49,035 bases of DNA, taken from positions 1-49,035 of IMG/VR virus record IMGVR_UViG_3300025646_000063. One strand, 5' to 3'. This document shows positions 1 through 49,035 of this stretch, piece after piece. The DNA comes from a virus. Its lineage: Duplodnaviria; Caudoviricetes. Position 1 is the first letter of the stretch. Each line of letters begins with the position of its first letter. Under the pieces are notes generated by a model. The model saw only the letters and a program-made list of their open reading frames with translations, was not told the DNA's origin and ran no database searches. The position numbers and the translations under genes are program-made.

Positions 1-1
1 G

Positions 2-121
2 GAAGCGCCCCCGCTTCCTGAGTTTGACATGGACAGCTTGCTGACAGTGCTTCTCGGAATGTTGGGGCTTGGAGGCCTGCGAACCTTTGAGAAAACCAAA
101 GGAGTGTCACGCGAAAAATGA
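2..121 (+). CDS. Holin, 3-TM (GTA-holin-like) family, 5'-truncated
   Basis: My frame-2 translation EAPPLPEFDMDSLLTVLLGMLGLGGLRTFEKTKGVSREK* matches the typical C-terminus of 3TM holins (LLGMLGLGGLRTFEK); lies upstream of an endolysin. Confidence 0.75.
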   Translation, partial: EAPPLPEFDMDSLLTVLLGMLGLGGLRTFEKTKGVSREK

Positions 122-321
122 TTACCCCTGATCAATTAAGCGCATGGCGTATTATTCCGCGTCTTTTGATGCTTATGATGTTGGTAATGACCTATCGCGT
201 TGTAGAGTGGTTTATGTTGCTACCTGACCCTAGCTTGGAGCAAGCGGGGCTTGTATCGGTCATGACCGGCGCTTTAACCGGTGCTTTTGGTTTGTTTTTA
301 GGGTCGGGCAAAAAAGAGTGA
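118..321 (+). CDS. Small 2-TM membrane protein (holin/antiholin-like)
   Basis: 67 aa with two hydrophobic segments; ATGA overlap with the holin and overlap with the endolysin. Confidence 0.55.
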   Translation: MITPDQLSAWRIIPRLLMLMMLVMTYRVVEWFMLLPDPSLEQAGLVSVMTGALTGAFGLFLGSGKKE

Positions 322-665
322 CATATCAATACTTTTCTAAGGAAGAGTTTGCTTGTTCAGAAACCGGAGAAAACAATATTTCTCATGAGTTTCTGCTAGA
401 GCTAGACAAGCTTCGTGATGCTTGTGGCTTTCCTTTCTATATTACCTCGGGGTATCGCTCCCCTGATCACAGCCTTGAACGTGTAAAAGTCAAGCCCGGA
501 ACTCATGCAGAAGGGATAGCGGCGGACATCTACGTGGAAAACGGCATTGAGCGGCGAAAAATTGTAGAAGAGGCAATAAAACTGGGTTTTGGTGGAATCG
601 GAGTGGCAAAAACGTTTGTCCACGTCGATATTCGCTCTACCGGCCCCGTAATGTGGACATATTAG
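318..665 (+). CDS. Endolysin, peptidase M15A family
   Basis: SGYRS, H-x6-D (HAEGIAAD) and FVHVD zinc motifs of Peptidase_M15_3. Confidence 0.85.
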   Translation: MTYQYFSKEEFACSETGENNISHEFLLELDKLRDACGFPFYITSGYRSPDHSLERVKVKPGTHAEGIAADIYVENGIERRKIVEEAIKLGFGGIGVAKTFVHVDIRSTGPVMWTY

Positions 666-721
666 TTGCTCCTTTAAGAATGGCGTGTTATATAGATACG
701 ACATTCTAAGATGGAGCGCAT

Positions 722-919
722 GTGGATTCTTTATATTTAGCTCAATTTATTCAAAGAGCCGTAAAAGATCGCCGCACTCAAATTTTAGAGTTGTTAGAAA
801 ACAACCACGTCAAGTCGATGGAGCAGTATCAAAACTTGATGGGTGAAATATCGGCTTTGAATTTTATTGCACAGGAACTCTCGGGCCTGCTAGAAAAACA
901 GGAGCAACTAAATGACTGA
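722..919 (+). CDS. Hypothetical phage protein
   Basis: GGAG RBS; helical 65 aa; overlaps the groES start. Confidence 0.6.
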   Translation: MDSLYLAQFIQRAVKDRRTQILELLENNHVKSMEQYQNLMGEISALNFIAQELSGLLEKQEQLND

Positions 920-1358
920 TCTAGCTGAAAAAATAGACCTTGACGCGGCGGCGGAAGGGGTCAAATCTCTTTACAAAGCACCTCAACCTAAAGTCCTAGA
1001 TCCGGAGGCCATGGATAAAAGCCTTCTGGAGCGTATGCCACAGCCAACTGGCTGGAGAATGCTAATTCTTCCTTATCGCGGCAAAGAAACTACGGAAGGG
1101 GGCATATATATCCCCAACAAGGTTTTGGACGATACGCAGATCCAGACCGTTGTGGGGTATGTGGTTAAGCAGGGTCCGCTTTGTTACAAGGACACAGAAA
1201 AGTTCCCAGATGGCCCATGGTGTACAGAAAAACAATGGGTTGTTTTTGCCAGATATGCGGGATCTCGGTTCCGTATCGATGGCGGGGAATGTCGCATTTT
1301 GAATGACGACGAAATCCTAGCAACAATCGATGATCCTGAAGACATTCTTAGCCTTTAA
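912..1358 (+). CDS. groES: Co-chaperonin GroES (Cpn10) with N-terminal extension
   Basis: PTGWRMLI, TEGGIYIP mobile loop, YAGSRF..DG..RILNDDEILA; AGGAG RBS. Confidence 0.9.
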   Translation: MTDLAEKIDLDAAAEGVKSLYKAPQPKVLDPEAMDKSLLERMPQPTGWRMLILPYRGKETTEGGIYIPNKVLDDTQIQTVVGYVVKQGPLCYKDTEKFPDGPWCTEKQWVVFARYAGSRFRIDGGECRILNDDEILATIDDPEDILSL

Positions 1359-1364
1359 GGAGGT

Positions 1365-2267
1365 GTGACTATGGCCAATGCGGCAGAAGATACTCAGTAT
1401 GAGTTAGACGTGGGGGATGCTGAAGAAACGGAAGTTGAGCTTGAGCAACCCGAAGAAAATGTTCCACGTGGAACAATAGTGGTTGAAGAAACTTCCGCTA
1501 AAGAAGACGCTGAAATCGAGCAATACAGCGAGTCTGTACAGAAGCGAATTAATCGCCTGACCAAGAAAATGCGGGATGCCGAGCGAGAGCGCGAGGAGGC
1601 GTTGAGATACGCTCAAAACGTGCAATCGGAGGCTGAAAAAATCCGTCAGCGCATGGAAACCTTAGATCAAGGCTTCATGAACGAATATGGTCAGCGGCTT
1701 TCGATTCAGCAACAGCAGGCAGAAGCCAATCTCAAGCGAGCAGTAGAGCTTGGTGACGCGGACGCTACGGTTGCGGCTCAGAAAGAATTGACCAATCTGA
1801 CTATTGCCGCAGATGGTTATTCAAGGGCACAGCGTCAAGCAGAGGCTCGCGCGCAACAGCCACGGCAACCTATTGCACAGCAACCTGCTCCGCAGGCCGC
1901 TCCGCAACAACAGCGCCCTGATCCAAAGGCCGAGCAGTGGGCGGAGAAAAACTCTTGGTTTGGCCAAGATGAAGCCATGACGTTTGCCGCGTTTGGCATA
2001 CATAAAAAACTTATTGAGGATGAAGGGTTTGATCCTCAGAGCGATGACTACTATAATGAGCTTGACTCTAGAATTAAGCGGGAATTCCCGCATAAGTTTG
2101 GAGAAGAGCAATCGCCCAGCCGCAAACCCGCTCAGAATGTGGCTGGAGTGTCACGCTCCACATCATCTGGGCGCAGTAAAAGGGTCAAACTCTCCCCGAC
2201 CCAAGTAGCAATTGCTAAAAAGTTGGGAGTGCCGCTTGAAGAATACGCGAAATACGTTAAGGAGTAA
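1365..2267 (+). CDS. Capsid scaffolding protein (putative)
   Basis: Acidic N-terminus, coiled coil, Q/P linker, C-terminal LSPTQVAIAKKLGVPLEEYAKY; upstream of the MCP. Confidence 0.7.
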   Translation: MTMANAAEDTQYELDVGDAEETEVELEQPEENVPRGTIVVEETSAKEDAEIEQYSESVQKRINRLTKKMRDAEREREEALRYAQNVQSEAEKIRQRMETLDQGFMNEYGQRLSIQQQQAEANLKRAVELGDADATVAAQKELTNLTIAADGYSRAQRQAEARAQQPRQPIAQQPAPQAAPQQQRPDPKAEQWAEKNSWFGQDEAMTFAAFGIHKKLIEDEGFDPQSDDYYNELDSRIKREFPHKFGEEQSPSRKPAQNVAGVSRSTSSGRSKRVKLSPTQVAIAKKLGVPLEEYAKYVKE

Positions 2268-2271
2268 TATT

Positions 2272-2754
2272 ATGTCCGCAGAGAAGAAAGGCTTTGAGGG
2301 CATTAAACGCTCCTCACGTGAAACAGCGTCAAGGGAGAAACAGGGACGGCGTAAGCCTTGGTCTCCCCCGTCTATGTTAGACGCCCCGCCTGCACCAGAA
2401 GGCTTTAAACATCGTTGGATTCGGGCTGAAGTACGTGGTTTTGATGACCGCAAAAATATTTCAGCAAGATTGAGAGAGGGTTACGAGCTTGTTCGACAAG
2501 ATGAGTACCCCGAGTTTGAAGCTCCGGTAATTGATTCAGGTAAATACGAGGGAGTGTTTGGCGTCGGCGGGTTGATGCTCGCACGTATTCCGCTAGAGAC
2601 AGTTCAGGAACGCGCTGAGTATTTTGCTCAACGTAACGCGGACCAAATCGAAGCTGTTGAAAGCGATATGTTGCGAGAAAACGCTCATCCAACGATGGCA
2701 ATCGGAAAACCCGAGCGCCAGAGTCGTGTAACTTTTGGCGGCCCCAAGAAATAG
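2272..2754 (+). CDS. Conserved head-module protein
   Basis: AAGGAG RBS then ATG at 2272; W.PPS.LDAP.APEGF.HRWIR motif seen next to capsid genes in marine podoviruses. Confidence 0.65.
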   Translation: MSAEKKGFEGIKRSSRETASREKQGRRKPWSPPSMLDAPPAPEGFKHRWIRAEVRGFDDRKNISARLREGYELVRQDEYPEFEAPVIDSGKYEGVFGVGGLMLARIPLETVQERAEYFAQRNADQIEAVESDMLRENAHPTMAIGKPERQSRVTFGGPKK

Positions 2755-2780
2755 GGCCGCACAGAACGGAGAAATAAACG

Positions 2781-3431
2781 ATGGCAAATCAAGAAACTGC
2801 CTTTGGTCTTCGTCCTGTTGGTCTTGTAGGAAGCGGTGCTAACAGTACCGGTGTTACTGAGTATGAAATTGCCAGTAACAACACTGATGTCATCTATAAT
2901 GGTGAGATTGTTGTTCCTCTAGCCGCAGGCGTAATTGGCCAAGCTGGAGACACTGCGGGCGGCACTACGCAAGCCCTTGGTGTACTTGTCGGGGTTCAAT
3001 ACCACGATTCCGTCCAGAAGAAGCCTGTATGGCTTAACTACTGGCCCGGATCAGGTAGCGTGTCAGTAGACACTAACTACCCGGTAAAAGCTCTTGTAGC
3101 TGACAACCCCAACCAACTGTTCGTCGTAGCGGCGGACGCCACCCTCACCAACCGAGCTACTGCACTGGCTACTGTTTTTGCCAACGCTAGCCTTGGCACT
3201 TCTGCACGTAGCGGTTCTACCGACACGGGCAAGTCAAGCGCCCAGCTTAGTGTTAGCAGTGTTGCTACTACTGCAACTCTGCCGCTTCGCATTGTAGGTC
3301 TGGTTGATGATGACGCGAATAACGATTACGCGTCAGCGGGGGCGCACCTGCTTGTTAGGCTGAACGCTCACTTTAACGCAGGCAGTCGTCGGTTTGATTC
3401 TCAAACCACTGCTGACTCAACTGGTATTTAA
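2781..3431 (+). CDS. Capsid decoration/minor capsid protein (putative)
   Basis: Beta-rich, MAN...FGLRP start, directly upstream of the MCP. Confidence 0.6.
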   Translation: MANQETAFGLRPVGLVGSGANSTGVTEYEIASNNTDVIYNGEIVVPLAAGVIGQAGDTAGGTTQALGVLVGVQYHDSVQKKPVWLNYWPGSGSVSVDTNYPVKALVADNPNQLFVVAADATLTNRATALATVFANASLGTSARSGSTDTGKSSAQLSVSSVATTATLPLRIVGLVDDDANNDYASAGAHLLVRLNAHFNAGSRRFDSQTTADSTGI

Positions 3432-3445
3432 GGGGGATTTAAGTA

Positions 3446-4351
3446 ATGGCTATTTCTCGCGCACAGTTGGCGAAGGAACTTGAGCCGGGGCTTAACGCTC
3501 TCTTTGGACTTGAGTACGACCGCTACGAAAAAGAGCACTCTGAAATCTTCGACGAAGAGTCTTCAGACCGTGCTTTTGAAGAAGAAGTAATGCTTTCAGG
3601 CTTCGGTACTGCACCGGTTAAGTCAGAAGGCGGCGCTATTTCGTTTGATGACGCGCAGGAGACTTTCACTGCACGTTACACTCACGAAACGATTGCACTG
3701 GCGTTTTCAATCACTGAAGAAGCGATTGAAGATAACCTGTATGATCGCCTTGCTTCTCGTTATACCCGTGCCCTTGCACGGTCTATGTCACAAACCAAGC
3801 AGATCAAAGCCGCTTCTATTCTGAACAACGCGTTCAGCACCAGCTTCCCTGTTGGTGACGGTGCGGCCCTGTGTTCTTCTGCCCACCCCTCTCTGTCTGG
3901 CAACCAGCGTAACCAATTGTCAACTGCGGCGGACCTCAACGAGACTTCTCTTGAGCAAATGCTGATTGACATCGCTAGTTTCACGGACGAGCGTGGTTTG
4001 AAGATCGCGGTACGTGGCATGAAGCTGATTATCCCGAAGGAACTGCAATTCATTGCAGAGCGAGTTATTAACTCTAACCTCCGTCCGGGTACGGCTGACA
4101 ACGACCTTAACGCCATGAAGTCTATGGGTATGATCCCTGACGGTGCTGTGGTAAACCACTTCTTGACCGATACGGACGCGTTCTTCATTAAGACCGATGC
4201 TCCTAACGGCTTTAAGTTGTTCAACCGTAGCCCGATTAAGACTGCTATGGAAGGTGACTTCGACACTGGCAACATGCGCTTCAAGGCGCGTGAGCGTTAC
4301 AGTTTCGGTGTTTCCGATTGGCGTTGCGTGTTCGGCTCTCCCGGAGCCTAA
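3446..4351 (+). CDS. Major capsid protein
   Basis: MAISRAQLAKELEPGLNALFG...KARERYSFGVSDWR; followed by a terminator. Confidence 0.9.
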   Translation: MAISRAQLAKELEPGLNALFGLEYDRYEKEHSEIFDEESSDRAFEEEVMLSGFGTAPVKSEGGAISFDDAQETFTARYTHETIALAFSITEEAIEDNLYDRLASRYTRALARSMSQTKQIKAASILNNAFSTSFPVGDGAALCSSAHPSLSGNQRNQLSTAADLNETSLEQMLIDIASFTDERGLKIAVRGMKLIIPKELQFIAERVINSNLRPGTADNDLNAMKSMGMIPDGAVVNHFLTDTDAFFIKTDAPNGFKLFNRSPIKTAMEGDFDTGNMRFKARERYSFGVSDWRCVFGSPGA

Positions 4352-4369
4352 TAGATCTTCGGATCTTAC

Positions 4370-4398
4370 AAGGGCGGCATTTGCCGCCCTTTCTTTTT
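4370..4398 (+). terminator. Rho-independent terminator after the MCP
   Basis: AAGGGCGGCA-TT-TGCCGCCCTT followed by a T-rich tail; small AGATC-TTCG-GATCT hairpin just upstream. Confidence 0.85.
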
Positions 4399-4409
4399 CC
4401 GTATAAAAT
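4381..4409 (+). promoter_or_regulatory. Putative sigma70 promoter overlapping the MCP terminator
   Basis: TTGCCG (4381) - 17 bp - TAAAAT (4404). Confidence 0.45.
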
Positions 4410-4466
4410 ACACGTATCCTGACATTCGCATGGGGCGAATGACATTTGCCACGACAGGAGATTTCC

Positions 4467-4682
4467 ATGGCTAACAGCACTTTTAACGGTCCCGTTCGTT
4501 CTGAAAACGGCTTCAAAGACATCACCAAAAACGCCACTACTGGCGCGGTGACTGAAAACATTTCAATTACTCACGACGGCACTAACAGCGTTGTGATTAT
4601 TAAGGATCTCCCAACATCCGATCCTTCTGTAGCGGGTCAGATTTACAGCAATGCTGGCGTATTGACTGTTTCGGCAGGCTAA
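4467..4682 (+). CDS. Small virion protein (putative)
   Basis: AGGAG RBS then MANSTFNGPVRSENGF; LPTSDP..AGQIY...GVL.VS C-terminal motif. Confidence 0.6.
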   Translation: MANSTFNGPVRSENGFKDITKNATTGAVTENISITHDGTNSVVIIKDLPTSDPSVAGQIYSNAGVLTVSAG

Positions 4683-4702
4683 TCAACTAGAGGGTCTGCT
4701 AA

Positions 4703-4975
4703 ATGGCTAATTCAGACGTAAAATCAAAGCGTCTGACCGCGACAGGCTCCGCTGGTGTGGGGCCTGCGCGTATTCGCCAGATTCAAGTCTTGACCACCAC
4801 GGGTACTCCACGGCTGACCATCACAGATGGCAACGGCGGCAGTACCGTGTTGGATTTAGACTTTGTTGCAAGCGAAACGCACTCGGTCAACATCCCCGAC
4901 GAGGGGATAAAAGTCTCTGATATTTATATTAGTGTTTTGACAAACATTACTGCGCTAACTGTCTTCTACAGTTAA
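4703..4975 (+). CDS. Small virion protein (putative)
   Basis: 90 aa beta-rich ORF in the structural operon. Confidence 0.6.
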   Translation: MANSDVKSKRLTATGSAGVGPARIRQIQVLTTTGTPRLTITDGNGGSTVLDLDFVASETHSVNIPDEGIKVSDIYISVLTNITALTVFYS

Positions 4976-4984
4976 GGGTTTTTT

Positions 4985-5788
4985 ATGGCTCGGGAAGTTT
5001 CTTCAATTACTCGAATAGGCACTAGCGAGCCATTTGAGCTACAGATAGCGCGTGGCCAGATTGCTTATCATGAGTCTGTTTACAAGTTTGGCAACAATCC
5101 GGCAGTTGGGGACTCCATAGAAACCATTTGGTCGCAGGGTGGACTGTATTCATACCTGTCTGCGGCGACTGTGTTGAAGGTTTCCAGTAGCTCCACCAAT
5201 GACGCTTCGGCGGGCACGGGGGCCAGAACCGTTGAGTTGTTTGGACTTGATGGCGATTACAACGAAATATCAGAGACTGTCACCCTAAATGGGCAGACGG
5301 CGGTCAACACCACGCAGTCTTATCTGCGGATAAACCGGATGATTGTCCGGTCTGCGGGGTCTGGAGAGGCAAACGCAGGGAACATCTATGCGGGCACCGG
5401 CACTGTCACCACGGGCGTACCAGCAAACATTTATGCAATTATCAACGGGGACGGCTCAAACCAGACCCTGATGGCGCTGTGGACTGTACCGGCGGGCTAT
5501 ACAGCCTATCTGATGCAATATGATGTTTCTAACGGAACAACATCAAACACGCCAGCAGTATGTAAGCTATCGCTGGTTGCAAGGCCGTTTGGCGAGGTAT
5601 TTCAGGTCAAGGATGTGAAATCGCTCACCACGGGGATGCACATCGAAAACACGCTTATTGTCCCAGTTAAATTTACGGAAAAAACAGATATTGAGGCGCG
5701 GGCGATTTCTTCCTCAAACAGCGTGTCTTTTGATATATCAGCCGCTTTTGAGATTATCTACATCAAAAACGGCGATGAGTTAGCGTAA
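4985..5788 (+). CDS. Virion structural protein (putative)
   Basis: 267 aa T/S/G-rich; D...GTGARTV...GLD motif. Confidence 0.6.
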   Translation: MAREVSSITRIGTSEPFELQIARGQIAYHESVYKFGNNPAVGDSIETIWSQGGLYSYLSAATVLKVSSSSTNDASAGTGARTVELFGLDGDYNEISETVTLNGQTAVNTTQSYLRINRMIVRSAGSGEANAGNIYAGTGTVTTGVPANIYAIINGDGSNQTLMALWTVPAGYTAYLMQYDVSNGTTSNTPAVCKLSLVARPFGEVFQVKDVKSLTTGMHIENTLIVPVKFTEKTDIEARAISSSNSVSFDISAAFEIIYIKNGDELA

Positions 5789-6072
5789 TGGCTACCACCA
5801 AAGATGTAGAAAGACTTCCTTCGGGCCGTTTAAAGTATCGAGGTGAGACGTTTTCTGGATATAACAAGCCCAAGAAAACGCCCGGCAAGTCAAAGAAGAG
5901 CGCCGTTTTGGCTAAAAAAGGCAGTGAAATAAAGCTTGTTCGTTTTGGTGACCCCAACATGTCGATCAAAAAAGACCAGCCGGGGCGCAGAAGTAACTTT
6001 AGGGCGCGACATAATTGCGATACTGCAAAAGACAAGTTTTCTCCTAGATATTGGTCTTGCAAGGCGTGGTAG
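5788..6072 (+). CDS. Small basic protein (DUF6321-like)
   Basis: KLVRFGDPNM..RRSNFRARHNC...YWSC; very K/R-rich. Confidence 0.6.
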   Translation: MATTKDVERLPSGRLKYRGETFSGYNKPKKTPGKSKKSAVLAKKGSEIKLVRFGDPNMSIKKDQPGRRSNFRARHNCDTAKDKFSPRYWSCKAW

Positions 6073-6074
6073 AC

Positions 6075-6278
6075 ATGAGGGTAGAAGAAGTTTTATCTCG
6101 GCTTGAAAAGCACGAAGCGGAATGCAATTTGCGTTATAAGCGTATTGAAGAGCGGTTAGACGACCAAAAAGAAATGGTGTCAAAAAATTCTGAAGCGTTG
6201 ACGCGTTTAGATATGAAGATTTGGGGCCTTGCCATATTAATCATTGTTTCGCCATTTGCGGCCAAACTTTGGAGCTAA
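6075..6278 (+). CDS. Coiled-coil protein with C-terminal TM helix
   Basis: HEAECNLRY coiled coil then IWGLAILIIV. Confidence 0.55.
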   Translation: MRVEEVLSRLEKHEAECNLRYKRIEERLDDQKEMVSKNSEALTRLDMKIWGLAILIIVSPFAAKLWS

Positions 6279-6279
6279 C

Positions 6280-6516
6280 ATGGGCGGTTGCGGATCTAGG
6301 GTAAAAACCGGCCCCAAGCAGGGAAAAGTCACCGTTACATATCTGCGAAGAGGCGGGGACGCGTCGAGCAGGAGTCAAGGTAGTAAGATTTGTCCGGCGG
6401 GTAAGGCATGGGCCAAGCGCACGTTTGACACATACCCTTCTGCTTACGCCAACATGGCGGCCAGCAAGTTCTGTAAAGACCCTAATTATGCCAAAAAGGC
6501 AAAAGGCAAAGCCTGA
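6280..6516 (+). CDS. Small basic protein
   Basis: GGAG RBS, ATG at 6280; YPSAYAN motif; K-rich. Confidence 0.6.
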   Translation: MGGCGSRVKTGPKQGKVTVTYLRRGGDASSRSQGSKICPAGKAWAKRTFDTYPSAYANMAASKFCKDPNYAKKAKGKA

Positions 6517-6839
6517 TGGGCGAATTAGCTAAATGGCGAGATCAAAAATGGGTTCGTATTGATAGCAGTGGCAACATTGCTGGCGAGTGCGGCACGTCTA
6601 AGAACAAGAAAAACCCTGATCGTTGTTTGCCGCTTTCTAAAGCTAAAAGCTTGAGCAAATCAGAACGTGCCGCTACGGCGCGCAAAAAGAAGCGCGAGGG
6701 CGCAAAAGGTAAGCAGGTTGTTTCAAATACCAAGGCGGCCAAGGTACAAATGGCCGCTTGTGGCGGGGAAGTACGAAAAAATCACAAAGGTTGTGGTGCG
6801 GTGATGTCCGACCGCAGAAAAAAAACTAGGTATGCCTGA
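6516..6839 (+). CDS. Small basic protein (DUF5872-like)
   Basis: LAKW..QKWV..CG...CLP..KA; K/R-rich; TGATG coupling to the previous ORF. Confidence 0.55.
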   Translation: MGELAKWRDQKWVRIDSSGNIAGECGTSKNKKNPDRCLPLSKAKSLSKSERAATARKKKREGAKGKQVVSNTKAAKVQMAACGGEVRKNHKGCGAVMSDRRKKTRYA

Positions 6840-6841
6840 TC

Positions 6842-7402
6842 ATGGACGTAGAAAAAGGCGTTATGGAGGAAATCAAGGCTTGGTCTAAACAAGCTTTAGA
6901 GGCCCCTCACCCGTTTTTTAACAACCTTCCGGCTTGTCCTTATGCCCAAACTGCTTGGGCTAACGACAAAGTCGGATTTTGCTTTAGCTACACCGCCAAA
7001 CGTCAGGGTTTGTACTCGGCGCTATCTCAGTTTGACGACCGCTGGGATGTGATTTGTTACGTTGAGTTTCAATATGAGCCTGATGCGGAGTCTTTTCACG
7101 ACTACATTGCCTCCATTAACCATGCTATTTCTATGGGTTTTTTCATTCAGAAAGACCTGTGGGTCATGGGCTTTCACCCGGATGACGCTCAAGAAGAAGC
7201 ATTTGATGTGCCTTTTGAGCCAGTAGTCGATGATTTGTATGCAATAACCTTTATTCAGAGGCTGTCTAAGCTGGAAAAATCGGCGGAAATGCTAAGAGAA
7301 AAAGGGTATTATGAGAATTATTTAAAAGACCCGGAGATGGCACATCTTTGGGACGAGCGGCAAGAAACATACAGGAGATTATGCGATGCCGGGATCAAAT
7401 AG
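6842..7402 (+). CDS. Hypothetical acidic protein (possibly DUF1415-like)
   Basis: CPYA and GFHP motifs. Confidence 0.5.
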   Translation: MDVEKGVMEEIKAWSKQALEAPHPFFNNLPACPYAQTAWANDKVGFCFSYTAKRQGLYSALSQFDDRWDVICYVEFQYEPDAESFHDYIASINHAISMGFFIQKDLWVMGFHPDDAQEEAFDVPFEPVVDDLYAITFIQRLSKLEKSAEMLREKGYYENYLKDPEMAHLWDERQETYRRLCDAGIK

Positions 7403-7529
7403 AAAGATGGCGAAAAAGAAGCAAGCACCAATCAAAAGAATGCGCGGCGGCCCTGCGATGTTGAAAAAAGGTGGTGACGCGTCAGGCAAGGCGGCGGTTC
7501 GTAGTTCTTGCCCAAGTAAAGGCCTCTAA
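7386..7529 (+). CDS. Small basic protein, 47 aa (absent from the ORF track)
   Basis: AGGAG RBS; MPGSNRKMAKKKQAPIKRMRGGPAMLKKGGDASGKAAVRSSCPSKGL*; fills the gap before 7532. Confidence 0.65.
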   Translation: MPGSNRKMAKKKQAPIKRMRGGPAMLKKGGDASGKAAVRSSCPSKGL

Positions 7530-7531
7530 AC

Positions 7532-8200
7532 ATGGCTGTTTCGGGTTCAACCAACTTTGAGCTAGATGTAAGCGATTACATCGAAGAGGCGTTTGAGCGG
7601 TGCGGGCTAGAAGTTCGTACTGGTTATGACCTTAAAACGGCCAAACGGTCGTTGAACCTGATGCTGGGCGATTGGGCCAACCGTGGTTTGAATCAATGGA
7701 CTATTGAGCAAACTACGGTAGTTTTGACGCAAGGCACGGGAAACTACGCCCTTGGTTCCTCGACAATTGACGTTTTAAACGCTGTAGTACGGCGTAGCAA
7801 CACGGATTACGCTTTAGAGCGGATTAGTCGTAGTGACTTCATCAATATTCCCACTAAGACGCAACAAGGTCGCCCGTCTCAATTTTTTGTGGATAGGCAG
7901 ATAGATCCTACGTTGAAACTTTGGCCAGTGCCTGAAAACAGCACTGACACGGTGATTATTGACAAGCTTGTACGGATGGACGACGCCGATACGTTTACCA
8001 ACACCATGGATATTCCGTTCCGGTTTTATCCCTGTTTAGCGGCAGGATTAGCGTATTACCTTGCCATCAAACGCGCCCCTGACCGCGTACAGCTTCTCAA
8101 GGCGGTGTATGAGGAAGAATTTGAGCGAGCCGCATCAGAGGATAGGGATCGCGCTTCGTTCAATATACAGCCTTCTATGGCGTACTCAAGGCTCCTCTAA
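7532..8200 (+). CDS. Head-tail adaptor / tail tubular protein (putative)
   Basis: IEEAFERCG, WANRGLNQW, GRPSQFF..LWPVP motifs typical of podovirus adaptors. Confidence 0.65.
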   Translation: MAVSGSTNFELDVSDYIEEAFERCGLEVRTGYDLKTAKRSLNLMLGDWANRGLNQWTIEQTTVVLTQGTGNYALGSSTIDVLNAVVRRSNTDYALERISRSDFINIPTKTQQGRPSQFFVDRQIDPTLKLWPVPENSTDTVIIDKLVRMDDADTFTNTMDIPFRFYPCLAAGLAYYLAIKRAPDRVQLLKAVYEEEFERAASEDRDRASFNIQPSMAYSRLL

Positions 8201-8505
8201 TGGGGAAGTTTGCTACAGGGAAGTTTGCTTACGGCATTTCTGACCGCTCCGGATTTCGTTACAAGCTTAACGAAATGAAGCGGGAGTGGACCGGAATGTT
8301 GGTTGGCCGTGACGAATACGAGCCAAAACAGCCTCAGTTGGAGCCGCGTGTCAAGGCGGTAGATCCGCAGGCCCTTCTTAATCCACGCCCAGATCGTGTA
8401 GAGCCTTTGGACGTGCCCGTAGCGGTCCCCCTTGTGGAGGGGCCTGCATTTAGGCCAACAGTAGGGTTTGGCATTGCTGGTGCAGTAACGGTGACGACAT
8501 CATGA
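8200..8505 (+). CDS. Conserved virion-associated protein
   Basis: SDRSGFRY...EW.G..V..DE.EPK.PQL; coupled to both neighbours. Confidence 0.6.
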   Translation: MGKFATGKFAYGISDRSGFRYKLNEMKREWTGMLVGRDEYEPKQPQLEPRVKAVDPQALLNPRPDRVEPLDVPVAVPLVEGPAFRPTVGFGIAGAVTVTTS

Positions 8506-9149
8506 GTTTCACATACGGTGAATTAAAGCAGGCAATACAAGATTACGCGGAAAACGACGAAACCACGTTTGTTAACAACTTGCCTGTTTTTATTCGTAAT
8601 GCGGAAGAGCGCATTTTTAAAATGGTGCAACTTACGGACTTCCGTAAGAATGCGTTGGGTAACACCACGGGTAGCATCAAATATTTAGATTGCCCGTCCG
8701 ATTTTTTGGCTCCATTGTCCTTGTCTCTTGAGGTTTCTGGCGAAAAAGTTTTTATTGATTATAAGGACGTTAACTTTTTACAGACATATGCCCCGGATAG
8801 CTCTGCCACGGGAGCGCCTAAATATTACGCGTTGTTTGACCGTGATAACTTTATCTTAGCGCCTACGCCGGATGCCGCTTATGTGGCAGAACTGCATTAT
8901 TACTACCGACCTGCCAGCTTAACCAGCTTAACGGATAGCGGCACTTCTTGGTTGAGCGAAAACGCTCCCTTAGCCATGCTTTATGGCAGTCTTTTGGAGG
9001 CATACACTTTCATGAAAGGCGAGCCAGATATGATCGCGCTGTACACGCAACAGCTTCAAATGGCGTTGGCGGGCATGAAACAGTTTGGTGAGAACAAAGA
9101 AGTTACGGATCAGTATCGCACTGGGATGCTAATAAGGCCTAAACAATGA
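8502..9149 (+). CDS. Tail tubular/adaptor protein (putative)
   Basis: FI..AEERI, G.PKYYA, APTPD..Y..ELHYYY, LYGSLLEAY motifs. Confidence 0.65.
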   Translation: MSFTYGELKQAIQDYAENDETTFVNNLPVFIRNAEERIFKMVQLTDFRKNALGNTTGSIKYLDCPSDFLAPLSLSLEVSGEKVFIDYKDVNFLQTYAPDSSATGAPKYYALFDRDNFILAPTPDAAYVAELHYYYRPASLTSLTDSGTSWLSENAPLAMLYGSLLEAYTFMKGEPDMIALYTQQLQMALAGMKQFGENKEVTDQYRTGMLIRPKQ

Positions 9150-9436
9150 TGGTGGAAGGGGGTAAAATAAGCCCCGGAATAGTCGAAATACAGACTACCA
9201 ACCATCGTGGCTTCACTCCGGAGGAGGTTGCCGAGCGATGCCTTAGCAAGCTTCTGAGCGTTTCTGATACCGCCCCGCCCGCAATTAAAGAGCAGGCGAA
9301 TGCTTACAAGGATCACATGCGCGCGGTCCTTGTTTTTTATATGAAAGAGGCGGTCAAAAGCGACCGAACCACTGTGTATAACGCCCTGTGTGACGCAGGG
9401 CAAAAAGACTTAGCCGAACTTATCAGGAGACTTTGA
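9146..9436 (+). CDS. Hypothetical phage protein
   Basis: Coupled ORF, TT.HRGFTPEEVA motif. Confidence 0.6.
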   Translation: MMVEGGKISPGIVEIQTTNHRGFTPEEVAERCLSKLLSVSDTAPPAIKEQANAYKDHMRAVLVFYMKEAVKSDRTTVYNALCDAGQKDLAELIRRL

Positions 9437-9437
9437 T

Positions 9438-9884
9438 ATGGCTTTTACAGGTAACTTTATGTGTACGTCCTTTAAGCAGGAACTGCTTCAGGCCAAGCAC
9501 GACTTCACTGCCAGCACAGGTCACACCTTTAAGCTGGCTATGTACGACAACAATGCAAGCTTTACGGCGGCCACGACTGACTATACCGCGACTGATGAAG
9601 TTAGCGGCACGGGCTACACTGCCGGTGGTGGTACTTTGACCAACGTCACACCCACCACGTCAGGAACAACGGCGCTGACTGACTTTGCCGACTTGACGTT
9701 TAGCTCGTCAACGATCACTGCTCGCGGCGCGTTGATTTACAACACCACTGCTGGCGGCGGCACAGGCACGACTGAGTCAGTTGTCGTTCTGGACTTTGGT
9801 TCTGACAAGTCATCCAGTGCAGGCGACTTCACCATTGTGTTCCCAACTGCTGACGCATCTAACGCTATTATTCGGATTGCATAA
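9438..9884 (+). CDS. Virion structural protein
   Basis: AGGAG RBS; CTSFK.ELL...GY.AGG..L...VLDFG.DK motif. Confidence 0.65.
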   Translation: MAFTGNFMCTSFKQELLQAKHDFTASTGHTFKLAMYDNNASFTAATTDYTATDEVSGTGYTAGGGTLTNVTPTTSGTTALTDFADLTFSSSTITARGALIYNTTAGGGTGTTESVVVLDFGSDKSSSAGDFTIVFPTADASNAIIRIA

Positions 9885-9886
9885 TC

Positions 9887-10591
9887 ATGGCTCTGGTCGT
9901 TGCTGATCGCGTAAAAGAAACCACCACCACGACAGGCACGGGAGCGATTACGCTCGCCGGGGCAGAAGCTAACTTTATAGCTTTTTCGTCCGCCCTGTCG
10001 GATGGTGATACAACCTACTACGCCATTATTGATAACGTGAACCAAGCCTACGAAGTAGGTCTGGGCACTTATACGGCGAGTGGAAACACGCTGGCTCGGA
10101 CGACTGTGCTTGCCAGTTCAAATGGCGGTTCTGCTGTTAACTTTTCAGCAGGAAGCAAAGATGTATTCATCAATTACCCTGCGGATAAGTCGGTATATCT
10201 GGACGGCTCAAATCAACTTGTTATCAACAGCACGGCGGTCACTGCAACAGCCGCAGAGCTTAATTACGTTGATGGCGTGACCTCTGCCATTCAAACCCAG
10301 ATCGACAGTAAGAATGCGTTGCCGATATTAAAAGGCGCGAACTACACGGCGTCTGCTGGAGAGTTTGTTATAGCCACGGCAGGCAGTATCACCATCACGC
10401 TACCGGCGTCACCTACTGCTGGCGACACGGTGACGGTCAAGGACGGCACTGGCGCGGCGGCAACTACTACGTTCACTGTCGGCAGGAATGGCGAAAACAT
10501 TGCGTCTAGCGCAACCGACCTGACTTTCGACAAGAATTTTGCCGAAATCACCATGACGTATATCGACGGCACTATTGGCTGGAGCGTGTAA
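9887..10591 (+). CDS. Tail fibre proximal/hub protein (putative)
   Basis: DRVKETTTTTGTG N-terminus; C-terminal ITITLPASP..GD.V.V.D...TVGRNG.NI...GW module of the type found in fibre anchor proteins. Confidence 0.6.
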   Translation: MALVVADRVKETTTTTGTGAITLAGAEANFIAFSSALSDGDTTYYAIIDNVNQAYEVGLGTYTASGNTLARTTVLASSNGGSAVNFSAGSKDVFINYPADKSVYLDGSNQLVINSTAVTATAAELNYVDGVTSAIQTQIDSKNALPILKGANYTASAGEFVIATAGSITITLPASPTAGDTVTVKDGTGAAATTTFTVGRNGENIASSATDLTFDKNFAEITMTYIDGTIGWSV

Positions 10592-12859
10592 GTGAGCAAC
10601 CTTTCGGAGCTATTACCGGCTGGTGGAGGTCAGAATAACTTCACCTTCACCGCGTCTGGAGCTATCTCCAATGGCGACCCCGTCGTCTTGAATAACAATG
10701 GCACGGTTTCTTCTGTAGCTGAATCGTCTGTAAGTCAATCTATTGGGAGCTTGACTTATCTTTTTAGCAACACATCAATTACCGGGGTTTATAGCGGGAT
10801 GTGTTATCACCCAGAGCAGAAGAAAGTCATAATCTGCTCTTCCGACTCTGCCGCAACCAATCAAGGCGTGGTGTTGACGGCGGACGTGTCAGGAACGTCC
10901 ATAACGCCGGGAAATTCTTTTGAGTTTTACGGCACCAACGTACTCTTTCCTACCCCGATATATGACCCGGAAAGCGGAAAGGTTGTTATCTTTTTTGTGG
11001 AGACCGTGAACAATCACGGTTACGCCATAGTTGCAACTGTAAACGGCTCTGCCATCTCCTTTGGCACTGCGGTGCAATGGACGGATCTTCCGGTTGCTGA
11101 GTTTTCTCTGACGTATGACTCCGTCAACAAGAAGATTGTTTGCGTATGGGAACGATCAAGCAACCAAGGCATAGACGCAAAAGTCTTTTCTGTTAATGGC
11201 GACACGTTAGTACAAGGTGCGCAAGCGGACGTGACGAGCGTAATTTCAACGGAGTTCATCAGTGCCGCGTTTGATGAGAACGCGGGCAAGGTGGTTGTTG
11301 TGTTTAGGAACGACTCAAACAGCAATTACGGGACGGCTGTCGTAGGGACCGTTTCGGGGCACTCAATCAGCTTTGGATCGCTAGTTGTATTTATCAGCAA
11401 CAGGGCGGACTACATAGGAGTTGGTTACGACCCTAGCTCCAAAAAAATGGTCGTGTCTTACAGGCACACGGGAGTGTCTTCTGGCCGCGCCTCTGTCGGG
11501 GAGGTAAGCGGCAATTCAATCACTTTTGGCTCATCTGTTACCTATCAAAATAACGACACCTCATATCAGGCTCAGTTGGGCAGTAATGTCCATTATCACC
11601 GCGCCCTCAACAAAATGATCCTGCTTTACAGAGACAATACGGCAGGCACTCAGAAGGCCGTGACGGGAACTGTTTCTGACCTTTCTATAACTTTTGATAC
11701 TCCGGTAACGCTAACCGGACAGATCGGCACTTACTGCGATTCTGTTTATGACCCAGACGAGGGACAGGTTGTAGTCCGCTCTCAAACGGTTAGCGGCTCT
11801 GCCGAAAGGCTTCGGGCGCTTGTCTATCAGGCGGCGGGATCAGCCACAAATTTGACCCTGAGTAATTTTATCGGCCTTGCTGGGCAGGCCATATCCGACA
11901 CTGCTACAGGCACTGTCAACGTAATTGGGTCGCTTAACGAAGGGCAGTCCGGTTTATCCGTTGCGTCAGATTATTATGCGTATCGTGATGGGAGTCTTTT
12001 GTCTGGGAATGTGCCGTATAGTATAAATGCCGCTTCTTTTAGCGAGAAACTCTTTGACGTTTCGTCACAGGAAACCGCGCCTAGAACCGTTGAGTTCAAA
12101 ACAGACGGCACAAAGATGTACGTTGTTGGAAGCACTAGCGATACTGTTTTTCAGTACTCCCTTTCTACTGCTTGGGACGTTAGCACAGCAAGTTACGAAT
12201 CTAAGAGTTTTAGCGTGGCCAGCGAGCAAACTGTTCCAGACGGAATACGATTTAAACCTGACGGCACTAAGTTTTACATTATTGGTGATAATCCTGACAG
12301 CGTACATCAGTACTCTATGTCTACTGCGTGGGACATATCTACGGCATCTTACGACTCTGTAACTTTTAGCGTTAGCTCGCAAGCAACTCAACCGCATGGC
12401 ATTTTCTTTAAGCCAGACGGCACCAAGTTTTACATATGTGACAACAGCGCCGATAGTGTTTTTCAGTACGCACTAAGCACCGCATGGGATTTAAGTACAG
12501 CGTCTTACGAATCAAAAAGTTTTAGCACTTCACCACAGGAACTATCGCCATCAGGGCTTAACTTTAATCCTGATGGAACCAAGGTGTGGGTTATTGGCTT
12601 TGGTTCAGACCTTATTCTTCAATACTCTTTAAGCACTGCGTGGGATGCTTCAACAGCGTCTTATGACTCTGTAAGTTTTAGCGTTGCAACACAAACAGGA
12701 GCGCCATATGACTTTACGTTTGGTGATAGCGGAACAAAGTTTTACGTTGTAGAAGTCACCAATGATAGTGTCTATCAATACTCAACAACGTCATACACCG
12801 AAAACAAGGTCGGCAAAGCCATTTCTGCCACGCAAATTAACATGAAGAACCGATCATGA
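10592..12859 (+). CDS. Tail spike/receptor-binding protein, paralogue 1 (two repeat/beta-propeller regions)
   Basis: VG.VSG.SI.FG repeats followed by F.PDGTK.Y...QY.LSTAWD.STAS repeats. Confidence 0.7.
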   Translation: MSNLSELLPAGGGQNNFTFTASGAISNGDPVVLNNNGTVSSVAESSVSQSIGSLTYLFSNTSITGVYSGMCYHPEQKKVIICSSDSAATNQGVVLTADVSGTSITPGNSFEFYGTNVLFPTPIYDPESGKVVIFFVETVNNHGYAIVATVNGSAISFGTAVQWTDLPVAEFSLTYDSVNKKIVCVWERSSNQGIDAKVFSVNGDTLVQGAQADVTSVISTEFISAAFDENAGKVVVVFRNDSNSNYGTAVVGTVSGHSISFGSLVVFISNRADYIGVGYDPSSKKMVVSYRHTGVSSGRASVGEVSGNSITFGSSVTYQNNDTSYQAQLGSNVHYHRALNKMILLYRDNTAGTQKAVTGTVSDLSITFDTPVTLTGQIGTYCDSVYDPDEGQVVVRSQTVSGSAERLRALVYQAAGSATNLTLSNFIGLAGQAISDTATGTVNVIGSLNEGQSGLSVASDYYAYRDGSLLSGNVPYSINAASFSEKLFDVSSQETAPRTVEFKTDGTKMYVVGSTSDTVFQYSLSTAWDVSTASYESKSFSVASEQTVPDGIRFKPDGTKFYIIGDNPDSVHQYSMSTAWDISTASYDSVTFSVSSQATQPHGIFFKPDGTKFYICDNSADSVFQYALSTAWDLSTASYESKSFSTSPQELSPSGLNFNPDGTKVWVIGFGSDLILQYSLSTAWDASTASYDSVSFSVATQTGAPYDFTFGDSGTKFYVVEVTNDSVYQYSTTSYTENKVGKAISATQINMKNRS

Positions 12860-14298
12860 GCAATCTTAGCGATTTATTTCCTGCGGGTGCTGGAAAGCAG
12901 GTTAGCTTTACCGCTAGTGGAGCTATATCAAGTGGCGACCCTGTTATTTTAAACTCAGACGGAACGGTAACGTCAGTTGGCACAAGCTACTCCTCTGTTA
13001 TTGCGGGAGCGTCAGGGACGTGGGGCGTTAATACTCAGCATCCAAGAGCCGCTTATGACACCGTAAATGACAAGCTGGTTATTGTCTACAAGGATGAAAG
13101 CAACAACGGCTACGCAACTGCTGTTGTGGCAACCATTGGAGCGTCGAGCATTACATTTGGCACTCCCGCTGTATACAACAGCGTCAATTCCAACCGGCCC
13201 GACGTAGCGTATGATGCCAACGCCCAAAAAGTGGTTATCGTTTGGAACGAGAACACGAATAAGGGCGAGGCTGTCGTGGGTACTGTGTCTGGAACCAGTA
13301 TTTCTTTTGGCACGGTGGTTGAGTTTAGGTCCGCTGGAACTAACGGCCAACGGATAACTTATGACTCTACCAATCAAAAAGTGGTAGTTGCATATCAAAA
13401 TACAACTAACAATAACGGAGAGGGCATAGTTGGCACTGTGTCTGGCACGTCGATTAGCTTTGGGTCGGCAACCGTTTTTGACTCAAGTGTGGCGTCAACA
13501 AGCATTGGGATCACCTACGACTCTAACGCGCAAAAAGTGGTAATTGGGTATGCCGAAAACTCTGGCGCAGATGCCGCCGCCGCAGTGGTAGGAACTGTTT
13601 CTGGCACGTCAATTAGCTTTGGTACGCCCAACATATATTTTTCCTCTCTTACATGCACACCCCGGTCAATAACCTATGACGCTAATGCTCAGAAAGTTGT
13701 TACGACAATGTCCACTTCCAGTGGCGCGGGGCTTGGTCAAGCGGCGGTAGGCACCGTGTCTGGAACATCAATTAGCTTTGGCTCTCTTGTTACTTTTAAT
13801 GCCGAAAACACCAGTGACTCGGAGGCGACATATTGGACTGCTGGCCAGAACATTGTAATCAGCTTTAGAGCCAATGACGGAACAGCAAAAGGGATTGTCG
13901 GCACTGTAAGCGGTACATCTATTAGCTTTGGATCGGCATCACTTGTTTCTGATGCAACAACGGTAGCTTACACTGCTTCCGCTTATGACCCAGATACCGC
14001 CCAAGTGATACAGCTTTTCCGAGGAAACAACCCCACCCAGACGGGGAATGCGGTTGCTTTGGCTCAAGGAACAAACTTGACAGCAGACAACTTTATCGGC
14101 CTTGCTGACGGCGCTATATCAGACACCGCCAGCGGAAACGTCACTATAAAGGGTGGTGTTTCCACTAAGGTTTCTGGCCTCACGCCCAACTCAACTTATT
14201 ACGTTCAAGACGACGGTAGCCTTTCCACGACATCTTCTGATGTCTTGGCGGGCAGGGCGCTTTCAGCAACCAGTATTGATTTGGATTACAGCACATGA
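12856..14298 (+). CDS. Tail spike/receptor-binding protein, paralogue 2
   Basis: Same MSNLS.L.PAG N-terminus; repeated YD.NAQKVV...VGTVSGTSISFG. Confidence 0.7.
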   Translation: MSNLSDLFPAGAGKQVSFTASGAISSGDPVILNSDGTVTSVGTSYSSVIAGASGTWGVNTQHPRAAYDTVNDKLVIVYKDESNNGYATAVVATIGASSITFGTPAVYNSVNSNRPDVAYDANAQKVVIVWNENTNKGEAVVGTVSGTSISFGTVVEFRSAGTNGQRITYDSTNQKVVVAYQNTTNNNGEGIVGTVSGTSISFGSATVFDSSVASTSIGITYDSNAQKVVIGYAENSGADAAAAVVGTVSGTSISFGTPNIYFSSLTCTPRSITYDANAQKVVTTMSTSSGAGLGQAAVGTVSGTSISFGSLVTFNAENTSDSEATYWTAGQNIVISFRANDGTAKGIVGTVSGTSISFGSASLVSDATTVAYTASAYDPDTAQVIQLFRGNNPTQTGNAVALAQGTNLTADNFIGLADGAISDTASGNVTIKGGVSTKVSGLTPNSTYYVQDDGSLSTTSSDVLAGRALSATSIDLDYST

Positions 14299-16607
14299 GC
14301 AATCTATCTGACTTGTTGCCTGCTGGGGCATCCGGTAAAAAAGCCTCATTTACTGCATCTGGCTCAATCTCCACGGGCGACACGGTTGTATTGAATTCAG
14401 ATGGCACCGTGACTGCGATTAGCGCCACGGCTTTATCCGAAGGATTTAACGGTTCCGCTGTTGTATTTGATGGCGAAAATATTACCTCAATGAGCCAGAT
14501 GGGTCCGACAGCGGCGTCGGACGGCAACGGCACTGTTGTGTGCATTTACAACACCCAATCGACATTGGGCACGGCTGTCGTGGGAATTGTGAATGGCTCT
14601 TCAATAACCTTTGGCACCCCTGTTATTTTTGCCAGCACGTCAACCGCCGCAAAAGGCATAGCATACGTTCCCGCCGAGGACCGATTTGTTATTTGTTATC
14701 GCAACAGCACTGATTCCGGTAAAGGTTACGGTCTTGCCGTTCAAGTGACGGGGACAAGCCTGAATATTGGCTCTCCCGTCATGTTTAGCGGTGGTTCTAC
14801 GGTTTCGGAAATATACGTTTGCACAGGCCCGTCTCGTAAAGTTGGGGTTGCTTTTAGAAATGATTCATTGTCTGGGCACGGATATGCCCTGCAAGGAACT
14901 GTTACCGCAAGCACAAACACGGTGCAGTTTGGCGGCCAAAACTCATTTACCGCCAATTCCGTGGGGTGGCCGTCGATAGCTTACGACCCTGTAAATAACA
15001 GGTATGTTTTTGCGTACTACGGCGCTAGTGGATACGGGGTGACGCGAACTGGAACGCCTAGCGGAACGGACTCTAGCCCCACCATTTCGTACAACGGGAC
15101 AGAAAACACCTTCAACAGCGCCACAACCTTTTACACGCAAGTTGTTTATGACCCAGACAGCGGAAATTTACTCATTGCGTACAATGATTTCGGGGGCTTG
15201 CAGAGGGGCGAAGGCATTGTCGTTTATGTTAGCGGCAATAACATGGTTACTGGCTCCACGACTGAGTTTGAAACAGGCGCAACAAATTATATCAAGCTGT
15301 GCTATGCAGGAGAGACCGGCAAGTTTTTTGCGGCGTACCTTGATGGGGGCAATTCAAACAGGCTGACTTATGCTGTAGGCACGGTAAGCGGGACCGCATC
15401 AACTTGGGCAACTCCGGTGGTGTACGACACAGCCACTACTAATTCAAATTTTGAGAATGCGTTCGATAGTTACAATAATCGCGTCGTTTTATTTTATGGG
15501 GATAGCACAAATAGCACTTACGGCACGGCAAACGTGTTTAACCTGCAAACAACCAATTTAACTAGGACAAACTTTCTCGGTATTGCAGATGCCGCTATAT
15601 CCAATGCGGCAAGTGGAGACATTGTGCTGGTTGGCGGAATATCTGAAAACGCCACATCTGAAGTCACCACAACCAACTCAACTGTTTACGTCCAAAATGA
15701 CGGCACATTATCTATGACATTTAGTTCTGTGGAGGCGGGGTTGGCGTTTGGCGACACGACCTCAACTACATCAGGGTTCCTTGTGGGAGACGGCTCCTAC
15801 GACAGCAAATCGTTTAGCGTCAGCACTCAGGTAAACGCTCCGCATGGGATAGCTTTCAAGTCAGATGGAACGGAGATGTATGTCTTGAACCTTGGAGGTA
15901 CCGGAACCGTCCCCTACGGCGTTGCCCAGTACACTCTCTCCACGGCTTGGGATGTCTCTACTGCGGTATATGCAAACAAAAGTATGTCTTCCTCGGCGCA
16001 AGACACATCCATGAGGGGGATGACCTTTAAGCCTGATGGCACCAAGATGTATCTTGTTGGATCAACTAATCCAGACACCATGTACGAGTATGACCTTAGC
16101 ACTGCATGGGATATATCAACGGCCTCTTTTAATCAGACCGGAAACATAGATACTCAACTAAGCACTCCATGCGGGTTGTCGTTTAAGTCGGACGGGACAG
16201 CCTGTTTTGTTGCCGATCAAACAGACGATGATATACATCAGTATTCGCTGTCTACAGCATGGGACATTTCAACGCTGTCTTACGACAACAAGTTTTTGGA
16301 CGCAACGCCCCAAGAAGATACCGTTCAAGATATGGCAATGTCCTCAGACGGCACAAAGTTTTATGTAGTAGGCACAGTTAATGACAAGGTATTTCAATAC
16401 GACCTAACCACCCCCTATGATGTAAGCACGGCGTCATATGCAGTCCAATCTTTATATGTAGGCTCTCAGTCTACAGTCCCCGTTGGGATGGTTTTTTCTG
16501 CTGACGGGTACAAGTTATACATCGCTGATTCCACTACCAGCACCGTCTACCAGTACTCGAGCAGTGGAACCACACTCACAACCAGCAAACTTTTACTTAA
16601 CGGGTAA
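14295..16607 (+). CDS. Tail spike/receptor-binding protein, paralogue 3
   Basis: Same N-terminus; divergent first propeller plus STAWD repeats. Confidence 0.7.
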   Translation: MSNLSDLLPAGASGKKASFTASGSISTGDTVVLNSDGTVTAISATALSEGFNGSAVVFDGENITSMSQMGPTAASDGNGTVVCIYNTQSTLGTAVVGIVNGSSITFGTPVIFASTSTAAKGIAYVPAEDRFVICYRNSTDSGKGYGLAVQVTGTSLNIGSPVMFSGGSTVSEIYVCTGPSRKVGVAFRNDSLSGHGYALQGTVTASTNTVQFGGQNSFTANSVGWPSIAYDPVNNRYVFAYYGASGYGVTRTGTPSGTDSSPTISYNGTENTFNSATTFYTQVVYDPDSGNLLIAYNDFGGLQRGEGIVVYVSGNNMVTGSTTEFETGATNYIKLCYAGETGKFFAAYLDGGNSNRLTYAVGTVSGTASTWATPVVYDTATTNSNFENAFDSYNNRVVLFYGDSTNSTYGTANVFNLQTTNLTRTNFLGIADAAISNAASGDIVLVGGISENATSEVTTTNSTVYVQNDGTLSMTFSSVEAGLAFGDTTSTTSGFLVGDGSYDSKSFSVSTQVNAPHGIAFKSDGTEMYVLNLGGTGTVPYGVAQYTLSTAWDVSTAVYANKSMSSSAQDTSMRGMTFKPDGTKMYLVGSTNPDTMYEYDLSTAWDISTASFNQTGNIDTQLSTPCGLSFKSDGTACFVADQTDDDIHQYSLSTAWDISTLSYDNKFLDATPQEDTVQDMAMSSDGTKFYVVGTVNDKVFQYDLTTPYDVSTASYAVQSLYVGSQSTVPVGMVFSADGYKLYIADSTTSTVYQYSSSGTTLTTSKLLLNG

Positions 16608-16612
16608 ATTAA

Positions 16613-16873
16613 ATGAAAACCATCGTAGAAAACGCAACCAATTTGTCTAAGTACCTCTTTGAGGACGATAAGGCAGTTGATATGCAGGCCGGTCAGATCA
16701 ATGTGGGCGACCCCGACAACCTTGATTTTATTATCGGTGACCTCAACTCGGGCAACTCCACTCTGTACGAAAATGTGACTGACACGCCTGAAGATTGGTT
16801 TGGTAACAAGTACACCTACGACGGCACTGTTTGGACCCAAGACCCGAACTGGGTTGACCCAAACGCAGAGTAA
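16613..16873 (+). CDS. Tail fibre accessory/chaperone-like protein
   Basis: Small acidic ORF, P.DW.G.KY.YDG..W; follows the spike genes. Confidence 0.5.
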   Translation: MKTIVENATNLSKYLFEDDKAVDMQAGQINVGDPDNLDFIIGDLNSGNSTLYENVTDTPEDWFGNKYTYDGTVWTQDPNWVDPNAE

Positions 16874-16880
16874 GCAATGA

Positions 16881-17357
16881 ATGGACCCCTTGAGCTTGGT
16901 AGCGATGGCCTCGACCACCTTCAAGGGGTTGCAGGTACTGGTCAGTAAAGGGGCCGAAATAGAGCATGTGGCTCAGAAGCTGGGCCACTGGTACACGCTG
17001 GTTTCTGACATTAATCAGGCCGAGCGCGAAGCGGAAAATCCGCCCCTCTTCAAGAAAATGTTTGACGGCTCTTCTGTCGAGGAGCAGGCGTTAAATGCTG
17101 TTATTGCCAAGAAGAAGATAGAAGAGCAGAACAGGCAGATCCGCGAACTGATCATGTACGCATACGGCGAAGAAACCTATCGCGAAATGCTACAGATGCG
17201 TAAGGACATCAGGGCCAAGCGGGAAAAAATGATTTACAAACAGCGGCGTAGACAACAGCGGATGTTAGATATTTCGGCGCTGATTGTAGGTATAATCGTA
17301 TGTGGGTTTGTACTTTGGACCACTTTTTCTCTCATTCAAAATTTTAGGGGCGTTTAG
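16881..17357 (+). CDS. Hypothetical membrane-anchored protein
   Basis: MDPLS N-terminus, coiled coil, C-terminal TM helix. Confidence 0.6.
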   Translation: MDPLSLVAMASTTFKGLQVLVSKGAEIEHVAQKLGHWYTLVSDINQAEREAENPPLFKKMFDGSSVEEQALNAVIAKKKIEEQNRQIRELIMYAYGEETYREMLQMRKDIRAKREKMIYKQRRRQQRMLDISALIVGIIVCGFVLWTTFSLIQNFRGV

Positions 17358-17432
17358 ATATGCGATACACGTTTGACGATCAAACATGGCAACGAGCTTG
17401 CCAAGATAGCGACGGCTGATTGGTAAAGCGCG

Positions 17433-18215
17433 GTGCTAAGTTCTCGTAGTTACTCAGAATCCGCATTTAGCGAAAGTCCAGAGGGACCTGTAAGTGTTCA
17501 AGGGCTTTCCGCGACGGGATCTGTCGGTGCTGTTGTAACTACGGGAAACGCAATTGTTTCTGTTTCTGGAGTTGGCGGAACAGGTGCTGTAGGAACAGCA
17601 GAGGCTAGATTCTCTGTTGATGTAGCGGTAACGGGTCTTTCCGGAACTTCTTCCGTAGGTACTGCGGTTGGATCAATTCCCGTTGATGTGGCAGTAACAG
17701 GACTGTCGGCCTCTACGCCTATGACGGCCACCGGAGCAGGGGGGCCGTTGTTTGGCGGAATGGCGTTTAGCCAAGAGTCGTTCTCTTCTCTAGCGGATGG
17801 TCCTCTTAACATTCAAGTGTTGGAAGGTGCGGGGGCCATTGTTACAGGCCTTGAAGCTACTGGAGAGGTAGGTAGCGTTGCGATTGATGCCGCCGCAAAT
17901 GTCCCTGTAACGGGCGTATCTGCTACCGGCGAGGTAGACAGCGTCAGCGTCACCGGCGACGCCAATGTCAGCCCGACGGGACTTTCCGCTACAGGAAGCC
18001 CCGGAACGGTGACTGTTATAGAAGGCACCGGGGTTAATGCGGCGGTCACTAGCCCAAGAATGCGCGGTAGCGTAGGGCTTGTCACAGCAATTGGTGAAAT
18101 TAGTGTATTGATCACCGGAGTTGAAGCGACGGGGCAAGTTGGACAAGTCGGACAATCTTCTTGGAATTCAATAATTCCGAGTCAAAATGCAAATTGGGTC
18201 GAAATAGCGGCATAG
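17433..18215 (+). CDS. Virion protein with V.G.SATG.VG repeats
   Basis: Repeated VTGVSATGxVGxV units; G/V/T-rich. Confidence 0.6.
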   Translation: MLSSRSYSESAFSESPEGPVSVQGLSATGSVGAVVTTGNAIVSVSGVGGTGAVGTAEARFSVDVAVTGLSGTSSVGTAVGSIPVDVAVTGLSASTPMTATGAGGPLFGGMAFSQESFSSLADGPLNIQVLEGAGAIVTGLEATGEVGSVAIDAAANVPVTGVSATGEVDSVSVTGDANVSPTGLSATGSPGTVTVIEGTGVNAAVTSPRMRGSVGLVTAIGEISVLITGVEATGQVGQVGQSSWNSIIPSQNANWVEIAA

Positions 18216-18225
18216 CGAGGAAACC

Positions 18226-19416
18226 ATGCCTAGTACATATACAACAAACCTTGGTATTGAAAAGATTGCAACGGGTGAGCAATCTGGTACTTGGGGCGGT
18301 ACGACCAATACAAACTTTGATCTGATAGACAGCGCCATTGACGGCGTCATTTCTATTAATGTTTCGTCTGCGGGAAGTTCAGGGTCGCCTAATAGTTTGC
18401 CTATCACAGACGGCGCTGTGTCGAATGGTCGGAACAAGTTTATTGAGTTTAGTGATGGTGGCGATTTGGGAGCTAACGCGTATTTTCAGTTGACTCCTAA
18501 CAATGCGGAAAAGGTCGTTCATATTCGCAACTCTTTGAGCGGTAGTCGTTCTTTGATCTTGTTTCAAGGAACGTACAACGCTTCCAATGACTTTGAAGTC
18601 CCTGCTGGGAAAGACGTTGTCTTAAAATTTGATGGCGGGGGCGCTAGTGCAACGGTCACTCAAGTTTTTGCAGACTTGTTGGCCACTAACGTTACCGCGC
18701 CTTTAACTGGTAACGTGACGGGTAATGTTACCGGTAACGTAACCGGCGCACTTACGGGGAATGTTGCTGGAAATGTCACGGGTAACGTGACGGGTAATCT
18801 TACCGGTAACGTAACAGGAAACATCACCTCTTCTGGGGCCTCTTCTTTTACTAACGCAACCATAACAGGAGGCTCTGTAAACGGCACTCAGGTGGGCACA
18901 TCCACGCCAGCGGCAGGTGCTTTTACTACTTTAAGCACCACAGGCACGGCCACTTTGCCGACAGTAGACATTGCGGCAGGTGAGATTGACGGTACTAACA
19001 TAGGCGCAAATACGCCCGGAACAGGCGCTTTTTCGTCGCTTTCTACAACAGGGACAGCCACATTCCCTACCGTAGATATCAACGGCGGGGCAATAGATAA
19101 TGCGGTCATAGGAGCAAACACGGCGGTAGCGGGTACTTTTACAGATTTAACCGCTACGGGCACCACCACCGTAACCACCGCAGACATTAACGGTGGTGCT
19201 ATTGATGGTACAAATATAGGTGCAAGCACCCCCGGAACCGGGGTCTTTTCAGCACTTACCACCACGGGAGATAGCCTAATCATACAGACTACGCAAACTC
19301 CCGCCAGCGCCTCTGCCACCGGCACGGCAGGCGAGATTGCGTGGGATGCTGATTACATTTATGTGTGTGTGGCTTCTAACACATGGAAGCGTGTAGCGAT
19401 TGACACGTGGAGCTAA
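18226..19416 (+). CDS. Tail fibre protein
   Basis: MPSTYT.NLGIEK..TGEQSGTWG head; GNVT and I.GG.IDGT.IGA.TP repeats; G.AGEIAWD..YIYVCVA.NTWKR tip. Confidence 0.75.
   Translation: MPSTYTTNLGIEKIATGEQSGTWGGTTNTNFDLIDSAIDGVISINVSSAGSSGSPNSLPITDGAVSNGRNKFIEFSDGGDLGANAYFQLTPNNAEKVVHIRNSLSGSRSLILFQGTYNASNDFEVPAGKDVVLKFDGGGASATVTQVFADLLATNVTAPLTGNVTGNVTGNVTGALTGNVAGNVTGNVTGNLTGNVTGNITSSGASSFTNATITGGSVNGTQVGTSTPAAGAFTTLSTTGTATLPTVDIAAGEIDGTNIGANTPGTGAFSSLSTTGTATFPTVDINGGAIDNAVIGANTAVAGTFTDLTATGTTTVTTADINGGAIDGTNIGASTPGTGVFSALTTTGDSLIIQTTQTPASASATGTAGEIAWDADYIYVCVASNTWKRVAIDTWS
18706..18828 (+). repeat. 12-nt tandem repeat encoding (TGNV)n in the tail fibre shaft
   Basis: About 10 degenerate copies of ACnGGnAAyGTn. 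Confidence 0.85.
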
Positions 19417-19419
19417 TTC

Positions 19420-21303
19420 ATGCCGCTGACAAAGCTCCAGTTTAGACCGGGCGTTAACCGCGAAACGACCTCTTACACTAACGAGGGCGGTTGGTTTGAC
19501 GGCGACAAAATACGCTTTCGTTTTGGTGTGCCGGAAAAAATAGGTGGCTGGCAAAGAATGTCAGAAAACACCTTCTTGGGCACTTGCCGCGCTCTCAAGC
19601 CGTTTGTCGCGCTCGACGGCTCACGGTACATGGGCCTCGGAACAAACCTCAAGTATTACATTGAAGAGGGCGGCGCTTATAACGACATTACGCCTATTCG
19701 TGTTACGACGGCGGCGGGGGATGTCACCTTTAGCGCGGTCAACGGGTCTTCTACCATTACTGTTTCAGACACGGCCCACGGCGCAGTAGCCAACGATTTT
19801 GTCACGTTCTCAGGAGCGGTTTCGCTTGGTGGAGACATCACAGCGGACGTGTTGAATCAAGAATATCAAATCAACGGCGTGATTGATGACAACAGCTACA
19901 CCATCGTAGCCAAAGACACGTCTGGGGCCACGGTCGATGCAACTGCCAGCGATACTGGTAATGGCGGTAGCTCGGTTGTCGGCGCGTACCAGATTAACGT
20001 GGGTCTGGACACGTCGGTTAGCGGCACTGGCTGGGGCGTGGGCACATGGGGCCGTGAAGGCTGGGGCGACCCAGATGCGGCGGCAGGCACTACTTCTGTT
20101 TTGCGTATTTGGACGCACGACAACTTTGGTGAAGACCTGATCATTAACGTTCGCGACTCTGGTATTTACTATTGGGACAAGACCTCGGGCCTGTCTTCAC
20201 GGGCCACGGCCCTATCTGACCTGTCCGGAGCAGATGCTACAACGCCCACCATAGCCAAGCAGGTATTGGTGTCAGATAGAGACAGGCACATTATCGCGTT
20301 TGGCTGTGACCCTGAGAACAACATTGGGGTTCAGGACCCGCTGTTAATACGATTTAGCAGTCAGGAAAACCCTACGACGTGGCAGTCTTTGCCTGACAAC
20401 ACCGCAGGGGATCTCCGTATTGGCTCGGGTTCCGAGATTGTTGCGGCGGTAGAAACGAGACAGCAAGTGCTTGTTTTTACTGATGTTTCTTTACACGCCA
20501 TGCAGTTCTTGGGGCCGCCCTTTACTTTCGGCATCAACATGCTTTCGGAAAACATTTCGATCATGTCGCCGTTAGCCGCGATTGCTCACGACGATGCTGT
20601 GTACTGGATGGGCTTTGAAGAGTTTTACGCTTACGCGGGACAGGTACAGCGTATTCCCTGTGCTGTCCGGTCTTATGTTTTTGATGACTTTAACCGTGAA
20701 CAGAAAGAGAAAGTGTTTGCGGCGCTCAACTCGGCATACAACGAAGTCTGGTGGTTCTACCCGTCGTCTGCGTCGAGCGAAGTTGACCGCTATGTCGTGT
20801 TTAATTTTCAAGAGCAAGCGTGGTATTACGGCACTCTGACGCGCACAGCTTGGGTGGATCGAGGCATCAACGACTACCCAATTGCCACGTATACTGACGG
20901 ACGACAGTATTTCCATGAGCTTGGCTTGGATGACGGCACTACGGTGCCCACTACGCCTATTTCAGCGTATGTTGAGTCCAGCCAGATCGACATTGGTGAG
21001 GGCGAGCAGTTTGCGTTTATCCGCCGCATCATTCCTGATGTGACGTTTGAGAACTCTACGGCAACCTCGCCTACTGTGACCTTTACGACAAAAGTGCGTA
21101 ATTTTCCCGGTGGCGACTACCTCAACTCTGACGACGCCGATACTACGCGGACTGCGACGACGCCGGTAGAGCAGTTTACAAACCAAGTTCATTTACGTTT
21201 GCGGGGCAGAAGCTTTGCCCTGCGGATAAGCTCTGATGACTCGCAAGTGCAATGGCGCTTGGGATCACCAAGGCTTGACATACGACCGGATGGCCGTCGA
21301 TGA
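19420..21303 (+). CDS. Tail nozzle/stabilisation protein (tubular B or P22 gp10-like)
   Basis: 627 aa; GW.D.DKIRFR.G.PEKIGGW, IRFSSQEN...W...NTAG..R, EVWWFYPS; lies before the ejection genes. Confidence 0.7.
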   Translation: MPLTKLQFRPGVNRETTSYTNEGGWFDGDKIRFRFGVPEKIGGWQRMSENTFLGTCRALKPFVALDGSRYMGLGTNLKYYIEEGGAYNDITPIRVTTAAGDVTFSAVNGSSTITVSDTAHGAVANDFVTFSGAVSLGGDITADVLNQEYQINGVIDDNSYTIVAKDTSGATVDATASDTGNGGSSVVGAYQINVGLDTSVSGTGWGVGTWGREGWGDPDAAAGTTSVLRIWTHDNFGEDLIINVRDSGIYYWDKTSGLSSRATALSDLSGADATTPTIAKQVLVSDRDRHIIAFGCDPENNIGVQDPLLIRFSSQENPTTWQSLPDNTAGDLRIGSGSEIVAAVETRQQVLVFTDVSLHAMQFLGPPFTFGINMLSENISIMSPLAAIAHDDAVYWMGFEEFYAYAGQVQRIPCAVRSYVFDDFNREQKEKVFAALNSAYNEVWWFYPSSASSEVDRYVVFNFQEQAWYYGTLTRTAWVDRGINDYPIATYTDGRQYFHELGLDDGTTVPTTPISAYVESSQIDIGEGEQFAFIRRIIPDVTFENSTATSPTVTFTTKVRNFPGGDYLNSDDADTTRTATTPVEQFTNQVHLRLRGRSFALRISSDDSQVQWRLGSPRLDIRPDGRR

Positions 21304-21599
21304 GTGGCCGCCGCCTTGTTTTACCTCAGTTTCCAACCGCTCCGCTGTCATATGACCCACGGTATATGGCAGAAGTGGTGCGGTCGTTTTCCGTGTTTCT
21401 GGAGTTGTTTAACAACCCCGGCGATGCACGGCACACGGCCCTAACTTTGACGAACCTGCAAGAAAACGATTACAACCTAGAAACGGGTGCTGTTTTCCAG
21501 CAGGATGGGAATTTAAAAATTGTTGTCGCCTATAAGCCTCACCCGGCTGGAGTAGCCGGTACGGGGGGCGTAGGGGCGGTGACTGTATCGACCCCGTAA
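21300..21599 (+). CDS. Small tail-associated protein
   Basis: Coupled to the nozzle gene; C-terminal G.VGAVTV like ORF 8200. Confidence 0.55.
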   Translation: MSGRRLVLPQFPTAPLSYDPRYMAEVVRSFSVFLELFNNPGDARHTALTLTNLQENDYNLETGAVFQQDGNLKIVVAYKPHPAGVAGTGGVGAVTVSTP

Positions 21600-21640
21600 A
21601 GGGGGTTTGATACAATAACGCGTTATTATGGGATAGCTAT

Positions 21641-23380
21641 ATGACTGCCGCCGCACTATCACAAAGTCCAGAGCCTTATGAGGTCCCTGAAGGGGGCCTT
21701 GCGTCGTTTTTGACCGCAACGGTTGGGGATTGGTCTGACGAAGCCATTAACTCTGATAACTACTATGACATCGTAAAACCCACTGCGGATCAATTAGCGG
21801 CCTTTGGTCGTGAAGAAGATGATCGCATAGCGCACGTTGCAACGGGCGAAACCGTTATACCTATGGCGGTATTTGAAGAAGATCCGGCTTTGAAAGAGGC
21901 GCTCTTTGCTCGTATGCGAGACATGGGCATTGAGCCAGAGCGTTATGTTGTCGGTAACGAGCTAAACAGTATCAACCCTGTCACGGGTCAGCCTGAGTTT
22001 TTTCTGAAGAAGATATTTAAGGGCATCAAGAAGGCGGTCAAAGGCGTCGTTAAAGTCTTCAAGAAGATTGCTCCGATTGTTCTTTCTATCGGCTTGGCGA
22101 TGACGCCTCTCGGACCTATTGTTGGCGCGGCGTTAGGTTCTGGTTTGGGTACGCTAATTCAGGGCGGTGACTTAAAAGACGCGTTTAAATCGGCGCTAAT
22201 TGGCGGCGCAATGGGCGGTCTTTCCTCTGGTATCGGCAGTGTCCTGAAAGGCGGCGAGTTTATGGCAGGCGTGAAGAGCGGCCTGCCTACGACGTTTGGT
22301 GGTGGTGTCAATCCCACTTTGCCTTCCGTAGAAGAGCTAGCATCTAAAGTGACGGAAGGAACGCCGGTAGTAGACAAAACGCTTGCAGAGCAAGTTGTGT
22401 CCGAGGCGGCGGCAGTTCCCCCAGCGGCCCCGACGGTGGCACCGGGCACTATAAACACAACTGGTCCGGTTAATCTGCTTCCCGGCCCAGTTCCCGGTGC
22501 GGCGGAAGCAGAGCTTGCTATGCGGGCAAAAACAGCGGCAGGCGGACTTCCTCAAGGGGCCACTATGGCTGGCTATCAAGGGACACCGCTTGCAGACGAC
22601 GCTGTTTCTTCCGCACTCGGACTTAAACCTGCTGTTGCAAAAGAAACGGTGATGTCTGCTTCTCCTGCAACGGGTACGGTTTCGTTGGAGGGTACAGGGT
22701 CGTCTGCTCCCGGTGGAATTAACGCTTCCAGTGTGGCGGCAAGCAGTGTTCAACAAACAGCCGACAGAACTTTTTTACAAAAAGTCAGCGACTACATGTT
22801 TAGGGCAGGGCAAAGCCCCGCTGAAGTTAACGCGGCAATGGCTAGTGCTAAAGCAGACACCATACGAGAAACGTTAGCGTCACTTAAAGCTCAAGGAATT
22901 ACGGGGCAAGTAGCACAACAAGCCGCGTTGAAGGCTGGAGAGCAAGCCGCTCAAGCCGCCGCTCCGGGCATACTAGCTAAATATGGTCCTTTAGCGGCGG
23001 CAGGGCTAGGCATCCTTGGGCTTACTGGTGGCTTTGAGCAACCTGAGATGGAGCCAATAGAAGACATGTTTGGGGGCCTAACAGGCATGGATCTTATTCG
23101 GCAAAACCCGGATAAGTATTCCGTAGGCGTACCTTTCCAATACCCGCCACCCGGAGCCGCAAATGGTGGAGATATTCAACATTTTCCACGCAAAAACGGC
23201 GCAATCTACGGCCCCGGCACGGAAACTTCCGATGACATTCCAGCAATGCTGTCGGACGGAGAATTTGTAATGACGGCAAAAGCGGTAAGAGGTGCCGGAA
23301 ACGGTAGCCGAGAGGCCGGAATGCGGCGCATGTACGACATGATGCGTAAGTTTGAAGGGGGTGCCGCGCGTGGCTACTGA
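21641..23380 (+). CDS. Internal virion/DNA-ejection protein
   Basis: INPVTGQPEFF, amphipathic basic helix, G/A-rich hydrophobic segments, C-terminal GPGT.TSDDIPAMLSDGEFV. Confidence 0.65.
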   Translation: MTAAALSQSPEPYEVPEGGLASFLTATVGDWSDEAINSDNYYDIVKPTADQLAAFGREEDDRIAHVATGETVIPMAVFEEDPALKEALFARMRDMGIEPERYVVGNELNSINPVTGQPEFFLKKIFKGIKKAVKGVVKVFKKIAPIVLSIGLAMTPLGPIVGAALGSGLGTLIQGGDLKDAFKSALIGGAMGGLSSGIGSVLKGGEFMAGVKSGLPTTFGGGVNPTLPSVEELASKVTEGTPVVDKTLAEQVVSEAAAVPPAAPTVAPGTINTTGPVNLLPGPVPGAAEAELAMRAKTAAGGLPQGATMAGYQGTPLADDAVSSALGLKPAVAKETVMSASPATGTVSLEGTGSSAPGGINASSVAASSVQQTADRTFLQKVSDYMFRAGQSPAEVNAAMASAKADTIRETLASLKAQGITGQVAQQAALKAGEQAAQAAAPGILAKYGPLAAAGLGILGLTGGFEQPEMEPIEDMFGGLTGMDLIRQNPDKYSVGVPFQYPPPGAANGGDIQHFPRKNGAIYGPGTETSDDIPAMLSDGEFVMTAKAVRGAGNGSREAGMRRMYDMMRKFEGGAARGY

Positions 23381-24689
23381 AACTCAAATTCAGCGGATTC
23401 AGGAAAACCCTGAAATTGAAGCGTACCGCATTTCTTTGTTGGGCGATGTTAATAGATTCATTGCCAACAATATGGATTACATGCGGAACTACGCGCAACC
23501 GCCCGTATTACCTCCAGCATATCAAGTAGCCGGTCTAACGCCTCTTCAACAAGAAGCGGCGGTCATGGCAAGACGCGGCATTGGCGCGTATCAGCCCTAC
23601 ATGCAGGCGGGCTTGGACGCCATGCGCCGTGGCGAGGCATACGCGGAGCAGTACGGTTTTGGTGGTCTTGGGGAAGCGTTAGGCGCGACTCGCGAAGGAC
23701 AGCTTGTTTTGTCTCAGGCCGCACAACTTGCCGCACAACAACGTGCCCAACCCTACGCTTATCAACAGGCCGCCGCAGGCGACATTGGTCGTGCGGCAGA
23801 AATGTCACGAGAAGCGGCACAGGCAGGCTATCAGGCGCTAGGCGGTACGGGCCGCCAGTTTGATCCGTACCTGACCGGACTGTACATGAACCCTTACGAA
23901 GACGCAGTGGTTCAGCAGGCTATGCGCGACATTGATCGCGGTAGCCAATTACAGCGACAAAATCTAGGCGCACAGGCCGCCGCTACCGGAGCCTTTGGCG
24001 GTTCTCGGCAGGCCGTGGCAGAGCAGGAATTGAACCGTGCGCTCGCGGAGCAAAAAGCACGGACCGCGAGCCAGCTTCGTATGGCAGGTTACGGTCAGGC
24101 AACCCAGCAGGCACAGCAGGCCTTTGAAGCCGCACAGCAAAGACGCCAACAGGCGGCACAACTTTACGGCGGTCTGGGTCAGCAGGCGGCGGGCACTGCC
24201 ATGCAAGCGGGCGCAGGCCTTGGTCAGTTGGGCTTGCAATATGGCCAGCTAGGTCAGGCTGATGTGGCACAATTGATGGATCTGGCGCAAGCTAGCGGCC
24301 AAATGGGTCAAGGACTTGGCTCTTTGGCACAGGCTGGCGGTCAGTTGGGAAGTCAGCTTAGTCAGTTTGGTATTCAGCAAGCAGGCCTTGGTCAATTGCA
24401 ACAGCAACTCAACCTTGGCGATGTCAAGACGATTGAGGCGCTGGGTGCGCGGGATCAGGCACTTCAGCAATCTATTCTGGATGCCCAGCGTCAGAGCAAC
24501 TTGCAAATGTATCAAATGCCTTATCAGCAATATTCGTTCCTCAGTGACATCTACAAAGGAACGCCATCCTCACAGCAGGTGACACAGATTAGCCAAACGC
24601 AAGACCCGTCCACTTTCCAGCAGATTGCCGGATTGGGTATTGCAGGACTTAGCGCCGCAGGCGGTGCCAAAGCAATGGGAATGTTTTAA
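23370..24689 (+). CDS. DNA transfer/ejection protein (Q/A/G-rich)
   Basis: GTG start at 23370; YMNPY..VV, GAFGGSR motifs; C-terminal hydrophobic G-rich tail. Confidence 0.65.
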   Translation: MATETQIQRIQENPEIEAYRISLLGDVNRFIANNMDYMRNYAQPPVLPPAYQVAGLTPLQQEAAVMARRGIGAYQPYMQAGLDAMRRGEAYAEQYGFGGLGEALGATREGQLVLSQAAQLAAQQRAQPYAYQQAAAGDIGRAAEMSREAAQAGYQALGGTGRQFDPYLTGLYMNPYEDAVVQQAMRDIDRGSQLQRQNLGAQAAATGAFGGSRQAVAEQELNRALAEQKARTASQLRMAGYGQATQQAQQAFEAAQQRRQQAAQLYGGLGQQAAGTAMQAGAGLGQLGLQYGQLGQADVAQLMDLAQASGQMGQGLGSLAQAGGQLGSQLSQFGIQQAGLGQLQQQLNLGDVKTIEALGARDQALQQSILDAQRQSNLQMYQMPYQQYSFLSDIYKGTPSSQQVTQISQTQDPSTFQQIAGLGIAGLSAAGGAKAMGMF

Positions 24690-26839
24690 TGAGCGTACTA
24701 AGTAGACCGTTATTCCGACAGATGGGTGGCCCCGCGCAACCCATGCCGCAGGATATGGCTCCTCCACCGCCACAGATGGACCCAGAAATGGCCCGTCAGG
24801 CAGGGGTGCTGGAGAAAGCTGAGATGGAAGCGCGGGCCGCAGGCGAACAGCTTGGGGCTGAATACGCGCAGAACATGATGGCGGGGATTGACGGCGCTCA
24901 GTCCACGGAAGATCTTATCAACGCGTTGCGTGGCAACGACAAGCCCTTAGATGCTCGACGCGAAGAGCTTGCGGGGTATGTCGGCCAATCTGACGCAAAC
25001 CAGACACCAGAGTCCGTTCTCGCGATGGTTCAGCCGGTCATTATGATGACGGAAGAGGGGATGATGGACAGCGGGATCGGCGCTCTGGTTCAACAGATTG
25101 CGGGCGACGTGGAAATGACCACGGCTGACGGCGCTCCTACCGATATGGGCATGGGCGTAGGTAGCTTGATGATGGCAGGGGCACCGGAGGCCCCTGCTCC
25201 ACAAAATTTTAGACAAGGCGGTGCTGTTCAAAAGTTCCAAACAGGGGGTGCCGCCACGTCTTTGATGAGTCTTTTGGACAATAACTTTGATTTTGGCACA
25301 GAGGTAAAGACTCAATACGAGACGTTAATGCCTTTGTTTCAAAGTATCGTTGACTCTGACGCCCGTGCCGCAGAAGCCGAAGAACGCAAAAAAATGGATG
25401 AGGCGCAGGCGCTTTTATCTGTAGCGAGAGGTGGCCTACGTTTAGCGGCGGGTGACCGAAATGCCGGAGGGTCTTTTGCGTCTCAGCTTGGTGCGGCGTT
25501 TGAGCCTACTGCGGCAGAGATCGCGGCCCTCGGGGCACAGGCACAGGAGCGGAAAGACACTGTTCGGGCACAGGATCAGCAACTACGGTTAGCGGCCCTT
25601 CAAGCTGGTATTGGTCAAGCGGGGGCTGAACAAACTCTTGATTTAAAAAGAAGTATAGCGACATTAGATGCTTTGCTTGGACCACAGAGCGGGACAATAG
25701 AAGAAGTAACGCTTAAATATCCGGACGGTAGGACAGAAACACTTAACTTGAGAACGGATTTTTCTCGATACAAAAAAGCTATTGACGAAGAAAACGCGTT
25801 AGTAGTTAAGCCTGAAGACGATAGTAAATACGGATCGGGTGTAACTGGACAAGCTTTAAACCGACTCAGTAGGCCAGATAACTTAGTGAACTTGGTGAAA
25901 GGCATACAGGGGGACAGGTCAGAGGCTTCTTTGACTGCTCTAGCTGATTTGGCTCAAATACAACAATTTGACCCGCAGACAGGTCGGGCGCTCAACACCG
26001 TGCCTGTTCACTTACAGCCTTTTGTCCGGCTGATAAATGACGAGGTTGCGTTAAAGAACTTCCAAGAGCAATCCGCAGAACAAATTTCTACTTTTAACCA
26101 AGAGTATGAACAACTAGCAAAAGACATTGCGGATGCGAAAAAAGATCCGTCAGAGCTGTATGACTACGTTGACTCACGCATAGCTACAATTGCTAGTTTA
26201 GATATGGAATCGGCAACCGGTTTACCCTCCGGGCTTCTAAACTTTGTAGAAGCGGGCGCTCAACAATTGGGGGATGTTTTTGGCGCTTCTGTCCGGGATT
26301 TTGTGGGTGACGGCATAAGCGACGTTGATCAAGCACGACGAATAATGGATTCAGTTTTGCAGTCGGTAGACCGTTATGTAGCGGGGGCACCAAATGAAAG
26401 CCGTCTGCTTAAAGAACAATACGAAAACCTTAAATCGCAATTGCCAAAACCCTCTATGTTTGAAACAGATGCCTCGGCACAAGGCGCTTTAGAAAATTAC
26501 AGGGATTTGATAAACACTGATTTAGAGCAATTGCGAATACTTATTAAAGACGCGCAGTTACAGAAGCCCAGTGATTTAGGACGATTTAGATATAGGTTGA
26601 TGCAAGCATACAACCTTAGAGAGTTGTTAAATGCGTTGGCTGTTAACTACAAATCCGGACCCGGTGGAAGAAACATACCCAGCGCACTTATAACTAATGA
26701 AAACTTAGAGAAATATCTGGATGACTTGCCGGTACTGCAAGATTTACCGGGTACGGCAATTAGGCAACCGCCTCCAAAGTCCTCATTACCGGACCTTGAT
26801 CAATACTTTTACTCCCGAACCCCCGGCGGAGAGGGCTAA
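24689..26839 (+). CDS. Internal virion/DNA-ejection protein
   Basis: 716 aa helical; DA.QTPESVLAMVQP; xxGG motifs. Confidence 0.6.
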   Translation: MSVLSRPLFRQMGGPAQPMPQDMAPPPPQMDPEMARQAGVLEKAEMEARAAGEQLGAEYAQNMMAGIDGAQSTEDLINALRGNDKPLDARREELAGYVGQSDANQTPESVLAMVQPVIMMTEEGMMDSGIGALVQQIAGDVEMTTADGAPTDMGMGVGSLMMAGAPEAPAPQNFRQGGAVQKFQTGGAATSLMSLLDNNFDFGTEVKTQYETLMPLFQSIVDSDARAAEAEERKKMDEAQALLSVARGGLRLAAGDRNAGGSFASQLGAAFEPTAAEIAALGAQAQERKDTVRAQDQQLRLAALQAGIGQAGAEQTLDLKRSIATLDALLGPQSGTIEEVTLKYPDGRTETLNLRTDFSRYKKAIDEENALVVKPEDDSKYGSGVTGQALNRLSRPDNLVNLVKGIQGDRSEASLTALADLAQIQQFDPQTGRALNTVPVHLQPFVRLINDEVALKNFQEQSAEQISTFNQEYEQLAKDIADAKKDPSELYDYVDSRIATIASLDMESATGLPSGLLNFVEAGAQQLGDVFGASVRDFVGDGISDVDQARRIMDSVLQSVDRYVAGAPNESRLLKEQYENLKSQLPKPSMFETDASAQGALENYRDLINTDLEQLRILIKDAQLQKPSDLGRFRYRLMQAYNLRELLNALAVNYKSGPGGRNIPSALITNENLEKYLDDLPVLQDLPGTAIRQPPPKSSLPDLDQYFYSRTPGGEG

Positions 26840-26841
26840 TT

Positions 26842-29800
26842 GTGGCAGAAACTCAAGAAACCTTAGACGTTTTGCAGGACATGGCAGATCCACAGCCGCC
26901 CATGCAGGTGTTTGATATTGGCGCGGCATTGCGGGACCAAGTGCCCTTAAACGTTATTAACAAAGAATTAGCCAATCGCAAAAACTTTGACTATGACGCC
27001 GCGTTTAGGGACTTGACTCAATTCCGTAAAAACGAGTTGCTTCAAGGCGGTCTTTCTGAGCAAAACATTCTTGACGAAGATTTGGCTCTCTTTGCCGATG
27101 AAATATTGCTTGAAAAGCTGAGTGATGGGGCTTATGCCCGTGAAGCAGACCCTAAAGGACGGGGCATGATGCAAGCCATGCTTGTGGATGTGCCAGCAGG
27201 CGCGGGTTTTATTAAAGGTGCCGTTGAAGGTTTTAGAAGAACTCCCGGCCCAATCCCCGTAAAATTAGGGGGAGCCGGTCTTGGAGCCATAGGTTTAAGT
27301 ACAGCGGGATACACTCCGGGAGAAATATTTCTTCGTGGTGACCCTACGGGTCTTACTGGTTATGAAGGCATCTATCCATCCGAGCCTTTGCCGTCACAAA
27401 GAGCAGAAATAGAATCGGCAAGAACATACACAGGGACTTTACTGTCTTTACTGACGGCAGGGGCCGTTGTCAAGCAGGGGGTTGTTGATCTTGGCGCGGA
27501 CGCTATAGCGCGTAACATTGAAAATATGGCCCCCGGATTAAAGCGTAGTTTTAGTCAGGTTGGCGAAAAAATTGTTCGTGGGGCAGAACGCCTCTCTGAG
27601 GCAGTGGCTAGACCTTTTGCCGCGCCTACCACAAAAGCCGAAACTGCGGGAGCTATTGCGAAAGCGGGCGTTTTATCTGCCGCGCCTGCCGCCGGGGCAT
27701 ATCTTGCGGAAACGGCAGATCCGTACAACCCCATCACTCGTGTTGCCGCCGAAGTTGGCTTTAGTGCTGTTCCTACGCAAAGAATTGCTACGTTTGTGAC
27801 CGATAAAACTGCCGGTACTTTGCTACGAACACTTAAAAATATTTTTTCAAAATCGGGAAGAGAGGACTCCGCCAGCAAGCAAATTATAGCTTCGTTAGAA
27901 GCACTTGACGCTAAGTACGCAGACGTTGAATTTGATAGAGAAACTTTTTTAGCGGACCTTGATCAAGTATTAGAAAATTCTCCTTTGGAAGACTTGGTAG
28001 CACGAGTAAATGCTCAATTACCGGAAGGTCGTCAGCAGTTAATTGTGCCTCCCTTGACGCTTGCTCAAAGAACAGCCGGAGCAAGGAAAAAAGTCGGTGA
28101 AGGCACGACAAAAGAAATAAATCCGTTAATTGGCCTTGAGGCTCTTGATCGCGGTCTGCGAAAAACAAACACGGGAACGGGGAGTTACGGAGAACTTTCC
28201 AATCAGCTTTACGACGATTTCAAATTATTTGCGGGTCGTTTGATGGACGAATTGTTGCTTCAGGCACAAGGTGATCCAAGAGCTTTGGCAGAAGCGGCGC
28301 AAATACAAGAAGCTATTTTTTCCTCGGCCATTCTTCACAGATTGGAGGCGGCAAAAGAAGCGGCAATTGAACGATCTCAAAAAGTTCAAACACCGATGCG
28401 TAGAAAGACTCAAAGCGAATTAATGGTTACTTACGTTGATCAGGCTTTAGATGACGTAAGTGACGCTACAGATATGCTGTATGACCGCGCAAAGGAGCGG
28501 TTAGCAGGTGAAAACATTCAGCCAACGTTTACCTTGGAAGCCATCAGAGAACTTCAGGATAGTGGTGTTACGGCCCTTCCGCCAATTGTATCTGAAATAC
28601 TTCGTGTCGTTAGCCCTGATGCTTCAAACTTAGAGGCGGATTTAAACCGACTCCGCGCTGTTGAAGATGAGGCGTTTACCAATTTAACGCGTCTTCAATT
28701 TCAAGCCAGATCTTATCTGAATACTTTGCCTCCTCGGGTAGAGGAGGGATTACAACCTCTTTTAAACCGCATAGAGGGCCTTCCTCCAGAAGAACAGATT
28801 CCACTTTTAAGGCAAGAGTTGGGAGAAGTAACCCGGCCTAGCGTAACTCAAACTCGGGACATAAAGGGTGAGGCGGCATATATCCGTAAATTGATTCCCG
28901 TTGCTACAGCACAAGCCGAGTTTGACAACATTGCTTCACGCGTAGCGGACGCTCGCGCACGGCTCACGGGCCAAGAGGCTTCAGAGTTATCTTTAGCTCA
29001 ATTTTTGGATTACAGAAGACGCTTGAGCCGAGCAAACAGAACCAACGTCAATCAAAATCAGGCCGCTGAAAGTTACCACATGAGCGTGGTAGAAGACGCC
29101 ATTATTCGTGATTTAGAAGCTTTATCTGGCGGTAGTTCATTACTTAATGAAGGCCCCGAAGCATACCAATCTTTTGAGGCTCTTTTACAAAGTTTAGAAG
29201 AGCAAGGTCGAGAAGGCGTTCAAGCGGGATTAATTTTACTGCGAAAAGCAAACGCTTTTAACGTAGCAAAACACGATGTTTTCACCCGTACATTTGTCGG
29301 TGATTTACGGCAAAAAGATCCGAAAGGCCGTTTACGAATTAACCCGAAGCTTGCTTTTCAAAAATTGTTCACCGGTAGTGCCGATGAAGTTTCCGAAAGA
29401 TTCAATGAAATAGAAGACGCGATTAATTGGATAAACACGGGTGGTTTTGATGCCGTGCGTGGAGGTTTGACGGAAGACGAAATTGCTCGCTTTTCTGATT
29501 CAGCGATTGCCCGTTTAGGAACGTATCAAGCAGGTAAAAACGATTTACTCAAGGTGTTTTTTAGGTCTGCTATAGATCGTGACCCTAATTCACCTACCTT
29601 TAACACGGTCAACCCTAAAGCCGCACAAAGATTTTTAGAAAAAAACGCAGAGGCTTTAGAGCCACTTTTTCCGGACGTATTTGACGACATAAGAAGAGCC
29701 GTAGATGGACGGCTTGACTTTGATGATTTGCTGGCAGAACAAGCTCGTATCGAAAAAGATTTGACGGACCAAACGTTATTATCTAATTTTCGGGGTGTTT

Positions 29801-31188
29801 TTGATAATACGGGGAAACGAATCAGAGACATCGTGGGGACGCCGCAATCCCCCGTTGAAAATTCTCCTCAAAACTTTCAACAATTGTTGGATGAAGTACG
29901 ATCCGCAATGTCTGGACAGTCGGCAGACATCCGAGACAGAACCAATAAAGCTTTGGTGTATTCAATACTGGACTCAGCTTATATATACGCGGGCGGACGT
30001 GATCCTTCTGAAAAAATCAACTTCCAAAAGTTCAGACAGTTTTTGTTTGATCCTTTAGATGGTCGAAAAGGTCCGTCTATCGCGGAATTGCTAGAACAAA
30101 ATAACATTATTACAAAAGAATCCTTTGAAGATTATAAGACGCTTATTAACCAATCTGCGGACATTGCTCAAGTCATGCGCGACTATGGCCCGCAGTCTGT
30201 AGAAAGGTTGCAGGATAAAGCGGCGCTCCTGTCCAACATTGTTATTCGCGGATTGGGGGCTATTGGCGGAAACGTGATCGTAAACAGGCTTAAAGGCATA
30301 TTTGGAAATGTTCCGGGTGCTTCTATGTCTGTAGCGCAAACCACCTCAAATGCGACAGCAGAGCTTGGCTTAAATATGCCTGCCATGAAAGTGCAGGACA
30401 TTTACATCCGAGCTATGACAGAACCCGATTTAATGCGGGTTTTGCTGTCAAAACCCCCAAAAACAGAAAAGAAAGCGATTGAGTATTTTAGATCTCTCCC
30501 GGCAATTTTTTATGCATCCGGTGTACGCGGCGGCGTTGAAGAAGTACAACAGACTGAAACGGGAAGAACCCCGGTTAACTATGTAGAAGAGGTTTACCGC
30601 GACGTTGTACCGCAACCTCAACCAGAGCCTACGCCTACTGAGCCACGGCCCACGGGTCCGCTGTCTATTCAAAACAACAACCCCGGTAACCTGCGGTTGG
30701 CAGGACAGCCCGGTGCAACGGAAGGACAGGGCGGTTTTGCGGCGTTTTCTTCTCCCGGTCAAGGTTTGCGAGCATTAACCCGACAAGTTGTTTTGGACAC
30801 TCAAACACGCGGCATGAATCTTGAGGATTTTTTAAATAAGTACGCGCCGCCGTCTGAAAATCAAACAAGTAAATACATTGCGTTTGTGGAACGGCAGACG
30901 GGCCTAGACGCTAAAAGCAAAGTGCCTGAGTCAAAAATCCCTCAACTTGTTCGCGCTATCGTCAGAATGGAAGGCGGCCAAGAGGCCGTGGACTATTTCT
31001 ATGGCCAACAACGTGCCGAGGCGGCTCCTGCACCACAGCCGCCGATAGCACAAGCCGCGCCCCCTATGCCCCCGGCTCCGGCACCCGTCAGCCCTCAGTC
31101 GTTGCAGAGAGCGGCACAGATACTAGGTCCGCAGGATGAGATCGGGATGCTGGCGTCAGAAATGTTGATGAGGCAAAGACCGGCTTAA
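26842..31188 (+). CDS. Large internal virion protein with C-terminal lysozyme-like domain
   Basis: 1448 aa helical; C-terminal NNNPGNLR...F.SP..G.RAL...KYAPPSEN.T..Y...AI..MEGG flanked by Pro-rich linkers. Confidence 0.7.
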   Translation: MAETQETLDVLQDMADPQPPMQVFDIGAALRDQVPLNVINKELANRKNFDYDAAFRDLTQFRKNELLQGGLSEQNILDEDLALFADEILLEKLSDGAYAREADPKGRGMMQAMLVDVPAGAGFIKGAVEGFRRTPGPIPVKLGGAGLGAIGLSTAGYTPGEIFLRGDPTGLTGYEGIYPSEPLPSQRAEIESARTYTGTLLSLLTAGAVVKQGVVDLGADAIARNIENMAPGLKRSFSQVGEKIVRGAERLSEAVARPFAAPTTKAETAGAIAKAGVLSAAPAAGAYLAETADPYNPITRVAAEVGFSAVPTQRIATFVTDKTAGTLLRTLKNIFSKSGREDSASKQIIASLEALDAKYADVEFDRETFLADLDQVLENSPLEDLVARVNAQLPEGRQQLIVPPLTLAQRTAGARKKVGEGTTKEINPLIGLEALDRGLRKTNTGTGSYGELSNQLYDDFKLFAGRLMDELLLQAQGDPRALAEAAQIQEAIFSSAILHRLEAAKEAAIERSQKVQTPMRRKTQSELMVTYVDQALDDVSDATDMLYDRAKERLAGENIQPTFTLEAIRELQDSGVTALPPIVSEILRVVSPDASNLEADLNRLRAVEDEAFTNLTRLQFQARSYLNTLPPRVEEGLQPLLNRIEGLPPEEQIPLLRQELGEVTRPSVTQTRDIKGEAAYIRKLIPVATAQAEFDNIASRVADARARLTGQEASELSLAQFLDYRRRLSRANRTNVNQNQAAESYHMSVVEDAIIRDLEALSGGSSLLNEGPEAYQSFEALLQSLEEQGREGVQAGLILLRKANAFNVAKHDVFTRTFVGDLRQKDPKGRLRINPKLAFQKLFTGSADEVSERFNEIEDAINWINTGGFDAVRGGLTEDEIARFSDSAIARLGTYQAGKNDLLKVFFRSAIDRDPNSPTFNTVNPKAAQRFLEKNAEALEPLFPDVFDDIRRAVDGRLDFDDLLAEQARIEKDLTDQTLLSNFRGVFDNTGKRIRDIVGTPQSPVENSPQNFQQLLDEVRSAMSGQSADIRDRTNKALVYSILDSAYIYAGGRDPSEKINFQKFRQFLFDPLDGRKGPSIAELLEQNNIITKESFEDYKTLINQSADIAQVMRDYGPQSVERLQDKAALLSNIVIRGLGAIGGNVIVNRLKGIFGNVPGASMSVAQTTSNATAELGLNMPAMKVQDIYIRAMTEPDLMRVLLSKPPKTEKKAIEYFRSLPAIFYASGVRGGVEEVQQTETGRTPVNYVEEVYRDVVPQPQPEPTPTEPRPTGPLSIQNNNPGNLRLAGQPGATEGQGGFAAFSSPGQGLRALTRQVVLDTQTRGMNLEDFLNKYAPPSENQTSKYIAFVERQTGLDAKSKVPESKIPQLVRAIVRMEGGQEAVDYFYGQQRAEAAPAPQPPIAQAAPPMPPAPAPVSPQSLQRAAQILGPQDEIGMLASEMLMRQRPA

Positions 31189-32636
31189 ATCAGCCAGTTC
31201 TTTGCCGATTCGCCCAAAACGTCGCCCGCGATATTTATTTTGTCGCGCAAAGCGGTTAGAATCTTTTCATCAATTGTTCCCGGACTGACCAGATCAACGT
31301 AAGTCACGTTGTCCTTCTGGCCTATCCTGTGTGCGCGGTCTTCTGATTGCAGACGTATTTCTAAATCGTAGCTATTGCTGAAGTAAATCACTGTATTTGC
31401 TTCAGTTAATGTAATTCCGTAACCACCCGTCCGGGGCTGTCCAACAAAGAAACGCAACTCGGAGTCAGGGTCTTGAAAGCGGTCGATAATGTTCTGTCTA
31501 TCATCTTGGTGAGTCTCACCGTAGTAGGATGCTACTACGCCACTGCCCCACTTTTTCTTTAACGCCTTTTCGATGCGGTGAATATCGTAGGTGTAAGTGG
31601 CCCAGATAATAGCTTTACCGTGGACCTCTTCGACCACGTCCATTAACTCATCTAACCGGTTGTTTTTGATCTCTTGTATCGGCCCTTCGTCTGGTTGAAG
31701 GTGGCCGCAACAGATTTGTTGTAGCCGCATAATCTGCGTCAGCACGGATGCCGTCGTGGCCAGCTTGCCCTGCTCCAACTGAGCCAACGCTAAGTCCTTC
31801 ATTTGCTTATATAAAACCACCTGTTCCTTGGTCAGGTTGACTTCACGGCGTTGATAGACCTTTTCAGGCAAGTCCAGACAATCCTCTTTCAACACCCGCG
31901 TACTAAACGTGTCCAGCTTCTCCCCAAGCTCGTCTAGGCGACGATAGCCCGTTATCTCGTTGAAGCTGTGGGGACCCATCGAACGCCGCTGTACGGTCGC
32001 GTAGCGCCCTTGAAACGAATAGTAACTTGCAAAGCCCAGCGCCTGCTGATCCAGAAACATGCACTGGCTGAACAAATCCATGGGGCTTTTGGTAATTGGT
32101 GAGCCGGTCAGGATGCGGCGATACTTCGACGCCTGTCCTACCTTGATCAGGTTCTTCGTGCGCTGTGCGCCCTTGTTCTTAATGCTGGTGCTTTCGTCCA
32201 GAATAGTCATGCAATTTGGATTCAACTGCACAAACTTCTGAGCCGCCGACGCGCCCTTCGGCGTTGAGAACGCCTCTGTGTTCATCACCAGTATGTGCAG
32301 GAACCCCGGCTCACGGTTCTCCGGGTCGGCAATCTCCTGAATCTCTGCGCGGAACTTCTGCGTGAAGTTGGGTTGCCATTTGACCAGCTTAGTCTGAATG
32401 CTGTCTGGCAGATGAACCGGAATCTCTTTTTTGACCCAGTTATCAAAGACGCCCTTTGGGGCAATGATCAACGCCGTATCAATGTCACCGGCTTGGTAAA
32501 GCGCGCCCATGGTATCGATGGCGACTTTTGATTTGCCTGTCCCCATCTCCATGAACAGCCCGAAGTAAGGCCTACGCCACGATTCATCGAAGGCGGTACG
32601 TTGATGATCGTAAGGTGTTGTTTTGAATTCGTACAT
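31185..32636 (-). CDS. SNF2-family (SF2) helicase
   Basis: MEMGTGKS, LDES, LTGSP, QSEDRAHRIGQ; likely ATG at 32636 after GAGGG. Confidence 0.9.
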   Translation of the reverse strand: MYEFKTTPYDHQRTAFDESWRRPYFGLFMEMGTGKSKVAIDTMGALYQAGDIDTALIIAPKGVFDNWVKKEIPVHLPDSIQTKLVKWQPNFTQKFRAEIQEIADPENREPGFLHILVMNTEAFSTPKGASAAQKFVQLNPNCMTILDESTSIKNKGAQRTKNLIKVGQASKYRRILTGSPITKSPMDLFSQCMFLDQQALGFASYYSFQGRYATVQRRSMGPHSFNEITGYRRLDELGEKLDTFSTRVLKEDCLDLPEKVYQRREVNLTKEQVVLYKQMKDLALAQLEQGKLATTASVLTQIMRLQQICCGHLQPDEGPIQEIKNNRLDELMDVVEEVHGKAIIWATYTYDIHRIEKALKKKWGSGVVASYYGETHQDDRQNIIDRFQDPDSELRFFVGQPRTGGYGITLTEANTVIYFSNSYDLEIRLQSEDRAHRIGQKDNVTYVDLVSPGTIDEKILTALRDKINIAGDVLGESAKNWLI

Positions 32637-32651
32637 GTTTTCCCTCAACGC

Positions 32652-32681
32652 TTGACATAGGAGGATATAGGATGCGAGACT
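32652..32681 (+). promoter_or_regulatory. Promoter of the replication operon (divergent region)
   Basis: Perfect TTGACA (32652) - 18 bp - GAGACT with upstream TG; spacer contains TATAGGATG. Confidence 0.55.
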
Positions 32682-32726
32682 GCGCGTCCAGCCCCCAAAA
32701 AGGGCCTGACCACGAAAGGAGAAAAA

Positions 32727-33299
32727 ATGAGCGAGTTGCTCTTAGACATGGAAGCAGATCAAGCCACTGCTTCCTCCATCGAGAAGGTGGCAAACACCGG
32801 CTTGGCCAGCGTAGCAGAGATTGCTCGCGCTGTTCGTAACCAAGAGGATCTTGTGGGCAAGCTAGAAGATCAACTCAAGGAAGCGAAGCGAGAACTGCTG
32901 AAACTTACTGACGAAGATCTCCCTGCCATGTTGCTTGAACTCGGCCTTAGTTCGTTTGAACTGGAGGACGGATCAAAGGTGACTGTGCGTCCGACCTACG
33001 GCGCGCACATCAAGGCGGAAAACAAAGCTACGGCATTTGATTGGCTACGGCAAAACGGTTTTGATGACATCATCAAGAACACTGTTAGCTGTAACTTTGG
33101 TCGTGGCGAAGACCAAGAGGCGTCTCAATTCATTGAGTACGCGCAAGGTCTTGGTTATGCCGCCGAGCAGAAGACAGATGTGCATCCCAGCACTCTGAAA
33201 GCTTTTGTCAAGGAACGTGTACAAAACGGGGAAGCCTTCCCTATGGAACTTTTCGGGGCCTATGTGGGCCAACGTGCTAACATCGTGAGGAAAAAGTAA
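32727..33299 (+). CDS. Conserved phage replication-module protein
   Basis: AAAGGAG RBS; coiled coil, AFDWLR.NG.DDIIKN, VHPSTLKAFVKE. Confidence 0.7.
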   Translation: MSELLLDMEADQATASSIEKVANTGLASVAEIARAVRNQEDLVGKLEDQLKEAKRELLKLTDEDLPAMLLELGLSSFELEDGSKVTVRPTYGAHIKAENKATAFDWLRQNGFDDIIKNTVSCNFGRGEDQEASQFIEYAQGLGYAAEQKTDVHPSTLKAFVKERVQNGEAFPMELFGAYVGQRANIVRKK

Positions 33300-34075
33300 T
33301 GAGTAAAGCAGTCGCAGAAACTAAGGAGACAATGAATGAAATTGTCACATTTGACGCAAGCATCTTTGAACAAGATGCGGGAATGGGAATGGGTGACCTC
33401 AGTCAAGATGACATGGCAATCCCTTTCCTCAAAGTTCTCAGCCGCCAAGACCCAGTGCTGGATGACCTTGATAACGCTAAAGCGGGCGATATTCTCAATA
33501 CCGTATCGAATCAAGTGTATGCTGGTAAGACAGGTATTCGTGTCATACCTTGCGCTTATCAGCGGCGCTATCTTGAGTGGGCTCCTCGGGGCAGTGGTAA
33601 CGGCGCTCCTTTAAATATCTACACGCCTGAAGACAAGCGGCCTCGCACTGAGCGCGGCGATGACAACAAGGATTATGTTGTCGGCGGCTCGGGCACGTAC
33701 ATTGAGGAGACTCACCAGCACTACGTCCTGATCCTTAACGAGGACGGAACAACCGCTACGGCAGTCATCGCGATGAAGTCTACGCAGATGAAAAAAAGCC
33801 GAAAGTGGAACTCCACGATTGCCCAACGCACCTTGATGGGCAAGAACGGTCCGTTTACGCCGCCGCGTTTCAGCCACGTCTACCTGCTTAAAACTGTCTC
33901 GGAAGAGAACAGTAAAGGTAGCTGGCATGGTTGGGACATTAGCCTTGAAGGTGTGGTGGAAGACGGCTCTCATTATCAGCAGGCCAAGGCCTTCGCAGAT
34001 AGCATCATGAAAGGTGATGTGGAAGCGAAGCACACCGCAGAGGGTGACGACACGTCAGGCGACGCGCCGTTTTAA
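33299..34075 (+). CDS. Single-stranded DNA-binding protein (putative)
   Basis: IPFLK.L, MKSTQ.KKSRKWN, acidic tail ending D.PF; upstream of the primase. Confidence 0.6.
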   Translation: MSKAVAETKETMNEIVTFDASIFEQDAGMGMGDLSQDDMAIPFLKVLSRQDPVLDDLDNAKAGDILNTVSNQVYAGKTGIRVIPCAYQRRYLEWAPRGSGNGAPLNIYTPEDKRPRTERGDDNKDYVVGGSGTYIEETHQHYVLILNEDGTTATAVIAMKSTQMKKSRKWNSTIAQRTLMGKNGPFTPPRFSHVYLLKTVSEENSKGSWHGWDISLEGVVEDGSHYQQAKAFADSIMKGDVEAKHTAEGDDTSGDAPF

Positions 34076-34082
34076 GTTGTAC

Positions 34083-34105
34083 GGGGGCCTCGCGCCCCCT
34101 TTCTT
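34083..34105 (+). terminator. Weak intrinsic terminator
   Basis: GGGGGC-CTCGC-GCCCCC-TTTCTT. Confidence 0.55.
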
Positions 34106-34117
34106 GGTCTATAAAAA

Positions 34118-35656
34118 ATGTCTGATGCAAAAAGATTTGCGGCTATCTTCGATGGCTTAAAGCAAGCCTATGGCACCTATGAGATCGATAGCACAAAAGC
34201 CAACGGTAAGAACACCGGCAAAGCTCGCGTCGTCCGCGAACCACGGACCACGGAGCATTTTGAACAGCACCTTGCTGGGGAAGGCGCTGGGATTGGAATT
34301 ATTCCGATTAACGAAGACGACGCCTGTAAATGGGGTTGTATTGACATTGATGAATACCCGCTCGACCACACCCGACTGATCGAAAAGATCAGACACGGGA
34401 AGCTCCCTTTGGTAGTATGTCGTTCAAAATCTGGGGGCGCACACTGCTTTTTATTTTGCAGTGAGTGGGTGACTGCAAAGGCGATGCAGTCAACGTTACA
34501 ACACTTGGCTAGTGGCTTAGGCTACGGCGGCAGTGAAATCTTCCCCAAACAGATTAAGTTGTTTTTAGATCGGGGGGATATCGGAAACTTCTTAAACATG
34601 CCGTACTTTGATGCGGAGGAAGGGTTGCGCTATGCGTTCAATGATGACGGCAGTGCGGCAACTCTGGAAGAATTTTTCGGACTACATGCGGCGCACGTCC
34701 AAACGCCAGAACAACTGGAAGCACTTACGCAAGCCACGGTTGAAGGAACAGCAATTGTGGACGGTCCGCCTTGTCTCCAAACCTTATGCGCCCAAAAAAT
34801 CAGCGAAGGAGGACGAAACAACGGACTCTTTAGCATAGGCGTGTATCTGCGAAAAGCGTACCCAGACACATGGCAGGATGAAGTGTTGCATCACAATATG
34901 GCGTACATTGATCCGCCGTTACCGTTGAGTGAAGTCAACATAGTCGTCAAACAGCTTGAGAAAAAAGACTACGCCTACCGCTGTAACGACGCCCCCATTC
35001 AGCCGTACTGCAACCGAGAGTTGTGTCAAACCCGGAAGTACGGCATTGGCGCGGCTGTCAGCGACATGGCTGTGGCAAACTTACGGAAGTACAACTCCAT
35101 ACCGCCTGTGTGGTTTCTTGACGTTAATGGCGTACCGCTTGAACTGGACACGGACGCGCTCCAAAACCAGACCATCTTCCAGAAAGCCTGTATTGAACAA
35201 CTTAACTTCATGCCTCAGACCATGCCCCGGCGTGGCTGGGAAGGCCGCATCAATCAGTTGATGAAAGAAATGGCAGAAACCGACGGGGCCATCATGGAAG
35301 TGTCGGAGGACGCCAGTATCAATGGTCAGTTCTACGAGTACCTTGATGAGTTCTGCACCTCGACACAGAAAGCGGAAGACCGCGAAGAGATATTGCTCCG
35401 CAGACCATGGGTTGATGAAGAGAGCAACGCCGTTCATTTCCGGCTGAAAGATTTTGAAAGCTTTCTACGGAAGAACCGCTTCAGTGAGTTTAAAACCCAC
35501 AAAGTGGCACAACGTTTACGGGACATAAATGGGGAATCCATGCTGTTAAAAATAAAAGGAAAGCCGACACGCGTGTGGCGCGTACCTGTGCAGGACATCC
35601 CGCACGATCAAGTAGAGTCCAAAAGTTTTGAAACACGGGCCACGGACCCGTTCTAA
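34118..35656 (+). CDS. AEP-superfamily primase(-polymerase) with PriCT-like domain
   Basis: WGCIDID (DxD), RSKSGGAH, EGGRNN (PriCT), Cys cluster; no Walker A. Confidence 0.8.
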   Translation: MSDAKRFAAIFDGLKQAYGTYEIDSTKANGKNTGKARVVREPRTTEHFEQHLAGEGAGIGIIPINEDDACKWGCIDIDEYPLDHTRLIEKIRHGKLPLVVCRSKSGGAHCFLFCSEWVTAKAMQSTLQHLASGLGYGGSEIFPKQIKLFLDRGDIGNFLNMPYFDAEEGLRYAFNDDGSAATLEEFFGLHAAHVQTPEQLEALTQATVEGTAIVDGPPCLQTLCAQKISEGGRNNGLFSIGVYLRKAYPDTWQDEVLHHNMAYIDPPLPLSEVNIVVKQLEKKDYAYRCNDAPIQPYCNRELCQTRKYGIGAAVSDMAVANLRKYNSIPPVWFLDVNGVPLELDTDALQNQTIFQKACIEQLNFMPQTMPRRGWEGRINQLMKEMAETDGAIMEVSEDASINGQFYEYLDEFCTSTQKAEDREEILLRRPWVDEESNAVHFRLKDFESFLRKNRFSEFKTHKVAQRLRDINGESMLLKIKGKPTRVWRVPVQDIPHDQVESKSFETRATDPF

Positions 35657-37158
35657 TGTTTCGCATCTTTGGACCTCCGGGAACGGGGAAAACCACTACG
35701 TTGTTAAACATGGTGGAAAAATCGCTAGAAGCAGGAATAACCCCATCACAACTGGGGTTTTTCGCGTTTACTAAAAAAGCGGCAAACGAAGCGAGAGATC
35801 GGGCCGCTCAACGGTTTGACTTGGACCCCGTAAAAGACTTGCCGTATTTCCGCACAATCCATTCTCTGGCTTACAGGCTAATGGGCGTGAACGAAAACCA
35901 GTTGATGAGCGACCAAAACTATAAGGAGTTGTCTAAAGCCATAGGGTTCACGCTTCATAGCTCAAGTAGCGAAGAGGAGGATGTGTCGTTTAAAGCGACA
36001 GATCACCCGATCCTTCAGCTAATAAACCTTGCAAAAACAAAAAAGACCGCGCTTCAGCATGAGTACAACCACTCGAACGTGAACTTCACGTGGCTTGAAG
36101 TCAAGTATGTGGCCGACTCTTACGAAAATTATAAGAAATCGTTTGGCCTCATGGACTTTACCGATATGCTTTTGGCTTTCGTTAAGCAGGCCGATCACTT
36201 GATGCCCTCATTCAAAATATCTTTCCTTGACGAGGCGCAAGACCTTTCCCCGTTGCAGTGGGACATTGCCCATAAATTGGACGCGAAGTCAGAGCGCATG
36301 TTTGTGGCGGGCGACGACGATCAGGCCATTTACCGTTGGGCAGGAGCCGACGTTGATCACTTCATTAACTTGCCCGGCGGCGCGGAGGTACTGGAGCAAA
36401 GCTACCGCGTCCCTGCGGCCATTCACGCGCTAGCAGAAAAGATAGCCTCACGAATACAGAATCGTTTTCCAAAGGTGTACCGCCCTCGGCAGGAGCAGGG
36501 CCAGATTTATCGTGTGCCGGACATTCGATCAATAGACATGTCAGAAGGTAGTTGGCTGATAATGGCACAAGCACGGTTTATGCTTCATCCCATTCAACAA
36601 GAATTAAAAAACGGAGGCTATTTATTTGAGCGGCAAGATGGTAGTCGCTCCATCCCGCAAAAGATGTCTTTAGCCATCAATGGATGGGAAGGTTTGCGGA
36701 AAGGCCGTGCCGTGACCACGGGCACCGCGCAAGCCATCTACTCATACATGTCAGGAAATGGCGTCCGGGTCAAGCGCGGGCACAAAACCATTAACGCCGA
36801 CGATAACCAAATGTTTGAACTCAGGGAGTTACAAGAACATTTCGGTCTATTGGCCACGGACGAGATGATCTGGCATGAGGCAATGGATAAAATACCTGAT
36901 GGGGATCGAGCCTACATCACGGCACTTCTACGCCGGGGCGAAAAATTCAACGCCAAGCCGCGCATTCGACTGTCCACGATCCACGGGGCAAAAGGCGGCG
37001 AGGCACAAAACGTTGTAATCCTTCCGGATCTGACTGCGGCGGCGCTTGAGTCGGTGGGGGACGATCTTCACCGCGTCTTTTACGTGGGGGTGACGCGGGC
37101 ACTTCAAAACCTCTACATCCTAGAACCAGAAGATTATTGGAGAGCTTACGCTTTATGA
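35656..37158 (+). CDS. UvrD/Rep-family (SF1) helicase
   Basis: GPPGTGKT, DEAQD, GDDDQAIY, SYR, STIHGAKG, YVGVTRA. Confidence 0.9.
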   Translation: MFRIFGPPGTGKTTTLLNMVEKSLEAGITPSQLGFFAFTKKAANEARDRAAQRFDLDPVKDLPYFRTIHSLAYRLMGVNENQLMSDQNYKELSKAIGFTLHSSSSEEEDVSFKATDHPILQLINLAKTKKTALQHEYNHSNVNFTWLEVKYVADSYENYKKSFGLMDFTDMLLAFVKQADHLMPSFKISFLDEAQDLSPLQWDIAHKLDAKSERMFVAGDDDQAIYRWAGADVDHFINLPGGAEVLEQSYRVPAAIHALAEKIASRIQNRFPKVYRPRQEQGQIYRVPDIRSIDMSEGSWLIMAQARFMLHPIQQELKNGGYLFERQDGSRSIPQKMSLAINGWEGLRKGRAVTTGTAQAIYSYMSGNGVRVKRGHKTINADDNQMFELRELQEHFGLLATDEMIWHEAMDKIPDGDRAYITALLRRGEKFNAKPRIRLSTIHGAKGGEAQNVVILPDLTAAALESVGDDLHRVFYVGVTRALQNLYILEPEDYWRAYAL

Positions 37159-37313
37159 AGCAAATAACAGAAATGAGTTACATACCTTGTCCAAAGTGCG
37201 AGAAAAAGGCAGAAGAGATCATTCACGCGGCAGAAAATAAACGGGTGGGCTGGTGGTGCCGAGCTTGTGACTATTTTGAGAAAGCAATTTTGCGCGAGCG
37301 TAAGGTGGCCTAA
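37155..37313 (+). CDS. Zinc-ribbon protein, 52 aa (absent from the ORF track)
   Basis: CPKC...CRAC; overlaps both the helicase stop and the polA start. Confidence 0.65.
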   Translation: MKQITEMSYIPCPKCEKKAEEIIHAAENKRVGWWCRACDYFEKAILRERKVA

Positions 37314-39220
37314 TGACAACCGGCAAACTGCAAATGGCTATGTTCCCGCCAAAGAGCGATTGGGTGCCTCCCGTGGAGTTGCCCAACATCTTTGACGCCG
37401 AAGAAATCGCCATCGACGTGGAAACACGGGACCCGAATCTGAAACAGAAAGGACCCGGCTGGCCCACAAAGGATGGTGAAGTGGTGGGTTACGCCATAGC
37501 AGTGCCGGGTTGGAAAGGCTACGTCCCCGTCGGTCATGCTGGCGGGGGTAACCTTGACAAGCGCATCGTCAGTAAATGGCTCAAGAAAGTATTTGAGTGC
37601 CCTGCTGACAAGATCATGCACAACGCTCAGTACGATCTGGGCTGGATACGTGCAGAGGGGTTTGAGGTTAAGGGGCGCGTTATCGATACAATGATTACCG
37701 CTAGCCTGATTGACGAAAACCGCTTTAGCTACAGCCTGAACGCCCTCTGTTACGACCACCTTGGCAAAACCAAATCAGAAAAGACCTTGGTAGAGGCCGC
37801 GAAAGAATTTGGCGTAGACCCGAAAGGCGAGATGTGGAAGCTACCCGCCATGTACGTCGGCCCCTACGCCGAAACAGACGCGGAGATTACGCTGGAGCTT
37901 TGGGGACACTTCAAGACGTTGTTGAACCGTGAGGAGCTTTGGGATGTGTGGCGGCTTGAAATTGCACTCCTGCCGCACCTTGTGGATATGACTATGCGGG
38001 GCATCCGGGTAGACATCGACCGCGCCGAACGGACCAAGCAAATCCTAATGAAGCAGGAAAAGGAGACGATCAAACAGATCAAATCGCTGGCAGGCATGGA
38101 CGTGGAGATCTGGGCCGCGCAATCTATAGCCAAGGCGTTTGACAAACTGAGCATCCCCTATCCGCGCACGGAGAAAGGAGCGCCCAGCTTTACCAAATCG
38201 TTTCTGTCTGAGCATAGCCATGAGCTTGCAAAGCACATCGTCAAAGCGCGCAACCTGAACAAGACCAGTGGCTCATTCATCGACGGCATCCTGAAATATG
38301 TCCACGATGGAAGAATCCACAGTCATATCAATCAGTTACGGTCTGACGATGGCGGCACCGTCTCAGGCCGCATTTCCATGAACTCGCCCAACCTACAACA
38401 AATCCCGGCCCGCGACCCAGAGTTAGGCCCTATGATCCGTTCGCTATTCCTACCAGAAGAAGGCCAGCAGTGGGCGGCCATAGACTTCTCCCAGCAGGAA
38501 CCACGGATCTTGGTTCACTTCGCAAAGAACTACGGAGACTATAAAAATATGCCCATGGAGGGCGTAGAAAGCTTCGTGGACGGCTACCGCAACAACCCGG
38601 ACATGGACTTCCACAGCATGGTCAGCGAGATGGCAGGCATCCCACGTAAGCAAGCTAAGGTGATCAACCTCGGCATGATGTACGGCATGGGAGTTAACAA
38701 GCTGTCGGACCAACTAGATCTGACCGTGGACGAAGCAAAAGCCCTAACACAGCAGTATCACAAGCGCGTACCTTTCGTAAGAGGCTTGATGAAAGGCGTA
38801 CAAAACAAGCTTGACGACCCACGGTCCTCGGGCAGTCTGCGTTCACTGCGCGGCAGGAAATGCCGCTTTGATCTGTGGGAACCTAACAGCTTTGAAATGC
38901 ACAAGGCGCTTCCCCGCGAAGAAGCAATCGCGACCCACGGCCCAACGACCAGTTTGCGGCGGGCGTACACTTATAAGGCGTTGAACAGGCTGATACAGGC
39001 TTCTGCCGCAGATATGACCAAGCAGGCGATGGTAGACGTTTGTGAGGCGGGTTTTATTCCCATGTTGCAGGTGCATGATGAACTGGCTTTTTCTGTAGAT
39101 AGCCCGGAGCAAGCCAAGGAACTTGCCACGATCATGGAAAACGCGGTGCCTTTACAGGTGCCAAATAAATGTGATGTAGAAGTGGGGCCAAGCTGGGGAG
39201 AATGCGAGGAACAAGCATGA
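37313..39220 (+). CDS. polA: Family A DNA polymerase (3'-5' exonuclease + polymerase)
   Basis: DVET, HNAQYD, YAETD exonuclease motifs; DFSQQEPR motif A; RKQAKVINLGMMYG motif B; QVHDEL motif C. Confidence 0.95.
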   Translation: MTTGKLQMAMFPPKSDWVPPVELPNIFDAEEIAIDVETRDPNLKQKGPGWPTKDGEVVGYAIAVPGWKGYVPVGHAGGGNLDKRIVSKWLKKVFECPADKIMHNAQYDLGWIRAEGFEVKGRVIDTMITASLIDENRFSYSLNALCYDHLGKTKSEKTLVEAAKEFGVDPKGEMWKLPAMYVGPYAETDAEITLELWGHFKTLLNREELWDVWRLEIALLPHLVDMTMRGIRVDIDRAERTKQILMKQEKETIKQIKSLAGMDVEIWAAQSIAKAFDKLSIPYPRTEKGAPSFTKSFLSEHSHELAKHIVKARNLNKTSGSFIDGILKYVHDGRIHSHINQLRSDDGGTVSGRISMNSPNLQQIPARDPELGPMIRSLFLPEEGQQWAAIDFSQQEPRILVHFAKNYGDYKNMPMEGVESFVDGYRNNPDMDFHSMVSEMAGIPRKQAKVINLGMMYGMGVNKLSDQLDLTVDEAKALTQQYHKRVPFVRGLMKGVQNKLDDPRSSGSLRSLRGRKCRFDLWEPNSFEMHKALPREEAIATHGPTTSLRRAYTYKALNRLIQASAADMTKQAMVDVCEAGFIPMLQVHDELAFSVDSPEQAKELATIMENAVPLQVPNKCDVEVGPSWGECEEQA

Positions 39221-39417
39221 GAGATGACATACGAACGGCGGCAAAAGTGGGTTCAATTTATTACGACCTACACGATGGCGAAGGGTTTGTCGTTTTAAAT
39301 GAACGGTGGTATGTCCTTTTAGAAGACATCTGCGAGTTGGATGTGATTCAAGATATAATTGCGGACTTAACACAGCTTTACGAAGACCGCCATGCAGAGG
39401 TTTTTACAGACAAGTAA
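39217..39417 (+). CDS. Hypothetical acidic protein
   Basis: GAGG RBS and ATGA overlap with the polA stop. Confidence 0.55.
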   Translation: MRDDIRTAAKVGSIYYDLHDGEGFVVLNERWYVLLEDICELDVIQDIIADLTQLYEDRHAEVFTDK

Positions 39418-40648
39418 GTTTGTTCTTTTTTTATTTTTTTCTCAAAGTGCAATAGCCGACACATTAATAAAAACAGGATGTTCTAAAAACTATCCCGGCG
39501 TTCAATGGTTTATTTACGAAGACGTTGATGGCAACCGCTACTCAACAAAAGATCCTAGATCTTGGGAATGCGGTTTTCGTCGTTATATGAATTTAACGAT
39601 GGAAAAAGAAGCGGGGGATAGATTTCACCCCGCCATAATTAACGTAGATTACAAAGACATGCTGGGCCGTGAAGAGCCTTGGGGCATGATTCACCACAAA
39701 ACCACTATTGGCCGCGCGGAACGAGAAGGTTGTTGTACCGTAAAAATCTACGGGGATGGCCGGGTCGGAGAAGGCGTCTTTACGTTAGGTGTAACAGAAA
39801 TCCAATATCATATACAAGAAGAGCCACGTTGCCCTAAAGACGCAAATCTAGATTGCATGGGTTATCACTTTAAAGGACCCACTAACGGCTTCATTTATTA
39901 TGGGGAAGAGGATGAAACCACGGTGACGTGGGAACTCGGTGTATTAGTATATGCCTCCCACTCCAAATACGGCAAAGACACGCCCATAGAACTCATGCGG
40001 GAATACCCGGAAGCGTGGAATAAATGGCAAAAAAGAGTGGATCAATACAATGAGATTTATGAAAAGTCTGGCGTTTATGTTAGATATGAACTGAAAGAAC
40101 TGTGGCTTTCACACTACCACAAACTGAAAGACGTAGAGCGCCAAGCTAATCAGCTTTCGGTAGATGTTGTATTGGCTCATGGCACGTCTTATCCAGACAC
40201 GTGTGGGGTGGCTCATCCTAATAGAAGTTTTAAAAAAGACGCTCCTCCGGTTTCTATGTCTCGTTGTACTATCTATACAGATTTGCACGAAATCGGACAT
40301 TCAGTAGGCTTGGCCCACGGCCCAGAGAATCAATATAACGAAGCCTCCGGTTATATCTTCCCCGAGTTTGGGCATGGTTGGAATGACATCTGTGGCGTCA
40401 ACGACGACATCATGTCTTACGGCTTTAACGGAAACTACCTCACAAACTCTGACTTGATGTGTGCCGATATATTTTCTTTTTCTGGACTAACGCCAGCAGG
40501 ATATAGAGACATGACAGACACGGCCTACGCGCTCAACCGGGTTAGATATGACGTAGCTCTAATCAATAACGACGAGTTTGAAGAAGAGGGCGTTTTAAGG
40601 GCGGTTGAGGTAAAAGCGCGCAGAATTAGGGAAGTAATTATAGATTAA
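39392..40648 (+). CDS. Secreted zinc metalloprotease (metzincin, reprolysin-like)
   Basis: Signal peptide ending SAIA; HEIGHSVGLAH zinc motif; CGVA upstream; DIMSY Met-turn. Confidence 0.8.
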   Translation: MQRFLQTSKFVLFLFFSQSAIADTLIKTGCSKNYPGVQWFIYEDVDGNRYSTKDPRSWECGFRRYMNLTMEKEAGDRFHPAIINVDYKDMLGREEPWGMIHHKTTIGRAEREGCCTVKIYGDGRVGEGVFTLGVTEIQYHIQEEPRCPKDANLDCMGYHFKGPTNGFIYYGEEDETTVTWELGVLVYASHSKYGKDTPIELMREYPEAWNKWQKRVDQYNEIYEKSGVYVRYELKELWLSHYHKLKDVERQANQLSVDVVLAHGTSYPDTCGVAHPNRSFKKDAPPVSMSRCTIYTDLHEIGHSVGLAHGPENQYNEASGYIFPEFGHGWNDICGVNDDIMSYGFNGNYLTNSDLMCADIFSFSGLTPAGYRDMTDTAYALNRVRYDVALINNDEFEEEGVLRAVEVKARRIREVIID

Positions 40649-40654
40649 CGCCGG

Positions 40655-40683
40655 TTGCTTGAGGCTACGACTGTCCGTATACT
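40655..40683 (+). promoter_or_regulatory. sigma70 promoter
   Basis: TTGCTT - 17 bp - TATACT. Confidence 0.65.
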
Positions 40684-40710
40684 CTCTTATACCAAACTAG
40701 GAGAAGTGTA

Positions 40711-40941
40711 ATGGACACTACCAAATGGAAATCCGTGCTGTTGCCGCGTGACGTTTATGAAGAGCTTGTAGTGATTGCTCGCGTTGAAGGGCGTACAATT
40801 AGTGGACAGCTTCGTTATATTCATGAGGGCTGGAAGATGGCTAATCTGTCAGACGGCGATCAGGAATATATTGCGGAGCAAGTAGATTCGTTCAAAAAGG
40901 AGAATGGCGTAGACCTTACGTCAAAAAGCTTTTCAATATGA
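40711..40941 (+). CDS. Ribbon-helix-helix (Arc-like) DNA-binding protein (putative)
   Basis: WKSVLL..DVYEEL..IA..EGRTISGQL pattern; AGGAG RBS. Confidence 0.65.
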   Translation: MDTTKWKSVLLPRDVYEELVVIARVEGRTISGQLRYIHEGWKMANLSDGDQEYIAEQVDSFKKENGVDLTSKSFSI

Positions 40942-41117
40942 GTCAATTTACAACCATGCAGGCGGAGTTTGACAAGGCGTTGAGAAAGCTTGAAAAAGCC
41001 TACGAAAGCGGCGACAAAATTAATCGATCTGACTTCGACAAACTGCATATGTGGCATGAATTTCTCAAAACCAAGTTAGACGCGGAGAGAGAAAAAAATG
41101 CCCGAGAAGTCGGATAA
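40938..41117 (+). CDS. Hypothetical protein, 59 aa (absent from the ORF track)
   Basis: ATGA overlap; MSQFTTMQAEFDKALRKLEK... Confidence 0.55.
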   Translation: MSQFTTMQAEFDKALRKLEKAYESGDKINRSDFDKLHMWHEFLKTKLDAEREKNAREVG

Positions 41118-41337
41118 CGTTAATTGTCCCTCGCACTACAACCAAGGTGCGGTGGAATGTATTGACGCCATCAAAGCAAGCTTGACCCAAGAAGGGTTTC
41201 GGGCATATCTCAAGGCGTCTTCAATGAAATATCTTTGGCGCTATGAGCATAAAGGAAAACCGTTAGAGGATCTGAGGAAAGCAGAATGGTTTCTGGGACG
41301 TTTGATAGACGAACTGGTACATGGTGGTTTGGAATAG
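41098..41337 (+). CDS. DUF3310-family phage protein
   Basis: DNVN.PSHY..G.VECIDAI...KYLWR..HKG...EDL.KA.W.L. Confidence 0.85.
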   Translation: MPEKSDNVNCPSHYNQGAVECIDAIKASLTQEGFRAYLKASSMKYLWRYEHKGKPLEDLRKAEWFLGRLIDELVHGGLE

Positions 41338-41480
41338 CTAACGAAGATGTAAAGATTGCCATACAGGCCGCGCATCAAAGCGCCAACCGCTTACAAAAGC
41401 CCATAGCCATTCAATCCGACCTGTCGGTTGTGCCCGCCGATCAAGCCACCAAAGAAGTGCTTGAAATCGTCCGACCGTAG
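41286..41480 (+). CDS. Hypothetical protein (start uncertain)
   Basis: AIQ.DLSVV...LEIVRP; overlaps the DUF3310 gene. Confidence 0.45.
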   Translation: MVSGTFDRRTGTWWFGIANEDVKIAIQAAHQSANRLQKPIAIQSDLSVVPADQATKEVLEIVRP

Positions 41481-41489
41481 TGTTAATTT
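41461..41489 (+). promoter_or_regulatory. sigma70 promoter of the putative sRNA
   Basis: TTGAAA (41461) - 17 bp - TAATTT (41484) with extended -10 TG. Confidence 0.6.
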
Positions 41490-41495
41490 GAGGGC

Positions 41496-41605
41496 GTGAC
41501 ATGTTCTCATGCGTGTCACTCCTAAAACGTTTGATTAGGGTTAATGTTAGACTCCCAAAGTGAACATACTCCTAACCCGGCCCCGCGCAATGCGGGGCTT
41601 TTTTT
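41496..41605 (+). ncRNA. Putative trans-acting anti-RBS small RNA (~110 nt)
   Basis: Own promoter and terminator, 5' hairpin GTGACATG/CGTGTCAC, three ACTCC anti-SD tracts, seed ACTCCCAAAGTG complementary to three early-gene RBSs. Confidence 0.6.
41580..41605 (+). terminator. Rho-independent terminator
   Basis: GCCCCGC-GCAAT-GCGGGGC-T7. Confidence 0.9.
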
Positions 41606-41660
41606 GCGCTCTTGCTTTTCATATGTTATTTTATCCAACTAATTCAGATGGGGCGCATAC

Positions 41661-42461
41661 GTGCAGTTAATCGACGCGATTGATATGGGGACAGTGAAAA
41701 CCTACAAGAACGAACGCCGATGCTACATAGGCGCAAGTAATGTAGGTAATCCCTGCCACGCCTTTCTTCAGTACAGCCTGCGCGGCTACCCACAAAACCT
41801 CCCACCACCCGCAGTCATGCGGATCTTCGCCCTCGGCCACTATCTGGAAGAAGTGGTTGTTGAAGACCTGAAGATGGCGGGCGTTTACGTTCAGGAGGTT
41901 AACCCAAAGACCGGGAAACAATGGACGTACACGGCCCTCGGTGGACACCTACGCGGCCACGCCGACGGCGTCATCAACAACGGCGAATCGATGCAGATCC
42001 TTGAGATTAAGTCGATGAACGAAAAGAAATGGCGCACCTTTAAAAACTTGGGGATCGAAAAAAGTCATCCAATCTACTACGACCAGATGCAACTCCTCAT
42101 GGGGCTGTCTGGCTTTACATCCGCATGGATGGTGGCGTACAACAAAAACACCTCCGTGTACCACGCACAGAACGTCCCTTTCGACGCACCACGGTTCAAG
42201 GACCTGATGCGTAAATCCCTCTCCGTGGTCCGTGGCTCGTCCACTACTCGCATCTCAGATACCCCTGATTGCTTTGAGTGCAAGTACTGTAACTACAAGC
42301 CACACTGCTGGCCCGACGGCGAACAACCTCTCCCGCTCTCCGTCGAGTGCCGCACCTGTCGTCACGCCAAGCCGACAGCGAAACGCAAGTGGTATTGTAC
42401 GCTACACAAGTCACGGGCCACGGACCCCTGTTCACAATGGTCAAAGTTGCAACCGGAATGA
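41661..42461 (+). CDS. Cas4-like PD-(D/E)XK exonuclease with extra C-terminal Cys/His cluster
   Basis: IGAS.VG.PC, GH, GHADG, LEIKS, Q.Q, CKYC..K.HC; then CRTC...C..H...C. Confidence 0.8.
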   Translation: MQLIDAIDMGTVKTYKNERRCYIGASNVGNPCHAFLQYSLRGYPQNLPPPAVMRIFALGHYLEEVVVEDLKMAGVYVQEVNPKTGKQWTYTALGGHLRGHADGVINNGESMQILEIKSMNEKKWRTFKNLGIEKSHPIYYDQMQLLMGLSGFTSAWMVAYNKNTSVYHAQNVPFDAPRFKDLMRKSLSVVRGSSTTRISDTPDCFECKYCNYKPHCWPDGEQPLPLSVECRTCRHAKPTAKRKWYCTLHKSRATDPCSQWSKLQPE

Positions 42462-42689
42462 AACTTCCCCCTGAAAGAATTACGCGGGCTAGGTTGATTC
42501 GTTGCGAGATTGAATTAGACGAAATCCATAGACTTACTTATGAGGACCGCTACTCTTGCATAATTCCTCAACCTCGATTCATAAGTAAAAAATCGTGGGA
42601 ACGGCATAGAAAAAACCAAATTTTAAGTTTAAAAAAACGCCATCGTTATTTGAAGGAGGCTCTTCATGGCTAAGTTGCAACCGGAATGA
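42444..42689 (+). repeat. 18-bp direct repeat pair AAGTTGCAACCGGAATGA
   Basis: Exact copies at 42444-42461 and 42672-42689. Confidence 0.9.
42458..42673 (+). CDS. Hypothetical basic protein, AT-rich
   Basis: ATG lies within the first 18-bp repeat; ORF is enclosed by the repeat pair. Confidence 0.5.
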   Translation: MKLPPERITRARLIRCEIELDEIHRLTYEDRYSCIIPQPRFISKKSWERHRKNQILSLKKRHRYLKEALHG

Positions 42690-42691
42690 CT

Positions 42692-42859
42692 ATGAGCGGA
42701 GACATTTGTTGGTGGTGTCGCGGAAAGCTGATATGGGGCGGCGACCATGACGTAGAAGACGACGACCATTTTGACATGTCTACAAACCTGACCTGCTCCG
42801 ACTGCGGCGCACACGTTATTTATTACCGACCCACTGAGGAGGAAAACCCTGATGGCTAA
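42692..42859 (+). CDS. Zinc-ribbon protein, 55 aa (absent from the ORF track)
   Basis: CWWC..LIWGGDHD...TNLTC..CGA. Confidence 0.7.
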   Translation: MSGDICWWCRGKLIWGGDHDVEDDDHFDMSTNLTCSDCGAHVIYYRPTEEENPDG

Positions 42860-43106
42860 CAAAAAACGCCGCGCCCGTGGCAAAGACGGACGATTTATCG
42901 CGGACAATCCTGAGACAGAAGTGAACGAAGCGTGGGAACAGCCGCAGAACGCTAGCGTGTCCATAACCGCGCCCGCCGCCGCAAAAGGCGACTCATCCAA
43001 AAAACTCCACCGTATCGCAGAGCCAGAAAAAAGCCTAATGGGTTGGCAAGGATACTTCGCGTTGTTTGTAATTTTATTAATTATGTCCTTGATCGGTTTG
43101 ACTTAA
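42852..43106 (+). CDS. Membrane-anchored protein
   Basis: GAGGAGG RBS; RARGKDGRFIAD.P.T..NEAW N-terminus; C-terminal TM helix. Confidence 0.65.
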   Translation: MANKKRRARGKDGRFIADNPETEVNEAWEQPQNASVSITAPAAAKGDSSKKLHRIAEPEKSLMGWQGYFALFVILLIMSLIGLT

Positions 43107-43146
43107 TCAAGTATACCTACCCCCACTCGCATGTGGGGGCAGGCGA

Positions 43147-43653
43147 TTGGATCGACTAACTTGCAAATTATGCAAGAAAAGAAAATCTAAAAAACATTTT
43201 GGCGCGCGCTACCATAAGACAGGGTCATACCAAAACGGTAAACCCGTCTGTGTCGAGTGTGATGCCAAAATTCAAGTCGATTCCGTCTACAAAAGCCCCC
43301 GCAACTACCTCTCTTCCCGCTTCCGGGACATGCGTACCCGATCCAGACGCTACGACATAGAACTCGACGAACAAGTAAACGTAGACTATCTAATGCACCT
43401 GTTTGAAAAACAAAACGGGTTTTGTGCCGTGTCCGGCCTACCTATGACATGGATGCACGAAGGACTGTACACAAACCACGGCTCACGGCGCGGGACCAAC
43501 ATTTCTGTTGACAGAATTGATCCTGAAGCAGGTTATGTCCTCGACAACATTCGACTCGTTTGCGACCGCGTCAATAAAATGCGGTCCAATATGACCGACG
43601 GCGACCTTTATTTTTGGTGTACCGTACTCGCAAAAGCCCTCAGAACAAACTAA
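43147..43653 (+). CDS. HNH-like endonuclease
   Basis: CKLC/CVEC zinc finger; Q.G.CA.SG, SVDRID...GY...NI.LVC..VN.M; TTG start. Confidence 0.7.
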   Translation: MDRLTCKLCKKRKSKKHFGARYHKTGSYQNGKPVCVECDAKIQVDSVYKSPRNYLSSRFRDMRTRSRRYDIELDEQVNVDYLMHLFEKQNGFCAVSGLPMTWMHEGLYTNHGSRRGTNISVDRIDPEAGYVLDNIRLVCDRVNKMRSNMTDGDLYFWCTVLAKALRTN

Positions 43654-43832
43654 TCCTGCTTCAGCCTGCGCGCCGCCTGTTCTATCAATTTCAACCGCCC
43701 CGCATAAAACGATTCGTCTTCTTCCTCAACCTCTGGCTCTTCCACGGGTTTCTCAGCACCATTGAAATCAAGCTCAAGCTCTTCTTCCAAATCATCTAGA
43801 ACCAAATCGTCCCAATCATCATCCCGGCTCAT
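43650..43832 (-). CDS. Hypothetical very acidic protein
   Basis: 60 aa D/E-rich; overlaps the upstream minus-strand ORF. Confidence 0.55.
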   Translation of the reverse strand: MSRDDDWDDLVLDDLEEELELDFNGAEKPVEEPEVEEEDESFYAGRLKLIEQAARRLKQD

Positions 43833-44088
43833 TATTCTTCCATTCCTCCACGCTAATTACCCAATCCATGGGTATCGCAATCTCCGCGTCCCCCTCTTCC
43901 ACTTCACCCCTGTCATTTAACAAAACGTGCGGACACAGCAAAAGACGCCGCTCGTCCTGATGAAGTATCACGCCCATAGATAACACCGACGCCTCTTTCG
44001 TCTCCTTCATCTCCTCAACCGAACGCCAACCCACACGGCTCCCGCCACACGCATCACGCCACTTGACCAAAAAAAGTCTCGGCATCAT
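43819..44088 (-). CDS. Conserved phage hypothetical protein
   Basis: V.W.DA....W...S.G.....IP..WV pattern. Confidence 0.6.
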   Translation of the reverse strand: MMPRLFLVKWRDACGGSRVGWRSVEEMKETKEASVLSMGVILHQDERRLLLCPHVLLNDRGEVEEGDAEIAIPMDWVISVEEWKNNEPG

Positions 44089-44166
44089 CTTGCTATCCCC
44101 CAGATATAAGATAGAGTTAGTCCTTCTATTGAAGTAGACTACTACAGTCCGCCGGGAGAGTCTGAT

Positions 44167-44427
44167 ATGGGATTGGCAATTGATTCAGAAAAAAGAGTAG
44201 ACGCCGCCAAACTACTGGAAAGTAGCGAGAGCTTCCGCGAATTCGTAGCCAATGCCCTGCAAAACGACATCTGGATGGGCGACGAACAAAGCAAGCACAT
44301 GATGGAAACCCTGATGGCCGACGACGAACATGAGTTTGTGATGGCCCTGTGCCAAATCGGATTCATCGTCTACACCGATTACCTCATCGAAACCCGCGAC
44401 CAGTTCAAGCACAAGAGCTTCCACTAA
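44167..44427 (+). CDS. Hypothetical protein
   Basis: GGGAGAG RBS; acidic, helical. Confidence 0.6.
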   Translation: MGLAIDSEKRVDAAKLLESSESFREFVANALQNDIWMGDEQSKHMMETLMADDEHEFVMALCQIGFIVYTDYLIETRDQFKHKSFH

Positions 44428-44597
44428 TGAGACACTGCTACGTCTGCAACCGATGCGGGGTGCCCATCAACAACGCCCTCTGCGACCAATGCCACAAAGA
44501 CCGCAAGGACAAACCCGTCAAAATGCAAATCGCTGAACACTTCGTCGCCCTCTTCGTCATGTCCGTACTCACCGCCTACGTCTACTTCTACCTATGA
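44427..44597 (+). CDS. Small Cys-rich membrane protein
   Basis: TAATG coupling; CNRC...CDQC and a C-terminal TM helix. Confidence 0.55.
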   Translation: MRHCYVCNRCGVPINNALCDQCHKDRKDKPVKMQIAEHFVALFVMSVLTAYVYFYL

Positions 44598-44737
44598 GCG
44601 ACCGCACAGGTGAACTGCTCGTCGGGGCGGCGAAAGTCATGGCAGGGATACTCATTATCCTTATAGCATCATGCACCATCGTCACCTCACACGACCCTCA
44701 ATGGGAATGGCCCCGAGACTTGGAGCAGGGAGAATAG
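44594..44737 (+). CDS. Small membrane protein or lipoprotein, 47 aa (absent from the ORF track)
   Basis: ATGA overlap; VMAGILIILIASC hydrophobic segment. Confidence 0.5.
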   Translation: MSDRTGELLVGAAKVMAGILIILIASCTIVTSHDPQWEWPRDLEQGE

Positions 44738-44739
44738 AC

Positions 44740-44765
44740 CACGGGCCACGTATCACGGACCACGG
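44740..44765 (+). repeat. 4x heptamer array CACG(G/T)NN
   Basis: CACGG gc CACGT at CACGG ac CACGG. Confidence 0.85.
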
Positions 44766-44767
44766 GT

Positions 44768-45030
44768 CTTAATTTCGCTATCTATATAGTGTTTTCCCAG
44801 AGAAATAAAAAAATAAAAAATAAATTCTAAATAGCCGTTACCGGCGTTACCGCGTTACCTTGCCCTGAAAGCCGCATAAACACTGGGTTTTGTCGTAACA
44901 CGTGGGTAACGTGGGTATACACCACTTATGTTCAAGCTTGTTAATCAAGCTATCCATATTAGGGGCCTCACGATTCAAAAAAAATATTTTTATTTTTCTG
45001 GAAAATATATATATAGGGAGCCAAATTAAG
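44768..45030. other. Large imperfect palindrome, candidate replication origin
   Basis: ~47-bp AT-rich inverted arms (44768-44814 and 44984-45030) enclosing CGTTACC x3 and opposing GTAAC copies. Confidence 0.6.
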
Positions 45031-45070
45031 GTATGGTTAGCCGGACTTACTCACATACCGAGGTACTCCT

Positions 45071-45718
45071 GTGACAAAGAAAGCCAAGCGGTACGCCAAG
45101 GTGCTGGACACCAAGGCGGCGGCACTTCCTGAAGCAAAACGACAGCAAACCAACCGTCCGCCACTGGCACAAAAGCGTTTGACCAGAAGGCAGGAGCTTT
45201 TTGTCCGCGAACTTGTGTCAAAAGATGGACAGATCACAATGCGGGAAGCGGCGATTAACGCAGGCTATCCTGAACGGTCTGCCCATGTCAGGGCTTCTGA
45301 ACTCACCAATCCCCGAATCCACCCTCATGTCTGCCGCGCGATCCGTGAATACAGGCAGGAGCTTGACGAAAAGTATGGCGTGGAATACCAGAGGCATCTC
45401 AGGGATCTCCAGATCATCCGTGACGCGGCGTTAGAGAATGGTGCGTACAGTGCCGCAGTGCAGGCGGAATATCGCCGTGGTCAGGCACAGGGAGACATCT
45501 ACGTCAATAAAACGGAGATACGTCACGGCACTATTGATCAAATGAGCAAGGAAGAGGTCATGAAGGCCTTGAACGAACTCAAGCAGACATACGCCCCGTT
45601 GACACATGATGCGGGAGCCGAGGACGGTGGGAACAGAAAGCGGGCGCGTGAGCGGTTAGCCGAGGATGTGATCGATGGACATATTGGAAACGAAGGCGAA
45701 GCCGAAGAAACAGCGTGA
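45071..45718 (+). CDS. terS: Terminase small subunit
   Basis: LT.RQE.FV.E....EAAINAGY..SA...ASEL; GAGG RBS with GTG start. Confidence 0.8.
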   Translation: MTKKAKRYAKVLDTKAAALPEAKRQQTNRPPLAQKRLTRRQELFVRELVSKDGQITMREAAINAGYPERSAHVRASELTNPRIHPHVCRAIREYRQELDEKYGVEYQRHLRDLQIIRDAALENGAYSAAVQAEYRRGQAQGDIYVNKTEIRHGTIDQMSKEEVMKALNELKQTYAPLTHDAGAEDGGNRKRARERLAEDVIDGHIGNEGEAEETA

Positions 45719-46106
45719 AGCCAGCTTTTGGCAATCGTTGAAGAAAGCGATTCGAGATAACTGTCCTGATTGGTCTGCCACGCGGTTGGAGTCTAGGGCC
45801 ACGTTGGGTGTGCCGGATGTCCTGATCATGGACGGTAAGGGCGCTTGGCACATGGTGGAGTTGAAGACCACGCAGAATATGTCGGTGGACATCACGCCTC
45901 ATCAGGTGGCGTTTGCTACTAAACACGCGCGGGGCAGTTGCTGGATTGCGGTGAAGCTTTGTACGCCTACCGGCAATGAAATCTTTCTGTACCGTGGCGA
46001 CCGTGCGGTAGACTTGAAGATGGACGGATTGCGCGCCACCCCCACTAAACATTTCAGCCATCCTGTTTCGTACCGGAGTGTTCTTCACGCTATTGCCACT
46101 ATGTGA
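45675..46106 (+). CDS. PD-(D/E)XK nuclease / Holliday junction resolvase (VRR-NUC-like)
   Basis: E..FW, RLES...GVPDV, VELK, .PHQ.AF. Confidence 0.75.
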   Translation: MDILETKAKPKKQREASFWQSLKKAIRDNCPDWSATRLESRATLGVPDVLIMDGKGAWHMVELKTTQNMSVDITPHQVAFATKHARGSCWIAVKLCTPTGNEIFLYRGDRAVDLKMDGLRATPTKHFSHPVSYRSVLHAIATM

Positions 46107-46121
46107 GTTATCCCATACTAT
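46093..46121 (+). promoter_or_regulatory. sigma70 promoter with inverted-repeat operator in the spacer
   Basis: TTGCCA - 17 bp - TACTAT; TATGTGAGT|TATCCCATA at 46100-46117. Confidence 0.65.
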
Positions 46122-46159
46122 GGTGGTGGGCATGTGCCCTGATTAACGGAGAACGAAAC

Positions 46160-46450
46160 ATGAGACTTGAATTTGCATTGGCGATTCTGGCGAAAGAGAT
46201 GGCTTTTTCTGCGGATGCTTTTTTCGATAAAGAATCAGAAATTTACCGAGACATCTGGGAAGCCATTGAAACGGTGAAACGGGTGACTACTTCACGGTTG
46301 ATAGAAGAACTCGTCGAGCATGAAGAGCAGAATGATCAACCCGCTCATTTAGAAAGCCTGAAGATACATTGGCGTAGGCAGGGTTTTACTGATCTGGTAC
46401 AGGAGTATTGCGACTATTTTCCCGCTTCAGATCGGGAGGCTTTGTCATGA
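46160..46450 (+). CDS. Hypothetical early protein
   Basis: GGAG RBS, ATG at 46160. Confidence 0.6.
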   Translation: MRLEFALAILAKEMAFSADAFFDKESEIYRDIWEAIETVKRVTTSRLIEELVEHEEQNDQPAHLESLKIHWRRQGFTDLVQEYCDYFPASDREALS

Positions 46451-46704
46451 GAGAACTAAGATTACCGGTGTGGACCGTGGTGTGCGGCGAGCGGTGCAGG
46501 TGGTTTCCTGACCATGCCTCTGCAAAGGAGTTTGCTAATAACGAGTGGGACAAAGAAGCGGACGGTGTGCCCTTTGTCGAATCGAAAACCATTTGGGATG
46601 TGGAAGAGATCTGCGAGATTCTGAACAACATTGAATCGTTTGCGGACAACGCACCGGTTAAGGGGGAGCTTCGACTAAGTGTTTTTACTAATCGGATGGC
46701 TTGA
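46447..46704 (+). CDS. Hypothetical early protein
   Basis: GGGAGG RBS, ATGA overlap. Confidence 0.6.
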   Translation: MRELRLPVWTVVCGERCRWFPDHASAKEFANNEWDKEADGVPFVESKTIWDVEEICEILNNIESFADNAPVKGELRLSVFTNRMA

Positions 46705-46807
46705 AAAACGAATGCGGACGCCGGATTTTGAAGAAAAACAGCAACCGTATTTCCGATATCCGATGCCCGATCCTTATCACGGTTTTTTTGAAAAGAGGGA
46801 AATTGAA

Positions 46808-47017
46808 ATGCAAACAGTAGGCGAAGCCGCCGAGGCCAGATACGCTGGCCTGACTTATGACCATGCCCTGCCGCAGGGCTGGGTAGATCAGTGCTGTGAC
46901 AAAGGCCTTGATCCGCGAGGCCATTTCGTTTGGCTTTACGACGATTACGTTGGAAGGCCTGCCCCTATCACTGACGAGGGGGACCGCATTGTGTCCCTGC
47001 TCGCCCGTGATCCGTAG
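46808..47017 (+). CDS. Hypothetical early protein (frame open from 46679)
   Basis: GAGGG RBS before ATG at 46808; followed by a terminator. Confidence 0.5.
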   Translation: MQTVGEAAEARYAGLTYDHALPQGWVDQCCDKGLDPRGHFVWLYDDYVGRPAPITDEGDRIVSLLARDP

Positions 47018-47034
47018 GCGCTAGCACCTACGCC

Positions 47035-47058
47035 AAGCCGCCTTCGGGCGGCTTTTTT
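47035..47058 (+). terminator. Rho-independent terminator
   Basis: AAGCCGCC-TTCG-GGCGGCTT-TTTT. Confidence 0.9.
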
Positions 47059-47085
47059 GTGCCCAAAGAAATTTTAAAAAGAGCA

Positions 47086-47155
47086 TTGCAGGGCGGGGCG
47101 GCGTATGCGATAGTTCGGGTGCGGCAATCCTGCCGCATACTTTGGGAGATATACC
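47086..47155 (+). promoter_or_regulatory. Early cassette 1 leader (promoter, hairpin, CTTTGGGAG RBS)
   Basis: TTGCAG - 17 bp - GATAGT within TATGCGATAG; GTGCGGCA/TGCCGCAT hairpin; ACTTTGGGAG. Confidence 0.65.
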
Positions 47156-48295
47156 ATGCAACATTCGATTGAAAATTCAGACCACACCCTGACCCGCTTG
47201 CTTCAACAGGTACAGGACCAAGCCGCCAGATCGCAGGACTTTCTGGCACCGACTAACCAGCTTCAACTTATAACCGGTGATCGGGGTGACGGTAGCAAGG
47301 TCAGCCAGATTGTTCTGGAGCAATCAGGCGGGATGCCCACTCAGATCCTGACCGCTAATGATGTGGCGTTTGATCAGATCAGCCAGCGGGCCGGTATTGA
47401 TGTCCGGACTGCCCGCCGCTTACAGCAGGATTACTCCACCGAATTCGATGGATTGATCAACGCTATCTGGCAAAAGGAACCGGCGGTGCGAATGATCCGC
47501 ACGTTTCAACACGCGACCCATGCCAATCTTGGGGAGGCGAGGGGCTTTTTGAGCGATAAGTTTAAGACCTTCGACAATGTTCATTTGTTGCAGTCGGCCC
47601 TGCCGGAACTGCTGGATAGCGATGCCCAGTGGAAAGTGGTTAACGGGACCGTGACTGACAAGCGCCTGTACCTCCGCCTCAAATCCGAAGTGATCACGGG
47701 CGAGGGCGCGGCGGTTGGCGACATCATGGCGCTGGGCATTGGTATGAGTAACAGCGAAGTCGGTTGCGGTAGCGTGAACGTGTACCAAATGTTCTGGACG
47801 CTGGCCTGCCTAAACGGATTGCAGACTGAAAAGCGCCATCGCAAGTCGCACATCACCGGCGCGCGTGGCGATGCTGATACGTGGGGCCTGCTGACAGATG
47901 AAGCAAAGGATGCGGATAATCACGCGCTGGCGCTTCAAATGCGGGATGTGACCAAGGCCTACGCTAGCCGCGAGTCATTCGAGGAAGTGCTGGAAAAAAT
48001 GAAAACCGCGCATCAGGACAAAGTCGAGGGTTCGCCGCAGTCCGCAGTCGAGGCCATGGGCAAAGTGCTGGCGCTGACCAAAAAGGATACCGCTAGCCTG
48101 ATGGACGGCTTGCTCGCCACTATCGGGCAGGCGGGCTATGCCGGTCAGCCAGTAACCCGCGCCACCATGGTGAACGCGGTGACAGCGGTAGCGCATCAGG
48201 CGGACGCGGATAGCGTGGACGATTGGCAGAAGCTGGGCGGGCGCGTGTTGGATTTGCCCCGTTCCGATTGGCAACGCGTGGCGATGGCCGCATAA
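47156..48295 (+). CDS. DUF932/DUF945-family phage/plasmid protein
   Basis: R.FLSD.F...DN, SNSEVG.GS, L.CLNG motifs. Confidence 0.75.
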   Translation: MQHSIENSDHTLTRLLQQVQDQAARSQDFLAPTNQLQLITGDRGDGSKVSQIVLEQSGGMPTQILTANDVAFDQISQRAGIDVRTARRLQQDYSTEFDGLINAIWQKEPAVRMIRTFQHATHANLGEARGFLSDKFKTFDNVHLLQSALPELLDSDAQWKVVNGTVTDKRLYLRLKSEVITGEGAAVGDIMALGIGMSNSEVGCGSVNVYQMFWTLACLNGLQTEKRHRKSHITGARGDADTWGLLTDEAKDADNHALALQMRDVTKAYASRESFEEVLEKMKTAHQDKVEGSPQSAVEAMGKVLALTKKDTASLMDGLLATIGQAGYAGQPVTRATMVNAVTAVAHQADADSVDDWQKLGGRVLDLPRSDWQRVAMAA

Positions 48296-48314
48296 CCTAC
48301 ACTCCCCAAAGTGT

Positions 48315-48340
48315 GCCCCGCTTCGGCGGGGCTTTTTTTT
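48315..48340 (+). terminator. Rho-independent terminator
   Basis: GCCCCGC-TTCG-GCGGGGC-T8. Confidence 0.9.
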
Positions 48341-48404
48341 GCCTGCGGGATATGCGATAGTCCGACTGCCGCAATGTTGCGGCGAAGCTTTGGGAGACTT
48401 TGTT

Positions 48405-48788
48405 ATGGCAACACTTAATTTGGATTTGCGTGATCTTGATATCGAAGCGGAAGAAATTTCGCTAATGAGTTGGGAAGCGCCCGCGATGCTGGAATCCAGC
48501 GGAATCACTCCGGAAGATCTGCACGGGGAATGGATGGCGATGGATCTTTACATTCGCGAGGATTGCGAAGCGTCATTCGACTTTGATCGCGTGGCGCAGT
48601 GGATCGCGGAGGGTGAGTTATCGGACGGGGAATTGCGGGATCTATCCTTTCGTATCGCTCGCGAATTTGTAAGCCGATTGGATAACGTCCGCCACTGTGC
48701 GGACCGGTATCTAGAAACCAACCGCCAAAATGTGGAGCGCATCCGCGAATTAGAGCGCGCCGCCGCACCGGATGCCGCGACAGCGTAG
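48405..48788 (+). CDS. Hypothetical acidic early protein
   Basis: CTTTGGGAG RBS, ATG at 48405; own leader and terminator. Confidence 0.65.
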   Translation: MATLNLDLRDLDIEAEEISLMSWEAPAMLESSGITPEDLHGEWMAMDLYIREDCEASFDFDRVAQWIAEGELSDGELRDLSFRIAREFVSRLDNVRHCADRYLETNRQNVERIRELERAAAPDAATA

Positions 48789-48804
48789 GCAACCCCGCCC
48801 CGAT

Positions 48805-48831
48805 AGCCCGCCATTCGGCGGGCTTTTTTTT
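48805..48831 (+). terminator. Rho-independent terminator
   Basis: AGCCCGCC-ATTC-GGCGGGCT followed by a T run. Confidence 0.9.
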
Positions 48832-48893
48832 GCCTAGCGTATGCGATACCCTAAGCGGGCCGCGATTGGCGGTGACACTTTGGGAAACTGATT

Positions 48894-49035
48894 ATGCAAT
48901 TACTCGACACGCGGGGCGCAAACCCCAAATTGAAAAAAACGGCGGAGCTGGGGAACGTGTTCGGCTCATTTCGTTACGCGGGCTTATCGCTTTATCCTGA
49001 CGCGGAATTGTGCCCAGCATCTAAGGCGGCGGGGT
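48894..49035 (+). CDS. Early protein, 3'-truncated (possibly GP88-like, Cys-containing)
   Basis: MQLLDTRGANPKLKKT...AGLSLYPDAELCPASKAAG; CACTTTGGGA RBS. Confidence 0.55.
   Translation, partial: MQLLDTRGANPKLKKTAELGNVFGSFRYAGLSLYPDAELCPASKAAG

Follow-up and report, generated by a model that had tools for sequence, protein, structure and literature searches.

The window, by which we mean the whole stretch of DNA that was analysed (49 kb; 49,035 nucleotides), comes from an uncultured marine phage and has a G+C content of 50%. Its PolA is 48–56% and its capsid protein 70–73% identical to those of DSL-LC04, 023Pt_psg01, HTVC023P and HTVC027P, and its gene order is similar to that of these relatives. 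By homologous genes and gene order, rather than by a multigene tree, the phage is HTVC023P-type-like; the group is described as akin to the pelagiphage type that is the most abundant one known (PMC12753301). The window runs from replication genes through small genes, the sRNA locus described here, a Cas4-like nuclease gene and the small terminase gene to a row of single-gene cassettes, and in locus L003 the large terminase gene follows the cassette row. No RNA polymerase was matched among the 44 proteins scanned from this incomplete genome, and a search of genome contigs aimed at finding the host returned no DUF932-like relatives. Elsewhere in the window, an Rfam Mu-gpT-DE RNA (66.4 bits) lies at 4417–4469, just 3′ of the major capsid gene, and a GroES-like co-chaperonin gene lies at 912–1358; the cultured relatives are annotated with one too. 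An AT-rich non-coding stretch with short repeats (44750–45050), before the small terminase gene, has an outline shared with relatives and could be an origin or packaging region.

A predicted sRNA gene with its own promoter and terminator

The initial annotation had described a standalone unit made of a promoter, about 110 nt of structured sequence and a strong terminator, with a seed complementary to the ribosome-binding sites (RBSs) of three genes. On rechecking, the coordinates of promoter, seed, terminator and RBS matches, and the distances of 7–8 nt to each ATG, were all correct (Table 1). To compare this unit across phages, we drew on the best 80 of 420 DUF932-like loci, on 73 Cas4-like loci and on pattern matches, which together gave 43 sRNA candidates. 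Alignment A1 holds 31 of these; three false hits, one duplicate, two near-duplicates (L093 and L103) and six sequences with unalignable 5′ halves (L039, L041, L042, L046, L052 and L077) were left out. Mean column identity in A1 is 56%; the extended −10 bases, basal stem, seed and terminator are conserved.

The −35 element (41461–41466) lies within the final codons of a short upstream ORF, and the extended −10 (TG at 41481–82 and −10 at 41484–89, after a spacer of 17 nt) follows the stop codon of that ORF. T41484, A41485 and T41489 are present in 31/31 homologues and G41482 in 30/31, and the three middle −10 bases vary; the first four −35 bases are kept in 30/31, where coding constraint may hold them. 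As a consensus match the promoter is weak and falls below the listing level of the promoter scan in this genome, so the prediction draws its support from conservation. The RNA that would start here folds at −40 kcal/mol (z = −5.35), and none of 200 shuffles equalled it, in agreement with the structured unit first described. A distinct 5′ hairpin, directly following the extended −10, is predicted in the folds of most homologues. In the seed-presenting hairpin, 98% of the cells of the basal stem in A1 are paired and compensatory two-sided changes occur at two of five tested pairs; the whole hand-set structure beats 500/500 shuffles and all slid controls, although the tool cautions about the relatedness of the sequences. 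RNAalifold on alignment A2 returned just three terminator pairs and did not recover the seed stem, because that stem is misaligned in A2.

Table 1 Features of the sRNA locus and of the tagged cassettes in the window.
Feature	Position	Strand	Basis or remark
Predicted sigma70-type promoter, extended −10	41461..41489	+	Conservation
Predicted non-coding RNA of ~110 nt: variable 5′ hairpin, seed hairpin, terminator	41496..41605	+	
20-codon ORF, judged incidental	41501..41563	+	
Seed-presenting hairpin	41538..41578	+	Hand-set structure on alignment A1
Seed, complementary to RBS tag	41551..41562	+	
Intrinsic terminator and U tract	41579..41605 (hairpin 41579–41599)	+	
Cassette 1 leader: promoter element 47104–47112, leader hairpin, tagged RBS 47139–47148	47104..47155	+	
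Target gene 1, DUF932-like, 379 aa	47156..48295	+	phrog_1362
Second antisense copy: small 3′-UTR hairpin, seed core in loop	48299..48314	+	
Cassette 2 leader, tagged RBS 48387–48396	48351..48404	+	
Target gene 2, 127 aa, no family match	48405..48788	+	
Cassette 3 leader, tagged RBS 48876–48885	48840..48893	+	
Target gene 3, cut by window end	48894..49035	+	Full-length L003 counterpart matches Pfam GP88

The terminator scores best in a scan of 38000–49035, so that read-through RNA from the upstream genes would be expected to end in the seed hairpin too. One might then suppose that there is no free sRNA and that the seed hairpin acts solely as the 3′ tail of the upstream operon mRNA. Here, as in the 3′ copy of cassette 1 described below, a seed loop is followed by a terminator; the −35 overlaps coding sequence; and one RNA contig crosses the promoter. 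We think this quite unlikely, given that the extended −10 is located downstream of the stop codon, with its functional bases kept in 31/31, and that the separate 5′ hairpin begins just after the −10 in most homologues. Of eight sequencing runs listed, three RNA runs contain matching sequence, at shares of 0.05–0.11. Four RNA runs yielded only sparse, low-depth assembled contigs without ends or strand, and the one contig at the locus (X6, depth 2) spans the promoter and ends before the seed.

The locus might also encode a peptide of 20 aa, which the initial annotation had named as a potential explanation, for a 20-codon ORF is open in the window. This ORF is intact in 5/31 homologues, no Met-start ORF is found in 11/31 and the remainder vary in frame and length; the peptide is largely refuted, and we find it barely credible. 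A minus-strand ORF from 41510, behind an SD-like tract, was rejected on finding its frame broken in L099 and L125. The Rfam search that had been proposed was run against Rfam 15 and gave no gathering-level match for the sRNA (including C4, AbcR/ar15, cuckoo/ar14 and OmrA-B); the best local match, to OmrA-B, scored 22 bits where the cut-off is 40. We predict that the locus is a conserved, non-coding sRNA gene with its own promoter and terminator. In four loci (L039:5911–6000, L042:5547–5640, L045:6075–6170 and L046:5986–6070) a second promoter and a conserved, structured-looking leader lie shortly 3′ of the sRNA.

Tagged cassettes

Each cassette opens with a terminator, followed in order by a near-palindromic 9-bp promoter element, a hairpin in the leader, a tag over the Shine–Dalgarno sequence (SD) and the start codon. 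Up to about seven such cassettes occur in relatives, where the same tag precedes different genes. In the window the tag ends 7, 8 and 8 nt before the ATG of cassettes 1, 2 and 3. The first target has no Pfam match, and the atlas clusters to which it belongs carry DUF932 on 30–48% of their members. HTVC027P gp35–38, which are classed as Early, with the polymerase and gp28 as Middle (PMC12753301), occupy the gap that is syntenic to these cassettes. We call the window cassettes early by gene position and not by homology; the DUF932-like protein is not homologous to HTVC027P gp35. Across loci, 155/191 distinct sense tag contexts precede an open start and 3/191 precede a terminator, and 45/75 distinct antisense contexts precede a terminator, an orientation that matches what pairing between RNAs would predict.

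The 9-bp promoter element, at 48351–48359 and 48840–48848 in the second and third cassettes and also at 17359, overlaps the −10 of each cassette promoter. Relatives have it in both orientations at the same position, as an operator might be. A candidate for its binder is the RHH-like protein encoded at 40711–40941, which scores 24.6 bits, under the cut-off of 26.

A second antisense copy of the seed core, missed by the initial annotation, lies directly 5′ of the cassette-1 terminator (48315–48340). Among 63 loci examined, 50 have a T tract in reach, and 45 of these have the 3′ copy. It fits the RBS of its own gene best in 5/23 loci and has a predicted cis-pairing probability above 0.5 in 9/23, so the copy more probably gives feedback in trans, perhaps in cis too. 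Pure cis fold-back, strong in the window, was unsupported over the 23 loci and was rejected.

Predicted pairing of the seed with the tagged RBSs

The 11-nt core of the seed is identical in 27/31 homologues and one C shorter in the other four. It had been placed at the tip of a stem; the hairpin stands, but the seed is not fully open. In the window 3 bp close a 5-nt loop and opening costs 2.6 kcal/mol, and across all folded homologues the cost is 1.7–4.4 kcal/mol. The window contains a single copy of the 10-nt seed, compared with a shuffle average of 0.025. Of its 8-nt tag there are five plus-strand copies, three at the cassette RBSs and two elsewhere (7346 and 37937), compared with a mean of 1.34 and a maximum of 5 in 200 shuffles. 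We ranked the pairing of the 21-nt seed loop with the 54 curated gene starts of the window, and the three genes originally matched by the seed came first, third and fourth (−20.3, −17.1 and −16.8 kcal/mol). Gene 44167 ranks second and gene 9146 is close at −16.6 kcal/mol, both through interrupted duplexes. Gene 44167 is a doubtful candidate for a fourth target: its RBS (44145–44166) lacks the tag and can pair with the 5′ side of the seed loop, but varies in close relatives that have the same seed.

Two extra ACTCC tracts had been thought to address further targets, and this idea fell away. The one at 41568 occurs in 1/31 homologues (the closest kin of the window), and the one at 41518 is present in 22/31, absent from 9/31 and able to pair internally in several predicted folds; as further seeds the tracts are not supported.

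Pairing of a seed over the SD is known in bacterial sRNAs to occlude ribosome binding. The opposite outcome, in which pairing activates the early mRNAs or makes them more stable, perhaps through protection from a host nuclease, deserves mention in that the direction of regulation is something we infer. The duplex covers the SD itself, for which established sRNA logic predicts occlusion, and we rate activation as highly improbable.

Seed, tags and 3′ copy change together in one lineage

In a quick tree built from 57 rows of the DUF932-like protein, L031, L032, L033, L034, L062 and L076 fall on one nested branch (SH-aLRT 99–100). All 18 distinct tags in this six-locus clade have two Gs, not three; outside it, the 109 tag rows of a motif-anchored list comprise 103 with three Gs, four with two and two that are mis-anchored. 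The seed is one C shorter in all four sRNAs recovered from the clade, plus L328, and the closest sRNA relatives, L028 and L170, keep that C; L028 also has long tags. The 3′ copy follows suit, with a run of two Cs in 4/4 short-clade loci versus three to five Cs in 41/41 others, and L033 and L076 carry a short antisense copy further downstream. For an unbiased set of targets we took 77 distinct terminator-preceded starts from 30 loci, chosen without reference to the seed, after dropping two false anchors. Strong sites of the long clade prefer the long seed in 46/46 cases and strong sites of the short clade the short seed in 13/15, and cross-pairing of long with short is weaker by about 3–7 kcal/mol on average.

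The initial annotation had proposed asking whether seed and RBS vary together in relatives: they are co-conserved, and they co-vary in this one lineage. The covariation is a single evolutionary event that involves three classes of element kilobases apart, and the Fisher value of the seed-preference test therefore overstates it. A counter-case comes from L042, L044 and L052, where four distinct two-G tags, outside the 77-start set, are found and the seeds of L042 and L052 are long. In L041 and L045, two seed Cs are replaced by U, with pairing kept through G–U. The spectrum of G–U wobbles at tag positions was discarded as a line of evidence, being confounded with transition bias and motif-anchored. 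Since loop and tags changed together in one lineage, the RNA likely switches the tagged genes off as a group.

A change in specificity of a DNA- or RNA-binding protein in one clade would also move all sites together, with the motif as its binding site and the complementarity as a by-product, and the phage does encode the RHH-like protein. Sense and antisense copies, however, stand in different contexts; a DNA operator would have no use for such a split, and an RNA-binding protein could not recognize the two orientations as a single motif. The 9-bp promoter element, found both ways round at one position, makes a more plausible operator, and we judge a protein site at the tag to be very improbable.

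The same switch can be viewed as a matter of kinship between phages. The P1 and P7 c4 RNAs differ in specificity, and the main job of the RNA could be kin-specific exclusion, in which it shuts down early genes of a related phage that arrives later, while changes in the tag make new exclusion groups. A clade-wide change of code at all sites is what escape from a neighbour's RNA would be expected to leave, the loss in cross-pairing is of the size given above, and the promoter looks host-type, so that production of the RNA could begin at the onset of infection. As the main function we consider exclusion unlikely: across most of the clade the long tag has stayed the same instead of diversifying rapidly; no integrase or immunity gene is found among the 44 proteins scanned from the incomplete genome; and the related HTVC027P is described as lytic (PMC12753301). 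Exclusion is also compatible with repression of the phage's own cassettes, not an exclusive alternative to it.

Distant lineages

A model of the sRNA (R1), run over 100 sources, found no homologue beyond the tagged clade and gave no match in L068, L071, L079, L080, L275, L279, L284, L285, L287, L293 or L270–L273. In a promoter-plus-hairpin pattern scan, the non-tag matches listed looked like chance and gave no new tag. By eye, L080, L275, L279 and L284 have a short promoter–terminator unit, with terminators at 1568, 6311, 6447 and 1683, respectively, and a shared pyrimidine tract that looks complementary over 12–14 nt to their own, different purine-rich cassette RBSs. The unit spans L080:1460–1600, L275:6210–6340, L279:6350–6470 and L284:1585–1710, and may represent a second code. 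In DSL-LC04 (L270:4100–6870, minus strand), again by eye, four to five cassette genes bear a different tag and a single antisense copy precedes a terminator (L270:5245, minus strand); the patterns used found no stand-alone unit there. As R1 has no match in the L080 group or in DSL-LC04, these would be analogues or unrecognizable homologues. In the L068, L079 and L285 groups we saw tags by eye and noticed no partner. Two cultured phages, HTVC023P (L271:13000–16160) and CRP-901 (L274:12000–14330), have repeated extended RBS motifs before several small genes.

A model for shut-off of the early cassettes

We propose, with a probability of about 0.75 and on the strength of the comparative sequence evidence, that the locus encodes a trans-acting anti-SD RNA that represses a tagged early regulon. 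Host sigma70 RNA polymerase would transcribe the sRNA from its own promoter, and it might be made also as the 3′ end of the upstream operon. The exposed 5-nt loop would first touch the tag, which lies unstructured immediately 3′ of the leader hairpin; pairing would then zip to 10–15 bp over the SD and block 30S binding. If the sRNA is stable and accumulates by mid-infection, the result would be a delayed shut-off of the whole cassette array, to which the 3′ hairpin of cassette 1 would add negative feedback using the same code. Kin exclusion would be a compatible extra role.

A wider proposal, possible but in our view rather doubtful, is that of a re-codable RNA address system. Every early unit would carry a lineage-specific RBS barcode, one sRNA and a 3′-UTR copy would shut off the array, and the code would differ between lineages (also, by eye, in the L080 group and DSL-LC04) and serve at the same time to exclude superinfecting kin. 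On this logic, the one start-associated sequence (SAS) copy that is reversed in Cluster K mycobacteriophages would also be accounted for.

Comparison with known systems

Among bacterial sRNAs, AbcR and CcsR/cuckoo display a C/U-rich seed in a hairpin loop before an intrinsic terminator and repress multiple targets. The predicted RNA likewise shows a loop seed before an intrinsic terminator; unlike bacterial anti-SD sRNAs, it would target the phage's own genes, with a tag that co-evolves. The c4 RNA of the temperate phages P1 and P7 acts within a lysogeny circuit on a single operon, from whose transcript it is processed, and c4 RNAs have phage-specific pairing codes. It controls the phage genes ant and icd by antisense pairing (PMC8201110), and ours would similarly be a phage RNA governing phage genes by antisense pairing. 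In contrast to c4, a stand-alone unit here would address several separate transcription units 5–10 kb away, it has no Rfam C4 match, and its predicted targets are DUF932-like, no-family and GP88-like genes rather than an antirepressor operon; the 44 proteins scanned from the incomplete genome include no antirepressor or integrase.

T4 RegB shuts off early mRNAs through the SD region and thereby eases the switch from early to later expression (PMC9409239). RegB is a protein nuclease that reads the generic SD core, whereas here a predicted RNA would read a private extended tag. In the type I toxin mRNAs aapA3 and hok, an anti-SD at the 3′ end of the mRNA sequesters the SD over a long 5′–3′ distance (PMC6733600); the 3′ copy of cassette 1 resembles this arrangement, although a pure cis role is unsupported, as described above. 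The closest printed architecture that we found is that of the Cluster K start-associated sequences, including their single reversed copy (PMC3203893, PMC11373665). SAS/ESAS share architecture alone with the cassettes, namely a repeated asymmetric tag a few nt before non-structural starts and a rare reversed copy (PMC3203893); the tag differs from the 13-bp SAS consensus, and the phage group and host are different. The passages on SAS in these two papers report no sRNA (PMC3203893, PMC11373665).

For the phages studied here, searches of open-access text turned up no description of such an RNA, and a 2024 review describes the role of non-coding RNAs in lytic phages as still to be worked out (PMC10884466). 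If our reading is true, the phage brings early expression to an end by means of a barcode that its own RBSs carry, and the natural pair of long and short alleles is a ready-made compensatory experiment. It would also offer a testable model for the start-associated sequences of mycobacteriophages, unexplained since 2011. By analogy, the predicted RNA would resemble bacterial anti-SD sRNAs and P1 c4 in how it works and RegB in the task it performs, as an RNA counterpart of that nuclease, while being a member of none of these families.
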